Part shown: positions 1-64,000 of the stretch, piece after piece | Layout: every line of letters begins with the position of its first letter | How positions within the stretch are numbered: position 1 is the stretch's first letter | From: Eledone cirrhosa | Lineage: Eukaryota | Direction of reading: 5' to 3' | Assembly (NCBI GenBank): GCA_964016885.1 | Contig: OZ024743.1 | Coordinates: forward strand, 11,656,001 to 11,720,000 | DNA: 64,000 nucleotides | Notes under the pieces: generated by a model | What the model was told of the DNA's origin: nothing | What the model saw: the letters and a program-made list of their open reading frames with translations, nothing else | The model's database searches: none | Position numbers and translations under genes: made by a program

Positions 1-200
1 CGGTATTTGTTTAATTTACGTTCTAATGCGAGGCGGGCCGCGATGCTCGGGTTTGTGGCCAAAGCGATTAAGCTGGAGGCGGAGAACATGTCGCAGCAGG
101 TGGCGTCCCGGATGAGGGATCTACCTCCTTCGAATGGGAAGAGGGTGATTCCGTTGGGGCGCTTGCTATCTCCGTGGTCTAGGCCTGCTGGCTCCAGTTG
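1..200 (-). mobile_element. CRE-like (restriction-like endonuclease) non-LTR retrotransposon fragment
   Basis: Minus strand reads ...RPNGITLFPFEGGRSLIRDATCCD..., the RPDG-x-TL-x-P...WD-x-T type RLE motif; homologous to the copies at 3.2-3.8 kb and 7.7-9.0 kb. Confidence 0.65.
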
Positions 201-2034
201 AGATGGAAAGCCATCTTCTGCCCTTAATAAAAGGTACTAAGCTTTTTTTCACCCTTCGTAAGCAGTGGGATATCACTACGGCACCCCAACGATTCCATCA
301 GGTGTTACGAGTTCATACAAGCTGTGAAATAACGCAGATAACCATCATCTCAATAGTTGTCGTGTTTTTATTAGTAAGAGAGAAATAAATATAGTAATGA
401 ATTCAAATAATTTAAAACTTAAGACATGAAGTGGTGAGTATTTGGCAGTTAAAAATCCTGGGAGGACTGGGTTAATGCTCTGGTCTGTGGTCAACATTGG
501 ACTATTCTGTCTGGATGAGCTCCGTATTTCTATTGCACTCAGAATAGGAACCTAAAATGTCGCTGTGGTAGGCCCTTTCTACCAAAACATCTATTTATGC
601 TTCAATTTATGTAAATGTTATGTTTATCGAAGTTTTTATATCTTGGTTGATATTTGATAATAACAGCTAAACTAATCACTACAACTAAATTGACCAAATT
701 TGGTCCCCCTCCCCCCACCAATTCAGAAATACTTCCACTGCCCCTGCACTTCGCTGGCAATACTGAGCTAAACTTAATTACTAAGCGGGACCTGGCCCGG
801 GTAACTATCCTTTTAATTCTGGAACAGGCTACTTGACAGGAAGAGACCAGATGGTCATATCTTTTGTCTCTGGGTAATAAGTAGATATTTTGTTTTGGAC
901 ACCACAGTTAGTGACTCTTTTGCTCCTTACCATATCCTGGATGATGTAGTAAAAGTGAGGGTTACGGCTTTCGTAACCGAATAGAATAACATCTTAAAAT
1001 ACCGGAAATTATCGATAAACTATCTCTTCCAGCCTGTGGCGTTCGAGACGTTTGCAGGAGCTGTTGACAACATCGTTGGCGGCTCGCCTTACCGAAGTAT
1101 GAGGTGATGCTCGAGGGAGTGTTGGTTCTTTTTAGCGCCTTGCCCACGGTAATGCTGCGAATGTGTTGGCTTATTTCAAAAGTTATTAGAGGGAGCCTCC
1201 GGTACCCCTTGTAGTGTGTGACCGATTGGCACAGTGTCGAATTAATATTTTCTTTCGTTTTGATTTTGTATTTTAAGTAAAATATTTATGTAAATAAGTA
1301 TTGTATATAGTATTTGTGTGTTTATTATCATAAGAAATTAAAAATAAACTCATGTTATTTATACAACAACGAATAAACAATTCGCAAGAATTTAAAATGA
1401 AGTTGGCATTGGGCGGATTTGAACTCAGAATGTAGAGAGAAGTAAATAATACTTCACGATGTCGACCTTATTTCTACACCTACGCATTGAACAGCAACAA
1501 ACACTAAAATAAATATATAAATATAAAATAGATATTTTTTTTATATATTTTTTTATTTTACACTTCAAAGTATTTCGTAACCCGACCCCCACCGCCACCC
1601 CGAGTCCGACCAGATCAGTAGTCATTGAGAAAACTCATACTGATGTAACACAAATAGATACGATCATTCCAACAAATTATTCAGCCCTCCTCCTTTTAGG
1701 AAACATTGGTCATTGCAAGTGTTACGTGTCCAAAAACGAAATGACATTGTATCTTTACTTTAGTATGCTTCATTTCCTTTGTTATGGTGGTGAAATATAC
1801 AAGTATGCAATATATGTATTTTATATTGTGTAGACTCTTGTTTTATACACATGTTATACTTTAGTACACTCCATCGTATTATACATACTTATAGACGTCT
1901 CTATTTTCTCTGTTCTCAGATGGTTTGCTTTGATCACTTGCTAAGTATCCACCATGTCTTCTCAGAAACCACTGAAATCGGGAAGTCCAATTTTTTTTAT
2001 CAATAAAATATATTTTTTCATTTGAAGATACACG

Positions 2035-2088
<54 letters not shown>

Positions 2089-2258
2089 TTTTATATATAT
2101 GAGTTTTGTTGTAGTACAATAAAGCAATGCAGATATCGGATAAGAAGCACTCTACAGTTTGTGGGACTGGAGTATACATAATATTTAAGACAATGATATG
2201 TTGATTTAAAACTGAACTATCCACAAATGTTTTTTAGCCTTCATATCATGTCCTCCTG

Positions 2259-2325
2259 TTTTATCTGATGAAAACACAAATATTATTGCATGATGATATT
2301 TGTTTTTGAAATGCGCATAATAAAA
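2259..2325 (+). ncRNA. Minimal type I hammerhead ribozyme (PLE terminal repeat, family A)
   Basis: ttttat-CTGATGA-[acaaatattatt...atgatatttgt stem II]-GAAA-tgcgca-TA-ataaaa; stem I ttttat/ataaaa; palindromic stem III; near-identical to 23600-23670. Confidence 0.8.
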
Positions 2326-2691
2326 TACATGCAACTCCTTTAACCATCTTTTGTTCTTATATATTATATATATATAACATTGTTGGCTAATAAAGACTTT
2401 TGATGTATTGAAGGCTTCTTTGTTTTACTTTCATAATTCTTCGGCTCTGTTTAATTACATTGAGCTATACCTTTTACTGTCATTTCTATAATACGAAGAG
2501 GGTGTTTAACTCCAACACGCTCTAGTATTTTAATCCCTATATATATATATATATATATATGCAAAAGTTTTATTTAAAATTGTTGGGTTACAACAAGTAA
2601 ATATTTTATAACTGATATAAAGTACTCGACAAGTTTTTGGAGTAGATATACGATATTAAACAAATGGAAACTATATTTATAAAACCATATT

Positions 2692-2754
2692 TATTTCATT
2701 ATACATATTTCGGGGATACCATATTAAAAATATGGCATGCCTTCGTCAGATAAA
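2692..2754 (-). ncRNA. Hammerhead ribozyme (family B, minus arm)
   Basis: Reverse complement: tttat-CTGACGA-aggcatgccatatttttaatatggtatcccc-GAAA-tatgta-TA-atgaaata. Confidence 0.75.
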
Positions 2755-2833
2755 CTACCAAACCAACTTCCTACATAATGGTCGCTCATATTTATGGTAC
2801 GTCAAAATTATTTATAAAACTGTTTATATATTG

Positions 2834-2899
2834 TATTTTATCTGACGAAGGCATGCCATATTTTTAATATGGTATCCCCGAAATATGTATAATGAAATA
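2834..2899 (+). ncRNA. Hammerhead ribozyme (family B, plus arm)
   Basis: tattttat-CTGACGA-stem II (atgccatatt/aatatggtat)-GAAA-tatgta-TA-atgaaata. Confidence 0.8.
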
Positions 2900-2940
2900 A
2901 ATATGGTTTTATAAATATAGTTTCCATTTGTTTAATATCG

Positions 2941-2971
<31 letters not shown>

Positions 2972-2974
2972 CAC

Positions 2975-3790
2975 TAAGTTGGCTTAAAACATTGATTACA
3001 TAAAAAAGAGATAAAAATAAAATTAAGTAATGAGAAAAGGAGGAAGGGATAAAGAAGGGCAGATTTGGCTGTATAGGAAAATAGAGGAAAGAACTATAAA
3101 TGCCACAAATGAGAGGAAAATCAAGGATTCTTGGGCCACAGAAGAAAGGGAGGAGGAAGGGGAGAGGGCTCTGAGCCTAAGGCAGGGCAATGTTTGGGCT
3201 GCGATCCACGGACAAAACTACAAAGGCGTTTCCGTGGACAATGGCCGGCAACACTCACTGCAACAGCCACCCAACCTCGCGGGGCTCCTTCCTCAGACGA
3301 GCTGCTGACATTCCGATTTTGCGGTCGACCGTACGGTGTCCGATGACAGCTGAAGTCTCGACGGTGACCTGTGTGAAGAGGAAGCGGTCAGACAAGTCCC
3401 GATATTTGTCTTCCTGTACTCTGCATTACGGGCCGCAGGCATCGGGGTTTGTGGCCGAAACGACTAAATTGGAAGCGGAGAACGTGTTACAATATGTGGC
3501 GTCCCAGAATGGGAAGAGGGTAATTCGGTCGAGGCGTTTGCCGTCTTCGATGGCCCCAGTTGTGATGGGAAGCCAGCTGCATCCAAGATCCTTCTCTATA
3601 AGTCGTTGAAAGCGGCATGTCGGGGGACCCGTCTTCGGGCGTTAATCGAGCCAAGACAGGATGGATAGTGAATACGGCGTCGTGGACTTCGACCTCGCCG
3701 TAGCTAACGTTTATCACCTCGGACTTGGATGGGTTGACCTCGAATCCAAGGAGCTTTAGAACTGGGATGATTAGCCGAAGGTCCTAACGG
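2975..3790 (-). mobile_element. CRE-like non-LTR retrotransposon remnant, internally deleted
   Basis: RT C-terminal-like segment (LGFEVNPSKSEVINVSY) joined to RLE motif (DGKRLDRITLFPF..WDAT); shares 3' tail (aaagaagggcagat.tggctgtatagga) with the 7.5-9.0 kb copy. Confidence 0.65.
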
Positions 3791-3916
3791 TAGATATCGA
3801 AACCTGACATGTAAAACAGGTTTAATATAGTTTAGTGTTCTTAATGTTATTTTTTTAAATAAACATCGAAGTCAAAGTTGTAGTTTGGTGCAACACGCCT
3901 GGGAGTAGCTTAATGA

Positions 3917-4100
3917 CTCTTATCACAATTCTTACGTATATATAATTCTTATCACAATTCTTACGTATATATAATTCTTATCACAATTCTTACGTATATA
4001 TAATTCTTATCACAATTCTTAGAATATTAATTACATCACAATTCTTAGAAGATTTTATATGTCACAATTCTTAGAAGATTATATATGTCACAATTTCTAG
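3917..4100. repeat. 29-bp minisatellite (tcttatcacaattcttacgtatatataat), ~6 copies, degenerating rightwards
   Basis: Direct tandem repeats visible. Confidence 0.9.
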
Positions 4101-4140
4101 AATGTTGTATGCTTTAGGGGAAGGTCATGTTGTCCTAATA

Positions 4141-4330
4141 TTGTTTCTACTTTAGGCACAAGGCCAGCAATTACCCAGTGCATTACTGGTACTTTATTTT
4201 ATCGACCCCGTAAGGATGAAAGGCAAAGTCAACCTCGGCGGGATTTGAACTCAGATCGTAAAGGGACGTAACTATGCTGGAAAGCATGGCGTCCGACCCT
4301 CCACCGATACTGCCAATCCACCGCCCTTGT
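4141..4330 (-). mobile_element. tRNA-derived SINE family B (octopus-type). Other copies approx. 6185-6300(+), 6350-6500(-), 13220-13330(-), 14685-14810(+), 16968-17175(-), 18298-18452(-), 21093-21220(-), 21225-21400(-), 23992-24095(+)
   Basis: Recurrent core gagttcaaatcccgccgaggttgactttgcctttcatccttacggggtcgataaa with B-box-like GTTCAAATC. Confidence 0.85.
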
Positions 4331-4349
4331 TGTCCTAATATTGCCAGAT

Positions 4350-5860
4350 AAAATAGTGAAACGCGCAATTTGGTTTGGTTTTCAACACTTGTAAACGTGG
4401 CCCCGAGATACTTGAACTTCTCCACCTGCTTCAGTGAAATATCACATCTAGCGTGCACTATGCAGGCTTCCCTGAGGGGCGAGTGTCTCAGACTTCGCAG
4501 CATTGATTTTCATTCCTGCCGAGCAGCACTTGGCATCAAACCCACCAAGTTCATGTCGGGAATCATCTTCTAACGTGTTAAGTGACATCATGTCGTCCGC
4601 AAATTCCAGCCAACAGATTCTACACTCACCAGTCTCGATGCCACTTACAACCCAACTGCTCATGTCAATCCTGTCTGCGGAGGTTATGAACAAGCAAGAT
4701 GACTAGGCACCCATGGCAGAGTCCGACTACCACATTGAATGGTTTCGATTTAAACACCATTTATCCGAACACAAATACTCGGCCATTCGTAAAGAGACAT
4801 CAGGGCAGCAAGAAGCTGACCATCGATCCCATACTCCTGCAGGACCTTCCACAACATGTCCCGTGGAACGCGGTCATATGCATTTTCGAGGTCTACGAAG
4901 CAAGAATACGCCTTTGGCAGTACTCCCACGATTTCTCTAAAACCTGCCGCAAGAGTGAATATTTGGTCGACTGTGCTGTGTCCGAAGCGAAAACCATACT
5001 GTTCATCTGTTAGCTTGAACTCGATAATGTTCCTATATCTCTTTGCCAGACACTTAGTATGGACTTTACTTGGGAAGATTAACAAGGAGATCCCTCTAGA
5101 ATTGGAGCAATTTCTCTTGTCTTCTTTTATGAAAATTGGCGTTATCATTCCCGATTGCCTTTCCAGTGATTCAGGCTACACAAGTTAACCAGAGAATACC
5201 TTTTCTATTTAAAGCTTTTAATATCTCAAGATGAATTTCATCCTCTCCAACAGCCTTGCGACATTTGAGCTCTTTAATTGCTCTTGTGACTTCAGCCTCC
5301 GAGAGGTTAGTCATCGCTCCCAGATGCACCTCAAGTACATCTGATGCTGTTGTGACCGGGTTTAGGAGATCAGCAAAGTATTTTTTCCACCGCGCGAGAA
5401 TGCACCTCTCTGAAGAGAGGAGAACCCCAGAAGCGTTCCTGATAGCATGAGTGGAGGAAATCTTTATTTGCTGATCGGATTCCAGTTTAACCCCAAAGTC
5501 TCCCCATGTGTTAACTTTGTACACCTTTACTGTCCCTGCTACGACTTTTCGCGCCTGCTTATACCGCAAGTGCAAGAAGGAGGACTTATTTCCAAGCCAA
5601 ACATTGTAGGCCTCCTTCTTTGTACAGATGGCATCTTTGACCTCTTGATTGAACCAAAGGGTTCTCCTCGCACCCAGCACCACACCAAGCCTCTTTCGCC
5701 CGCAGCATCTAACAGCTTAAACAGAAACTGCCGAACTGAACAGTCCACTCCGTTTCAACATCCTCAGTTTGCTCAGGGAGTTCTCTGAATTTGGATGCAA
5801 TAGTATCCGCAAATCTGTTTCTGAGTTCCTTTTCTGTCAACGATTTCCATGTTATCCTAT
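4350..5860 (-). pseudogene. Degenerate RTE-like LINE reverse transcriptase
   Basis: Fragmented frames: WFNQEVKDAI, PIFIKEDKRNCSNSRGISLL, QYGFRFGHSTVDQIF, FVDLENAYDRV, FADD, GMKINAAKSE, FKYLG. Confidence 0.9.
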
Positions 5861-7509
5861 ATTTTAAAAAATAAATTGGATAGTGATAAAATATTTTCCC
5901 ATTAAAAACATATTTTGTAGTATATCAACTATAAGAGAAAACTTTCGAGTTTTGTCAAATATTAAATGCAAAGTAAGAAATTGTTCTTATTCTTTCTTTT
6001 TCCTGTTGAATATTAAATATAAAGATCGTTGATTACAAATAGATATGTCATTATTAAATTAGAACTTTCTAGGTGTAAACCCCATGGTCATTTGTGACAG
6101 AATTGAGTTTTTACCTCTACCCATAGAATGTGGGTTTTAACTCTCAATAATTCATGCATATGAACAACTTTTAATATTTTTATGAATTTTGCCTTTCATC
6201 CTTACGGGGTCGATAAATAAAGTACGTCACGCACTGGGGTCGATTTAATCGAATTGCCCCTTCCCCAAAATTGCTGGCCTTGTGCCTATATAAGAAACCA
6301 ATATTTTTTGTGAATTTTGACGACGCTAGCTCAATAGTACATAGATAATCACTTCTACTTAAAGCACAAAGCCAGTAATTAAATTGAATAGTACTTCATT
6401 GGAACTCACCCCAGAAGGTTGAAAGGCAAAGTTAACCTCGCAGGGATTTGAACCCAGAACGAACATTAAGGCTTTGTTCGATGCCCTAACAATTCACCGC
6501 CCTCACAGTACATAAATAACTTCGACCATCCGACCGCAAATCGCGAGCTGAAAAATGTAATTTCTGTTAAAATTCGTTATTTTAGTACCCACTAAATCTG
6601 CGGCAATAATTTACTAGTGGAGAACTTATCCTATATTGACAATCAAGAGAAGACATTTTCAATAAAATATAAAATATTTATTTTCTTTAGTATATACTTT
6701 CTAATTGTTAACTATATTTTAGAATAAAAGTTCACGAAAATGTTCCCGCCAATATTAAACTGATAGGAGTTGTATATAACTGATATCATTTGTATACAAC
6801 TGCTCGTTCTATTTGTAGGTTTCGTGGATAGTTGTAGAGGCAATAGTTTTTCTACACTATCAAAATAATTAAATAAAAAATGGGCAATGTCTATAATTAT
6901 TTAAAAAAAATATAGTTTAAAGATATAAACCAGCAACAAATGGTGTTTAGTATTATTTGTGTCCGAACACCAGACAACCAGGCCGATTGTTTATATTAAA
7001 CTTCTCTCTCACACACGCACACTACTAAAAAAACAAACAAAATTCCTGTGTGTATGTATATGTATGTCAACTGAGTGTGAACGTAGTCGCTGATATGATA
7101 GCTCAATCTAGAAAGTAATCGTATATTTCTGTTTAATTACATTTGTATATAAATACAGAGGTTATACAATATTTTTTACAAGTCAACTTCAATGGGGTGG
7201 AATAAATTTGATATATATAGCATCCATGTTTGTATCATTTAAATATTCATTTAGATATTTTTGTATTTACGCATATCATCAGTCGAATTTAGAAATAAGT
7301 AAGATTTGTCAACGAAGCCGACGTTGGAAAATAATAGAGAGGGTGTGTTTTTTTTGTTTTTTTTTGATGGCTTAAAACGTCAGTCACGTAGTAACTTAAT
7401 TTTGGTACGCTTACGAATCAAGGGAGATCATTCTTCATGATAACTCTGCCGCTATGTTGTCTGCCGCTGAGATGTGCTGATTAATTATTTTTTTAAAGAG
7501 AAATTAAAA

Positions 7510-8962
7510 ATGAATTTATTGAATAAACGTTATACAATGATGAAGATAGTAAAAAAAGGATAAACACAAAACTAAATAATGAAAAAAAAGGAGAAGGGGG
7601 TAAAGAAGGGCAGATCTGGCTGTATAGGAATATAAAGGAAATGATTATAAATGCCATAAATGAGAAGAAAAAGATAGAAAGGCCAAGGACTATTAGGCAA
7701 AGGCATTTCCGCGGACAATGGTCACGTCCACCTCGCCGGGCTCCTTCCCCAGACAGGCTGCTGTCGTTCCAATTTTACGGGGGAGCTCGGCTGTACGGGG
7801 TCCGAGGACGCCTGAGGCCTCGACGGTTACTTGTACAAAGAAAAAGCGGCAGGACAAACCCCATTATTTGCTTGTCTTCCTGTTGTCTGCATTGCAGGCC
7901 GCAGGTACCGTTGTTTGTAGCCGAAGCGACTAACTTGGAGGAGGAAAATCTGACAGAGCATGTTGTGTGTCAAATGAGAGATTTACCTCCTTCGAATGCC
8001 ATGAGGGTAATTTAATCAGGCGCTTGCCGTCTCTGCAGGCTCCAGTTGTAATGGGAAGCCGGCTGTACCCAGGCTCCTTCCTATTATATTGTTGAGTGCG
8101 GCATGTCGGAAAAACTAGCTTGCGCTCTGGCGGCATGACAGTGGGTGCAGGCCAAATTCATCGACGACAGCTCCACAACGACATTTATGTGAATCACATA
8201 CGGGGAGGCTGAGGTGTTGGACCACTCCGATGTGAGTGCACTCATCAACAAGGTTACCGGTTGATGAAGAGGGCACCAAATTGAACCATACACCGCTGTC
8301 TAGCTGCGAAGCGGAATGGATGCAGGCTAGGTAGTGTTGGTCCAAGACAGACTCGATCCGCCAGAAGGTAGTCCTGCACTTAATGTCGTCCCAGTTACAT
8401 TGGGCATTTGTATACTAGGGGACAGAGAGTCCTTTTCCTGTCCAGTCGGCTAGAACCCGCTTCAGTTCTAGGACTATGTTAGGTTCTGCTTTCTTGCTGA
8501 GGACCTCACAAATGAGGGTGCGATTGGAGGAGGTTGGGGAGAGGTAGGCCGGCAGTGCCAGACCCAATGCGGATCCTAGGCTGAGGCCATCGAACCTCAC
8601 AGGGAGCTTCGCCCGTAGCCAGCCGGCACTGTTGAAACCGATATTGCAGATGAGTTCCACACAGCATCGGGTGATGACATAGAGTTCACAGAGGCAATCT
8701 GCGTGAGGGTGACAAAAATTTGGGAAGGGCGAAGCTGTTCCTCTTGAGTCGAGTGCACGGCAAAAAGGCGCAACTTCTCCGCCATTCTCGGCAGGTCTCC
8801 GGGCTTGGTCAACAAGGCACTCTTGTATGGCTTTCGAGAAAATTGGAGAGCTGAAAATGCAGGTGGCGTCTTTGAACGTTAGCCAAGCTTCGGGCAAGAT
8901 GGGATTAATGCTGAATACGGCCTCATCGTAGCTAACGTTTACCACTTCAGACTTGAATGGGA
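7510..8962 (-). mobile_element. CRE-like non-LTR retrotransposon, 3' part, decayed
   Basis: AKLPVRFDGLSL (RT thumb), CRCGAVVDEFGLHPLSC (zinc knuckle), DGKRL.. RLE region; multiple stops and frameshifts. Confidence 0.75.
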
Positions 8963-9668
8963 TCTATAAAGGGAGAGAACGAAGAGAAAAGATGTATAGA
9001 CCTTAAAAAAGAGGAAAAAACCCTCACAAAGAAAATGTTTTTCTTTAGAAAATTAGATATCTAAATGCATGACCGAATGAAAGAGAGCAAGTAAAATCAA
9101 ATATAAAGGCGGGGGTGGCGGGGCGAGGAGGAGGGGAAAGCAAAGAATGAAAAAATTGAATAAATAAATAAAATAAATAAATATATTGTTATAGTGGGCA
9201 ATGCTTGACTAAAAGGAAAAGTCAATGATTGAGGTTCGATACTTTTCCCCCTCTCTTCTCTCCCTCCCACGCAGCTGCAGCACTCCAACCGAACGGCTAT
9301 CAAGCTACACCGCGTACTGGAAGATTTCCTTTGGGCGTAAATTAAAGATAAGAATAAAATAGAATTAGGGAGCTCAACCATCAACTTCATTCGCATTACG
9401 TTTTTTTGTTTTTTTGTTTTTTCCCTTTGTTTTTGTTTTTCCGGGAGGCTGCGTGTCCCTAGACCCCAAAGTGGGGTCTCGGGATATGCAACCGGCTGGA
9501 GACCCAGGGGTAAACCCTGAGCCAGATGGTTGGATAAGATCCATGAGCTTGGCTGGTCTCGCTTGAAAATCCAGCCGGATCAGTTGGAGACGATTGCTTC
9601 TGACAGAACCCGCTGGAGGGTGTGTTTGAGGACTCTGCCCCCATGACCCTCCCCGGAATAAGAGAGCG

Positions 9669-9721
9669 GAGAAGAAGAAGAAGAAGAAGAAGAAGAAGAA
9701 GAAGAAGAAGAAGAAGAAGAA
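9669..9721. repeat. (GAA)n microsatellite
   Basis: Direct reading. Confidence 0.95.
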
Positions 9722-10110
9722 AAAAGAGGGAGGAGGAAGGAAGAAAATGAAATAGTTAAAACATAAAACAAAACGAAAACAAAGAACAAAGTTGAACTAA
9801 GGGAATTAACTCAAATCTTTGTGGAATTTTCTGGGCAAAATATTGGTGTGGAAACACAAGGGTAACGCAAAATTCTGGAATAACAGAATAACAAATAACA
9901 GCTTTCCCCCGATTCTTGCCTTCAATGGCAACAACTACATCCAGAAAAAAAGATCAGAAGAATTTTGAAAGAACATAAACACATGTACATATCTTCAAAC
10001 AGATATGCCTTGCACGAGTTATTTCCCTTCAGCTTGTAGCTATATTCCGATAGAGGGTCTCAATCAACTTGAAAAAGCCTTTAGTGAACAATAGGGTGAC
10101 ATATAAAATA

Positions 10111-10156
<46 letters not shown>

Positions 10157-10599
10157 CATTATCGGAGAAAGCTAATAGCGATACTCCGGCCAAATCCCAA
10201 CTCACTCAACAAACATTAGGAAATAAGTGAGTCTATTCCTAATTAAACTTTCGGGGTGCTAACTAATTAGTATTGTGTGGAAAATTGGCTGTATTATTTC
10301 ATATGAGATATATCAAATATATATATATATATATATAATCGGTGTTGGATGCTTAAAGCGTCCATATGCGGTAAATAGGAAAATCTGCTTCGTAGAATCA
10401 AGACGTATCTGAGGACCTTGCGATTTTCGGAATCAGGTTCGATCATCACATCGATTGAGCCTTGAGCTCGTCGCCAGAGAAACGTTTATCGTTTTCGGTG
10501 CACCCGGCCGATTAACCCACTCGATATGCAAATTGGGCTACTCAGCCGTTAATATGCATAAGGTAAGTATACACGTTCAACAATCTGGCAGGAAGGTAT

Positions 10600-10642
10600 A
10601 CGTTGCTGACGATAGCTAATAAGCTTGAAACTAGTACAGCGT
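10600..10642 (+). ncRNA. Minimal hammerhead ribozyme (family C) with extendable stem I
   Basis: acgttg-CTGACGA-tagct aata agctt-GAAA-ctag-TA-cagcgt; flanks gttcaacaatctggca / tgtcagtgttgaac extend the helix to ~10575-10661. Confidence 0.85.
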
Positions 10643-11039
10643 TCCTTTGTCAGTGTTGAACAAACGAGCAACGGTGGTTGCTAGACACTACGGCTTAATA
10701 CGGGATGTTTGTTTACAAACACACCGAGCATTATAATAAATGTTCGGTGAATCCATACGTACATATATATGTGTGCATGTATGTATATATATATACATAC
10801 TACTGTACGTCTGTATACATATATGTATGTACGTGTACATACTTATATTTAAGTAACAGTCGTACTAAGAGTGGGAAATTAAATTTCGTTTCATTTTTTC
10901 CGTTTATATATATATATATATATATAAGTTAGAACAATGAAATAAAAAATCAAGTGATTAGAGATATACTTCATATATATATATATATATATATACAATG
11001 ATATTAAATAAATGGAAACTATATTTATAAAACCATATT

Positions 11040-11100
11040 TATTCTATTATATATATTTCAAGGGTACCAAAACTTTGGTACACTCTCATCAGATAAAATA
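11040..11100 (-). ncRNA. Hammerhead ribozyme (minus arm)
   Basis: Reverse complement: tattttat-CTGATGA-gagtgtaccaaagttttggtaccctt-GAAA-tatata-TA-atagaata. Confidence 0.8.
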
Positions 11101-11229
11101 CAAAGTTTGTTTTATAAATATTGACATAACCAGGAATAGGATCTTAACAGTTCAAGTTATTCCTGGATAGAAAACTTGAACAGTAAGATCTTCTTCCTGG
11201 TTATGTCAATATTTATAAAACAAACTTTG

Positions 11230-11290
11230 TATTTTATCTGATGAGAGCGTACCAAAGTTTTGGTACCCTTGAAATATATATAATAGAATA
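11230..11290 (+). ncRNA. Hammerhead ribozyme (plus arm)
   Basis: tattttat-CTGATGA-gagcgtaccaaagttttggtaccctt-GAAA-tatata-TA-atagaata. Confidence 0.82.
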
Positions 11291-11364
11291 AATATGGTTT
11301 TATAAATATAGTTTCCATTTATTTAATATCATTTAATATCATTTAATATCATGTAATATCATGT

Positions 11365-12423
11365 TGTCTGGCACGTTCGTATAGTACTGAACCGTTTTTT
11401 CGTTCTTTTAGCCCCCCCCCCCCCCCCCAGTGTTGGTCTATCCTTTCACCTATGCTACGAACTGTCTCGCCTATGTATGTTGTTTGTTGTTGTCATGTTT
11501 CTGCAAGTACCCTCTGTACATATGCTATAGACTACGTTTCTAGTTTTACAGTTTATCCGGGGGTTTACTTTGCATATAATACATTTCCTATTAGTACAGT
11601 GGGTTTTCTTAAAAGGGTATGTTTTGCTGATCAGGGATTTTATGGAAGTTCCTGGCTTTTCTACCACCTTAATCTTTAAGTGGGTCTTTCTCAGGACCTT
11701 TCTACACTGGTTAGCTAATTTCCCTCCAGGGGTAGCGTCCACGAACATGACACTCTGGTATCTCTGGTTGTCGTACCATGAGGTGGCTTTCCCTATCTTA
11801 TGTTTAGTCCTATCTAAGCTATTCCATGATTTGCTCCTGTATAATGGGCAAATTCCTTTCATGTCCAGTTCTATGAGGGTCTTATACTTCTCCATGACTC
11901 CTTCGTATACTCTGACTCTGTCTCTTTGGTTGTAGCCAGAGAACTGCATGCGGTTGATGAAGTGTTGGATGTGTCTTTCCATTTCTGTTGGGTTGCACAT
12001 GTGTGACACGTTCTTCATCACTCGTACCAAGTCTGCCATCAGAATATTAAACCTAGCACTACTGGACATTGATGAGTTTTTGAGTATCAGGTATTTGGAG
12101 GCCATGGGTTTAGCGTAGTGTGAGTAGAGAATTTGGGCCTTCTCGTCTATAGTGTTAATCCAGAGTTCCGTGTCTAATACAGGTAGTCTACTGTTAGGGT
12201 GTTTGGAAGGGTAGTCGATAGTTACAGTTATACTCTGGTGTATGGAATTAGCTATCTGCTGGATGCTTTCCATTGTGCTACATTCTAAATCATATTTGTT
12301 AGTACTCTCTTGTGCGGATGTTCTTATTACTATATTGATATCGTCTACGTAACGAGAGTACATGATGAGGTCTATGGAGCTCTCATCAAGGAGATCTTTG
12401 AGTCTCCTTTCCCACCATACCAT
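11365..12423 (-). pseudogene. Penelope-like element RT C-terminus plus start of GIY-YIG endonuclease
   Basis: YSRYVDDI, LPVLDTEL, HYAKPMAS, SGY motifs; CTNRKCIIC..NCKTRNVVY, then after a frameshift TYIGETVRSIGER (~11443-11481). Confidence 0.9.
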
Positions 12424-12603
12424 AAAACCATAAAAAGGTTGGCAATGTCACCAGCTTGCTGACGCCAATGGCTGCTCCCTCATTTTGGGTGTAGATCTTC
12501 TATATATATATAGTGGTATTTTATATGTCACCCTATTGTATACTAAAGCCTTTTTCAAGTTAAGATCTTCTATGGCAATAGAACTATCTCTATTTTTCCT
12601 TAT

Positions 12604-13150
12604 GTCAGGTCGATCTCGAGTGCTACTGGTAACATGTAACCCAATACAACCTGTCTCATGGTCGGGTCGTCGGTGACTAAACCAGCAAACCCACCAAGCT
12701 AGCTTGGTGAGAAGGGTGATATTAGGACACCCTGCAGGATGAAATAAAAGACCTGGCAAAGGGCAGAAGAACTCAACAGAGTCAGCGGTCATCCAAATAG
12801 TACTTTTTGTTTTACCTGGGAAAGCCCCCAGTTGTTGTCTCAACAACTTTCTAGGAGAGGGAAACTCTGAAAAAAACCTGTGGCTCCAGAAGCATCCGAG
12901 GATGTTGACCAGTTCTCCTTTTCAAGTAGTGTTTTCGATGCTCAGAAAGTGGGATTGGTCGAGTGAAAGGCCTTTCCCCACTTAAAAAACCTTCAAAGCA
13001 CAGGCATTGCTTGTTCAGGATATGTTACAGGTTGTGTGTGGCTGCCTAAAATAGCACCAAACTTTATAATCTGACAAGCGATTGCAATACTTTTAGCAGA
13101 GTTTGCAGCCATCATAATGTAGACAACCCATGGAAAAAAAAGATCTTAAA
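12604..13150 (+). mobile_element. Interspersed repeat related to family C (probable RTE-derived non-autonomous element)
   Basis: Shares tacaacctgtctcatggtcgggtcgt..gactaaac, ggaca.cctgcagga, ttctaggaga.ggaaactctga with the 53.8-58.7 kb copies. Confidence 0.55.
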
Positions 13151-13170
13151 CAGTGATTATGATGATGATG

Positions 13171-13222
<52 letters not shown>

Positions 13223-13854
13223 TTGTTTCTACTTTTGGCACAAAACCAGCGATTACCCCAGTGTATTACTGGAACTTTATTTTATCGACCCCGTAAGGAT
13301 GAAAGGCAAAGTTAACCTCAGCGGGATTTATATATATATTTATATATATGTCTATATATTTTTTACCCCCTCTGCCAGTCTCTCTCTCAGCTGGCCTCTT
13401 CCTCACACTTTCACTCACTCACTCTCTGCTACTCCCCCTCTCTCACTTCCTCCCGTTGACCTGCGTGAAATCCTTTTCTCGCTCACATCTCACGCAGGTC
13501 GGATGGTCTTTACCTCTCGTCTATGATTTCACAGAACTTAAGTTCATAGATATCACGGACTTGTCTCTTCTCTTCCTCTCTTTCCGTTGCTTTACCATCT
13601 TTGTTTGTTTACATGTCTCGCTCGCTTCACCCTATTTTACGTGTCCTAATAACTCTCTTTAGTTATTGCTCGCACCAACCAGAGGTATATGATCTTTAAA
13701 GCGAAGAAATACCAATGAAGGTTGGAAGATCACTGATGAAGGACTAATTTTATTCATATGCAACCCATTTGCAACTACGCAGCACGCCATTTTTCATATA
13801 TATATATATATATATAGAATACACAAGAATCAAAGCTATGTTAGAATATTTAAT

Positions 13855-13902
13855 TGCTGACAATTGTTTCTTCCAAGCCTAGGATTGGAGTCTTCGGAGC
13901 AT
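13855..13902 (-). ncRNA. Degenerate hammerhead (core CCGAAGA)
   Basis: Reverse complement: tgct-CCGAAGA-ctccaa tcctaggc ttggaa-GAAA-caattg-TC-agca; one core substitution. Confidence 0.6.
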
Positions 13903-14044
13903 TATTAATAATGTTTGTACATATAATCAACCTCTTATTCTGCTGAAGAGTCATACAGATACATATTGTGGACAACAGTGTGGGATGGATGCGACATATA
14001 TTATGTTATACTATAATTGTACAATAAGATTCAAAATTACAATT

Positions 14045-14075
<31 letters not shown>

Positions 14076-14080
14076 CATAA

Positions 14081-14314
14081 TTTATTGATGTTCATACACA
14101 GAACAAAAGCACTACATAAGGTTTCAAGACCCAACATTGAGTATATAAGAGGGATCAAAATTGTGACATCATTTTCAAGGACTTTAAACTCCTTTGTTTA
14201 AGCATCTGAAGATTAGGTCACAATTTTGATCTCTCTTACAATCTAGAGATTTGGTCAATATTGGGTCTTGAAACCTTAGGTAGTGCTCTTGTTCTGTGTA
14301 TGAACATAAATAAA
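14081..14314. mobile_element. Fold-back cassette with hammerhead in right arm (family D)
   Basis: 14081-14167 is inverted relative to ~14217-14314; begins just after (TA)n. Confidence 0.7.
14201..14287 (+). ncRNA. Hammerhead ribozyme with long stem II
   Basis: agcat-CTGAAGA-[57 nt imperfect hairpin]-GAAA-ccttagg-TA-gtgct. Confidence 0.65.
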
Positions 14315-14926
14315 TAGTATATCAGCTTTCATCCTGATTCAGCACTGTTTCCCTTTTTCTTTTTTACACCTACATATATTTCCACACACATACACAGTGC
14401 ACTTGAGCACTGTACACAATCATTTTCATTATTATTGCCCTAGCAGTCAGGATGACCGTACCTTTTTCTGGGCTTTCTTCACAAGTGGCTCTCCAAAGTC
14501 TCCCAACTATTCGGGAATTTTTCCTTGTTTCATTTTTTTTTTGTTACATTCTTTGTTCTTGTTTTTTATATATATAATTTTTTTTTTTACACGCAGAAAT
14601 GCTCATTTGTACTGTCCTGTGCTGTCCTTAATGTTATACTTTATGTCAACCCTTGTGGTTAATAAAGAAAGAATTATTATTATCGAGGCTAACTTTGCCT
14701 TTCATCCTTACGGGGTCGATAGAATATAGTACCAGTCACGCACTGGGGTTGATTTAATCGACTTTCCCCTGCCCCCAAAATTGTTGGTCTTGTGCCTATA
14801 TAAGAAACAATTATTATTATTATTATCATAAGTCAACCAATCATATCATATTATTTGTTGTATTTTCATACACATACACACACACATATATATATATATA
14901 TAATTCTATTATATCGAAATAAATAT

Positions 14927-15316
14927 GGAGGCACATGGCTTAGTGGTTAGAGCATTAGCCTTGCAATCGAAAGGTTGTGAGTTCAATTATCAGACCGGGT
15001 GATGTGTTGTTTCCTTGAGCAAGACCCTTTATTTCACATTAGTCCAGCCAGCGACTTGAAATCTCTGGTACAAACACTACACTTGTGACAATTATTGACT
15101 CAGCTGTAGAAATGAGATTGATAGGGACTGGGGTCCATATCATTCCACTGCAAAGTGGTCGTGGAGGTGCCACGACAAAAAAGCACCCAGCACTCACTGT
15201 AAATGAGGTTGGTGTTAGGAAGGGCATCCAGCTGTAGAAATCAAGCCAGCATCAGTTCCCGTCCCACCCTTGTAAGTAGGGAAAAAGCGGACGTAAAGTG
15301 AAATGAAAATGAAATG
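14927..15316 (+). mobile_element. tRNA-derived SINE family A with RTE-type 3' tail. Other copies 33332-33667(+), 58755-59115(+), 59550-59910(-), 63167-63497(+), partial 20010-20150(-)
   Basis: A-box tggcttagtgg and B-box gagttcaatt; tail ttggtgttaggaagggcatccagctgtagaaa shared with the RTE 3' UTR. Confidence 0.85.
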
Positions 15317-15740
15317 ACAGGATGTACATATAATTACATAATAGCAAACTTGATATTTTTTTTCCAAAACAAATATGTTGAGAATATAGATAGACTGAAA
15401 TTACAAACACAAATGCCATAGCTGTGAAAAATCAACAGATACACAGATGTATCTCTATTACTTAATTACATGAATATTTCACATGAAAATCAAAATGAAA
15501 GGAAATATTAAGTCAACATTAAGAAATGTGGGTCAATCAGTCACGCATCACTTGGTGTGCCGTTGTCTCTGTCTAATACTTTTTGAGGAAAGTCAACACA
15601 CTGGGAGTATTACTGTGGGTGATAGTATGGCTAAGGTGCTGGGACATATATATATATATACTGTATATATATATATGTATGTGTGTATGTATGTATATAT
15701 ATATGTATGTATGCATGTATGAATGTATATATGTATATAT

Positions 15741-16058
15741 GTAACATGTATCACAGTACAACCTGTCTCATGGTCAGGTCGTTGGTTAAGAGAGTGGGAC
15801 TGGCTTTGTGCAGTGCCTTTGCTCACTATAAAAGCTTCACGGCACAGGCATTGCTTTATATCTGGAGATCTCTCTGCACTTGTCGTCACATGGTACCATG
15901 GGCCCAGCACTATGTGTCAATAATTGTCACAAGTGTAGTGTTTGTACCAGAGATTTCAAGTCGCTGGCTGGACTAAAAAGTCACACTCGTTCAGTGCATC
16001 AGTATGGGTTCTCCTACATGGATATAAAGTAGTGGAAAACGAGTTGGCAGCCACCATG
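15741..16058 (+). mobile_element. Interspersed repeat family C. Near-identical copies 53813-54303, 54650-55106, 58143-58693; related 61885-62530(-)
   Basis: Shared gagtgggactggctttgtgcagtgcctttgctcactataaaagcttc...gagttggcagccacc; each copy flanked by (TA)/(TATG)n. Confidence 0.8.
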
Positions 16059-16202
16059 TATATATGTATATATAGATATATGCTGTGCTGAATAGGACCC
16101 ATCCCACTCTTGCAAGCAGGGAAAAGTAGATGAAAAATGATGATGATGATGATATATATATATCATCATCATCATCTATATATATCATCATCAAAGTGCA
16201 GA

Positions 16203-16279
16203 CAGAGTGTTCCCCAAAAATGTATACACACTTCAACAGCATTCTAATCAAAGTGTGTATACATTTTTGGGATACCCTG
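16203..16279. mobile_element. Tiny Tc1/mariner-type MITE
   Basis: TIRs cagagtgttccccaaaaatgtatacacac / gtgtgtatacatttttgggataccctg, followed by TA. Confidence 0.65.
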
Positions 16280-16774
16280 TATATATATATTGTTTTGTCT
16301 TTTTCATATTATTGGTGGTACATCCACTTCAATTGCATATGTACATATTGCAAATTCCTTGCAACAGAAACCAAAAGTGTGTCATGTGATCATGGGTTTT
16401 TGAGCAAATGGCCTTGCAGTGGAAGAACTGGAGATCTATGTATACGGGAATTTCCTGCATTTGTTTTCTCATCACACATTTTACCTAAAATTCCAGTATT
16501 TTATGAAGCCTTCCACATTTGCGATATTTTAATATATTGCCCCACAATGTTTTATTCGGAACATCTTTCGGCGGTAAAACAGGTTTGCGATTGTTGGTTT
16601 AAACAAAACTCTTTTTTATAACCAACCCGAAAATCATTAAAAATATAACGAGGATTAATATAATAGGTAATTTCCGGCACTATCATATAGGAACGCCCTC
16701 CTTTGATATAATGTTAAAATCATTTAATGTGAAATATATACATACACACACACACCCTCTCTCTCACACACACA

Positions 16775-16829
<55 letters not shown>

Positions 16830-17235
16830 AATTCTGTAAATCAAATTGTGGACAAAATGAAACGTTACAAACGGAAAAAACAATGTCCGATCTTCACCCA
16901 TCAAGGATATCACAGATGTCAAATGAGATGTCAGTTTTCGGTATTTTAATTGCATAAATAATAATTATTTCTACTTTAGGCACAAGGCCAGCAATTTGAA
17001 GGGGGGAGGGGTCGATTAAATTGACCCCAGTGCATTACTGGTTCTTTATTTTATCAACCCCGTAAGGATGAAAGACAACACTAACCTCGGTGGGATTTGA
17101 AATCAGAATGTAAAGGGCCGTAATTATATGCCGCGAAGCATTTGGCCCAACGCTCTATCGATTCTGCCAGTTCACTGAATGGTTACGGCTCGTACGACTT
17201 TGTGTTATTTTCTATAATAGCGATTATTGAAATAA

Positions 17236-17606
17236 TACACAGAGTATATACACAAACTAAGGTGTGTGACAGAGTATATACACAAAGGTGTGTAACAGAG
17301 TATATACACAAACTAAGGTGTGATAGTATATACACAAACTAAGGTGTGTAACAGTGTATATACACAAACTAAAGTGTGTAACAGAGTATATACACATACT
17401 AAGGTGTGTGACAGAGTATATACACAAACTAAGGTGTGTAACAGAGTATATACACAAACTAAGGTGTGTGACAGAGTATATACACAAACTAAGGTGTGTA
17501 ACAGTGTATATACACAAACTAAGGTGTCTAACAGAGTATATACACAAACTAAGGTGTGTGACAGAGTATATACACAAACTAAGGTGTGTAACAGTATATA
17601 CACAAA
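17236..17606. repeat. 30-bp minisatellite (tatacacaaactaaggtgtgtaacagagta), ~12 copies
   Basis: Head-to-tail repeats without spacers. Confidence 0.95.
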
Positions 17607-17911
17607 CATTTATTTTATTGTTTGAATTATTACACCATTATCAGAATTTATACTATTAATTTAATATTTCTTCATATACAATGATTTAACCATGACTAAA
17701 TACTGGTAGTAAATAAATCCCTATGAAATGTTTCACCCTGGGCTTCGTTGATTGTCATTGATTTAGCGAATCTAAATGGAAACGGAGTTCTTTGTAAAAG
17801 TTTCAGCCAAGCAGACGACAGCTATTGCATTAAAGCGTGTGAGTTAAATGACGGTTAAAAAATATTTTTTGTTTAATGAAAACAAAACGACTAGTCTTTA
17901 TCTTCACTCCT

Positions 17912-18036
17912 TACCACCACCACCACCGCCACCATCACCCCACCTCTGCTATCACCACCACCACCACCACCACTGTCATCACCACTGCCACCATCACCAC
18001 TGCCACCGCCATCACCACCACCATATACGTCACCAC
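17912..18036. repeat. (CAC)n-rich degenerate trinucleotide repeat
   Basis: Direct reading. Confidence 0.85.
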
Positions 18037-18668
18037 TTTCAGATTTCAGTGTGTGTGTGTGATTGTGCCCCCCCCCCCCCCACTTAGTCTTTTTGCCTCT
18101 TCCTCTCTAGCTGCCTTCCACCACACACCTTTACCCCCCCCCCCCACTTCTAATGACTGTATTCTCTCTCTCTCTCTCTGTCTTCTGCTTCTATTAACAT
18201 TTTTCTCTGTCTCACTTCCCCTCCCATTAAAACACTTCTCTCTCTTTTACCCTTCCTCCATCCACGTAACATATGTACAAACAATATTATAAATAATTGT
18301 TTCTACTTTTGGCACAAGGCCAGCAATTTCCCAGTGTATTACTGGTACTTTATTTTATCGACCCCGTAAGGATGAAAGGCAAAGTTAACCTCGGCGGGAT
18401 TTGAACTCAGAATGGCAAGGGCCGTACTCTATGCGTCAAAGCATGGCGTCCGATAATATTGGTTTTCCCATATATTTCTGTCATATGTGAAGGAATTTTT
18501 ATTATTTTTTTTTTTTTTTTGGTAGTTGTACTAGATGATTGTATTTTAAGTGGGGTGTTTTGGGCTGTATTTTGTTGTTGAGTAAGGTTTTGTAAAGAAA
18601 TATATATATATATTGTACCAAGCCTCTTATATTATGTGGATCACCATTGAAGGATCTCTGGTATATAG

Positions 18669-18729
18669 ATTTTTTTCTGATGATAGGATTAAATATTCTT
18701 AATATTTAATCCTATCATCAGAAAAAAAT
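18669..18729. repeat. Perfect 29-bp-arm hairpin with 3-nt loop
   Basis: atttttttctgatgataggattaaatatt-ctt-aatatttaatcctatcatcagaaaaaaat. Confidence 0.95.
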
Positions 18730-18920
18730 TACAGAGTATATGGTACTAATTTATCTGGTAGCTACAACATGGCAGAAACCAAATATTGAACGCAATTAAA
18801 GCCTAAAGTTTGTGTTCTTAGTACCGGTATAGTTGGTGGGTTCTAATTTTAATTATATTCAATTGGCTAATTGTATTTTGTGCACTGTGTTTTTGGCTAT
18901 TTTAGGGTTGTTGTATTTAA

Positions 18921-19141
18921 CCCTTTAGCATTTAAATCGGCCGTATCCGGCCAGAACTCTCTCACCTCTTACTGTTCAAACCAGCTGTAACTGGCCGCTC
19001 GTACCTACTTTAAAGTATTGTTCTCAAAATAAATAACATCAAAATCTCGTAGATTCAATATTATGTGAGATAATTATGTAAGATAAAGTTTTTACTGTGA
19101 AAATACAATAATAAATATAGAATAATGTAAATGCTAAAGGG
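18921..19141. mobile_element. piggyBac-type MITE
   Basis: TTAA target duplication on both sides; 14-bp TIR CCCTTTAGCATTTA / TAAATGCTAAAGGG. Confidence 0.9.
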
Positions 19142-21527
19142 TTAATTGCTATATAAGAAGTTTGACATTACTTTTCTCGAGCTTTTGTCCACTGTCAAGT
19201 TATGAATATGATCTAAGAGTTTCTTAAAAATGATCATCTGGAACAACTAAATTTCATATCAAATGTTCAAACACCTCATTCACAATTACTAGGAGGGTTG
19301 TTTAAGTCTGTTGAAATCTATGAGTATGACAGCTATTTCTTCCTGTTAGCATGGATGGGATGTTTAATGTTGGCTTTACCGTTAGATGCTTTTCCTGTTG
19401 CTAAACACTCAATTAAATAATGGAAATGGACATTTTTAATCAAGTAAGCAGAGTTATATATTTTTTACCAAGAGCACAACATAATGGTTGTTGTAAGGCT
19501 AGAACCTATAGCCATGTGATGATCAAGTTACCAGTAAGTAAACTCCACAGCTATCATACCTCAAGTATGTATGCATTAACAGAGTTATTGTATAGTGGCA
19601 AGAGTTACAAAACTATACAACTATAGAAGTGTGTATATGTGAGAATGTTTCAAACTTACAACATATGTCTAAATCTGTAATTGCAAATAAATGATTGAAA
19701 CATGATAATCTGACAAATACTGGCAACCTGTTTTTCCCACCTGAATGGCAGTATTTAATTTCTTCGAGTTATTTTACCAAGGTAGATTTTCTTATCAATT
19801 GAATAAGAATAACTGAAAAGAAAAATATATTAATTATAAAGCACAATCTCTTAATAAAAACATCAAACTTAACCTGAAAGCTTGAATCTGACTAAAAACA
19901 CTAAAGTAGCTGAAAGAATACTAGATAAGCTAGGATACCATGTGGTTTAGTGTCGAGTGTCCTGGACTACTAACTAGTGTTTGCTTTTTTTCTGTTGTAA
20001 ACGCTCTATCATCATCATTGTTTAACGTCCATTTTTCATGCTAGCATGGGTAGGACGTTCTGTCTCTTTGTAAGAGATCAGGTCGGAGGACCATGCTTCA
20101 CTCACATAGAACTGATTTGGGCTTGGTTTCTACAGCTGGATGGCCTTCTTGTTAAAATGGTTCTGCTTTCTTTGGTGTAGAAACATCAGTAGATTTTTGT
20201 AAAAGTTCTTATATTCTTAAACTGCTTTTGTGAAGATATACAAAAGTAATTCAAAAGTTTGAAAAAAAGTAAGAAGCTTGCTGAACAGAAACATGGATTC
20301 ATCTTCTACTAGACTCACAGTTACTGTTCAATTTAAGGTTACCACTACTAAAAGAAAATATGATGTAAATTGAAAGATGATGGCTTTCTGAAATAGCCAT
20401 ACATCATATTATTTTGTATAACGTTTTAAAGAACAGAACTCTCTCTTATAATTAAAAAATGACATTCAAATATTTTATTTCATTGAAAGGAGGTAACTAT
20501 AAGAGTAGTCCCCCATGTAATGTTACCAGTCGTGACAATGTAATGTTTTAGCAGTAAATATCTTTAAACGGGTTTCTTAATCCAATTTTTTGTATTATCT
20601 TTACTAGTGGACAGATGTTAAAATTTTAAATTTCAATGTGATGCAGTTATTTTTCTGTTTTGTACTTTAGAAGAATGCATTGCTAATGTGGTTTCATGCG
20701 GTACAGGATGTTAAAAGTTAAAGAATTTGGAGGGATTTACTAAAATTATTTATTTCATTATTGAGATAGCATTCGTAACATAACTTAACAAACATTTTTT
20801 TTTATAAAATCATCTTGGAATATTCTAAATCAAATATAAATTCTTTGAAATAAATGGGTTTTGTTTCAGAGAACCGGAACTGATTTTAATGAAATTGGTA
20901 CCAAAATCGGTTAAAGCTATTTTGCCGGTCCCGTAAAATAGACAAACATGCTTTTAAAGCTTATTTTAGTAGTAAATATAAATAGTGTTAGGTTACGGTT
21001 TAAATTATCTTAATAATTGGTGGTGAAAATAAATAAACTTCTGTGTTAAATCTGAGTGTTATTATTTTTAACATTACCTGCCTTAATAATAAATGTTTCT
21101 ACTTTTGGCACAAGGTCAGCAATTACTCCAGTACATTACTGGTACTTTATTTTATCGACCCCGTCAGGATGAAAGGCAAAGTTAACCTCGGCGGGATTTG
21201 AACTCAGAATGGCAAGGGCAATGATTTCTGATTTAGGCACAAGGCCAGCAATTTGAGAGGGAGGGGTAAATCGACCCCAGTGCATTACTGGTGCTTTATT
21301 TTATCGAACCCGTAAAGATGAAAGGCAAAGCTAACCTCAGCGAGATTTGAACTCACACCGTAAAGGGCTGCAATTCTATGCCGCAAAGCATAGTGTCCGA
21401 CACTCTTAGCAGCAAAATAGCCTAGGAGGGGGAGAGCTATTTTACCGGGACAATAAAATATCGATAGTCTCACAATGTCATTGAATTTTTATTCTTTTTA
21501 CTGCATTCCAATCATCTCTCCGTAGTA

Positions 21528-21731
21528 CAGTGTGTTCGCTTTTTACGCGAAGATGCATTCGTGAACGAGACGCGTAAAGCAAATTCGTGTAATTCAAGTC
21601 TAATATTTCTGATAAATAAAAAAATAAAAAACCACACGCGTTATTCGCGCAAAGTGAATATTTAATATTTTTTCAAGACACGTTAAAGCGAATTTGCGTA
21701 CTTCAAGTTCGCATAAAAAGCAAACAAACTG
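21528..21731. mobile_element. Tc1/mariner-pogo-type MITE
   Basis: TA target duplication; TIR cagtgtgttcgctttttacgcgaa / ttcgcataaaaagcaaacaaactg. Confidence 0.8.
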
Positions 21732-22123
21732 TACTCAGGACAGCGTTTATACAAAAACGATGTACATTTATTTTGCTTTCTTTTTAACCGACACTGAATA
21801 TGTACTTATCACCATATATGAAGAGATTATAAACTGAATTTTTTATTAATAAATTTGTATTTTAATGACTCCATGTTTTGTAAATATAAAAAATACAAGC
21901 ACATTTAAACTACAGTACAGGTGATAGTCTTAATAAACAAACTGGCTAACAACAGACAAACAGTCAAGAGAATTACTTTACCGATTGTATTAAAGATAGA
22001 TTCTTTCTGTGTAAAGGAACAATTTCATTTCTTGGTTTCTTAAATGGAACAATCAATGATTCCGAAGCCTTTCTTTTAAGATCCATATTGAAGGAATAAT
22101 AACAACCAGCACTACACCGCTAT

Positions 22124-22273
22124 TAGCTGTCAGTCGAAAGCAGCCGATGAAAGCAAAACATCGTTTATTTCCGTATTACTACCACGCGTAAGTGGAGTTA
22201 CTTGGTGGTAGTAATACGGAAATAAACGATGACGAGTGACGTCACCTTCGGCTGCTTTCACGACTGACAGCTA
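22124..22273. repeat. 150-bp GC-richer palindromic element (MITE-like)
   Basis: tagctgtcagtcg..aaagcagccga / tcggctgcttt..cgactgacagcta, plus perfect inner arms catcgtttatttccgtattactaccac / gtggtagtaatacggaaataaacgatg. Confidence 0.8.
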
Positions 22274-22507
22274 TATATCACGTGAACACAATTACATTAT
22301 TCTTTCAAAAGGAAAAGTTTGGCGCCATTTTTCTCCCGGGAACAGATCAAATGTCAACAAACGTAGAAGAAAAGAAACAGTAAAAGCAAAAGATAAGAAA
22401 ATGTAAGTAATATCAAATAATTATTAAAAACGTTATAGGAGTCGCATTACACGAATAATTAAGTTTCATACATGTTCAATATATGTGTGTATGTATGTAT
22501 ATATATG

Positions 22508-22590
22508 TATTTTATGTGATGAAAGCGGTGGCCCTTAAAATAGGAATAAAATAAATATGGTTTTATAAATATAGTTTCCATTTATTAATA
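22508..22590 (+). mobile_element. Decayed solo copy of the family B hammerhead repeat
   Basis: tattttat-GTGATGA-aagcggtggccctt-AAAA..aataaaata, followed by the family B tail atggttttataaatatagtttccattt; in (TA)n. Confidence 0.6.
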
Positions 22591-22809
22591 TATTGTATAT
22601 ATATATATATGTATGTATGTATATATATATGTATGTAAAAAAAAATTATCAGCAATTAAATGAGATTTTATTGTTTTATATTTTGTATCTCGGCTCTGTA
22701 ATACATTTGGTAACTGGCTAGTACTTAGTACTACCATCCATATTTATAATCATATATAAGTATAAATATTATTATTATTACTATGTATGTATATATATAT
22801 ATATATGTA

Positions 22810-23700
22810 GGAGGTGAGTTTTATTGTATTAACTATAACATCTCTTGGAAGAAGGTTTGTTCTGCTTCTACATACTTGAATAGTTCTCCATCCAAGACAT
22901 GCTATCTCTATTTATGTGAAAAATTTATCATTATATCTAATTTAGATTCTAGAATAAATAGACGCACTGACTTGTTTTCTCTCTGCTTGCATAAATTCCA
23001 CAGAACATTTCATAAAGTATACAGCTAATATCTAATACTTATACATATTACACTTATTCATCCACTCTTCTACTTCTTTCACAATATATCCTTAATTACA
23101 TTACTATTGCTATATTTTTATATTTTTTAATAACACATATCAACAATTTTTTCCATCGCACATATTATTAAACCCTTAAATATTATTCTTAATACATATT
23201 AACAATTTCTTTTCATCGCACATATTATTAAACCCTTAAATATACAACTTAATTTAACATTATTCTAAAAATTTTCTCTTCGTTAATTATCAAATTCTTT
23301 TAATTTATATATTATCTTCCAACGGTTTTTCAACCTCTCTATGTAAAACAATATATTTTTCTCAGTTATAAAAGCTATCTCTCTTTCTCTATCACCCATC
23401 TCTCCTCCTATCTCATCCTTCCTCATTATACTCCTCCCCCTCCACTTTTTACTCTCATCTCCTCCTCTTTTTCATCCTTTCCACCCCCACCCCCCTCAAT
23501 TTTTTTTCCAATATCACATCAATCTAAAACTACTTTTCATATGTTGATTTGAAACTGCACTATTCACAAGTGTGTTTTAACCTTCATATCATGTCTCCCT
23601 ATTTTATCTGACGAAAACGCAAATGTTATTGCATGATGATATTTGTTTTTGAAATGCGCATAATAAAATACATGGAACTCTTTTAACCATCTTTTGATCT
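22810..23700 (+). mobile_element. 5'-truncated Penelope-like element: GIY-YIG C-terminus, 3' UTR and hammerhead
   Basis: INYNISWKKVCSASTY..KTCYLYLCEKFIII..INRRTDLFSLCLH fits the PLE endonuclease C-terminal pattern (W..C.LC..EK..N.R.E...C.H); both ends in (TA)n. Confidence 0.7.
23600..23670 (+). ncRNA. Hammerhead ribozyme (family A)
   Basis: tattttat-CTGACGA-stem II-GAAA-tgcgca-TA-ataaaata; perfect 8-bp stem I. Confidence 0.85.
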
Positions 23701-23735
<35 letters not shown>

Positions 23736-24904
23736 GTGTGTGTATATATAATAATAAAGAAGATTATTTTTTTATACTTATTTCAAAGACATATGTCATT
23801 TGTATAATATCTGCCCTGCGTGTTTTCTTCCGACAAAAATCCATGCAAGATGTAAATATCCGTTGATATGAGATATTCCTTGATATCCGTTGATATGAGA
23901 ACACGTAGGGCAGATGTTATACAAATGAAATACGCATAATAAAATAAATAGGGATGGGAAAATGATACCGTCTTTCTTGTTTATTATTATAACCCGCCAA
24001 GGTTAACTTTGCCTTTCATCATTATGGGGTCGATAAAATAAAGTAATAGTAATACACTGGGTAATTGCTGGCCTTGTGCCAAAGTAGAAACAATTATTAT
24101 AATAAAACTCCGGATAAACATAAACTGTTGAGTGTTTGTCATCTCTTATGATGACAAACATATTTTCAATCAACCAACTTTCCTTAGTTGAATAAATATA
24201 TGTATATATATATATATATACGTATATTTTCTTTAATATTGCAACATTAAAGGAATATATCCTTCTGAAAGAATCGTGAGCAATTTATAATGTTATTTAA
24301 GCATTGGTAATGTTATTTATGTATATATTTAAAACATATTTGCTGTTATTCTACTGTAAATTTATTTATATGCTTTGCATATATTATATATACACAAATA
24401 ATGAATCTGTATATCAAAACATCGTTTGTATTATTCAATCAGTTTATTGAACAACTAGAATGCTCATTGTCAAGTACTTTATACATATATATGTGTGTGT
24501 GTATGTATGTATGAATCTATATATATGTATATATATATGTATGAATATATATATGTATGTATGTATGTATATATATGTGTGTATGTATATATATGTGTGT
24601 ATGCATATATGTGTGTGTGTATGTATATATGTGTGTGTATGCATATATGTGTGTGTGTATGTATATATATATATATATATGAAGATAAATTAACGGAGCC
24701 ATAGAGTCGCGTTATTCCCTGTAAATTATGTGCTCAAAGGGAAAGGAATCCTATACATATTGTATATGTATATATATATATATGCATGTATATATATATA
24801 TATATATGCATGTATATATATGTATATGTGTATATATATGCATGTATATGTGTATTTGTATATATGTACATATATGAATGTATGTGTATATATATAGATG
24901 TAAT

Positions 24905-26060
24905 CTGAATAGTATGGTAGAATATTAAGTGTTAAATGTTAATTAAACAGGTACTTTCATGCTTTCGCAATCTTCAGGTCCATATTCTGTGGTGACAGTC
25001 AAGTTTGCAATTTTCAACTGTAATGAGATGGGTAAATTTTGTTCCTTATATACAGTGAAAAGCGGCTACAGAATGCTACATTTTTCAAACTGTATTTCGA
25101 CCAATTGGTGTGTAGTTTCACTGGATTACTGAAGCTGATTGGTTTAGGCGTCATGGTTGGTTGAGCATGTCTAACAACTTCTATTTGGCCCTATTCAAAG
25201 CATCAATTGTTTTTCTATTTTTAGAAATGATGTAAATAGCATTTTCTAGGGTTTTTATATCCCTAAGAATTTGTATTGTTCATTTAGCTTGGGTTGGAAT
25301 TTATCAATAAAATCCTTTTCTTTGATTTTTCTCTTGATTGCACTTGGCCTGTGTAATTTGTAGAATGGAAATATTATAAATATTTTCTGACCACATGTTT
25401 CTAGATGGTTACTAAGGGGTATCTGACGGACATTTGGGTCTCTGATTTGCTGTCGGTGCACCCGTGCACGTTCTGATAGTGCATTTCCAGTTTGACCGAC
25501 ATATAGTTCTTCACAATTCGGGCATTTAATGCAGTAAATTAGATTTCTGCTTTTGCATTTGGGAATATTTTTCAAAATTTCAACCCAAGCTAAATGAACA
25601 ATAATAATTCTTAGGGGTATAAAAACCCTAGAAAATGCTATTTTCATCATTTCTAAAAATAGCAAAACAATTGATGCTTTGAATAGGGCCAAATAGAAGT
25701 CGTTAGACATGCCCAAGCAACCGTGATGCCTAAACCAATCAGCTTCAGTAATCCAGTGAAATACAGTTTGAAAAATGTAGCATTCTGTAGCCGCTTTTCA
25801 CTGTATATAAGGCACAAAATTTACCCATCTCATTCCAGTTGAAAATTGTAAAATTGACTGTCACCACAGAATATGAACCTGAAGATTGCGAAAGCATGAG
25901 ATTACTTGTTCAATTAACACTTAATACTTAATATTCTACCATACTATTTCATTCTAATACCATTATAATTTTAAAGGATTATAAATAAAACGAGTAAATC
26001 AGACAAAGTTAGAATTCCTTTTATTAATATAATCTTCTATACACAATCATACACACCCAT
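24905..26060 (-). mobile_element. 5'-truncated Penelope-like element with inverted terminal repeat
   Basis: GIY-YIG domain (CKSRNLIYCIKCPNCEELYVGQTG..RVHRQQI..FQPKLN, ~25258-25560, minus); ~390 bp arms 24908-25297 and 25577-25950 are inverted; mutated hammerheads at 24945-24982(-) and 25874-25912(+); (TA)n on both flanks. Confidence 0.9.
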
Positions 26061-26091
26061 GTATATTTATTTATATATATGTATATATATA

Positions 26092-26152
<61 letters not shown>

Positions 26153-26575
26153 CTTTTAAGCTATTTTGTCGTATCTCTGTTCAGGAACACACCACTTATA
26201 TTAAATTTATCTCCCTGGAGCTTTGTAAAAGTCTAAGAGATTGGCTACATATATGTTTTATATATATATATTTTTTTTGTTTAGATGGAAGACAAAACAA
26301 AGAAGATGAATACAAAGATGAAGAAGATAAAGATAAAGATGAAGAACCTCACTGCATCGCACTGCACAATACCGCACTGCACAACACCACACAGAACCGC
26401 ACCGCACTGCACCACACCACAGTGCACCCCACCACATCACACCACACATCACCACACCACATAAAAACATACAACATTACACCACACTACTCCACAACAC
26501 ACCACTCCTCACTACAACACAACACACCACTCCTCACTACAACACAACACAACACTCCACACGACATAACACCCA

Positions 26576-27795
26576 AAATTTTTTCCTCGTCTTTTTTTCA
26601 TGTGTTATCAACTAATCTGATCTCCAAGATGTTTGTTATTGACTTTCTCTTCATGGAAAACTTAGGTGGATGCACTTCTCTCATTTAACCCCAGAGTTTT
26701 CTCTAAGATTTTTCGTATGTTATCAATGAATATGACCTCCAAACCAGTTGGAAATGATTAGTTGTTCTAGGAAAAAGGAGGGGTAAAGCAGGTGGAAAAA
26801 CCATTGTCGTTTTGTAGATATATTCCCTAATGATTTTTCTTCGGTCTCCTTTTCAGTGCTATCAACTAATCTGACCTTTTAGTTGCTCTGAATCAATTTT
26901 TTTTTCCTGGGATTTGGAAACTAAAACTAAATTAAACATAAAATTAAATCTAGCCCCAACCCTAAACTCTAAATCTAAACCAAACGAAGCTAAATCTAAA
27001 TATAAACATTACCCCAACCCTTAAACTAAACCCTAAACTATACCCCAACCATAAAACTAAACCCTAAACTATACCCCAACCATAAAACTAAACCCTAAAC
27101 ATTACCCCAACCATAAAACTAAACCCTAAACTTTACCCCAAACCTAAAACTAAACCCTAAACTTTACCCCTAAAACTAAACCCTAAACTTTACCCCAACC
27201 CTAAAACTAGACCCTAAACATTACCCCAGCCTTAAAACTAAACCCTAAACTTTACCCCAATCCTAAAACTAAACCCTAAACCTAACCCAGGGAAATAAAT
27301 TGATTGGAAGTATCTAGGAGGTCAGATTAATTAATAGCACAGAAAATAGCATAGGAAATAGCATAGGAATTAGCATAGGAATTAGCATAGGATTAGCATA
27401 GGAATTAGCATAGGAATTAGCATAGGATTTAGCATAGGAATTAGCATAGGATTTAGCATAGGAATTAGCATAGGAATTAGCATAGGAAATAGCATAGGAA
27501 ATATACCGAAAATGATTAAGTCCCACAACATGTGAGTAGGGTGTAGATCTGCAAAACTCTTCCCCTCTCCCTCTCCTCTTTCTCCAAAGCTAGTTGTTTT
27601 TGACTGGTTTGAAAGTCATATTCACTGATAACGCATGAAAATAGAATCAAAGAGAAAATTCCGAGTAAGCAGGGGTTATCCGGGTGAAGAGGGAACCACC
27701 TCACCCCGCCGTTTTCCTGGAGGGAAAACGTCAGTTTCAAGCATCTTGGAGATTGGATTAGTTGATAGCACATGAAAAATAGGATGAAAAAATTT
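26576..27795. mobile_element. ~1.2 kb nested-palindrome (fold-back) element with central telomere-like array
   Basis: Outer arms 26592-26790 vs 27560-27779 and inner arms 26850-26911 vs 27286-27346 are inverted; core is a ~30-bp unit taaaactaaaccctaaactataccccaacc. Confidence 0.7.
27346..27500. repeat. 12-bp tandem repeat (tagcataggaat), ~13 copies
   Basis: Direct reading. Confidence 0.95.
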
Positions 27796-28150
27796 CACAT
27801 CACATCACACCTCCTCTCGTCTCACCTCATTTCACCACGCCACGCCACATTTCATCACATCACATCACATTTCACCACGCCACGCCACATTTCATCACAT
27901 CACATCACATTTCACCATGCCACATCACATCACACCACATGCTACCACACTATATCCCACCACACTCCACTACACCATATCCCCACCCTACATTGAACCA
28001 CACTCCACTCCACTCCACCACACTCCACTCCACCATACTCCACTACACCACACCACTAAACCACACTCCACTACACTACACCACACCACTGTCCACTACA
28101 CTAAACCACACTCCACTACACTACACCACACTACGCTACACCACACCACT
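27796..28150. repeat. Degenerate C/A-rich pentamer repeat (cacat/cacca/cacta); similar tracts at 26350-26575 and 29260-29470
   Basis: Direct reading. Confidence 0.85.
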
Positions 28151-29047
28151 GTCTATTCGACTGTTTTCTATTTCGTAGGTATGTCCAGTTACAGTAAGAG
28201 AAAGTAATTTCAAAGGATCTGAGTAAGTAAACACTTCATTGACCATCATTTTAAGCAGAATCTCAGTGTAGTTTTAAATTGACCTTTTCATATGATTACA
28301 CCTCAGTCTTAACTTAATCACCTGTAGATGGATGCTACATGTAATGTTAAAATTAGTTAAACACTGTTTCCCCCTTCTCATCACATGTGGATGCTACATG
28401 TGTATTGTTAACATTAATCTCACGTTGTGTGTCCCCCCCCCCCCGCCTCACCATATCATACCACACCACATCACACCATGTTGTACCACACCAGACCACA
28501 TAACACCATGCTATACCATATATATATATATATGAGCTCTCCACTCGTTATATTAACTGTATCTCCTCGGTGTTTCGTGAAAGTCTGAGAGATCAGCTAT
28601 ATATTTGTTTACAATTTTTTTTTTATATTTAGATGGAAAAGAAGAAAAAGACGACGAAGCAGATGACTAAAATGAAAATGACAACAAAGACAAAGAAGAC
28701 ACAGGAAACGAAGATGACGAAAAGAAGAAGAAAGTATGATCTCAGTTCAGTCTAAACCTAATGATTTATAGATATGATCTTAGTTCAGCCTTAACCTAAT
28801 GACCTGTAGATACGATCTATTTAGGTTTAACTTAAACATTCAAAGATATTTGTATATACTTTTGTTGATATTTGACATTGTTTTTTAGTTATGAAATAGC
28901 TTATAAGCTACATTATAGGATCACAGTGCATGAGCACACTGCTCTTTAAATTAACTTTATCTCCTCACCACTTTGTAAAGTCTGAGAGATAGGCAACATA
29001 TGTTTTACATTCTTTGTTTTTGGTATTTAGATGGCAGAGGAGAAGAT

Positions 29048-29191
29048 AAAGGCACAGAAGAAGTCAAAAGCACAGAAGAAGTCAAAAGCACAGAAGAAGT
29101 CAAAAGCACAGAAGAAGTCAAAAGCACAGAAGAAGTCAAAGGCACAGAAGAAGTCAAAGGCACAGAAGAAGTCAAAGGCACAGAAGAAGTC
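29048..29191. repeat. 18-bp tandem repeat (aaaRgcacagaagaagtc) x8
   Basis: Direct reading; lies in an exon-like unit after a tttag acceptor. Confidence 0.95.
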
Positions 29192-29509
29192 AAAGAAAAT
29201 GAACAAGAACAATTATTATTACTATTATTATTATTATTATTTGTATTATTATAATCAAACTAAGCCACACTACATCAACCTATACCACACCACACCACAC
29301 TGACAAACATTATACCATACCACATTATCCAACACCACACTACGAAACACTGTACGACCTCACATCAGACCATGCTACGAAACAATATACCATACTACAC
29401 TATACAACAATAGACAACACCACACAAGACTATGAAACACTATACTTTACCACACTATATCACACCACTCAAGTTAGAGAGGATCAACTTTTTTTCCTGG
29501 AAAGTAGAA

Positions 29510-32500
29510 AACCTAACTTTAAGCTAAAACCGAACTTTAAAAATAACACTTGCACTCACACAGGCTCTAACAGTGAACTTAGCGCTAACATGAAAACTAA
29601 CACAAACAAACATTAAATAGAAAACTAACACAAACACTAACCTGAACACAAACACTAACCTGAACACTAACACTAACCTGAACACTAACACTAACCTGAA
29701 CACTAACACTAACCTGAACACTAACACTAACCTGAACACTAACACTAAAACTGACACTAACACTAAAACTGACACTAACACTAACACTAACCTGAACACC
29801 AGCACTAAAACTAACACTACCGTAAACACTAATACAAACACTAACACAAACACTAACACTAACCTGAACACTTACACTAAAACTAACATTAGCACAAACA
29901 TTAGCCTGAACACTAGCACTAACACTACCATAAACACTAACACTGACATGAGCACTAACACAAACACTAATCTGAAAACTGATACTAATCAGAAAACTAA
30001 GCTAACATTAACTTCAACACTAAAACAAACACTAACGCTAACAAAGATACTAACACAAATATTAACACAAACACTAACACAATCTCTAACACTAACCTCA
30101 ACAGTAACACTAAAACTAACATTAACTTGAACACTAACTCTAACCTGAAAACTAAGCTAACATTAACCTGAACACTAACATAAACACTAATGCTAACACT
30201 AACAGAAATACTAATGCTAACATTAACGCTAACCTTAACACAAAAACAAAGACTAACGCTAACACAATCACTAACACTAATGGAAACAGCAAACACTAAT
30301 GCTAACAGAGATACTAACACAAATATTAACACAAAAACAAATACTAACACTAACACAATCTCTAACACTAACCTTAACACTAAAACTAACCTGAACACTA
30401 ACACTAAAACTGATACTAACCAGAAAACTAAGCTAACATTAACCTCAACACTAAAACAAACACTAACATTAACAGAAAAACAAAGACTAGCACTAACACT
30501 AATGGAAACACTAACACAAAATAAAATACTAACACTAATGGAAAAAATAACACTAACACTAAAACTAACACTAACCTGAACACTAACACTAAAACTGACA
30601 TTAATACGAACATTAACCTGAACACTAACACTACCATAAACCACTAACCTGAGCACTAACACTAAAAGTAACACGAGCCCTAATCTGAAAACTAACACTA
30701 ACCAGAAAACTAAGTCAACATTAACCTGAACACTAACACAAACACTAACCTGAACACTAACACTAACAAAAATGCTAACACTAATACAAAATCAAACACG
30801 AACACTAATGGAAACACTAACACAATCGCTTACGCTGACACAAACATTAACGTGAATACTGATGCAGTTGCAAAGGCAAATGCTGACAAAGACTCTGATG
30901 CACACACTGCTGTAAATGCTACACAGACTCTAACGCTGACGTGGACACTGACACAAATGCTCACGCTAATGCAAACACTAAAGCAAATACAGACACTAAT
31001 GCAAACACAGACGCAAATGTTGATGCAAATGTTGATGCAGATGTTAAAGCAAACGCAAATGCTGACGCAAACGATGACAGCGATGCTAATGTGAACCTTA
31101 ACGCAGACGTAAACATTGATGTAGAAGCTAAAGGAAACACAAATGAAAATGCTGAGGCAGAGGCTAACACACGTTAACACAGATGCTAACGTAAACACTG
31201 ATGCAGATGTTAATATAAACACTGACGCAGACGCTAACATAAACGCTGACACAGATGCTAACACACGTTGACGCAGATGCTAACGTAAATGATGACACAG
31301 ACACTAATGTAAACGATGACGTAGAAGCTAACGTAAACGCTGACACAGACGCAAATGTAAACGCTGACACAGACACTAATGTAAGCGCTGATGTAGAAGC
31401 TAATGTAGATGCAGACGTAGAAGCTAATGTAAACGATGACGGAGATGTAGATGTAAATACTGACGCTGACACAAACACGGTCGGAAACGCTGACGTAGAA
31501 GCTGACGAGATGCTGATGTAGAAGCTAACGTAAACGCTGACGTAGAAGCTAACAAAACGCTGACGTAGTTGTTACGTAGAAGCAGGCGTAGAAGTTAGCG
31601 TTTACCCTTACCGCCGAAGCTGATCTCCAAAACGCAATTGCTGATGCGGATTGCTGAAGCCAAAGCCAAGCTAACGCTGACGCAAATGTTGAGGCAGTAT
31701 TGCCAGGCGCTGACGTGTATGCTGACGCTAATGCAAATGCTGATGCGGACGCTAGGGCTAAGGCTAACGCTAACGCTGACGCAAATGCTGAAGTTAACGC
31801 TTACATGGGATATGCAGACGCTGCAATGATGCGGACGCCACAGGAAAGGTTAATGGAAACGCTAATGCTAACGGAAAACGCTGACGTACACGTTAAGGAA
31901 ACGCTGACGTAGAAGCTAACGTAAATGCTGACACAGACGCTAACGTAAACGCTGACACAGACGCTAAGGTATACACTGACGTTAACTGAAACGCTGACGC
32001 TGATGTAGATGTAAATACTGACACAGACACAGACACGGTCGGAAACGCTGACGTAGAAGCTAACGGAAATGCTGACGTAGAAGCTAACGGAAATGCTGAC
32101 GTAGAAGCTAACGGAAATGCTGACGTAGAAGCTAACGGAAATGCTGACGTAGAAGCTAACGGAAATGCTGACGTAGAAGCTAACGGAAATGCTGACAAAG
32201 ACGTTAAAGGAAACGCTGTCGCAAACGCTAACGCTAATGTGAATGCTGATGCAGATGCTGACGCAAATGCTAACCCCTACACAAATGCAAACGCTGATGC
32301 TAACACTGACTCAAACACTAATGCAAATGCTGACGTGCACGCTGATGCAAACGCTGACACTGAGGGAAATGCTGACACTGACACAAGTGCTGGGACGCTA
32401 ATGATAATGCTGACTCAGAAGCTGACGTAGACGCAGGCACTGAAACAAACACTAATGCTAACACTAATGTTGACTCAGACGCTAAGGGAAATGCTGACAC

Positions 32501-32800
32501 AATCACTATCACCAATGCAGACGCTGACGCAAATGCTGACATAGATGCTGACACTTACGCAAACACTAAGGCTAATCCAAACACTAACGCAGATGCTAAC
32601 ACCAGTCTACATAGACACTAACACAAAAGCTTACATAGACGCTTATGCAAATGCTAACGCTGATGCAGACAGTAACGCAAACAGTAACTGTAAGAGTAAC
32701 AGTTACAGTAACACTAACAGTGACAGTAATGCTAACAGTAACACAGTCACTAACAATAAACTTACCATTAACAATAAAACTTACACTAACCCTAAATCTA
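29510..32800. repeat. 3.3 kb hexamer-periodic degenerate array: (ACTAAC)n grading into (GCTGAC/GCTAAC/GATGCA)n; includes 24-bp unit ggaaatgctgacgtagaagctaac x~6 at 32041-32196
   Basis: Strong 6-bp periodicity throughout; short inverted flanks actttttttcctgga (29487) / tccagagaaaaaagt (32808). Confidence 0.85.
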
Positions 32801-32919
32801 AAATTAATCCAGAGAAAAAAGTCATTTGCAATCACATTTAAGGTCACTCTTTAAGATATAGAAGATAGGCATTATATTTTAATGATTTTAATTTAAAGAG
32901 AATCACGCTATAAGATGCA

Positions 32920-35900
32920 ACACAATAACACACCACACCACACTAACCTACACTACACCAAACCAGATTATACCATACCTTGGTAAATTTATTATAGGTT
33001 TCCATGTTATAACTACACCAAACCATACCAAACTACATCAAACCAAACCAAACCATAACAAACTACACCATACTACATCACACCATGCTATTGAACTCAG
33101 TGTGAAAAATGTTCTTCCTGCTTTTTTTTTGTGTGTGTGTGTGCTTACCACCCAATCTGACATTAAAAGTGTTCGCAATTAACTATTTTTTGCACATATT
33201 ATCAATGAAGACTTTGAAACCTGTTGAAAATGACTAGCTTTGTAGAAAAAAGAGGGCGGAAAGTGGGTGGAAATACAAAGCTTGTCATTTTTGATTGCAG
33301 TGAAAGTCATATTTGTTGTTAATATGGTAATGGAGGCACATGGCTTAGTAGTTAGAGCAGCAGCCTTGCAATCGAAAGGTTGTGAGTTCAATTCTCAGAC
33401 CGGGTGGTGTGTTGTTTCCTTGAGCAAGACACTTTATTTCACATTGCTCCAGTTTACTCAGCTGTAGAAATGAGATGATAGGGAGTGGGGTCCCTATCAT
33501 TCCACTACAAAGTGGTCGTGTAGGTGCCACGGCAAAAACCACCCAGCACTAACTGTAAATGAGGTTGGTGTTAGGAAGAGCATCCAGCTGTAGAAATCAA
33601 GCCAGGATCAGTTCCCGCCCCACCCTTGCAAGCAGGGAAAAGTGGACGTAAAATGATGATGATGATGGTAAAAGCATAGTCGGCTGTGAGCATGTTGGAG
33701 GTTGGAAAACCATACCACATTAAACTACACCAAACTACACCATACCAAACTACACCATATTACATCACACCATGCTATTAATCTCAGTGAGAACATTTTT
33801 CTTCCTGTTTTTTTTCTTTTCTGTGTGTGTGTGTGCTTACCACCCAATCTGATATCAAAGGTGCTCACAAATGACTATTTTTTTACACATTATCAATGTA
33901 TATAACATGGAATTCTAACATTTGCAATAGGTTCCCATGTCATAACTACAACAATCCAAACTACACCACAACAAACTACACCATTCTACATCACACCATG
34001 CTTTTGATCTCAGTGTGAAATATTTTCTTCCTGTTTCTTTTTTTTTTTTTTGTGTGTGTTCTTACCACCTAATCTGACATCAAAGGTACTGCAATTGACT
34101 ATTTTTCGCACATATCAATAATTATGACATGGAAAACTGTCGAAAATGACGAGCTTTGTAGAAAAAAGAGGGAGGATGCGGGTGGAAATACCATTTACAA
34201 AGCTCGTCATTTTTTATTGCAGCGGAAGTCATATTTTTTGTTAATATGCTAAAAGCATAGTGTACTGCAAGCATCTTGGAAGTTGTATTAGTTGGTAGCA
34301 CATGTTAAAGTGAAGGAAAAAATTTTTTTCTTACATAAATCAAAGTGGAAATTTAATTCCTTACTTATAACAAAGCACACCACACCACATTAATCTACCC
34401 CAAACCACACCATATCAAACAGCACCATATTATGGTAAATTTATTACAGAACACATACTCCTATCATTTACATCACACCATGGTATGGACATCAATGTGA
34501 CAAATTTGCTACCTGCTTTTTTTTATTTTTTGTGTTTACCACCCAAACTAACATCAAAGGTGCTTGCAAATGACTATTTTCCCCACACATTATCAATGAA
34601 TATGACATGGGAATCTATCGTTTACAATTGGTTTCCATTTCATAACTTCACCGAACCAAACCAAACCAAACCACACCATACCAAGTTACACCATACTACA
34701 TCACACCAAGCTATTGATCTTGGTGTGAAACATTTTCTTCCCGTTTCATTTTTCTTTTTTTGTGTGTGTGCTTACCCCGCAAACTGACATTAAAGGTGCT
34801 CCCAATTGACTATTTTTTTTCCACTTATCAATAATTATGACATGGAAACCTGTCGAAAATGACTATCTTTGTAGAAACTTCACCAAACCACACCATACTA
34901 CATCACACCAAGCTATTGATTTTGGTGTGACAAATTTTCATCAGGCAATTTTTTTTTTTTTTTTTTTTTTCTCTGCTTACCACCCAATTTGACATAAATG
35001 GTGCTCGCAAATTACTATTTTATGCACATATTATCAATGGTTATGACATGGAAACCTGATGAAAATGACTAGTTTTGTAGGAAAAAGAGGGAGGATGTGG
35101 GTGGAAATACCATTTACAAAGCTAGTCATTTTTTATTGCAGCGGAAGTCATATTTTTTGTTAATATGCTAAAAGCATAGTACACTGCAAGCATCTTGGAA
35201 GTTGTATTAGTTGATAGCACATGCAAAAGTGAAGGAAAAAATTTTTTTCTTACATAAATCAAAGTGGAAATTTAATTCCTTACTTATAACAAAGCACACC
35301 ACACCACATTAATCTACCCCAAACCACACCATATCAAACAGCACCATATTATGGTAAATTTATTACAGAACACATACTCCTATCATTTACATCACACCAT
35401 GGTATGGACATCAATGTGACAAATTTGCTACCTGCTTTTTTTTATTTTTTGTGTTTACCACCCAAACTAACATCAAAGGTGCTTGCAAATGACTATTTTC
35501 CCCACACATTATCAATGAATATGACATGGGAATCTATCGTTTACAATTGGTTTCCATTTCATAACTTCACCAAACCAAACCAAACCACACCATACCAAGT
35601 TACACCATACTACATCACACCAAGCTATTGATCTTGGTGTGAAACATTTTCTTCCCGTTTCCTTTTTTTTTTTTTGTGTGTGTGCTTACCCCCCCAATCT
35701 GACATTAATCTACCCCAATCCACACCATAACCATATTTCACTATATGGTAAATTTATTACAAAACACTTACTCCTACCATTTACATCACACCATGGTATG
35801 GATATCAATGTGACAAATTTGCTACCTGCTTTTTTTTTTTTTGTGGTTACCACCTCAAACTAACATCAAAGGTGCTTGCAAATGACTATTTTCCCCACAC

Positions 35901-38370
35901 ATTATCAATGAATATGACATGGGAATAGGTTTCCATTTCATAACTTCACCAAACCAAACCATACCAAGTTACACCATACTACATCACACCAAGCTATTGA
36001 TCTTGGTGTGAAACATTTTCTTCCCGTTTCCTTTTTTTTTTTTTTTTGTGTGTGCTTACTACCCAATCTGACATTAAAGGTGCTCCCAATTGACTATTTT
36101 TTTTCTACTTATCAATAATTATGACATGGAAACCTGTCGAAAATGACTATCTTTGTAGAAACTTCACCAAACCACACCATACTACATCACACCAAGCTAT
36201 TAATTTTGGTGTGACAAATTTTCATCAGGCAATTTTTTTTTATTTTATTTTTTTTTATGCTTACCACCCAATTTGACATAAATGGTGCTCGCAAATTACT
36301 ATTTTATGCACATATTATCAATGGTTATGACATGGAAACCTGATGAAAATGACTAGCTTTGTAGAAAAAAGAGGGAGGATGTGGGTGGAAATACCATTTA
36401 CAAAGCTAGTCATTTTTTATTGCAGCGGAAGTCATATTTTTTGTTAATATGCTAAAAGCATAGTGTACTGCAAGCATCTTGGAAGTTGTATTAGTTGGTA
36501 GCACATGTTAAAGTGAAGGGAAACATTTTTTTCTTACATAAATCAAAGTGGAAATTTAATTCCTTACTTATAACAAAGCACACCACACCACATTAATCTA
36601 CCCCAAACCACACCATATCAAACAGCACCATATTATGGTAAATTTATTACAGAACACATACTCCTATCATTTACATCACACCATGGTATGGACAACAATG
36701 TGACAAATTTGCTACCTGCTTTTTTTTATTTTTTGTGTTTACCACCCAAACTAACATGAAAGGTGCTTGCAAATGACTATTTTTCCCACACATTATCAAT
36801 GAATATGACATGGGAATCTATCGTTTACAATTGGTTTCCATTTCATAACTTCACCGAACCAAACCAAACCACACCATACCAAGTTACACCATACTACATC
36901 ACACCAAGCTATTGATCTTGGTGCGAAACATTTTCTTCCCGTTTCCTCTTTTTTTTTTGTGTGTGTGTGCTTACCCCGCAAACTGACATTAAAGGTGCTC
37001 CCAATTGACTATTTTTTTTCCACTTATCAATAATTATGACATGGAAACCTGTCGAAAATGACTATCTTTGTAGAAACTTCGCCAAACCACACCATACTAC
37101 ATCACACCAAGCTATTGATTTTGGTGTGAAACATTTTCTTCCCGTTTCCTTTTTTTTTTTTTGTGTGTGTGCTTACGCCCCCAATCTGACATTAATCTAC
37201 CCCAATCCACACCATAACCATATTTCACTATATGGTAAATTTATTACAAAACACTTACTCCTACCATTTACATCACACCATGGTATGGATATCAATGTGA
37301 CAAATTTGCTACCTGCTTTTTTTTTTTTTGTGGTTACCACCTCAAACTAACATCAAAGGTGCTTGCAAATGACTATTTTCCCACATTATCAATGAATATG
37401 ACATGGGAATAGGTTTCCATTTCATAACTTCACCAAACCAAACCATACCAAGTTACACCATACTACATCACACCAAGCTATTGATCTTGGTGTGAAACAT
37501 TTTCTTCCCGTTTCATTTTTTTTTTTTTTGTGTGTGTGCTTACTACCCAATCTGACATTAAAGGTGCTCCCAATTGACTATTTTTTTTCTACTTATCAAT
37601 AATTATGACATGGAAACCTGTCGAAAATGACTATCTTTGTAGAAACTTCACCAAACCACACCATACTACATCACACCAGGCTATTAATTTTGGTGTGACA
37701 AATTTTCATCAGGCAATTTTTTTTTTTTTTTTTCTTTTTTATGCTTACCACCCAATTTGACATAAATGGTGCTCGCAAATTACTATTTTATGCACATATT
37801 ATCAATGGTTATGACATGGAAACCTGATGAAAATGACTAGCTTTTTAGAAAAAAGAGGGAGGATGTGGGTGGAAATACCATTTGCAAAGCTAGTCATTTT
37901 TTATTGCAGCGGAAGTCATATTTTTTGTTAATATGCTAAAAGCATAGTGTACTGCGAGCATCTTGGAAGTTGTATTAGTTGATAGCACATGCAAAAGTGA
38001 AGGAAAACATTTTTTTCTAACATAAATCAAAGTGGAAATTTAAATCCTCACCACAGCACATTAATCTACCCCAATCCACACTATAACCATACTTCACCAT
38101 ATGGTAAATTTATGACAGAACACCTACTCCTACCATTTACATCAAACCAATGCTCGCAGTTGACTATTTTTTTCACATATTATGAATGAATATAACTTTG
38201 AAACCTATCGTCAATGATTAGCTTTGTAGAAAAATGAAAGCAGAAAGTGGGTGGAAAAACCATTCACAAAGCTAGTCATTTTTAATTGCAGTGGAAATCA
38301 TATTTGTTGTTAATATGCTAAAGAAATAGTCAATTGCAAGCATTTTGGAGGTCGGATTAGTTGATAGGAC
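32920..38370. repeat. Modular macrosatellite with higher-order units of ~0.92, 1.28 and 1.48 kb
   Basis: Marker gcatcttggaagttgtattagttg at 34271, 35190, 36474, 37958; units built from recurring ~190-200 bp sub-modules. Confidence 0.9.
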
Positions 38371-38827
38371 ATAAAAAAAACAAAGAAAACAAATATTGTC
38401 TATATGTTCCTGTGGAAAGTCGGGGCTTCTGTATTACTGTGTGACGCCAGAGGTCATGGTCGTTTGTCATTGCCCTTGAGAGGTGCAATTGGGAAAGGTC
38501 GGCTTAGAAATATTTACTTTTGCGTTCACAGATTGATTTTTTTTTTTTAGTTTCAAAAGATACCATTAAGGGTGAAAGCAGCCGATTCTTTGCTTAAACT
38601 TTAATCTGTTATTTTAATAAATATTTGCTCTACGGTTCTTATATAATTGATATATATTTATCCCTATCGAGCCCTCTTTGGATTTTAGTCTTCATATGTA
38701 TTATTATTACTATATAAGATACATACATATATACATACATACATACATATATACACATATATATATATGTGTATATATATGTATGTATGTGTATATATAT
38801 GTATGTATGTATGTGTATATATGTATG

Positions 38828-38869
<42 letters not shown>

Positions 38870-38871
<2 letters not shown>

Positions 38872-39095
38872 GTTGAAAATTGCAAACTTGACTGTCACCA
38901 CATATTATGAACCTGAAGATTGCGAAAGCATGAAAGTACTTGTTCAATTAACACTTAGAATTTAATATTCTATCATACTATTTCATTATAATACCATTAT
39001 GAATTTTAATGGATTGTAAATAAAACGAGTAAATCAGACAAAGTTGGAATTCCTCTTATTAATATAATCTTCTATACACAATCATACACACCCGT
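38870..39095 (+). mobile_element. Solo terminal repeat of the 24.9-26.1 kb Penelope family
   Basis: Near-identical to 25837-26058; embedded in (TA)n. Confidence 0.85.
38908..38946 (+). ncRNA. Minimal hammerhead ribozyme (family E, intact core)
   Basis: tgaac-CTGAAGA-ttgc gaaa gcat-GAAA-gtac-TT-gttca; 39 nt. Confidence 0.8.
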
Positions 39096-39105
39096 GTATA
39101 TTTAC

Positions 39106-39141
<36 letters not shown>

Positions 39142-39181
39142 TATGTATGTATGTATATATATGTATGTATGTATATATATG

Positions 39182-39233
<52 letters not shown>

Positions 39234-39307
39234 TATGTATGTATATGTATGTATGTATGTATGTATGTGTATGTATGTATGTATGTATATGTGTATATAT
39301 ATGTATG

Positions 39308-39354
<47 letters not shown>

Positions 39355-39639
39355 ATGTATATGTATGTATATATATGTATGTATGTATATATGTATGTAT
39401 TAAGTGTAAGGAATTCTTTTACAATGGAATTAGCTCGAAAGGAAATATTCCTGAGCCGTGTATAAAAGTAATATATATGAGTAATATATATGATGAAACA
39501 GATACCAACATATCTGTATTTATATTGCAAAAGAAAGTTAGCCAGACTGAAGAATATTAATTATTTTACCACAGTTCGTCCATACCGATTTAAAATAATA
39601 ATAATAATAAATCGACAAAAACTAGCTGTGCCGCCAATG

Positions 39640-39669
39640 TTTGTATATGTATGTATGTATATAGATATG

Positions 39670-39701
<32 letters not shown>

Positions 39702-39706
39702 TATGT

Positions 39707-39747
<41 letters not shown>

Positions 39748-39758
39748 TATGTATGTAT

Positions 39759-39796
<38 letters not shown>

Positions 39797-40239
39797 GTAT
39801 ATGTATATATGTATATATGTATGTATGTATGTATATATATATATGTATGTATATATGTATGTATGTATGTATATATATATATATATATGTATGTATATAT
39901 GTATGTATGTATATATGTATATATATATATGTATATATATGTATATATATGTATATATATGTATATATATGTATATATATGTGTATATATGTGTATATAT
40001 ATGTATATATATGTGTATATATAAGTGTATATATAAGTGTATATATATGTGTGTATATATGTGTATATATGTGTATATATATGTGTATATATATGTGTAT
40101 ATATGTGTATATATATATATATATGTATATATATGTATATATGTGTATATATGTATATATATGTATATATATGTATATATATATATATATATATGTGTAT
40201 ATATGTATATGTATATATATGTATATATATGTATATATG

Positions 40240-40270
<31 letters not shown>

Positions 40271-40295
40271 GTATATATATGTATATATATATGTG

Positions 40296-40326
<31 letters not shown>

Positions 40327-40662
40327 GTATATATATGTATGTATATATATATATGTATATATATGTATATATATATATATGTGTATATATATATATGTAT
40401 ATATATGTATATATATATATATATGTATATATATGTATATATATATATATGTATATATGTATATATATGTATATGTATATATGTATATATATGTATATAT
40501 ATATATATGTATATATGTATATATGTATATATATGTATATATGTATATATGTATATATATGTATATATATATATATGTATATATGTATATATATATATGT
40601 ATATATATATATGTATATATATATATGTATATATATATATGTATATATATATATGTATATAT

Positions 40663-40696
<34 letters not shown>

Positions 40697-40947
40697 ATGT
40701 ATATATATATATGTGTATATATATGTGTATATATATATATGTGTATATATATGTGTATATATATATATATGTATATATATGTATATGTATATATATGTAT
40801 ATATATATATGTATATATATGTATATATATATATATATGTATGTATATATATATATATATGTATGTATATATATGTATATATATGTATATATATGTATAT
40901 ATATGTATATATGTATATATATGTATGTATATATATGTATATATATG

Positions 40948-40982
<35 letters not shown>

Positions 40983-41327
40983 GTATGTATATATATGTAT
41001 ATGTATATGTATATGTATATATATGTATATGTATATATATATGTATATGTATATGTATATATATATGTATATGTATATATATATGTATATGTATATGTAT
41101 ATATATATGCATATGTATGTATATATATATATGTATATATATATGTGTATATATATGTGTATATATATGTATATATATATGTATATATATATGTGTATAT
41201 ATATGTATATATATGTGTATATATATGTATATATATGTGTATGTATGTATATATATATGTATGTATGTATATATATATGTGTATGTATGTATATATATAT
41301 GTATGTATATGTATGTATATATATATG

Positions 41328-41359
<32 letters not shown>

Positions 41360-41363
41360 TATA
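39640..41363. repeat. Giant (TA)n/(TATG)n microsatellite. Others at 41812-42592, 43240-43577, 43755-45444, 48950-49175, 53612-53812, 55106-55690, 57385-57610, 57782-58143
   Basis: Direct reading. Confidence 0.97.
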
Positions 41364-41364
41364 T

Positions 41365-42017
<653 letters not shown>

Positions 42018-42086
42018 ATATATATATATGTGTATATATATATATGTGTATATATATATATATGTATGTATATATATATATGTATG

Positions 42087-42119
<33 letters not shown>

Positions 42120-42136
42120 GTGTATATATATATATG

Positions 42137-42369
<233 letters not shown>

Positions 42370-42427
42370 GTATGTATGTATATATATATATATGTGTATA
42401 TATGTATGTATGTATGTATATACATAT

Positions 42428-42467
<40 letters not shown>

Positions 42468-42550
42468 GTATATATATATATATGTGTATATATATATATA
42501 TATATGTATGTATATATATGTATATATATATGTATGTATATGTATGTATA

Positions 42551-42591
<41 letters not shown>

Positions 42592-42594
<3 letters not shown>

Positions 42595-43239
42595 AACGAA
42601 CTAAGGAAAAAATTAGAAATAAGAGGGATCAGATGTTGTTTACTAGAGAGAAGGCTACGTTGGTATGGTCACGTGATGCGCATGAAGGATGATAGCTGTA
42701 TAACAAAGTGCAGGGCAATAAAGATAGACGGTAGCCACGGAATAGGCAGACCCAGAAAAACCTGGGACGAGCTGATAAACACCGACCTCACACACTTACA
42801 CCTCACCAAGACAATGTCACTGGACCGAGACCTTTGGCGGTACTCAGTAATAGAGAAGACCCGCCTTGCCAGTAGGCATCTCTAACAAAATACACCCCGT
42901 CCCACCACCACCACCCCCACCCCATCCACACCACCCCGTTCTATGTAAAGTTATGTTGGTGCCGCGCCATCCAGGCCGAAACAAATGAGATCGTGTAGGT
43001 GTCACGACAAAAAAACACACAGTCCACGCTGTAATGTGGCCGTGTAGGCAACACGGTAAAAACCTCCCAGACCTACACTGTAAATGTGGTTGGTGTTAGG
43101 AGGGGCATCCAACTGTAGAAAACCTGCCAGACAGTCCTATGCGAGCAAGAAAATCACTCTTGCCTCAAGTGGGACTACCCCCGTCCAAACCCATGCAAGC
43201 GTGGAACACGGACGTTAAACGTTGATGATGATGATGATG

Positions 43240-43240
<1 letters not shown>
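42592..43240 (+). mobile_element. RTE-clade LINE 3' fragment ending in (GAT)n
   Basis: [19 protein letters not shown]; near-identical to 47760-48430. Confidence 0.95.
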
Positions 43241-43298
<58 letters not shown>

Positions 43299-43330
43299 TG
43301 TATATATATGTATATATATATGTATATATG

Positions 43331-43401
<71 letters not shown>

Positions 43402-43410
43402 GTATATATA

Positions 43411-43477
<67 letters not shown>

Positions 43478-43508
43478 GTATATATATATATATGTATATA
43501 TATATATG

Positions 43509-43539
<31 letters not shown>

Positions 43540-43660
43540 GTATATAAATAAATATATATATATATATATATATATATTAAGATAAGCAGAACAAGTAAAA
43601 TTCAATCAATTTTTCAAAATACATTAAAAAATATAATATAAATATTTACCTCTTCTAGTG

Positions 43661-43742
43661 GCCCTTACTGATCAGTTTCGCTTTGTAAAACCTCATAAAT
43701 CCGATGGATTTATGATGGAAAACCAAAGCTCATCAGAGAAGC
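43661..43742 (-). ncRNA. Hammerhead ribozyme (family F)
   Basis: Reverse complement: gcttct-CTGATGA-gctttg..tcataaatcc atc ggatttatga..caaagc-GAAA-ctgatcag-TA-agggc; sits between two giant TA tracts. Confidence 0.8.
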
Positions 43743-43782
43743 ATTTTCCCTTCCTATATATATATATGTATATATATATATG

Positions 43783-43813
<31 letters not shown>

Positions 43814-43852
43814 GTATATATATGTATATATATATATATATGTATATATATG

Positions 43853-43890
<38 letters not shown>

Positions 43891-43902
43891 TGTATATATA
43901 TG

Positions 43903-43951
<49 letters not shown>

Positions 43952-43952
43952 G

Positions 43953-44021
<69 letters not shown>

Positions 44022-44046
44022 GTATATATATATATATATATGTATA

Positions 44047-44127
<81 letters not shown>

Positions 44128-44176
44128 ATATATGTATATATATATGTATATATATCTATATATGTATATATATATG

Positions 44177-44209
<33 letters not shown>

Positions 44210-44210
44210 G

Positions 44211-44307
<97 letters not shown>

Positions 44308-44458
44308 GTACATATATATATATGTATATATATATGTATATATGTATATATATATATATATGTATATATATATGTATATATGTATATATATATATATATG
44401 TATATATGTATATATGTATATATATGTATATGTATATATATATGTATATATGTATATA

Positions 44459-44491
<33 letters not shown>

Positions 44492-44614
44492 ATATGTATA
44501 TATATATATGTGTATATATGTATATATATATATATGTATATATATATGTATATATATGTATATATGTATATATATATATATGTATATATGTATATATATG
44601 TATATATATATATG

Positions 44615-44685
<71 letters not shown>

Positions 44686-44708
44686 GTATATATATATGTA
44701 TATATATG

Positions 44709-44764
<56 letters not shown>

Positions 44765-44828
44765 TGTATATGTATGTATATGTATATATATATATGTATA
44801 TGTATGTATATGTATATATATATGTATG

Positions 44829-44879
<51 letters not shown>

Positions 44880-44912
44880 GTATATGTATGTATATGTATA
44901 TATATATGTATG

Positions 44913-44966
<54 letters not shown>

Positions 44967-45070
44967 TATGTATATGTATGTATATGTATATATATATATG
45001 TATATGTATGTATATGTATATATATATGTATGTATATATATATGTATGTATATATATATGTATGTATATG

Positions 45071-45101
<31 letters not shown>

Positions 45102-45444
45102 GTATATGTATGTATATGTATATGTATATATATGTATATATATGTATATATATGTATATGTATATATATGTATATATATGTATATATATATGTATATGTA
45201 TATATATGTATATGTATATGTATATATATGTATATATATGTATATATATATATATGTATATATGTATATGTATATATATGTATATGTATATATATGTATA
45301 TATATGTATATATATATGTATATGTATATATATGTATATGTATATGTATATATATGTATATATATGTATATGTATATATATGTATATATATGTATATATA
45401 TATATATGTATATATGTATATGTATATATATATGTATATATGTA

Positions 45445-48429
45445 TTGGACAACATTGTGACGGCTACGACGAAATCCATGGAGGCTATGGGTTTGGTACT
45501 AGAAATGAGGAAGGCTCCAGAATCCTGGAATTCTGTGATGCAAATAACCTAACTATCTGTAACACTAACTTCACAAAACGTGACATCACCTGATCACCTA
45601 TAGATCCGGGGAACACACAAGCCAGGTAGATTATATCCTTACCAGAAAACGTGACAGAGTGTCTGTTGTAAACACTAAATCCCTCCCCCATGAAGAATGC
45701 ACCTCCCAACATAGACTGATAATTAGCGACCTCATAGTCAGGACGAGACGTATTCGACAGCAGAAAAGGACTATCCTCAGGAGGAAAATATGGAAGCTAA
45801 AGGACCCCACAGCCAGGAATAAATTTCAAAGCATATTACTTGATGCTTTCGACAGTAAGGAAGAACATTTAGAGTCGGACAATATAGAGGGAGAGTGGGA
45901 ATTTCTGAAAGCAAACCTGCTGTTGGCGACAGACGAAGTCTGTGGCTGGAGCAGGCCTGTAGGCAGGAGGAGAGTAACATGGTGGTGGAACAGTAAGGTG
46001 GAGGGGTCAATTAAGGCCAAAAAGCAGGCTTGGAAAGTATGGCGGGATGGGGGAAGTAGAGAAGACTATCAAGTGGCCAGGAGGGAAGCTAGGAGACAAG
46101 TGTACTTAGCAAGAAGGGAAGCTGAGGAAAGAAAGTTCAAGCATGTTCTACAACGCGATGACCAAAAACGTGAGGTGTTCAGGATTGCTAGGCAATGCAT
46201 CAAGGAAAACCGTGATATTGTCGGGGAGAAGTGTGTACTAAACGACGATGGCACACTTGCCATCACCGACGCTGATAAGAAGGTAGCTTGGAAGTGTCAC
46301 TATGAAAGGCTACTAAATGAGGAGAATAAATGGGAGAAAGACAGTCTCCCCCATATCGACCCAATAGAGGGACCAGCAGTGTTAGTCGAGGGGAGTATAA
46401 TAAGTAAGGCAATCAAGGATATGAAGACGGGTAAGGCGGCTGGGCCTTCGGAAATAGTAGCTGAGATGCTGAAGGCATCTGGCACGGTGGGACACACCAT
46501 GGTCACCCGCATAGTTAACCAAGTCGTACAGAATGGGGTTGTTCCGAAGGACTGGCGTAGCAGCATCATCGTTAACTGTTATAAGGGTAAAGGAGACGCC
46601 CTAGATAGGAGTAACTATAGAGGCATTAAATTAATCGACCAGGTCATGAAGGTCACGGAAAAAGTAATAGCACAACTAATCAGAGAGAGAATTGACCTAG
46701 ATGAAATGCAGTTCGGGTTTGTGTCAGGCAAAAGTACCACAGACGCTCTTTTCATTGTACGACAACTACAGGAGAAGTACCTAGCTAAAGGTAAACCCCT
46801 CTACTTAGCTTTTGTCGACTTGGAGAAAGCCTTCGACAGAGTCCCCCGCTCCATTATCTGGTGGGCTCTTAGAAAACTAGGCGTTGACGAATGGCTTGTG
46901 AGAGCTATACAAGCCATGTATAAAGAAACAGTCAGCAAGGTTAGAATTAACAACGAATATAGTGAAGAGTTTAGCGTAAAAGTTGGCGTCCATCAGGGCT
47001 CTGTTCTCAGCCCCCCTACTATTTATTATTGCCCTTCAGGCTATAACAGAGGAGTTCAAGACCAGCTGCCCATGGGAACTCCTATACGCAGACGACCTGA
47101 CACTCATAGCGGAATCAATGGCCAAGCTAGAGAAGAAATTCCAAACATGGAAGCACGGCCTAGAATCAAAAGGCCTTAAAATTAACCTGGCTAAGACTAA
47201 AGTTCTAGTTTGTAGGAAAGAAAATAAGGCGGCGGTCCCTTCTGGGAAATGGTCGTGCTCGGTGTGTAGGAAAGGCGTAGGTAGAAACTCCATTTTGTGT
47301 CCCAAATGCAAAGTATGGGTGCATAAAAGATGTAGTGGGATCACAGGTAAGCTGACTAAGAACATAGATTTTACATGTGGCCGGTGTTCTGGGGATATAA
47401 GTAGCAGCAAGTGCCCACAAAATACTAGCTCTTTCAACTGCGCAGAGGGTTCTATAGAAATAGTGGACAGCTTCCGTTACCTGGGTGACAAAATCAGCAG
47501 TGGGGGAGGGTGCTCTGAAAATACAGTAGATAGAGTCAGAACTGGATGGAAAAAGTTCAGAGAGCTTATACCACTATTAGCAGCTAAAGGGTTCTCCCTA
47601 AAAATGAAAGGCAGGTTGTACGATGCCTGCATACGAACAGCAATGTTGCATGGCAGTGAGACCTGGGCATTGTGTGCAGAGGATATACGCAGACTAGAGA
47701 GAAACGAAGCTTGCATGCTCCGCTGGATGTGTAATAGTAATATACGTGAACGGCAAAGCATAAACGAACTAAGGAAAAAATTAGAAATAAGAGGGATCAG
47801 ATGTTGTTTACTCGAGAGAAGGCTACGTTGGTATGGTCACGTGATGCGCATGAAGGACGATAGCTGTATAACAAAGTGCAGGGCAATAAAGATAGACGGT
47901 AGCCACGGAATAGGCAGACCCAGAAAAACCTGGGACGAGCTGATAAATTCCGACCTCACACACTTACACCTCACCAAGACAATGTCACTGGACCGAGACC
48001 TTTGGCGGTACTGAGTAATAGAGAAGACCCGCCTTACCTAAATACAAAGTAAAACCTACTACAGTCAGTAGGCATCTCTAACAAAATACACCCCCCGTCC
48101 CACCACCCCCACCCCATCCACACCGCCCCTTTCAATGTAAAGTTATGTTGGTGCCACAACATCCAGGCCGAAACAAATGAGATCGTGTAGGTGTCACGTC
48201 AAAAAAACACACAGTTCACGCTGTAATGTGGCCGTCTAGGCAACACGGTAAAAACCTCCCAGCCCCACACTGTAAATGTGGTTGGTGTTAGGAAGGGCAT
48301 CCAGCTGTAGAAAACCCGCCAGATAGTCCTATGCGAGCAAGATAATCACTCTTGCCTCAAGTGGGAAAACCCCCGTCCAAACCCATGCAAGCGTGGAACA
48401 CGGACATTAAACGTTGATGATGATGATGA

Positions 48430-48433
<4 letters not shown>
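45445..48433 (+). mobile_element. 5'-truncated RTE-clade LINE (partial APE endonuclease, RT with PHD insertion, 3' UTR)
   Basis: QVDYIL, QHRL, NYRGIKL, QFGF, FVDLEKAFDRV, GVHQGSVLSP (+1 frameshift near 47012), [17 protein letters not shown]; premature TGA at 48012; (GAT)n tail. Confidence 0.95.
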
Positions 48434-48473
<40 letters not shown>

Positions 48474-48946
48474 TAATATTTGATGAACATTTACATGTTA
48501 TAGTTGCAATTGACTAATAAGATCGCTAGAGTGAAAAATCTTAATTCAACAACATAAGGTCTGCCTGTACGATCTAGAAAATAATAAATCAAAACTCACA
48601 GACTCATATGGGCAAAAAGCCTTGGTACCTAGACACGTTTAAAATTCAAAATACAAACTTTTTCCGCAGATCGGTCAGAACTTCAAACTTCAAACATGTT
48701 TCACAAAGGATGGTATAATAGTAAAATAATTAACTAATTAGCAGTGAGTTAATCAACTTTTTCTGTGTTTATTAATAGGCACCCAGATAAAAATAAAATA
48801 ACTCAACCTTAGAAAAATATCTAAGGTCTGGTTAGCGTAGCGAAAATACACAAGGTTTTGCACACGGTTTATTCCAGTCCTCTAACGTCCCACACATAGT
48901 GCTAGAAATAACAGCCGTTTGTATGGGATTACAAAATTCAGCTCAC

Positions 48947-48992
<46 letters not shown>

Positions 48993-49040
48993 GATATATA
49001 TGTATATATATATGTATATATATATATATATATATGTATG

Positions 49041-49071
<31 letters not shown>

Positions 49072-49176
49072 GTATGTATATATATATATATATGTATGTA
49101 TGTATATATATATATATATATATGTATGTATATATATATATATGTATGTATGTATATATATATACATAATGTATGT

Positions 49177-52100
49177 ATCATCATCATCATCATCATCAAC
49201 GTTTAACGTCCGTGTTCCACGCTTGCATGGGTTTGGACGGGGGTAGTCCCACTTGAGGCAAGAGTGATTGTCTTGCTCGCATAGGACTGTCTGGCAGGTT
49301 TTCTACAGTTGGATGCCCTTCCTAACACCAACCACATTTACAGTGTGGGTCTGGGAGGTTTTTACCGTGTTGCCTACACGGCCACATTACAGCGTGGACT
49401 GTGTGTTTTTTTGTCGTGACACCTACACGATCTCATTTGTTTCGGCCTCGATGGCGCGGCACCAACATAACTTTACATAGAACGGGGTGGTGTGGATGGG
49501 GTGGGGGCGGGGGTGGTGGGACGGGGTGTATTTTGTTAGAGATGCCTACTGGCTGGAGTAGGTTTTACTATATATTTAGGTAAGGCGGGTCTTCTCTGTT
49601 ACTGAGTACCGCCAAAGGTCTCGGTCCAGTGACATTGTCTTGGAGAGGTGTAAGTGTGTGATGTCGGAGTTTATCAGCTCGTCCCAGGTTTTTCTAGGTC
49701 TGCCTATTCCGTGACTACCGTCTATCTTTATTGCCCTGCACTTTGTTATACAGCTATCGACTTTCATGCGCATCACGTGTCCATACCAACGTAGCCTTCT
49801 CTCGAGTAAACAACATCTGATCCCTCTTATCTCTAATTTTTTCCTTAGTTCGTTTATGCTTTGCCGTTCACGTATATTACTGTTACACATCCAGCGGAGC
49901 ATGCAAGCTTCGTTCCTCTCTAGTCTGCGTATATCCTCTGCACACAATGCCCAGGTCTCACTGCCATGCAGCATTGATGTTCGTATGCAGGCATCGTACA
50001 ACCTGCCTTTCATTTTTAGTGAGAACCCTTTAGCAGCTAATAGTGGTATAAGCTCTCTGAACTTTTTCCAACCAGTTCTGACTCTAGCTACAGTACTTTC
50101 AGAGCACCCTCCCCCACTGCTGATTTTATCGCCCAGGTAACGGAAGCTGTCCACTATTTCTATAGAACCCTCTGCGCAATTGAAAGAGCTAGTAGTTTGT
50201 GGGCACTTGCTGCTACTTATTGCACCAGAGCACCGGCCACATGTAAAATCTATGTTCTTAGTTAGCTTACCTGTGATCCCACTACATCTTTTATGCACCC
50301 ATACTTTGCATTTAGGACATAAAATGGAGTTTCTACCTACGCCTTTCCTACACACCGAGCACGACCATTTCCCAGAAGGGACCGCCGCCTTGTTTTCTTT
50401 CCTACAAACTAGTACTTTGGTCTTAGCCAGGTTAATTTTAAGTCCTTTTGACTCTAGGCCGTGCTTCCATGTTTGGAATTTCTTCTCTAGCTCGGCCATT
50501 GATTCCGCTATGAGTGTCAGGTCGTCTGCGTATAGGAGTTCCCATGGGCAGCCTGTCTTGAACTCCACTGTTATAGCCTGAAGGGCAATAATAAATAGTA
50601 GTGGGCTGAGAACAGAGCCCTGATGGACGCCAACTTTTACGCTAAACTCTTCACTATATTCGTTGTTAATTCTAACCTTGCTGACTGTTTCTTTATACAT
50701 GGCTTGTATAGCCCTCACAAGCCATTCGTCAACGCCTAGTTTTCTAAGAGCCCACCAGATAATGGAGCGGGGGACTCTGTCGAAGGCTTTCTCCAAGTCG
50801 ACAAAAGCTAAGTAGAGGGGTTTACCTTTAGCTAGGTACTTCTCCTGTAGTTGTCGTACTATGAAAAGAGCGTCTGTGGTACTTTTGCCTGACACAAACC
50901 CGAACTGCATTTCATCTAGGTCAATTCTCTCTCTGATTAGTTGCGCTATTACTTTTTCCGTGACCTTCATGACCTGGTCGATTAATTTAATGCCTCTATA
51001 GTTACTCCTATCTAGGGCGTCTCCTTTACCCTTATAACAGTTAACGATGATGCTGCTATGCCAGTCCTTCGGAACAACCCCATTCTGTACGACTTGGTTA
51101 ACTATGCGGGTGACCATGGTGTGTCCCACCGTGCCAGATGCCTTCAGCATCTCAGCAACTATTTCCGAAGGCCCAGCCGCCTTACCCGTCTTCATATCCT
51201 TGATTGCCTTACTTATTATACTCCCCTCGACTAACACTGCTGGTCCCTCTATTGGGTCGATATGGGGGAGACTGCCTTTCTCCCAATTATTCTCCTCATT
51301 TAGTAGCCTTTCATAGTGACACTTCCAAGCTACCTTCTTATCAGCGTCGGTGATGGCAAGTGTGCCATCGTCGTTTAGTACACACTTCTCCCCGACAATA
51401 TCACGGTTTTCCTTGACGCATTGCCTAGCAATCCTGAACACCTCACGTTTTTGGTCATCGCGTTGTAGAACATGCTTGAACTTTCTTTCCTCAGCTTCCC
51501 TTCTTGCTAAGTACACTTGTCTCCTAGCTTCCCTCCTGGCCACTTGATAGTCCTCTCTACTTCCCCCATCCCGCCATACTTTCCAAGCCTGCTTTTTGGC
51601 CTTAATTGACCCCTCCACCATGTTACTCTCCTCCTGCCTACAGGCCTGCTCCAGCCACAGACTTCGTCTGTCGCCAACAGCAGATTTGCTTTCAGAAATT
51701 CCCACTCTCCCTCTATATTGTCCGACTCTAAATGTTCTTCCTTACTGTCGAAAGCATCAAGTAATATGCTTTGAAATTTATTCCTGGCTGTGGGGTCCTT
51801 TAGCTTCCATATTTTCCTCCTGAGGATAGTCCTCTTCTGTTGTCGAGTACGTCTCGTCCTGACTATGAGGTCGCTAATTATCAGTCTATGTTGGGAGGTG
51901 CATTCTTCATGGGGGAGGGATTTAGTGTTTACAACAGACACTCTGTCACGTCTTCTGGTAAGGATATAATCTACCTGGCTTGTGTGTTCCCCGGATCTAT
52001 AGGTGATCAGGTGATTGTCACGTTTTTTGAAGTTAGTGTTACAGATAGTTAGGTTATTTGCATCACAGAATTCCAGGATTCTGGAGCCTTCCTCATTTCT

Positions 52101-52800
52101 AGTACCAAACCCATAGCCTCCATGGATTTCGTCGTAGCCGTCACAATGTTGTCCAACGTGACCATTTAGGTCGCCTGCGATAATTATATAGTCACTGTCG
52201 GATATTTGGGAGGTAGTTAGCATTAGTGTCTCATAGAATCTGTCTTTTATAGTGCCGGGCAGTCCGGATTGGGGTGCGTACGCAGATATTACTGTCACCG
52301 TAGTTCTATTGAGGACAAGTCGTATTTTAATTATTCTGTCGTTCACTCTATTTACGTCTATTATCTTATCTGCCCACTTTTCTGCTACCATGATTCCTAC
52401 TCCACCCAGCCCATCGTCGTTTCCCACTCAGAAAAGCTTATAACATCGTTTTTTACCCTCAATGAACCTAGCAGATCCACCCCTCCACCTGGTCTCTTGA
52501 ATACAACAAACATCGACCTCCTTACGTTCAAGCATTTCTACAACCTCGTTAGCGCGACCCTTTAGGGTGCCTACATTTATGGTACCAACTCTGAAGTTTT
52601 GGATTGCGTTTGGGGGTTGGGGGCGGTGGGGGGCGGGGGGCGATGGGGTTATGTTAGCCGTCCGCGGTCGAAACAATGAGGAGTGCTCGCATTCTCGTCC
52701 AAGAGGTGAATTTGTCTTTATCTTTGGCATTGTCGCTGAGCGTCCAGATTTTTCTCTCTCTCTCACCTCCACTCTCCAGGATTCCGCAGTCCATCCATCC
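49177..52800 (-). mobile_element. Near full-length RTE-clade LINE (single ORF APE-RT from about ATG 52730), two lesions
   Basis: GTINVGTL..CIQETRW, SAYAPQ, GDLNGHVG, all RT motifs; nonsense TGA at 52428-52430 and short frameshifting deletion near 51620 relative to the plus copy. Confidence 0.95.
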
Positions 52801-52844
52801 ATCATATATCGAAAGGCAACCAGGCAAGCGGTAGTATAGGCCTC

Positions 52845-52985
52845 TGGTTTCTGATTGGTCCGCGTAATAATACTGGTGATGCGTGGGGGCTCTGTTTTAT
52901 GATTGGTCCACGTAATAGCAATGGTGGTGCGTGGGGGCTCTGTTTTATGATTGGTCCACGTAATAGCAATGGTGGTGCGTGGGGG
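52845..52985. repeat. 48-bp tandem repeat x~3
   Basis: gattggtccacgtaatagcaatggtggtgcgtgggggctctgttttat repeated. Confidence 0.85.
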
Positions 52986-53312
52986 TGGGAGGGAGGGGTG
53001 TTGGGTAGCTAGCAAGAAGGTAATGATTGAATGGGGTCCTTGCATTTAACAAGCGATTAACAAAAATACAAAATTTGTTCTGTTAAATACGCCCAAAAAC
53101 TTTCGTATTTAACAATTAATAGAAACAGAAAATGTAGTTTGTTTTAGCGATAGATTGGCTATTTGGACTTGATACGAAATATGGATTGTTTTGAAAATAC
53201 GCTAGAATTAAGATTTGTGGAGGGAGAGAAATGAAATCCGTACATTACGTTTACGTTTACATGATTATCGTGGGTACACAGCAAGCAATGAAATTTGGCG
53301 AAGTGAATTCCT

Positions 53313-53389
<77 letters not shown>

Positions 53390-53698
53390 TGGCCACATGA
53401 TGGCTGTGTGTGTTAGGCGTTTGACCGCCCCGTGCCTTCGAAGAAGGAAGAAGGAAAGGATTTTGTGTTTTTTGTTTTGAAGTTACGCTAGAATTAGGGA
53501 TTGAGGTTTGAAAATAGCTAGCAAGAAGGTAATGATTGAATGGAATGGGGTCCTTGCATTTAGGCGTTTGACCGCCCCATGCCTTCGAAGAAGGAAGAAG
53601 GAAAGGATTTTGTATATATATATATATATATGTATGTATATATATATATATGTATGTATATATATATATGTGTATGTATATATATATATATATGTATG

Positions 53699-53740
<42 letters not shown>

Positions 53741-54340
53741 TGTATGTATATATATATATATGTATGTATATATATATATATATGTATGTATATATATATA
53801 TATGTATGTATGTGGACATCCTGCAGGACTAAAAACAAAACCTGTCAAAGGGCAAAGGAGCTCTTAAAAGTCAATGGCCATCCAAAATCACCGGGAGAGA
53901 TGACCCCTTAGCCTTTGTCAAGGCAGAATTCTAGGAGAAGGAAAACTCTGATATAACACCTGCAACCCTGATGGTATCCAATGATGTTGACTTGTTCTTC
54001 TTTTTGGTAAATATCATCTTGGTTAAGAGAGTGGGACTGGCTTTGTGCAGTGCCTTTGCTCACTATAAAAGCTTCACGGCACAGGCATTGCTTTGTATCT
54101 GGAGATCTCTCTGCACTTGTCCTCACATGGTACCATGGGCCCAGCACTATGTGTCAATAATTGTCACAGGTGTAGTGTTTGTACCAGAGTTTTCAAGTCG
54201 CTGGCTGGACTAAAAAGTCACACTCGTTCAGCGCTTCGGTAGGGGTTCTCCTACATGGATATAAAGTAGTGGCCGTACTCGAAAACGAGTTGGCAGCCAC
54301 CATGTATGTATGTATATATATATATATATATGATGATATG

Positions 54341-54418
<78 letters not shown>

Positions 54419-55138
54419 TGTATGTATATATATATATATATGTATGTATGTATGTGTATATGTATGTATGTATATGTATATTATTGTTGTTGTTGTTATT
54501 ATTGTTGTATGTGTGTGCATGTGTATATGTGTGTGTGAGTATGTGTGTGTGTGTATATGTATGTATATTTATATATATATATATATATATATTTCTTTTT
54601 TTTTTCTTTTTATTTATTTATTATTATTATTTTTTTTTTTCTTTCTCCTCGTGCAATGGCCATACTCGATAACGAGGGGGCAGCCATCAAAATCACCGGG
54701 AGAGATGACCCCTTAGCCTTTGTCAAGGCAGAATTCTAGGAGAAGGAAAACTCTGATATAACACCTGCAACCCTGATGGTATCCAATGATGTTGACTTGT
54801 TCTTCTTTTTGGTAAATATTATCTTGGTTAAGAGAGTGGGACTGGCTTTGTGCAGTGCCTTTGCTCACTATAAAAGCTTCATGGCACAGGCATTGCTTTA
54901 TATCTGGAGATCTCTCTGCACTTGTCGTCACATGATACCATGGGCCCAGCACTATGTGTCAATAATTGTCACAAGTGTAGTGTTTGTACCAGAGTTTTCA
55001 AGTCGCTGGCTGGACTAAAAATCACACTTGTTCAGCGCATCGGTAGGAGTTCTCCTACATGGATATAAAGTAGTGGCTGTACTCGAAAACGAGTTGGCAA
55101 CCACCATATATGTATATATATATGTATGTATATATATG

Positions 55139-55177
<39 letters not shown>

Positions 55178-55179
55178 GT

Positions 55180-55261
<82 letters not shown>

Positions 55262-56055
55262 CTATGTATATATATGTATGTATGTATATATATATGTATG
55301 TATGTATATATATGTATGTATGTATATATATATATGTATGTATGTATATATATATGTATGTATATATCTATGTATGTATATATATATATCTATATATATA
55401 TATATATGTATGTATGTATATATGTATGTATGTATATATGTATATATGTATGTATGTATATATATATATGTATGTATGTATATATATATGTATGTATGTA
55501 TATATATATGTATATATATATGTATATATATATATGTTTATATATATGTATGTATGTATATATATATATGTATGAATGTATATATATATGTATGTATGTA
55601 TATATATATATGTATGTATGTATATATATATGTATGTATGTATATATATATGTATATATATGTTTATATATATGTATGTATGTATATATAAATGTGAATC
55701 CCAGTTGATCCATGAGCTTTTAAACAAGACCAGCTGTGCCTAGAGCTATGCAGATGACTACATACGCATAATGGATATCGCGCCCACACAGTCACCAGTA
55801 CTGTTCATCCTGTTGTATGTATGTAAATATCCGTGCGCGGGATATCCCTGAGTACATTTTCTTGACCATCAATTGTTAATCGATTGTTTGTTAATTAGGC
55901 AGGAATATACCATTGTGTCTGTGCTAATCCTATGTGTTGCTGTGTGTGTGTAAAGTATCCGAGCGCGGGATATCTCTGAGCTAATTTTGCCTGACTGTTA
56001 ATAGTGTTTTGATTACTTGTTAATTAGGCAGGAATATATATTATTATGTCTTTGT

Positions 56056-56287
56056 TAATCCTGTATCAATAATTTTATAATAATTTTTTGTGATAATCCT
56101 GTATCAATAATTTTATAATAATTTTTTGTGATAATCCTGTATCAATAATTTTATAATAATTTTTTGTGATAATCCTGTATCAATAATTTTATAATAATTT
56201 TTTGTGATAATCCTGTATCAATAATTTTATAATAATTTTTTGTGATAATCCTGTATCAATAATTTTATAATAATTTTTTGTGATAAT
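56056..56287. repeat. 38-bp minisatellite x6
   Basis: taatcctgtatcaataattttataataattttttgtga repeated. Confidence 0.95.
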
Positions 56288-57183
56288 ACATTGTTAGATT
56301 ACTGAAGCTACCTTATACCTTCTTAAAAATACATTTTATAATTATTGTCTTTTTGCTTATGTATTTTCTTATTCACCACTTTCTTTAATCTTGCCCAACT
56401 TGATAAACTCCTTGAATTGCTCCCTAATTAAATTACTTAAATTACTTAAATTATTGTATCTATTATGCCTAAGTTGTATCTGTTGAAGCAGCCCTTTGAA
56501 AATTCCTCGGATATCCCAAATACCGTAATTTTTAACTTTTAATGTATAATTTTCCTCAATTCGTTTTTATATATATTAAAGGCTCTCTAAAATTTTAATT
56601 CTTCGAAGGGTCTCTCAGAAGAAGTTCCTATTAAAAATATTAAAGGGGCCTTTTCTGAGAGAATTATAGAAGGCTCTTTGAATTAACCTTTAATTGATTA
56701 GTTTCTTTCAACTTAGTAGGGAATATCAAAACTTTGTAAGTTTTCTGAAATTTGTAAACGTGATCTCCGGGGAAGAAGGTTTTTTTCTTTCGGAAAACAT
56801 TTTTTTCTCTAGAAGGAATTTCATAGGAAACTTTATATATTTTTTAGGGAAACTTTATATTTTTATTTTTTATTTTATTAGCCTCTTAATTTCTTCCAGT
56901 CTAGTAGGTTTATTGGAGCCTGTAAGCTTTATGCACTTATTGAGGGATTTTCTAAGGTGCTTCTACGGGACCCCAAGTCTTTTAGTTTACTGTTAATGCG
57001 TAAATTATATATTATCTAATTTTTAAACTTCAATCCCTGACCCCGACAACTAATATAAAAGAGCCCCCTTAGAATATAGACCCCAACTATACAAGCGGAG
57101 TTGCTGATGTATACCACAATTTCTAACTGCTAGCCTTGAGTGATACGTTGATGTAAATAATGATCTTACAATCACATGTTATA

Positions 57184-57230
57184 TGCCTTGAAAAGTCCCA
57201 CCATGTGGTCGGACGAAACGGCTGTCGGCA
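57184..57230 (+). ncRNA. Degenerate hammerhead at end of a decayed PLE-like segment
   Basis: tgcc-TTGAAAA-gtcc..ggac-GAAA-cggctg-TC-ggca (two core substitutions); upstream LIFKLQSLTP resembles a GIY-YIG C-terminus. Confidence 0.55.
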
Positions 57231-57840
57231 ATAAACTTGTTATAATGTCATAATAGTTCCTTTGTTCTTTTTCACTAATATTTCTGCTCTGCGTATACGC
57301 ATAGAGCTTAACTAGCTACCGTCACATATTTGGTAGGTCAGACGTGATCATCGCGATTCACATACAACCTACCATACATCTTACTTATATATATGTATGT
57401 ATATATATATGTATGTATATATATATATGTATATATAGATATATATATGTATATAGATATATATATGTATATATATATATATATATATGTATGTATATAT
57501 ATATATATATATGTATGTATATATATATATATATGTATGTATATATATATATATATATATGTATGTATATATATATATGTATGTATATATATATATATAT
57601 GTATGTATGAATTCATATAACTGCTCTGTAAATCATCTGATGTTATTACATTGAGCTATTTAACTTACTGGTAATAAGGTAGTAATATATTACTGCCTAC
57701 CACTATTTAGGGTTTATAAAAATATATATAACTGCAAAAGGTTTTTGTATTTGCATAACCATAAATAGTATAATTAATACTGTATGTATATATATATGTA
57801 TGTATATATATATATATGTATGTATATATATATATATATG

Positions 57841-57872
<32 letters not shown>

Positions 57873-57941
57873 TATATGTATGTATGTATATATATATATG
57901 TATGTATATATATATATATGTATGTATATATATATGTATGT

Positions 57942-58040
<99 letters not shown>

Positions 58041-58085
58041 AGTATATATATGTATGTATATATAAATATATATATGTATGTATAT

Positions 58086-58126
<41 letters not shown>

Positions 58127-60521
58127 TGTATGTATATATATATGGTCGGGTCGTTGGCGACTAAACTGGCAACCCCACCAAGGTTTCTTGGTGAGGAGGG
58201 TGACTTTGGACATCCTGCAGGACTAAAAACAAAACCTGTCAAAGGGCAAAGGAGCTCTTAAGAGTCAATGGCCATCAAAATCACCGGGAGAGATGACCCC
58301 TTAGCCTTTGTCAAGGCAGAATTCTAGGAGAAGGAAAACTCTGATATAACACCTGCAACCCTGATGGTATCCAATGATGTTGACTTGTTCTTCTTTTTGG
58401 TAAATATCATCTTGGTTAAGAGAGTGGGACTGGCTTTGTGCAGTGCCTTTGCTCACTATAAAAGCTTCACGGCACAGGCATTGCTTTATATCTGGAGATC
58501 TCTCTGCACTTGTCGTCACATGGTACCATGGGCCCAGCACTATGTGTCAATAATTGTCACAAGTGTAGTGTTTGTACCAGAGTTTTCAAGTTGCTGGCTG
58601 GACTAAAATGTCACTCGTTCAGCGCATTGGTAGGAGTTCTCCTACATGGATGTAAAGTAGTGGCCGTACTCAAAAACGAGTTGGCAGCCACCATATATAT
58701 ATGTATATATATATATATATGTGTGTATGTGTGTATATCTATATATACATATTGAGAGTATTGGCCTTGCAATCGAAAGGTTGTGAGTTCAATTCTCAGA
58801 CCGGGTGATGTGTTGTTTCCTTGACCAAGACACTTTATTTCACATTGCTCCAGTTTACTCAGCTGTAGAAATGAGATGATAGGGACTGGGGGTCCCTATC
58901 ATTCCACTGCAAAGTAGTCGTGGAGGTTCCACGGCAAAAAAGCACCCAGCCCACACTGTAAAGTGGATGTGGCGGTGCAGCGGGAAAAAAGCACCCAGCA
59001 CTCACTGTAAATGAGGTTGGTGTTAGGAAGGGCATCCAGCTGTAGAAATCAAACCAGAATCAGTTCCCGTCCCACCCTTGCAAGCAGGGAAAAAGTGGAC
59101 GTAAAATGAAATGATGTGTGCTCCCAGCTGTGGTCACCCCCATAGTATCAAACTAACCATGGAGCTTGAAGTATTCCAATGAAGCTACACCAAGAAGGTT
59201 GCCACGATGAAGGAGATAAACTACTGGGAGAGTCTAAAAGAACTGAAACTCTACTCCTCGGAATGAAGACGGGAGAGATATGCAATGATATACATATGGA
59301 AAATCCTGGGGGACTAAGACCAAACTTTCGCATCGAGAGCTGGACCAATTCTCGAACAGGATGTCACTGTGTGGTACCAAAGGTCCCGTCTTCCACATCT
59401 AGAATCAGGAGCAGCTATTGCAATAGCCTGGGGTTCAAAGGCCCTCAACTTGGTTTTCAAAATTTAAATTTGTGTTTCCTATTCATCAATGCTTCAAGCA
59501 AGCTATAAAACTCTGTTATATTTCATCATCATCATTGTATGTCAGTTCTTCTACGCTAGCATGGGTTGTCCTGTTGTGAACAGTGTCCGGTCGGCTGACC
59601 TTGTCTTGCTCATACGGGAACTGATTCTGTTTTGAGTTCTACAGCTGGATGCCCTTCCTAACACCAACTTCATTGACAGTGAGTGCTGGGTGCTTTTTTT
59701 TTTTTTTTGCCGTGGCACCTCCACGACCACTTTGCAGTGGAATGATAGGGACCCCAGTCCTATCATCTCATTTCTACAGCTGAGTAAACTGGAGCAATGT
59801 GAAATAAAGTGTCTTGCTCAAGGAAACAACACATCATCCGGTCCGAGAATTAAACTCACAACCTTTCAATTGCAAGCCCAATGCTCTAACCACTGAGCCA
59901 TGTGCCTTCTATTGTTGGCAATGTTAGGTCAGGTGACCATGTCTTGCTCATAAAGAACTGATTTGGGCTTGGTTTCTACAGCTGGATGCCCTTCCTAATG
60001 CCAAGCTCATTTACAATGAGTACTGGGTGTTTTTTGTTGTGATTCCTCCACGACTACTTTACAGTGTAGACTGGGTGTTTTTTACCGTGTCACCATCACG
60101 ACCACTTTACAGTGTTTCGGCCTGTTCTCATGAAAGATATATTGGCGGGTGGGATGGAGTGGTGCATACCGTATGTATGTTTCAGCCTTGGCCTGGGCCC
60201 GTGGGAAGTTGGGGTTTCTGTATTACCTCATAACGCCAGAGATCTTGGTCCTGTGTCATTGACTTTCAGAGGTGCAATTGGGCAAGGTCGGCTTTTATCA
60301 CTTCATCTCAAGTCTTTCTGGGACTTTATGTAGCTGTCATTCTTCATACGAATCACATGTCCATACCAACATAATCTCTTTTGAATTTGCCACCGACGCA
60401 GTAGGCAGTGATTTTATCAATGGCTTGGAATTAGTCCTCGCTTTGCTTTTTCCATCCACTGAATTATTTTTGTATAAGTTCCCTGTGTCCACGTATTGCC
60501 TGGAAACTTAGCTGAGAATAG

Positions 60522-60603
60522 ACTTCCCTGGTGACGAAAGGCTTCTCCGTGCTCTCTTCGGATAGTACGTTTAATCCCTTTCAGAAACTAATTAGTTGGG
60601 AGT
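60522..60603 (+). ncRNA. Degenerate hammerhead (core CTGGTGA)
   Basis: acttcc-CTGGTGA-cgaaagg..cctttca-GAAA-ctaattag-TT-gggagt; followed by (TA)n. Confidence 0.6.
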
Positions 60604-60648
60604 GAAATTTAAGTAAGTAAGTTAATTTTATAATTTTCTTATTTTACG

Positions 60649-60685
<37 letters not shown>

Positions 60686-60686
60686 A

Positions 60687-60719
<33 letters not shown>

Positions 60720-61024
60720 CACCCAAACACACACGCACATATATATATATATACACAAACACACACACATATTTATATCTTTTAGCAGAGCATTTTAATA
60801 TTGCCACTCAATGAAAACCCTTTGTTTGGAATAAATGAATCTTGAAAATTAGGAGTGCCTGTCAGTGTGTATGTTTGTCTACTTAGCATCAATTTACTAC
60901 CCTCCCCTACCACCAGAAAATACCACCATATTACATTGACAGTCGGCTTTTCTGATGATTTCCTCTGAATGAAACAGTTCTAGTCCTGTTGAAGCCATTT
61001 CTATATTAAATATATATATATATA

Positions 61025-61665
61025 CTCTTTTAGCTGTTCCATCCATCCGGCTGAGACCATGATTGGGCAGTCCTTGTTGCTACACATTCTATCTCCAGCC
61101 TGTGTTGGCTGGCCATTGATGTAAGAGGGAGTTCGTTGCTGCTGCCCTTAGGTTACCTTCGTACCATGATGTGGGCTCATCCGGGATCCTGGATAACAGG
61201 GTGTCGAGAAGTTTCTTGAAAATATCCATGGCCACACCATGTAGATCTCTCAAATCCCTTGGCAGTTTGTTGAAGAGTTGAGGGCCTTTGAACCCCAGTC
61301 TATTGAAATATCTGCTTCTTGTTCTAGATGTGGAAGATGGGACCTTTGTCACCACACAGTGACGTCCTGTTCGGGGGTTGGTCCCGCTCTCAATACTAAA
61401 GTTTGGCGCTAGTCCCTCCAGGATTTTCCATATGTATATCACTGCGTATCTCTCCCGTCTTCGTTCCAAGGAGTAGTTTCAGTTCTTTTAGCCTCTCCCA
61501 GTAGCTCATCTCCTTCATCGTGCAATCCTCTTGGTGTAGCTTCATTGGATTGTCTCAAGTTCCATGGTTAGTTTGATACTATGGGGTGACCACAGCTGGG
61601 AGCAATAGTCCAGGCGGCTTAGGACAAATGGCCTTCATAGTATCAACATGGTCTCCCGGTCTCTT
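61025..61665 (-). mobile_element. CR1/L2-group LINE 3' end
   Basis: RLDYCSQLWSP, ERRRERYAVIYIWKILEG, GPQLFNKLPRDLRDLH. Confidence 0.85.
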
Positions 61666-62792
61666 ATATAGAAAACCTCATAAAAAGTCAAGATTTGTTT
61701 CGATTTAACAGAGCAGAAAGAATTCGCGTCAGAATATTCCAACCAATCCAGCCTATATCAGCTGAATAAATATGTATATGGAGATATATATATATACACA
61801 CCCACATGCACATATATATATATATATATACATGCACGCGCACACACGTATATATACACACACACATACACGCATGCATGCATACATGATGGCTTCCCCC
61901 TCATTATCGAGTATGACCATTGCACGATAAACCATTATTAATAATTATTAATTAATTCTATCGTGCAATGCCTGTGCGTGAAGATATTTTTTAAAGTGAA
62001 GAAAGACTGCACTGAGCCAATCCCACTCTCTGAGCGACAGTAGCTATAACTCGAAAAGAAGAAAATATCAACATCATCGGTAACTACTGCGCCGCAGGTT
62101 TTATATCGGAGTTATCCCAGTTTCCTGAGTTGCCTTCTCCTAGAAGAATGCCCTGACAAAGGCTAGGGGTCCTTCACTCCCAGTGGTTTAACCGCGCGAT
62201 CGGGTATCCAGCCCGATTATTTCTATGTCCCCGCGCATGTACATACACATGCACCCATGTATATATACATATACATACATACATATGTACATACATATTT
62301 ACACACTTTTGGATGGCCGTTGACTTATGAGATCTTCCGCCCTTTTGTCAAGTTTTGTATTTTGTCCAAATTCACCCTCCTCACCAAGTAAACTTGGTGG
62401 GGCTGCCGGTTTAGTCGCCGACGACCCAACCATGCAACAGATTGTACTGGGTTACATGTTACCAATAGCACTCAAGAGTGACCTGACATACATACATACA
62501 TACTACATGATGGCTGCAAACTCGTGTTCAAGTATTGCCATCGCCCAATAAAATGTTCAAAAATGTGAAGCACAAATGTGACTCTTTAAACCAGCCAAAT
62601 ACTTGCACCCTCTGGCACACACATGGCAACTTTAGGGTCCCCCAAAACCTTCCATTGCTTTGTTCTGGCTGTATGTTCACATGTATCTTTTAAGACCTCC
62701 CATGCTTGTACATTTCTTACACCTTTTCAGATCATAATCTACATGAGGTCTACTGATATGACTTTGTTCATGTCTAATCAAACCAGCTTTGC

Positions 62793-64000
62793 TCAGGCTG
62801 ACTCGACCACAGTGCTGGCAAACCAGATGATGTTCAACAGCAGGCAGTTCAGAACAGTCTCAATGTTAGGTGTTCTCAGTGTTAGGTGTTCTCTCCGACG
62901 AGTTTCAAAGTGTTCACCACCTGTCTTGATCAAACGTCTCCACTTCACACGCTCGTCAGCCATTTTCTCCCATTCGTCAGATGAAATTCCAGCACAAGCC
63001 AAGGTGCCCCTGATACAGTCCCGGTACCACCTTTTCGGTTTATGTGGTGGTCGCCTTCCTTCACACAGTTCTCCATAGAGAAGTTGCTTTGGAATACGAT
63101 CATCAGACATCCGGACCACGTGACTGCACCACCTCAACCGATACTGAAAGATTATGCTCTCTCTAGAGCCACATGGCTTAGTGGTTAGAGCATTGGCTTT
63201 GCAATCGAAAGGTTGTGAGTTCAATTCTCAGACCGGGTGATGTGTTGTTTCCTTGAGCAAGACACTATTTCACATTGATCCAGTTTACTCAGCTGTAGAA
63301 ATGAGATGATAGGGACTGGGGTCCCTATCATTCCACTGCAAAGTGGTCGTGGAGGTGCCACGGCAAAAAACCACCCAGCACTCACTGTAAATGAGGTTGG
63401 TGTTAGGAAGGGCATCCAGCTGTAGAAATCAAGCCAGAATCAGTTCCCGTCCCACCCTTGCAAGCAGGGAAAAGTGGACGTGAAATGAAATGATGATAGT
63501 CACGCACCTGCTCCGTTCTAGAACTTCCAAATCACTGGCGAACATTTTCCACCACACCCCAAGTAACTTATGAAGAGATTGTTGGTGAAATCTCTCCAGA
63601 TCCTTGAGGTGCTTTCTGTATGTGACCCACGTTTCACAAACATAAAGTAAAGAGGAGACGACACAAGTCAGATACACTTTCACCTTGGTTACGATAGTGA
63701 TACCTCGTCTGGACCATAAACATTGATGCAGCCGTCCCAAAGCATCACTGGCTTTCTTGATTCTTAAGGATATTTCATTATCATGTGTGCATGAAGTGTT
63801 CAATGTACTACCAAGGTAAACAAACTTGTCAGCAACTTTTAGCCTCTTTCCGTACACGTACACACTTGGTGCAGTGTACTCGTTTCCAGGTACTGGCTGA
63901 TACATCACAACAGTCTTTTCCAAGTTTACTGTGACGCCCAAAGTGCTGCAAGCTGCAGAAAAAGAGTTTATAATAGGCTGCATGTCACTTTGTGAGTTTG
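62793..64000 (-). pseudogene. Second RTE-clade LINE family, RT C-terminal half, interrupted by a family A SINE
   Basis: GVTVNLEKTVVM..FVYLGS (no PHD insert), LLYVCETW, RLRWCSHVVRM..PKQLLYGEL. Confidence 0.9.

Follow-up and report, generated by a model that had tools for sequence, protein, structure and literature searches.

Head-to-head terminal repeats carrying opposed hammerhead motifs in Eledone cirrhosa: likely insertion footprints of a Penelope-like retrotransposon

Results and discussion

A palindrome at positions 10996-11333 of the window (the whole 64,000-nucleotide stretch of the Eledone cirrhosa genome analysed here, contig OZ024743.1, positions 11,656,001 to 11,720,000) is, with good probability, a head-to-head pair of terminal repeats (pLTRs) of a protein-coding Penelope-like retrotransposon (PLE), likely made anew at each insertion by both-strand priming on the element RNA. 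The argument draws on the structure of the cassette itself, the ORF-bearing element to which its arms belong, and the tails, 5' ends and junctions of related copies across the genome.

Structure of the window cassette

The two arms, 10996-11170 on the minus strand and 11171-11333 on the plus strand, are unlike at 5 of 163 compared positions and at one 1-nt gap, and the predicted RNA fold of the cassette has an energy of -230.4 kcal/mol (z = -36), in agreement with the near-perfect palindrome of ~335 bp described in a sequence-only reading of this DNA. The intact hammerhead which that reading placed on each strand was likewise recovered. A descriptor search identified type I cores starting at 11238 (plus) and 11092 (minus), with predicted cuts after 11282, the position given beforehand for the plus strand, and after 11048. 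The descriptor matched eight times in the 64-kb window, whereas 40 block shuffles gave 0.05 matches on average and never more than one. Hammerheads were absent from the 150 best of the 232 Rfam matches, these being below gathering scores and mostly microsatellite-driven miRNA matches. The hammerhead core is intact with a stem III of only 2 bp around a palindromic loop, making it a candidate ribozyme of a form that the account in PMC4209133 expects to need dimers. The features of the cassette and its flanks are as follows.

10976-10995, no strand: (TA)n microsatellite bordering the cassette on the left; the window-cassette family (family 1) usually inserts into such repeats
10996-11170, minus: left arm, a pLTR that starts at the 5' hotspot, is complete to its untailed end and adjoins the (TA)n repeat
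11040-11100, minus: type I hammerhead of the left arm, with 8-bp stem I, long stem II and 2-bp palindromic stem III
11127-11170, minus: short stem-loop with which the pLTR begins; arms end and join at its outer edge, the hotspot
11171-11333, plus: right arm, a pLTR without its first 10 nt; the tail is absent in the window copy
11230-11290, plus: type I hammerhead of the right arm, predicted cut after 11282
11334-11363, plus: three 10-nt repeats at the right junction, identical in all three paralogues
11364-12447, minus: fragment of an older, different Penelope-like RT/endonuclease ORF (no Pfam match), putatively Neptune-like, which hosts the cassette insertion

At its right end the untailed window copy joins the older ORF fragment via the three 10-nt repeats, which we infer to have arisen by slippage over sequence common to the target and the element end. 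Two near-identical paralogues with equal flanks and centre were found at C4:11.50 Mb and C6:12.91 Mb, and all three were counted as one insertion because these flanks and this centre are common to them. The left arm of the window copy carries three linked variants common to both arms of locus L012 and the right arm is of the major type, which points to two templates or later conversion rather than to a copied hairpin.

Arms belong to an ORF-bearing element

Judged by sequence, both arms are terminal repeats of a Penelope-like retrotransposon that encodes a protein and has Hydra-clade motifs. Exact matches to the stem II motif number 2,149 in the 3.0-Gb genome, and its reversed control has none. 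With a centre-free query, several family-1 copies were found to extend upstream into a common spacer, and 24/30 loci picked by this spacer have Penelope-type ORF homology nearby. The family-1 arm is located 3' of an RT-endonuclease ORF past a 1.1 kb spacer and, when followed by a tail, 5' of the ORF start, as at L269 where a pLTR and tail (91.8% to the family reference) are separated by 43 nt from the ORF ATG. A sister family (family 2) encodes a 742-aa ORF in the layout pLTR, tail, ORF, spacer, pLTR in several copies. The Penelope connection proposed for the cassette is thus confirmed, as the arms continue into an ORF-bearing element, and the earlier statement that there is no ORF holds for the cassette itself but not for the element of which its arms are part. 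A DNA search with the 3' part of the arm alone gave no matches, probably because common words are skipped.

The hammerhead in the pLTR is of type I and sense to the ORF. An ORF antisense to the hammerhead was considered at L080 and rejected, since mapping indicated sense orientation at the 3' pLTR, the 5' copy being the inverted one. Two ORFs were compared with Pfam and neither had an RT or GIY-YIG match, for which reason RT and endonuclease were assigned by motifs read against PMC8557442. The element proteins have DKT, a CxCx5C linker, and a terminal CxxC with CxH at the endonuclease end. These motifs, together with a canonical hammerhead and (TA)n targets, are shared with the C-terminal EN+ PLEs of the Hydra clade as that source describes them, and an alternative clade label, Nematis, was given up on the basis of its Hydra section. 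The elements are placed provisionally in the Hydra clade by these motifs, and they differ from its description in having RWR rather than RWK and a length of about 3.7-4 kb, including a spacer of 1.1-1.5 kb, as against 'generally <3 kb' (PMC8557442). The test for target-site duplications encountered insertion ends lying in (TA)n, a difficulty likewise noted for other PLE clades in the same source.

Tails, 5' ends and shared variants

Two centre-blind sets of loci were chosen by hammerhead pattern alone. Set A (n = 29) comprised 17 head-to-head pairs, 11 single copies and one unclassified locus, and set B (n = 24) comprised 12 head-to-head pairs, four single and seven long copies and one unclassified locus. 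Duplicated loci were taken out before counting (6/30 in set B, 11/35 in family 2, and 10/90 in the collection that gave the partly tail-selected pairs below). No two junction 28-mers were alike among the pairs of either set (17/17 and 12/12 distinct); the uniformity apparent in a first search arose because its query contained the centre. Some of the copies scored as single have, on inspection, a tiny inverted tail stub (L235, L241).

In 27 of the 29 centre-blind pairs one arm is tailed and the other untailed (p = 8e-7 against independent choice at 0.5). The same arrangement was observed in 34/39 pairs of a partly tail-selected family-1 set and in 18/18 pairs of family 2, one of whose untailed arms is interrupted. 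The window copy is an exception because both of its sides are without a tail.

Arm 5' ends are concentrated at a hotspot. Among 80 family-1 arms, 26 start within -6 to +3 of it and 23 more within +4 to +20, positions that were taken from BLAST ends and are imprecise to within a few bases close to the centre of the palindrome. Family-2 arms start at the same ACTA motif in 11/22 other independent loci, counted by eye, and no terminal hairpin is apparent there, so that the start of the RNA is a better explanation than stalling at a structure. Drosophila Penelope has been reported to have an internal promoter with an initiator (PMC2377424). Inspection by eye for an extra cap-derived G at the 5' ends was mostly ambiguous. 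None of the 80 family-1 arms starts at positions 116-130, where the hammerhead cut would place the junction, only 29 partner arms being free to do so, and none of the 18 family-2 pairs starts at the cut. The 5' stem-loop of the family-1 pLTR (positions 0-45; e.g. L012, L100, L212, L224) has paired changes between subfamilies, attributable either to a selected RNA structure or to DNA quasi-palindrome correction.

Arms of one locus share variants in 29 instances, as compared to a mean of 9.7 and a maximum of 20 in 5,000 shuffled pairings, and have 52 discordant cells versus 86.4 in shuffled pairs. Sharing above the shuffled level together with this many discordant cells indicates templates that are related but not always identical. 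The within-locus sharing fits one template copied twice, and fits snap-back synthesis as well.

Proposed insertion mechanism

The mechanism that we favour is modelled on the Poseidon element of the green anole, an in vitro system from a different clade than the window family. According to PMC11167929, the Poseidon protein cleaves and extends both target strands in vitro, its RT uses two internal start sites bounding the tail, the ORF start is required in the RNA, hammerhead cleavage is dispensable and a dimer is predicted. By analogy, the octopus element protein would bind near the ORF start and nick each strand of a target that is (TA)n or AT-rich. One strand would then be extended from the start site at the tail end and the other from the start site at the pLTR end, both cDNAs heading for the RNA 5' end, probably a transcription start in the upstream pLTR. 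The commonest products would be two short overlapping copies, whose free cDNA 3' ends could be joined by end-joining or microhomology to give the mirror; the hammerheads would be passengers in the pLTR. A stub lacking sequence downstream of the ~90-nt tail probably gives rise to no further copies. In the family-1 fold-back of L224/L225 (G000:C1:50855726-50855949) we observed TTAGGG telomeric repeats where one arm turns into the other, which suggests that free DNA ends were acted on by telomerase or captured the repeats while being joined; such repeats at a junction are as expected of free DNA ends.

The within-locus concordance keeps snap-back synthesis in contention as a rival, although we consider it unlikely. 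A single cDNA, begun at the tail and carried through to the 5' end of the RNA, would fold on itself and prime its own second strand, which would halt at the pLTR end; priming would be single and each insertion would acquire a fresh junction. This likewise predicts one tailed and one untailed arm, and arms within a locus do share variants above chance, those of L013 and L100 having several otherwise rare variants in common with 0-1 differences. It is harder to reconcile with the 52 discordant cells and with the window arms, which differ at three linked, shared-derived sites. The commonest junction would require a 1-nt loop, the tailed stubs of a few nucleotides at L235 and L241 stand beside a full untailed arm, and extension of both strands was observed in vitro in the Poseidon work (PMC11167929).

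Junctions and the question of a mobile hairpin

Both-strand priming also has to account for junctions that recur. One exact centre is identical at 41 loci. It lies on a CCWGG microhomology where two cDNA ends could anneal, occurs in several subfamily haplotypes (22 rows scored, from 24 loci), and has both possible middle bases in a ratio of 10:3 relative to the tail (13 tail-identified loci, p = 0.09). Rarer junctions are common to L025/L026 and to L004/L011. A junction of its own in every copy, the outcome that the sequence-only reading had set against its proposal of a mobile hairpin, was therefore found in both centre-blind sets but not across the 41 loci.

That proposal, a MITE-like hairpin moving as a unit, was not supported: junctions are distinct in the centre-blind sets, ends are asymmetric, inverted arms in family 2 are 0 to 3.4 kb apart, and there is an autonomous ORF. 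The uniform interior and symmetric termini by which MITEs are recognised were not found. Two versions of whole-hairpin copying may be considered for the recurrent junctions, both improbable in our view. A subset such as the 41 same-centre loci could derive from master palindromes that are transcribed outward from pLTR promoters meeting at the centre and recopied whole by the reverse transcriptase of the family, in effect a non-coding double-hammerhead hairpin retroelement. In the other version the cassettes would be a non-autonomous double-ribozyme hairpin, with a small number of master loci supplying transcripts that re-insert intact. The 41 identical centres, the 10:3 orientation skew (13 loci, p = 0.09) and the two other locus pairs with common junctions are as such a unit would predict; against it, all junctions are distinct in the centre-blind samples and the 41-locus centre spans different subfamily haplotypes (22 rows from 24 loci). 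Computed folding also argues against the unit, as read-through RNA is predicted to sequester the hammerhead, and no hyper-edited arms were detected among 29 matches to an A-to-G probe in a narrow test.

The folding calculation gave stem II a pair probability of about 1e-15 in the full palindrome versus 0.998 in a lone arm. In read-through RNA the antisense arm is made first, and the transcript would fold into a rod and not into a ribozyme. The suggestion that transcripts either self-cleave or collapse into double-stranded RNA thus resolves, for read-through RNA and on this model, to collapse. Ambisense viroid-like RNAs, to which the cassette had been likened, are circular RNAs with ribozymes that can fold in both polarities; the predicted fold of the cassette is a rod that would destroy the ribozyme. 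The 29 matches to the A-to-G probe, which addresses ADAR hyper-editing, comprised 24 with the forced change only and five with one more; the test is narrow because one given A must be edited and all non-A positions must be intact.

An assembly or library fold-back artefact is very improbable: short-read depth over the centre is much below that over the arms and the mirror at L028 takes in flanks in addition to arms, but three paralogues share a centre yet differ by point changes, arms are unlike each other, mirrors stop at element ends, the tail is asymmetric, and the centre bin is covered by reads and contigs. L028 (G000:C28:89027649-89030894) is the only tail/tail pair seen, its mirror reaching into the flanking microsatellite; this palindrome may have formed secondarily or may reflect a fold-back in the assembly.

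Other cassettes and elements in the window and beyond

Two further cassettes are present in the window.

2559-2758, minus: tailed arm of cassette 2 (sister family, family 2), cut short just upstream of the hammerhead core
2754-2948, plus: untailed arm of cassette 2, starting at the family-2 5' hotspot, with the hammerhead core at 2842
14081-14375, no strand: cassette 3 (unrelated, older family), with a degenerate untailed minus arm and a plus arm carrying a long-stem-II hammerhead and a tail

Cassette 2, originally placed at 2646-2945, is real but larger, as the tail of its left arm reaches to about 2559, and its arm start points differ. The stem II covariation reported between cassettes 1 and 2 was observed directly: at one pair both bases changed, from G-C to A-U, and at another A-U became G-U. 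The double hammerhead proposed at 14081-14314 was retained for the plus arm of cassette 3 only, which has the canonical core. The minus arm is degenerate (core UUGAAAA, 8-nt stem II deletion), and a tail at about 14315-14375 lies beyond the end proposed. The arms of this cassette are ~80% alike. The left-arm core UUGAAAA (14160-14175, minus) formally has the U3-A8 pair described for Schistosoma PLE hammerheads (PMC4209133), which may be chance, the arm being 20% diverged.

Four more type I hammerhead matches belong to other repeat families (2265, 23608 and 10606 on the plus strand, 43736 on the minus strand), those at 2265 and 23608 being near-identical. An inverted repeat of ~370 nt around a GIY-YIG fragment at 24926-25930 is another Penelope-like inverted insertion, and two inverted, nearly complete LINE-type RT/endonuclease frames (45584-48014, plus; 49576-52427, minus) lie amid long (TA)-rich microsatellites. 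Outside the window, a repeated unit at L148:3304-4578 and L149:3923-5197 (G000:C11, 23.62-23.66 Mb) places a family-1 element beside an uninterrupted 425-aa frame whose beginning resembles that of a membrane protein or a secreted one; copies of the element, four in all, are spaced 12-16 kb apart.

Comparison with known elements

The architecture is already known, inverted pLTRs, one-sided tails and opposite-strand hammerhead pairs having been described in PMC3846280, PMC4209133 and PMC8557442. Closest in layout are Pen2a and Pen3a of Adineta vaga (PMC3846280; overview in PMC8557442), for which these accounts describe an inverted 5'-truncated pLTR beside a direct one, a tail at one end, a 5' palindrome and solo pLTRs. 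In contrast to Pen2a/Pen3a as described in PMC3846280, the ORF is usually absent here, so that each arm consists of pLTR alone; the tail measures ~90 nt as against 30-40 nt, and there are thousands of copies. The inverted 5'-truncated copy and one-sided tail typical of EN+ PLEs are present in the family, the window copy itself being untailed.

In Schistosoma PLEs each strand can carry a minimal hammerhead, the two lying 100-700 bp from one another and having a long stem II and short palindromic stem III, and these dual hammerheads were attributed to probable truncated PLEs in an account whose passages on them carry no analysis of junctions or tail pairing (PMC4209133). Poseidon, as reported in PMC11167929, is alike in its two RT start sites bounding the tail, both-strand extension and AT-rich targets, but is described as having no difference in start site between strands, whereas here one start is paired with the other in 27/29. 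Non-LTR retrozymes (bioRxiv 10.64898/2026.07.22.740005) are similarly non-coding and pLTR-related with a type I hammerhead; they are described as head-to-tail tandem units, an arrangement not found in the present cassettes, which are head-to-head with variable junctions. Among the publications searched, in which subscription journals were thinly covered and most matches were at listing level, we found none quantifying the pairing of tailed and untailed arms.

The cassette is ordinary in kind and of use as a mechanistic footprint. Its many related stubs are an in vivo record of RT start and stop sites for a class of elements with an insertion cycle that is still being worked out in the accounts of PMC8557442 and PMC11167929, and the 5' hotspot predicts a transcription start. 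That a tailed arm is almost always paired with an untailed one suggests joint use, in a second PLE clade, of the two start sites known from in vitro work, each serving one target strand.
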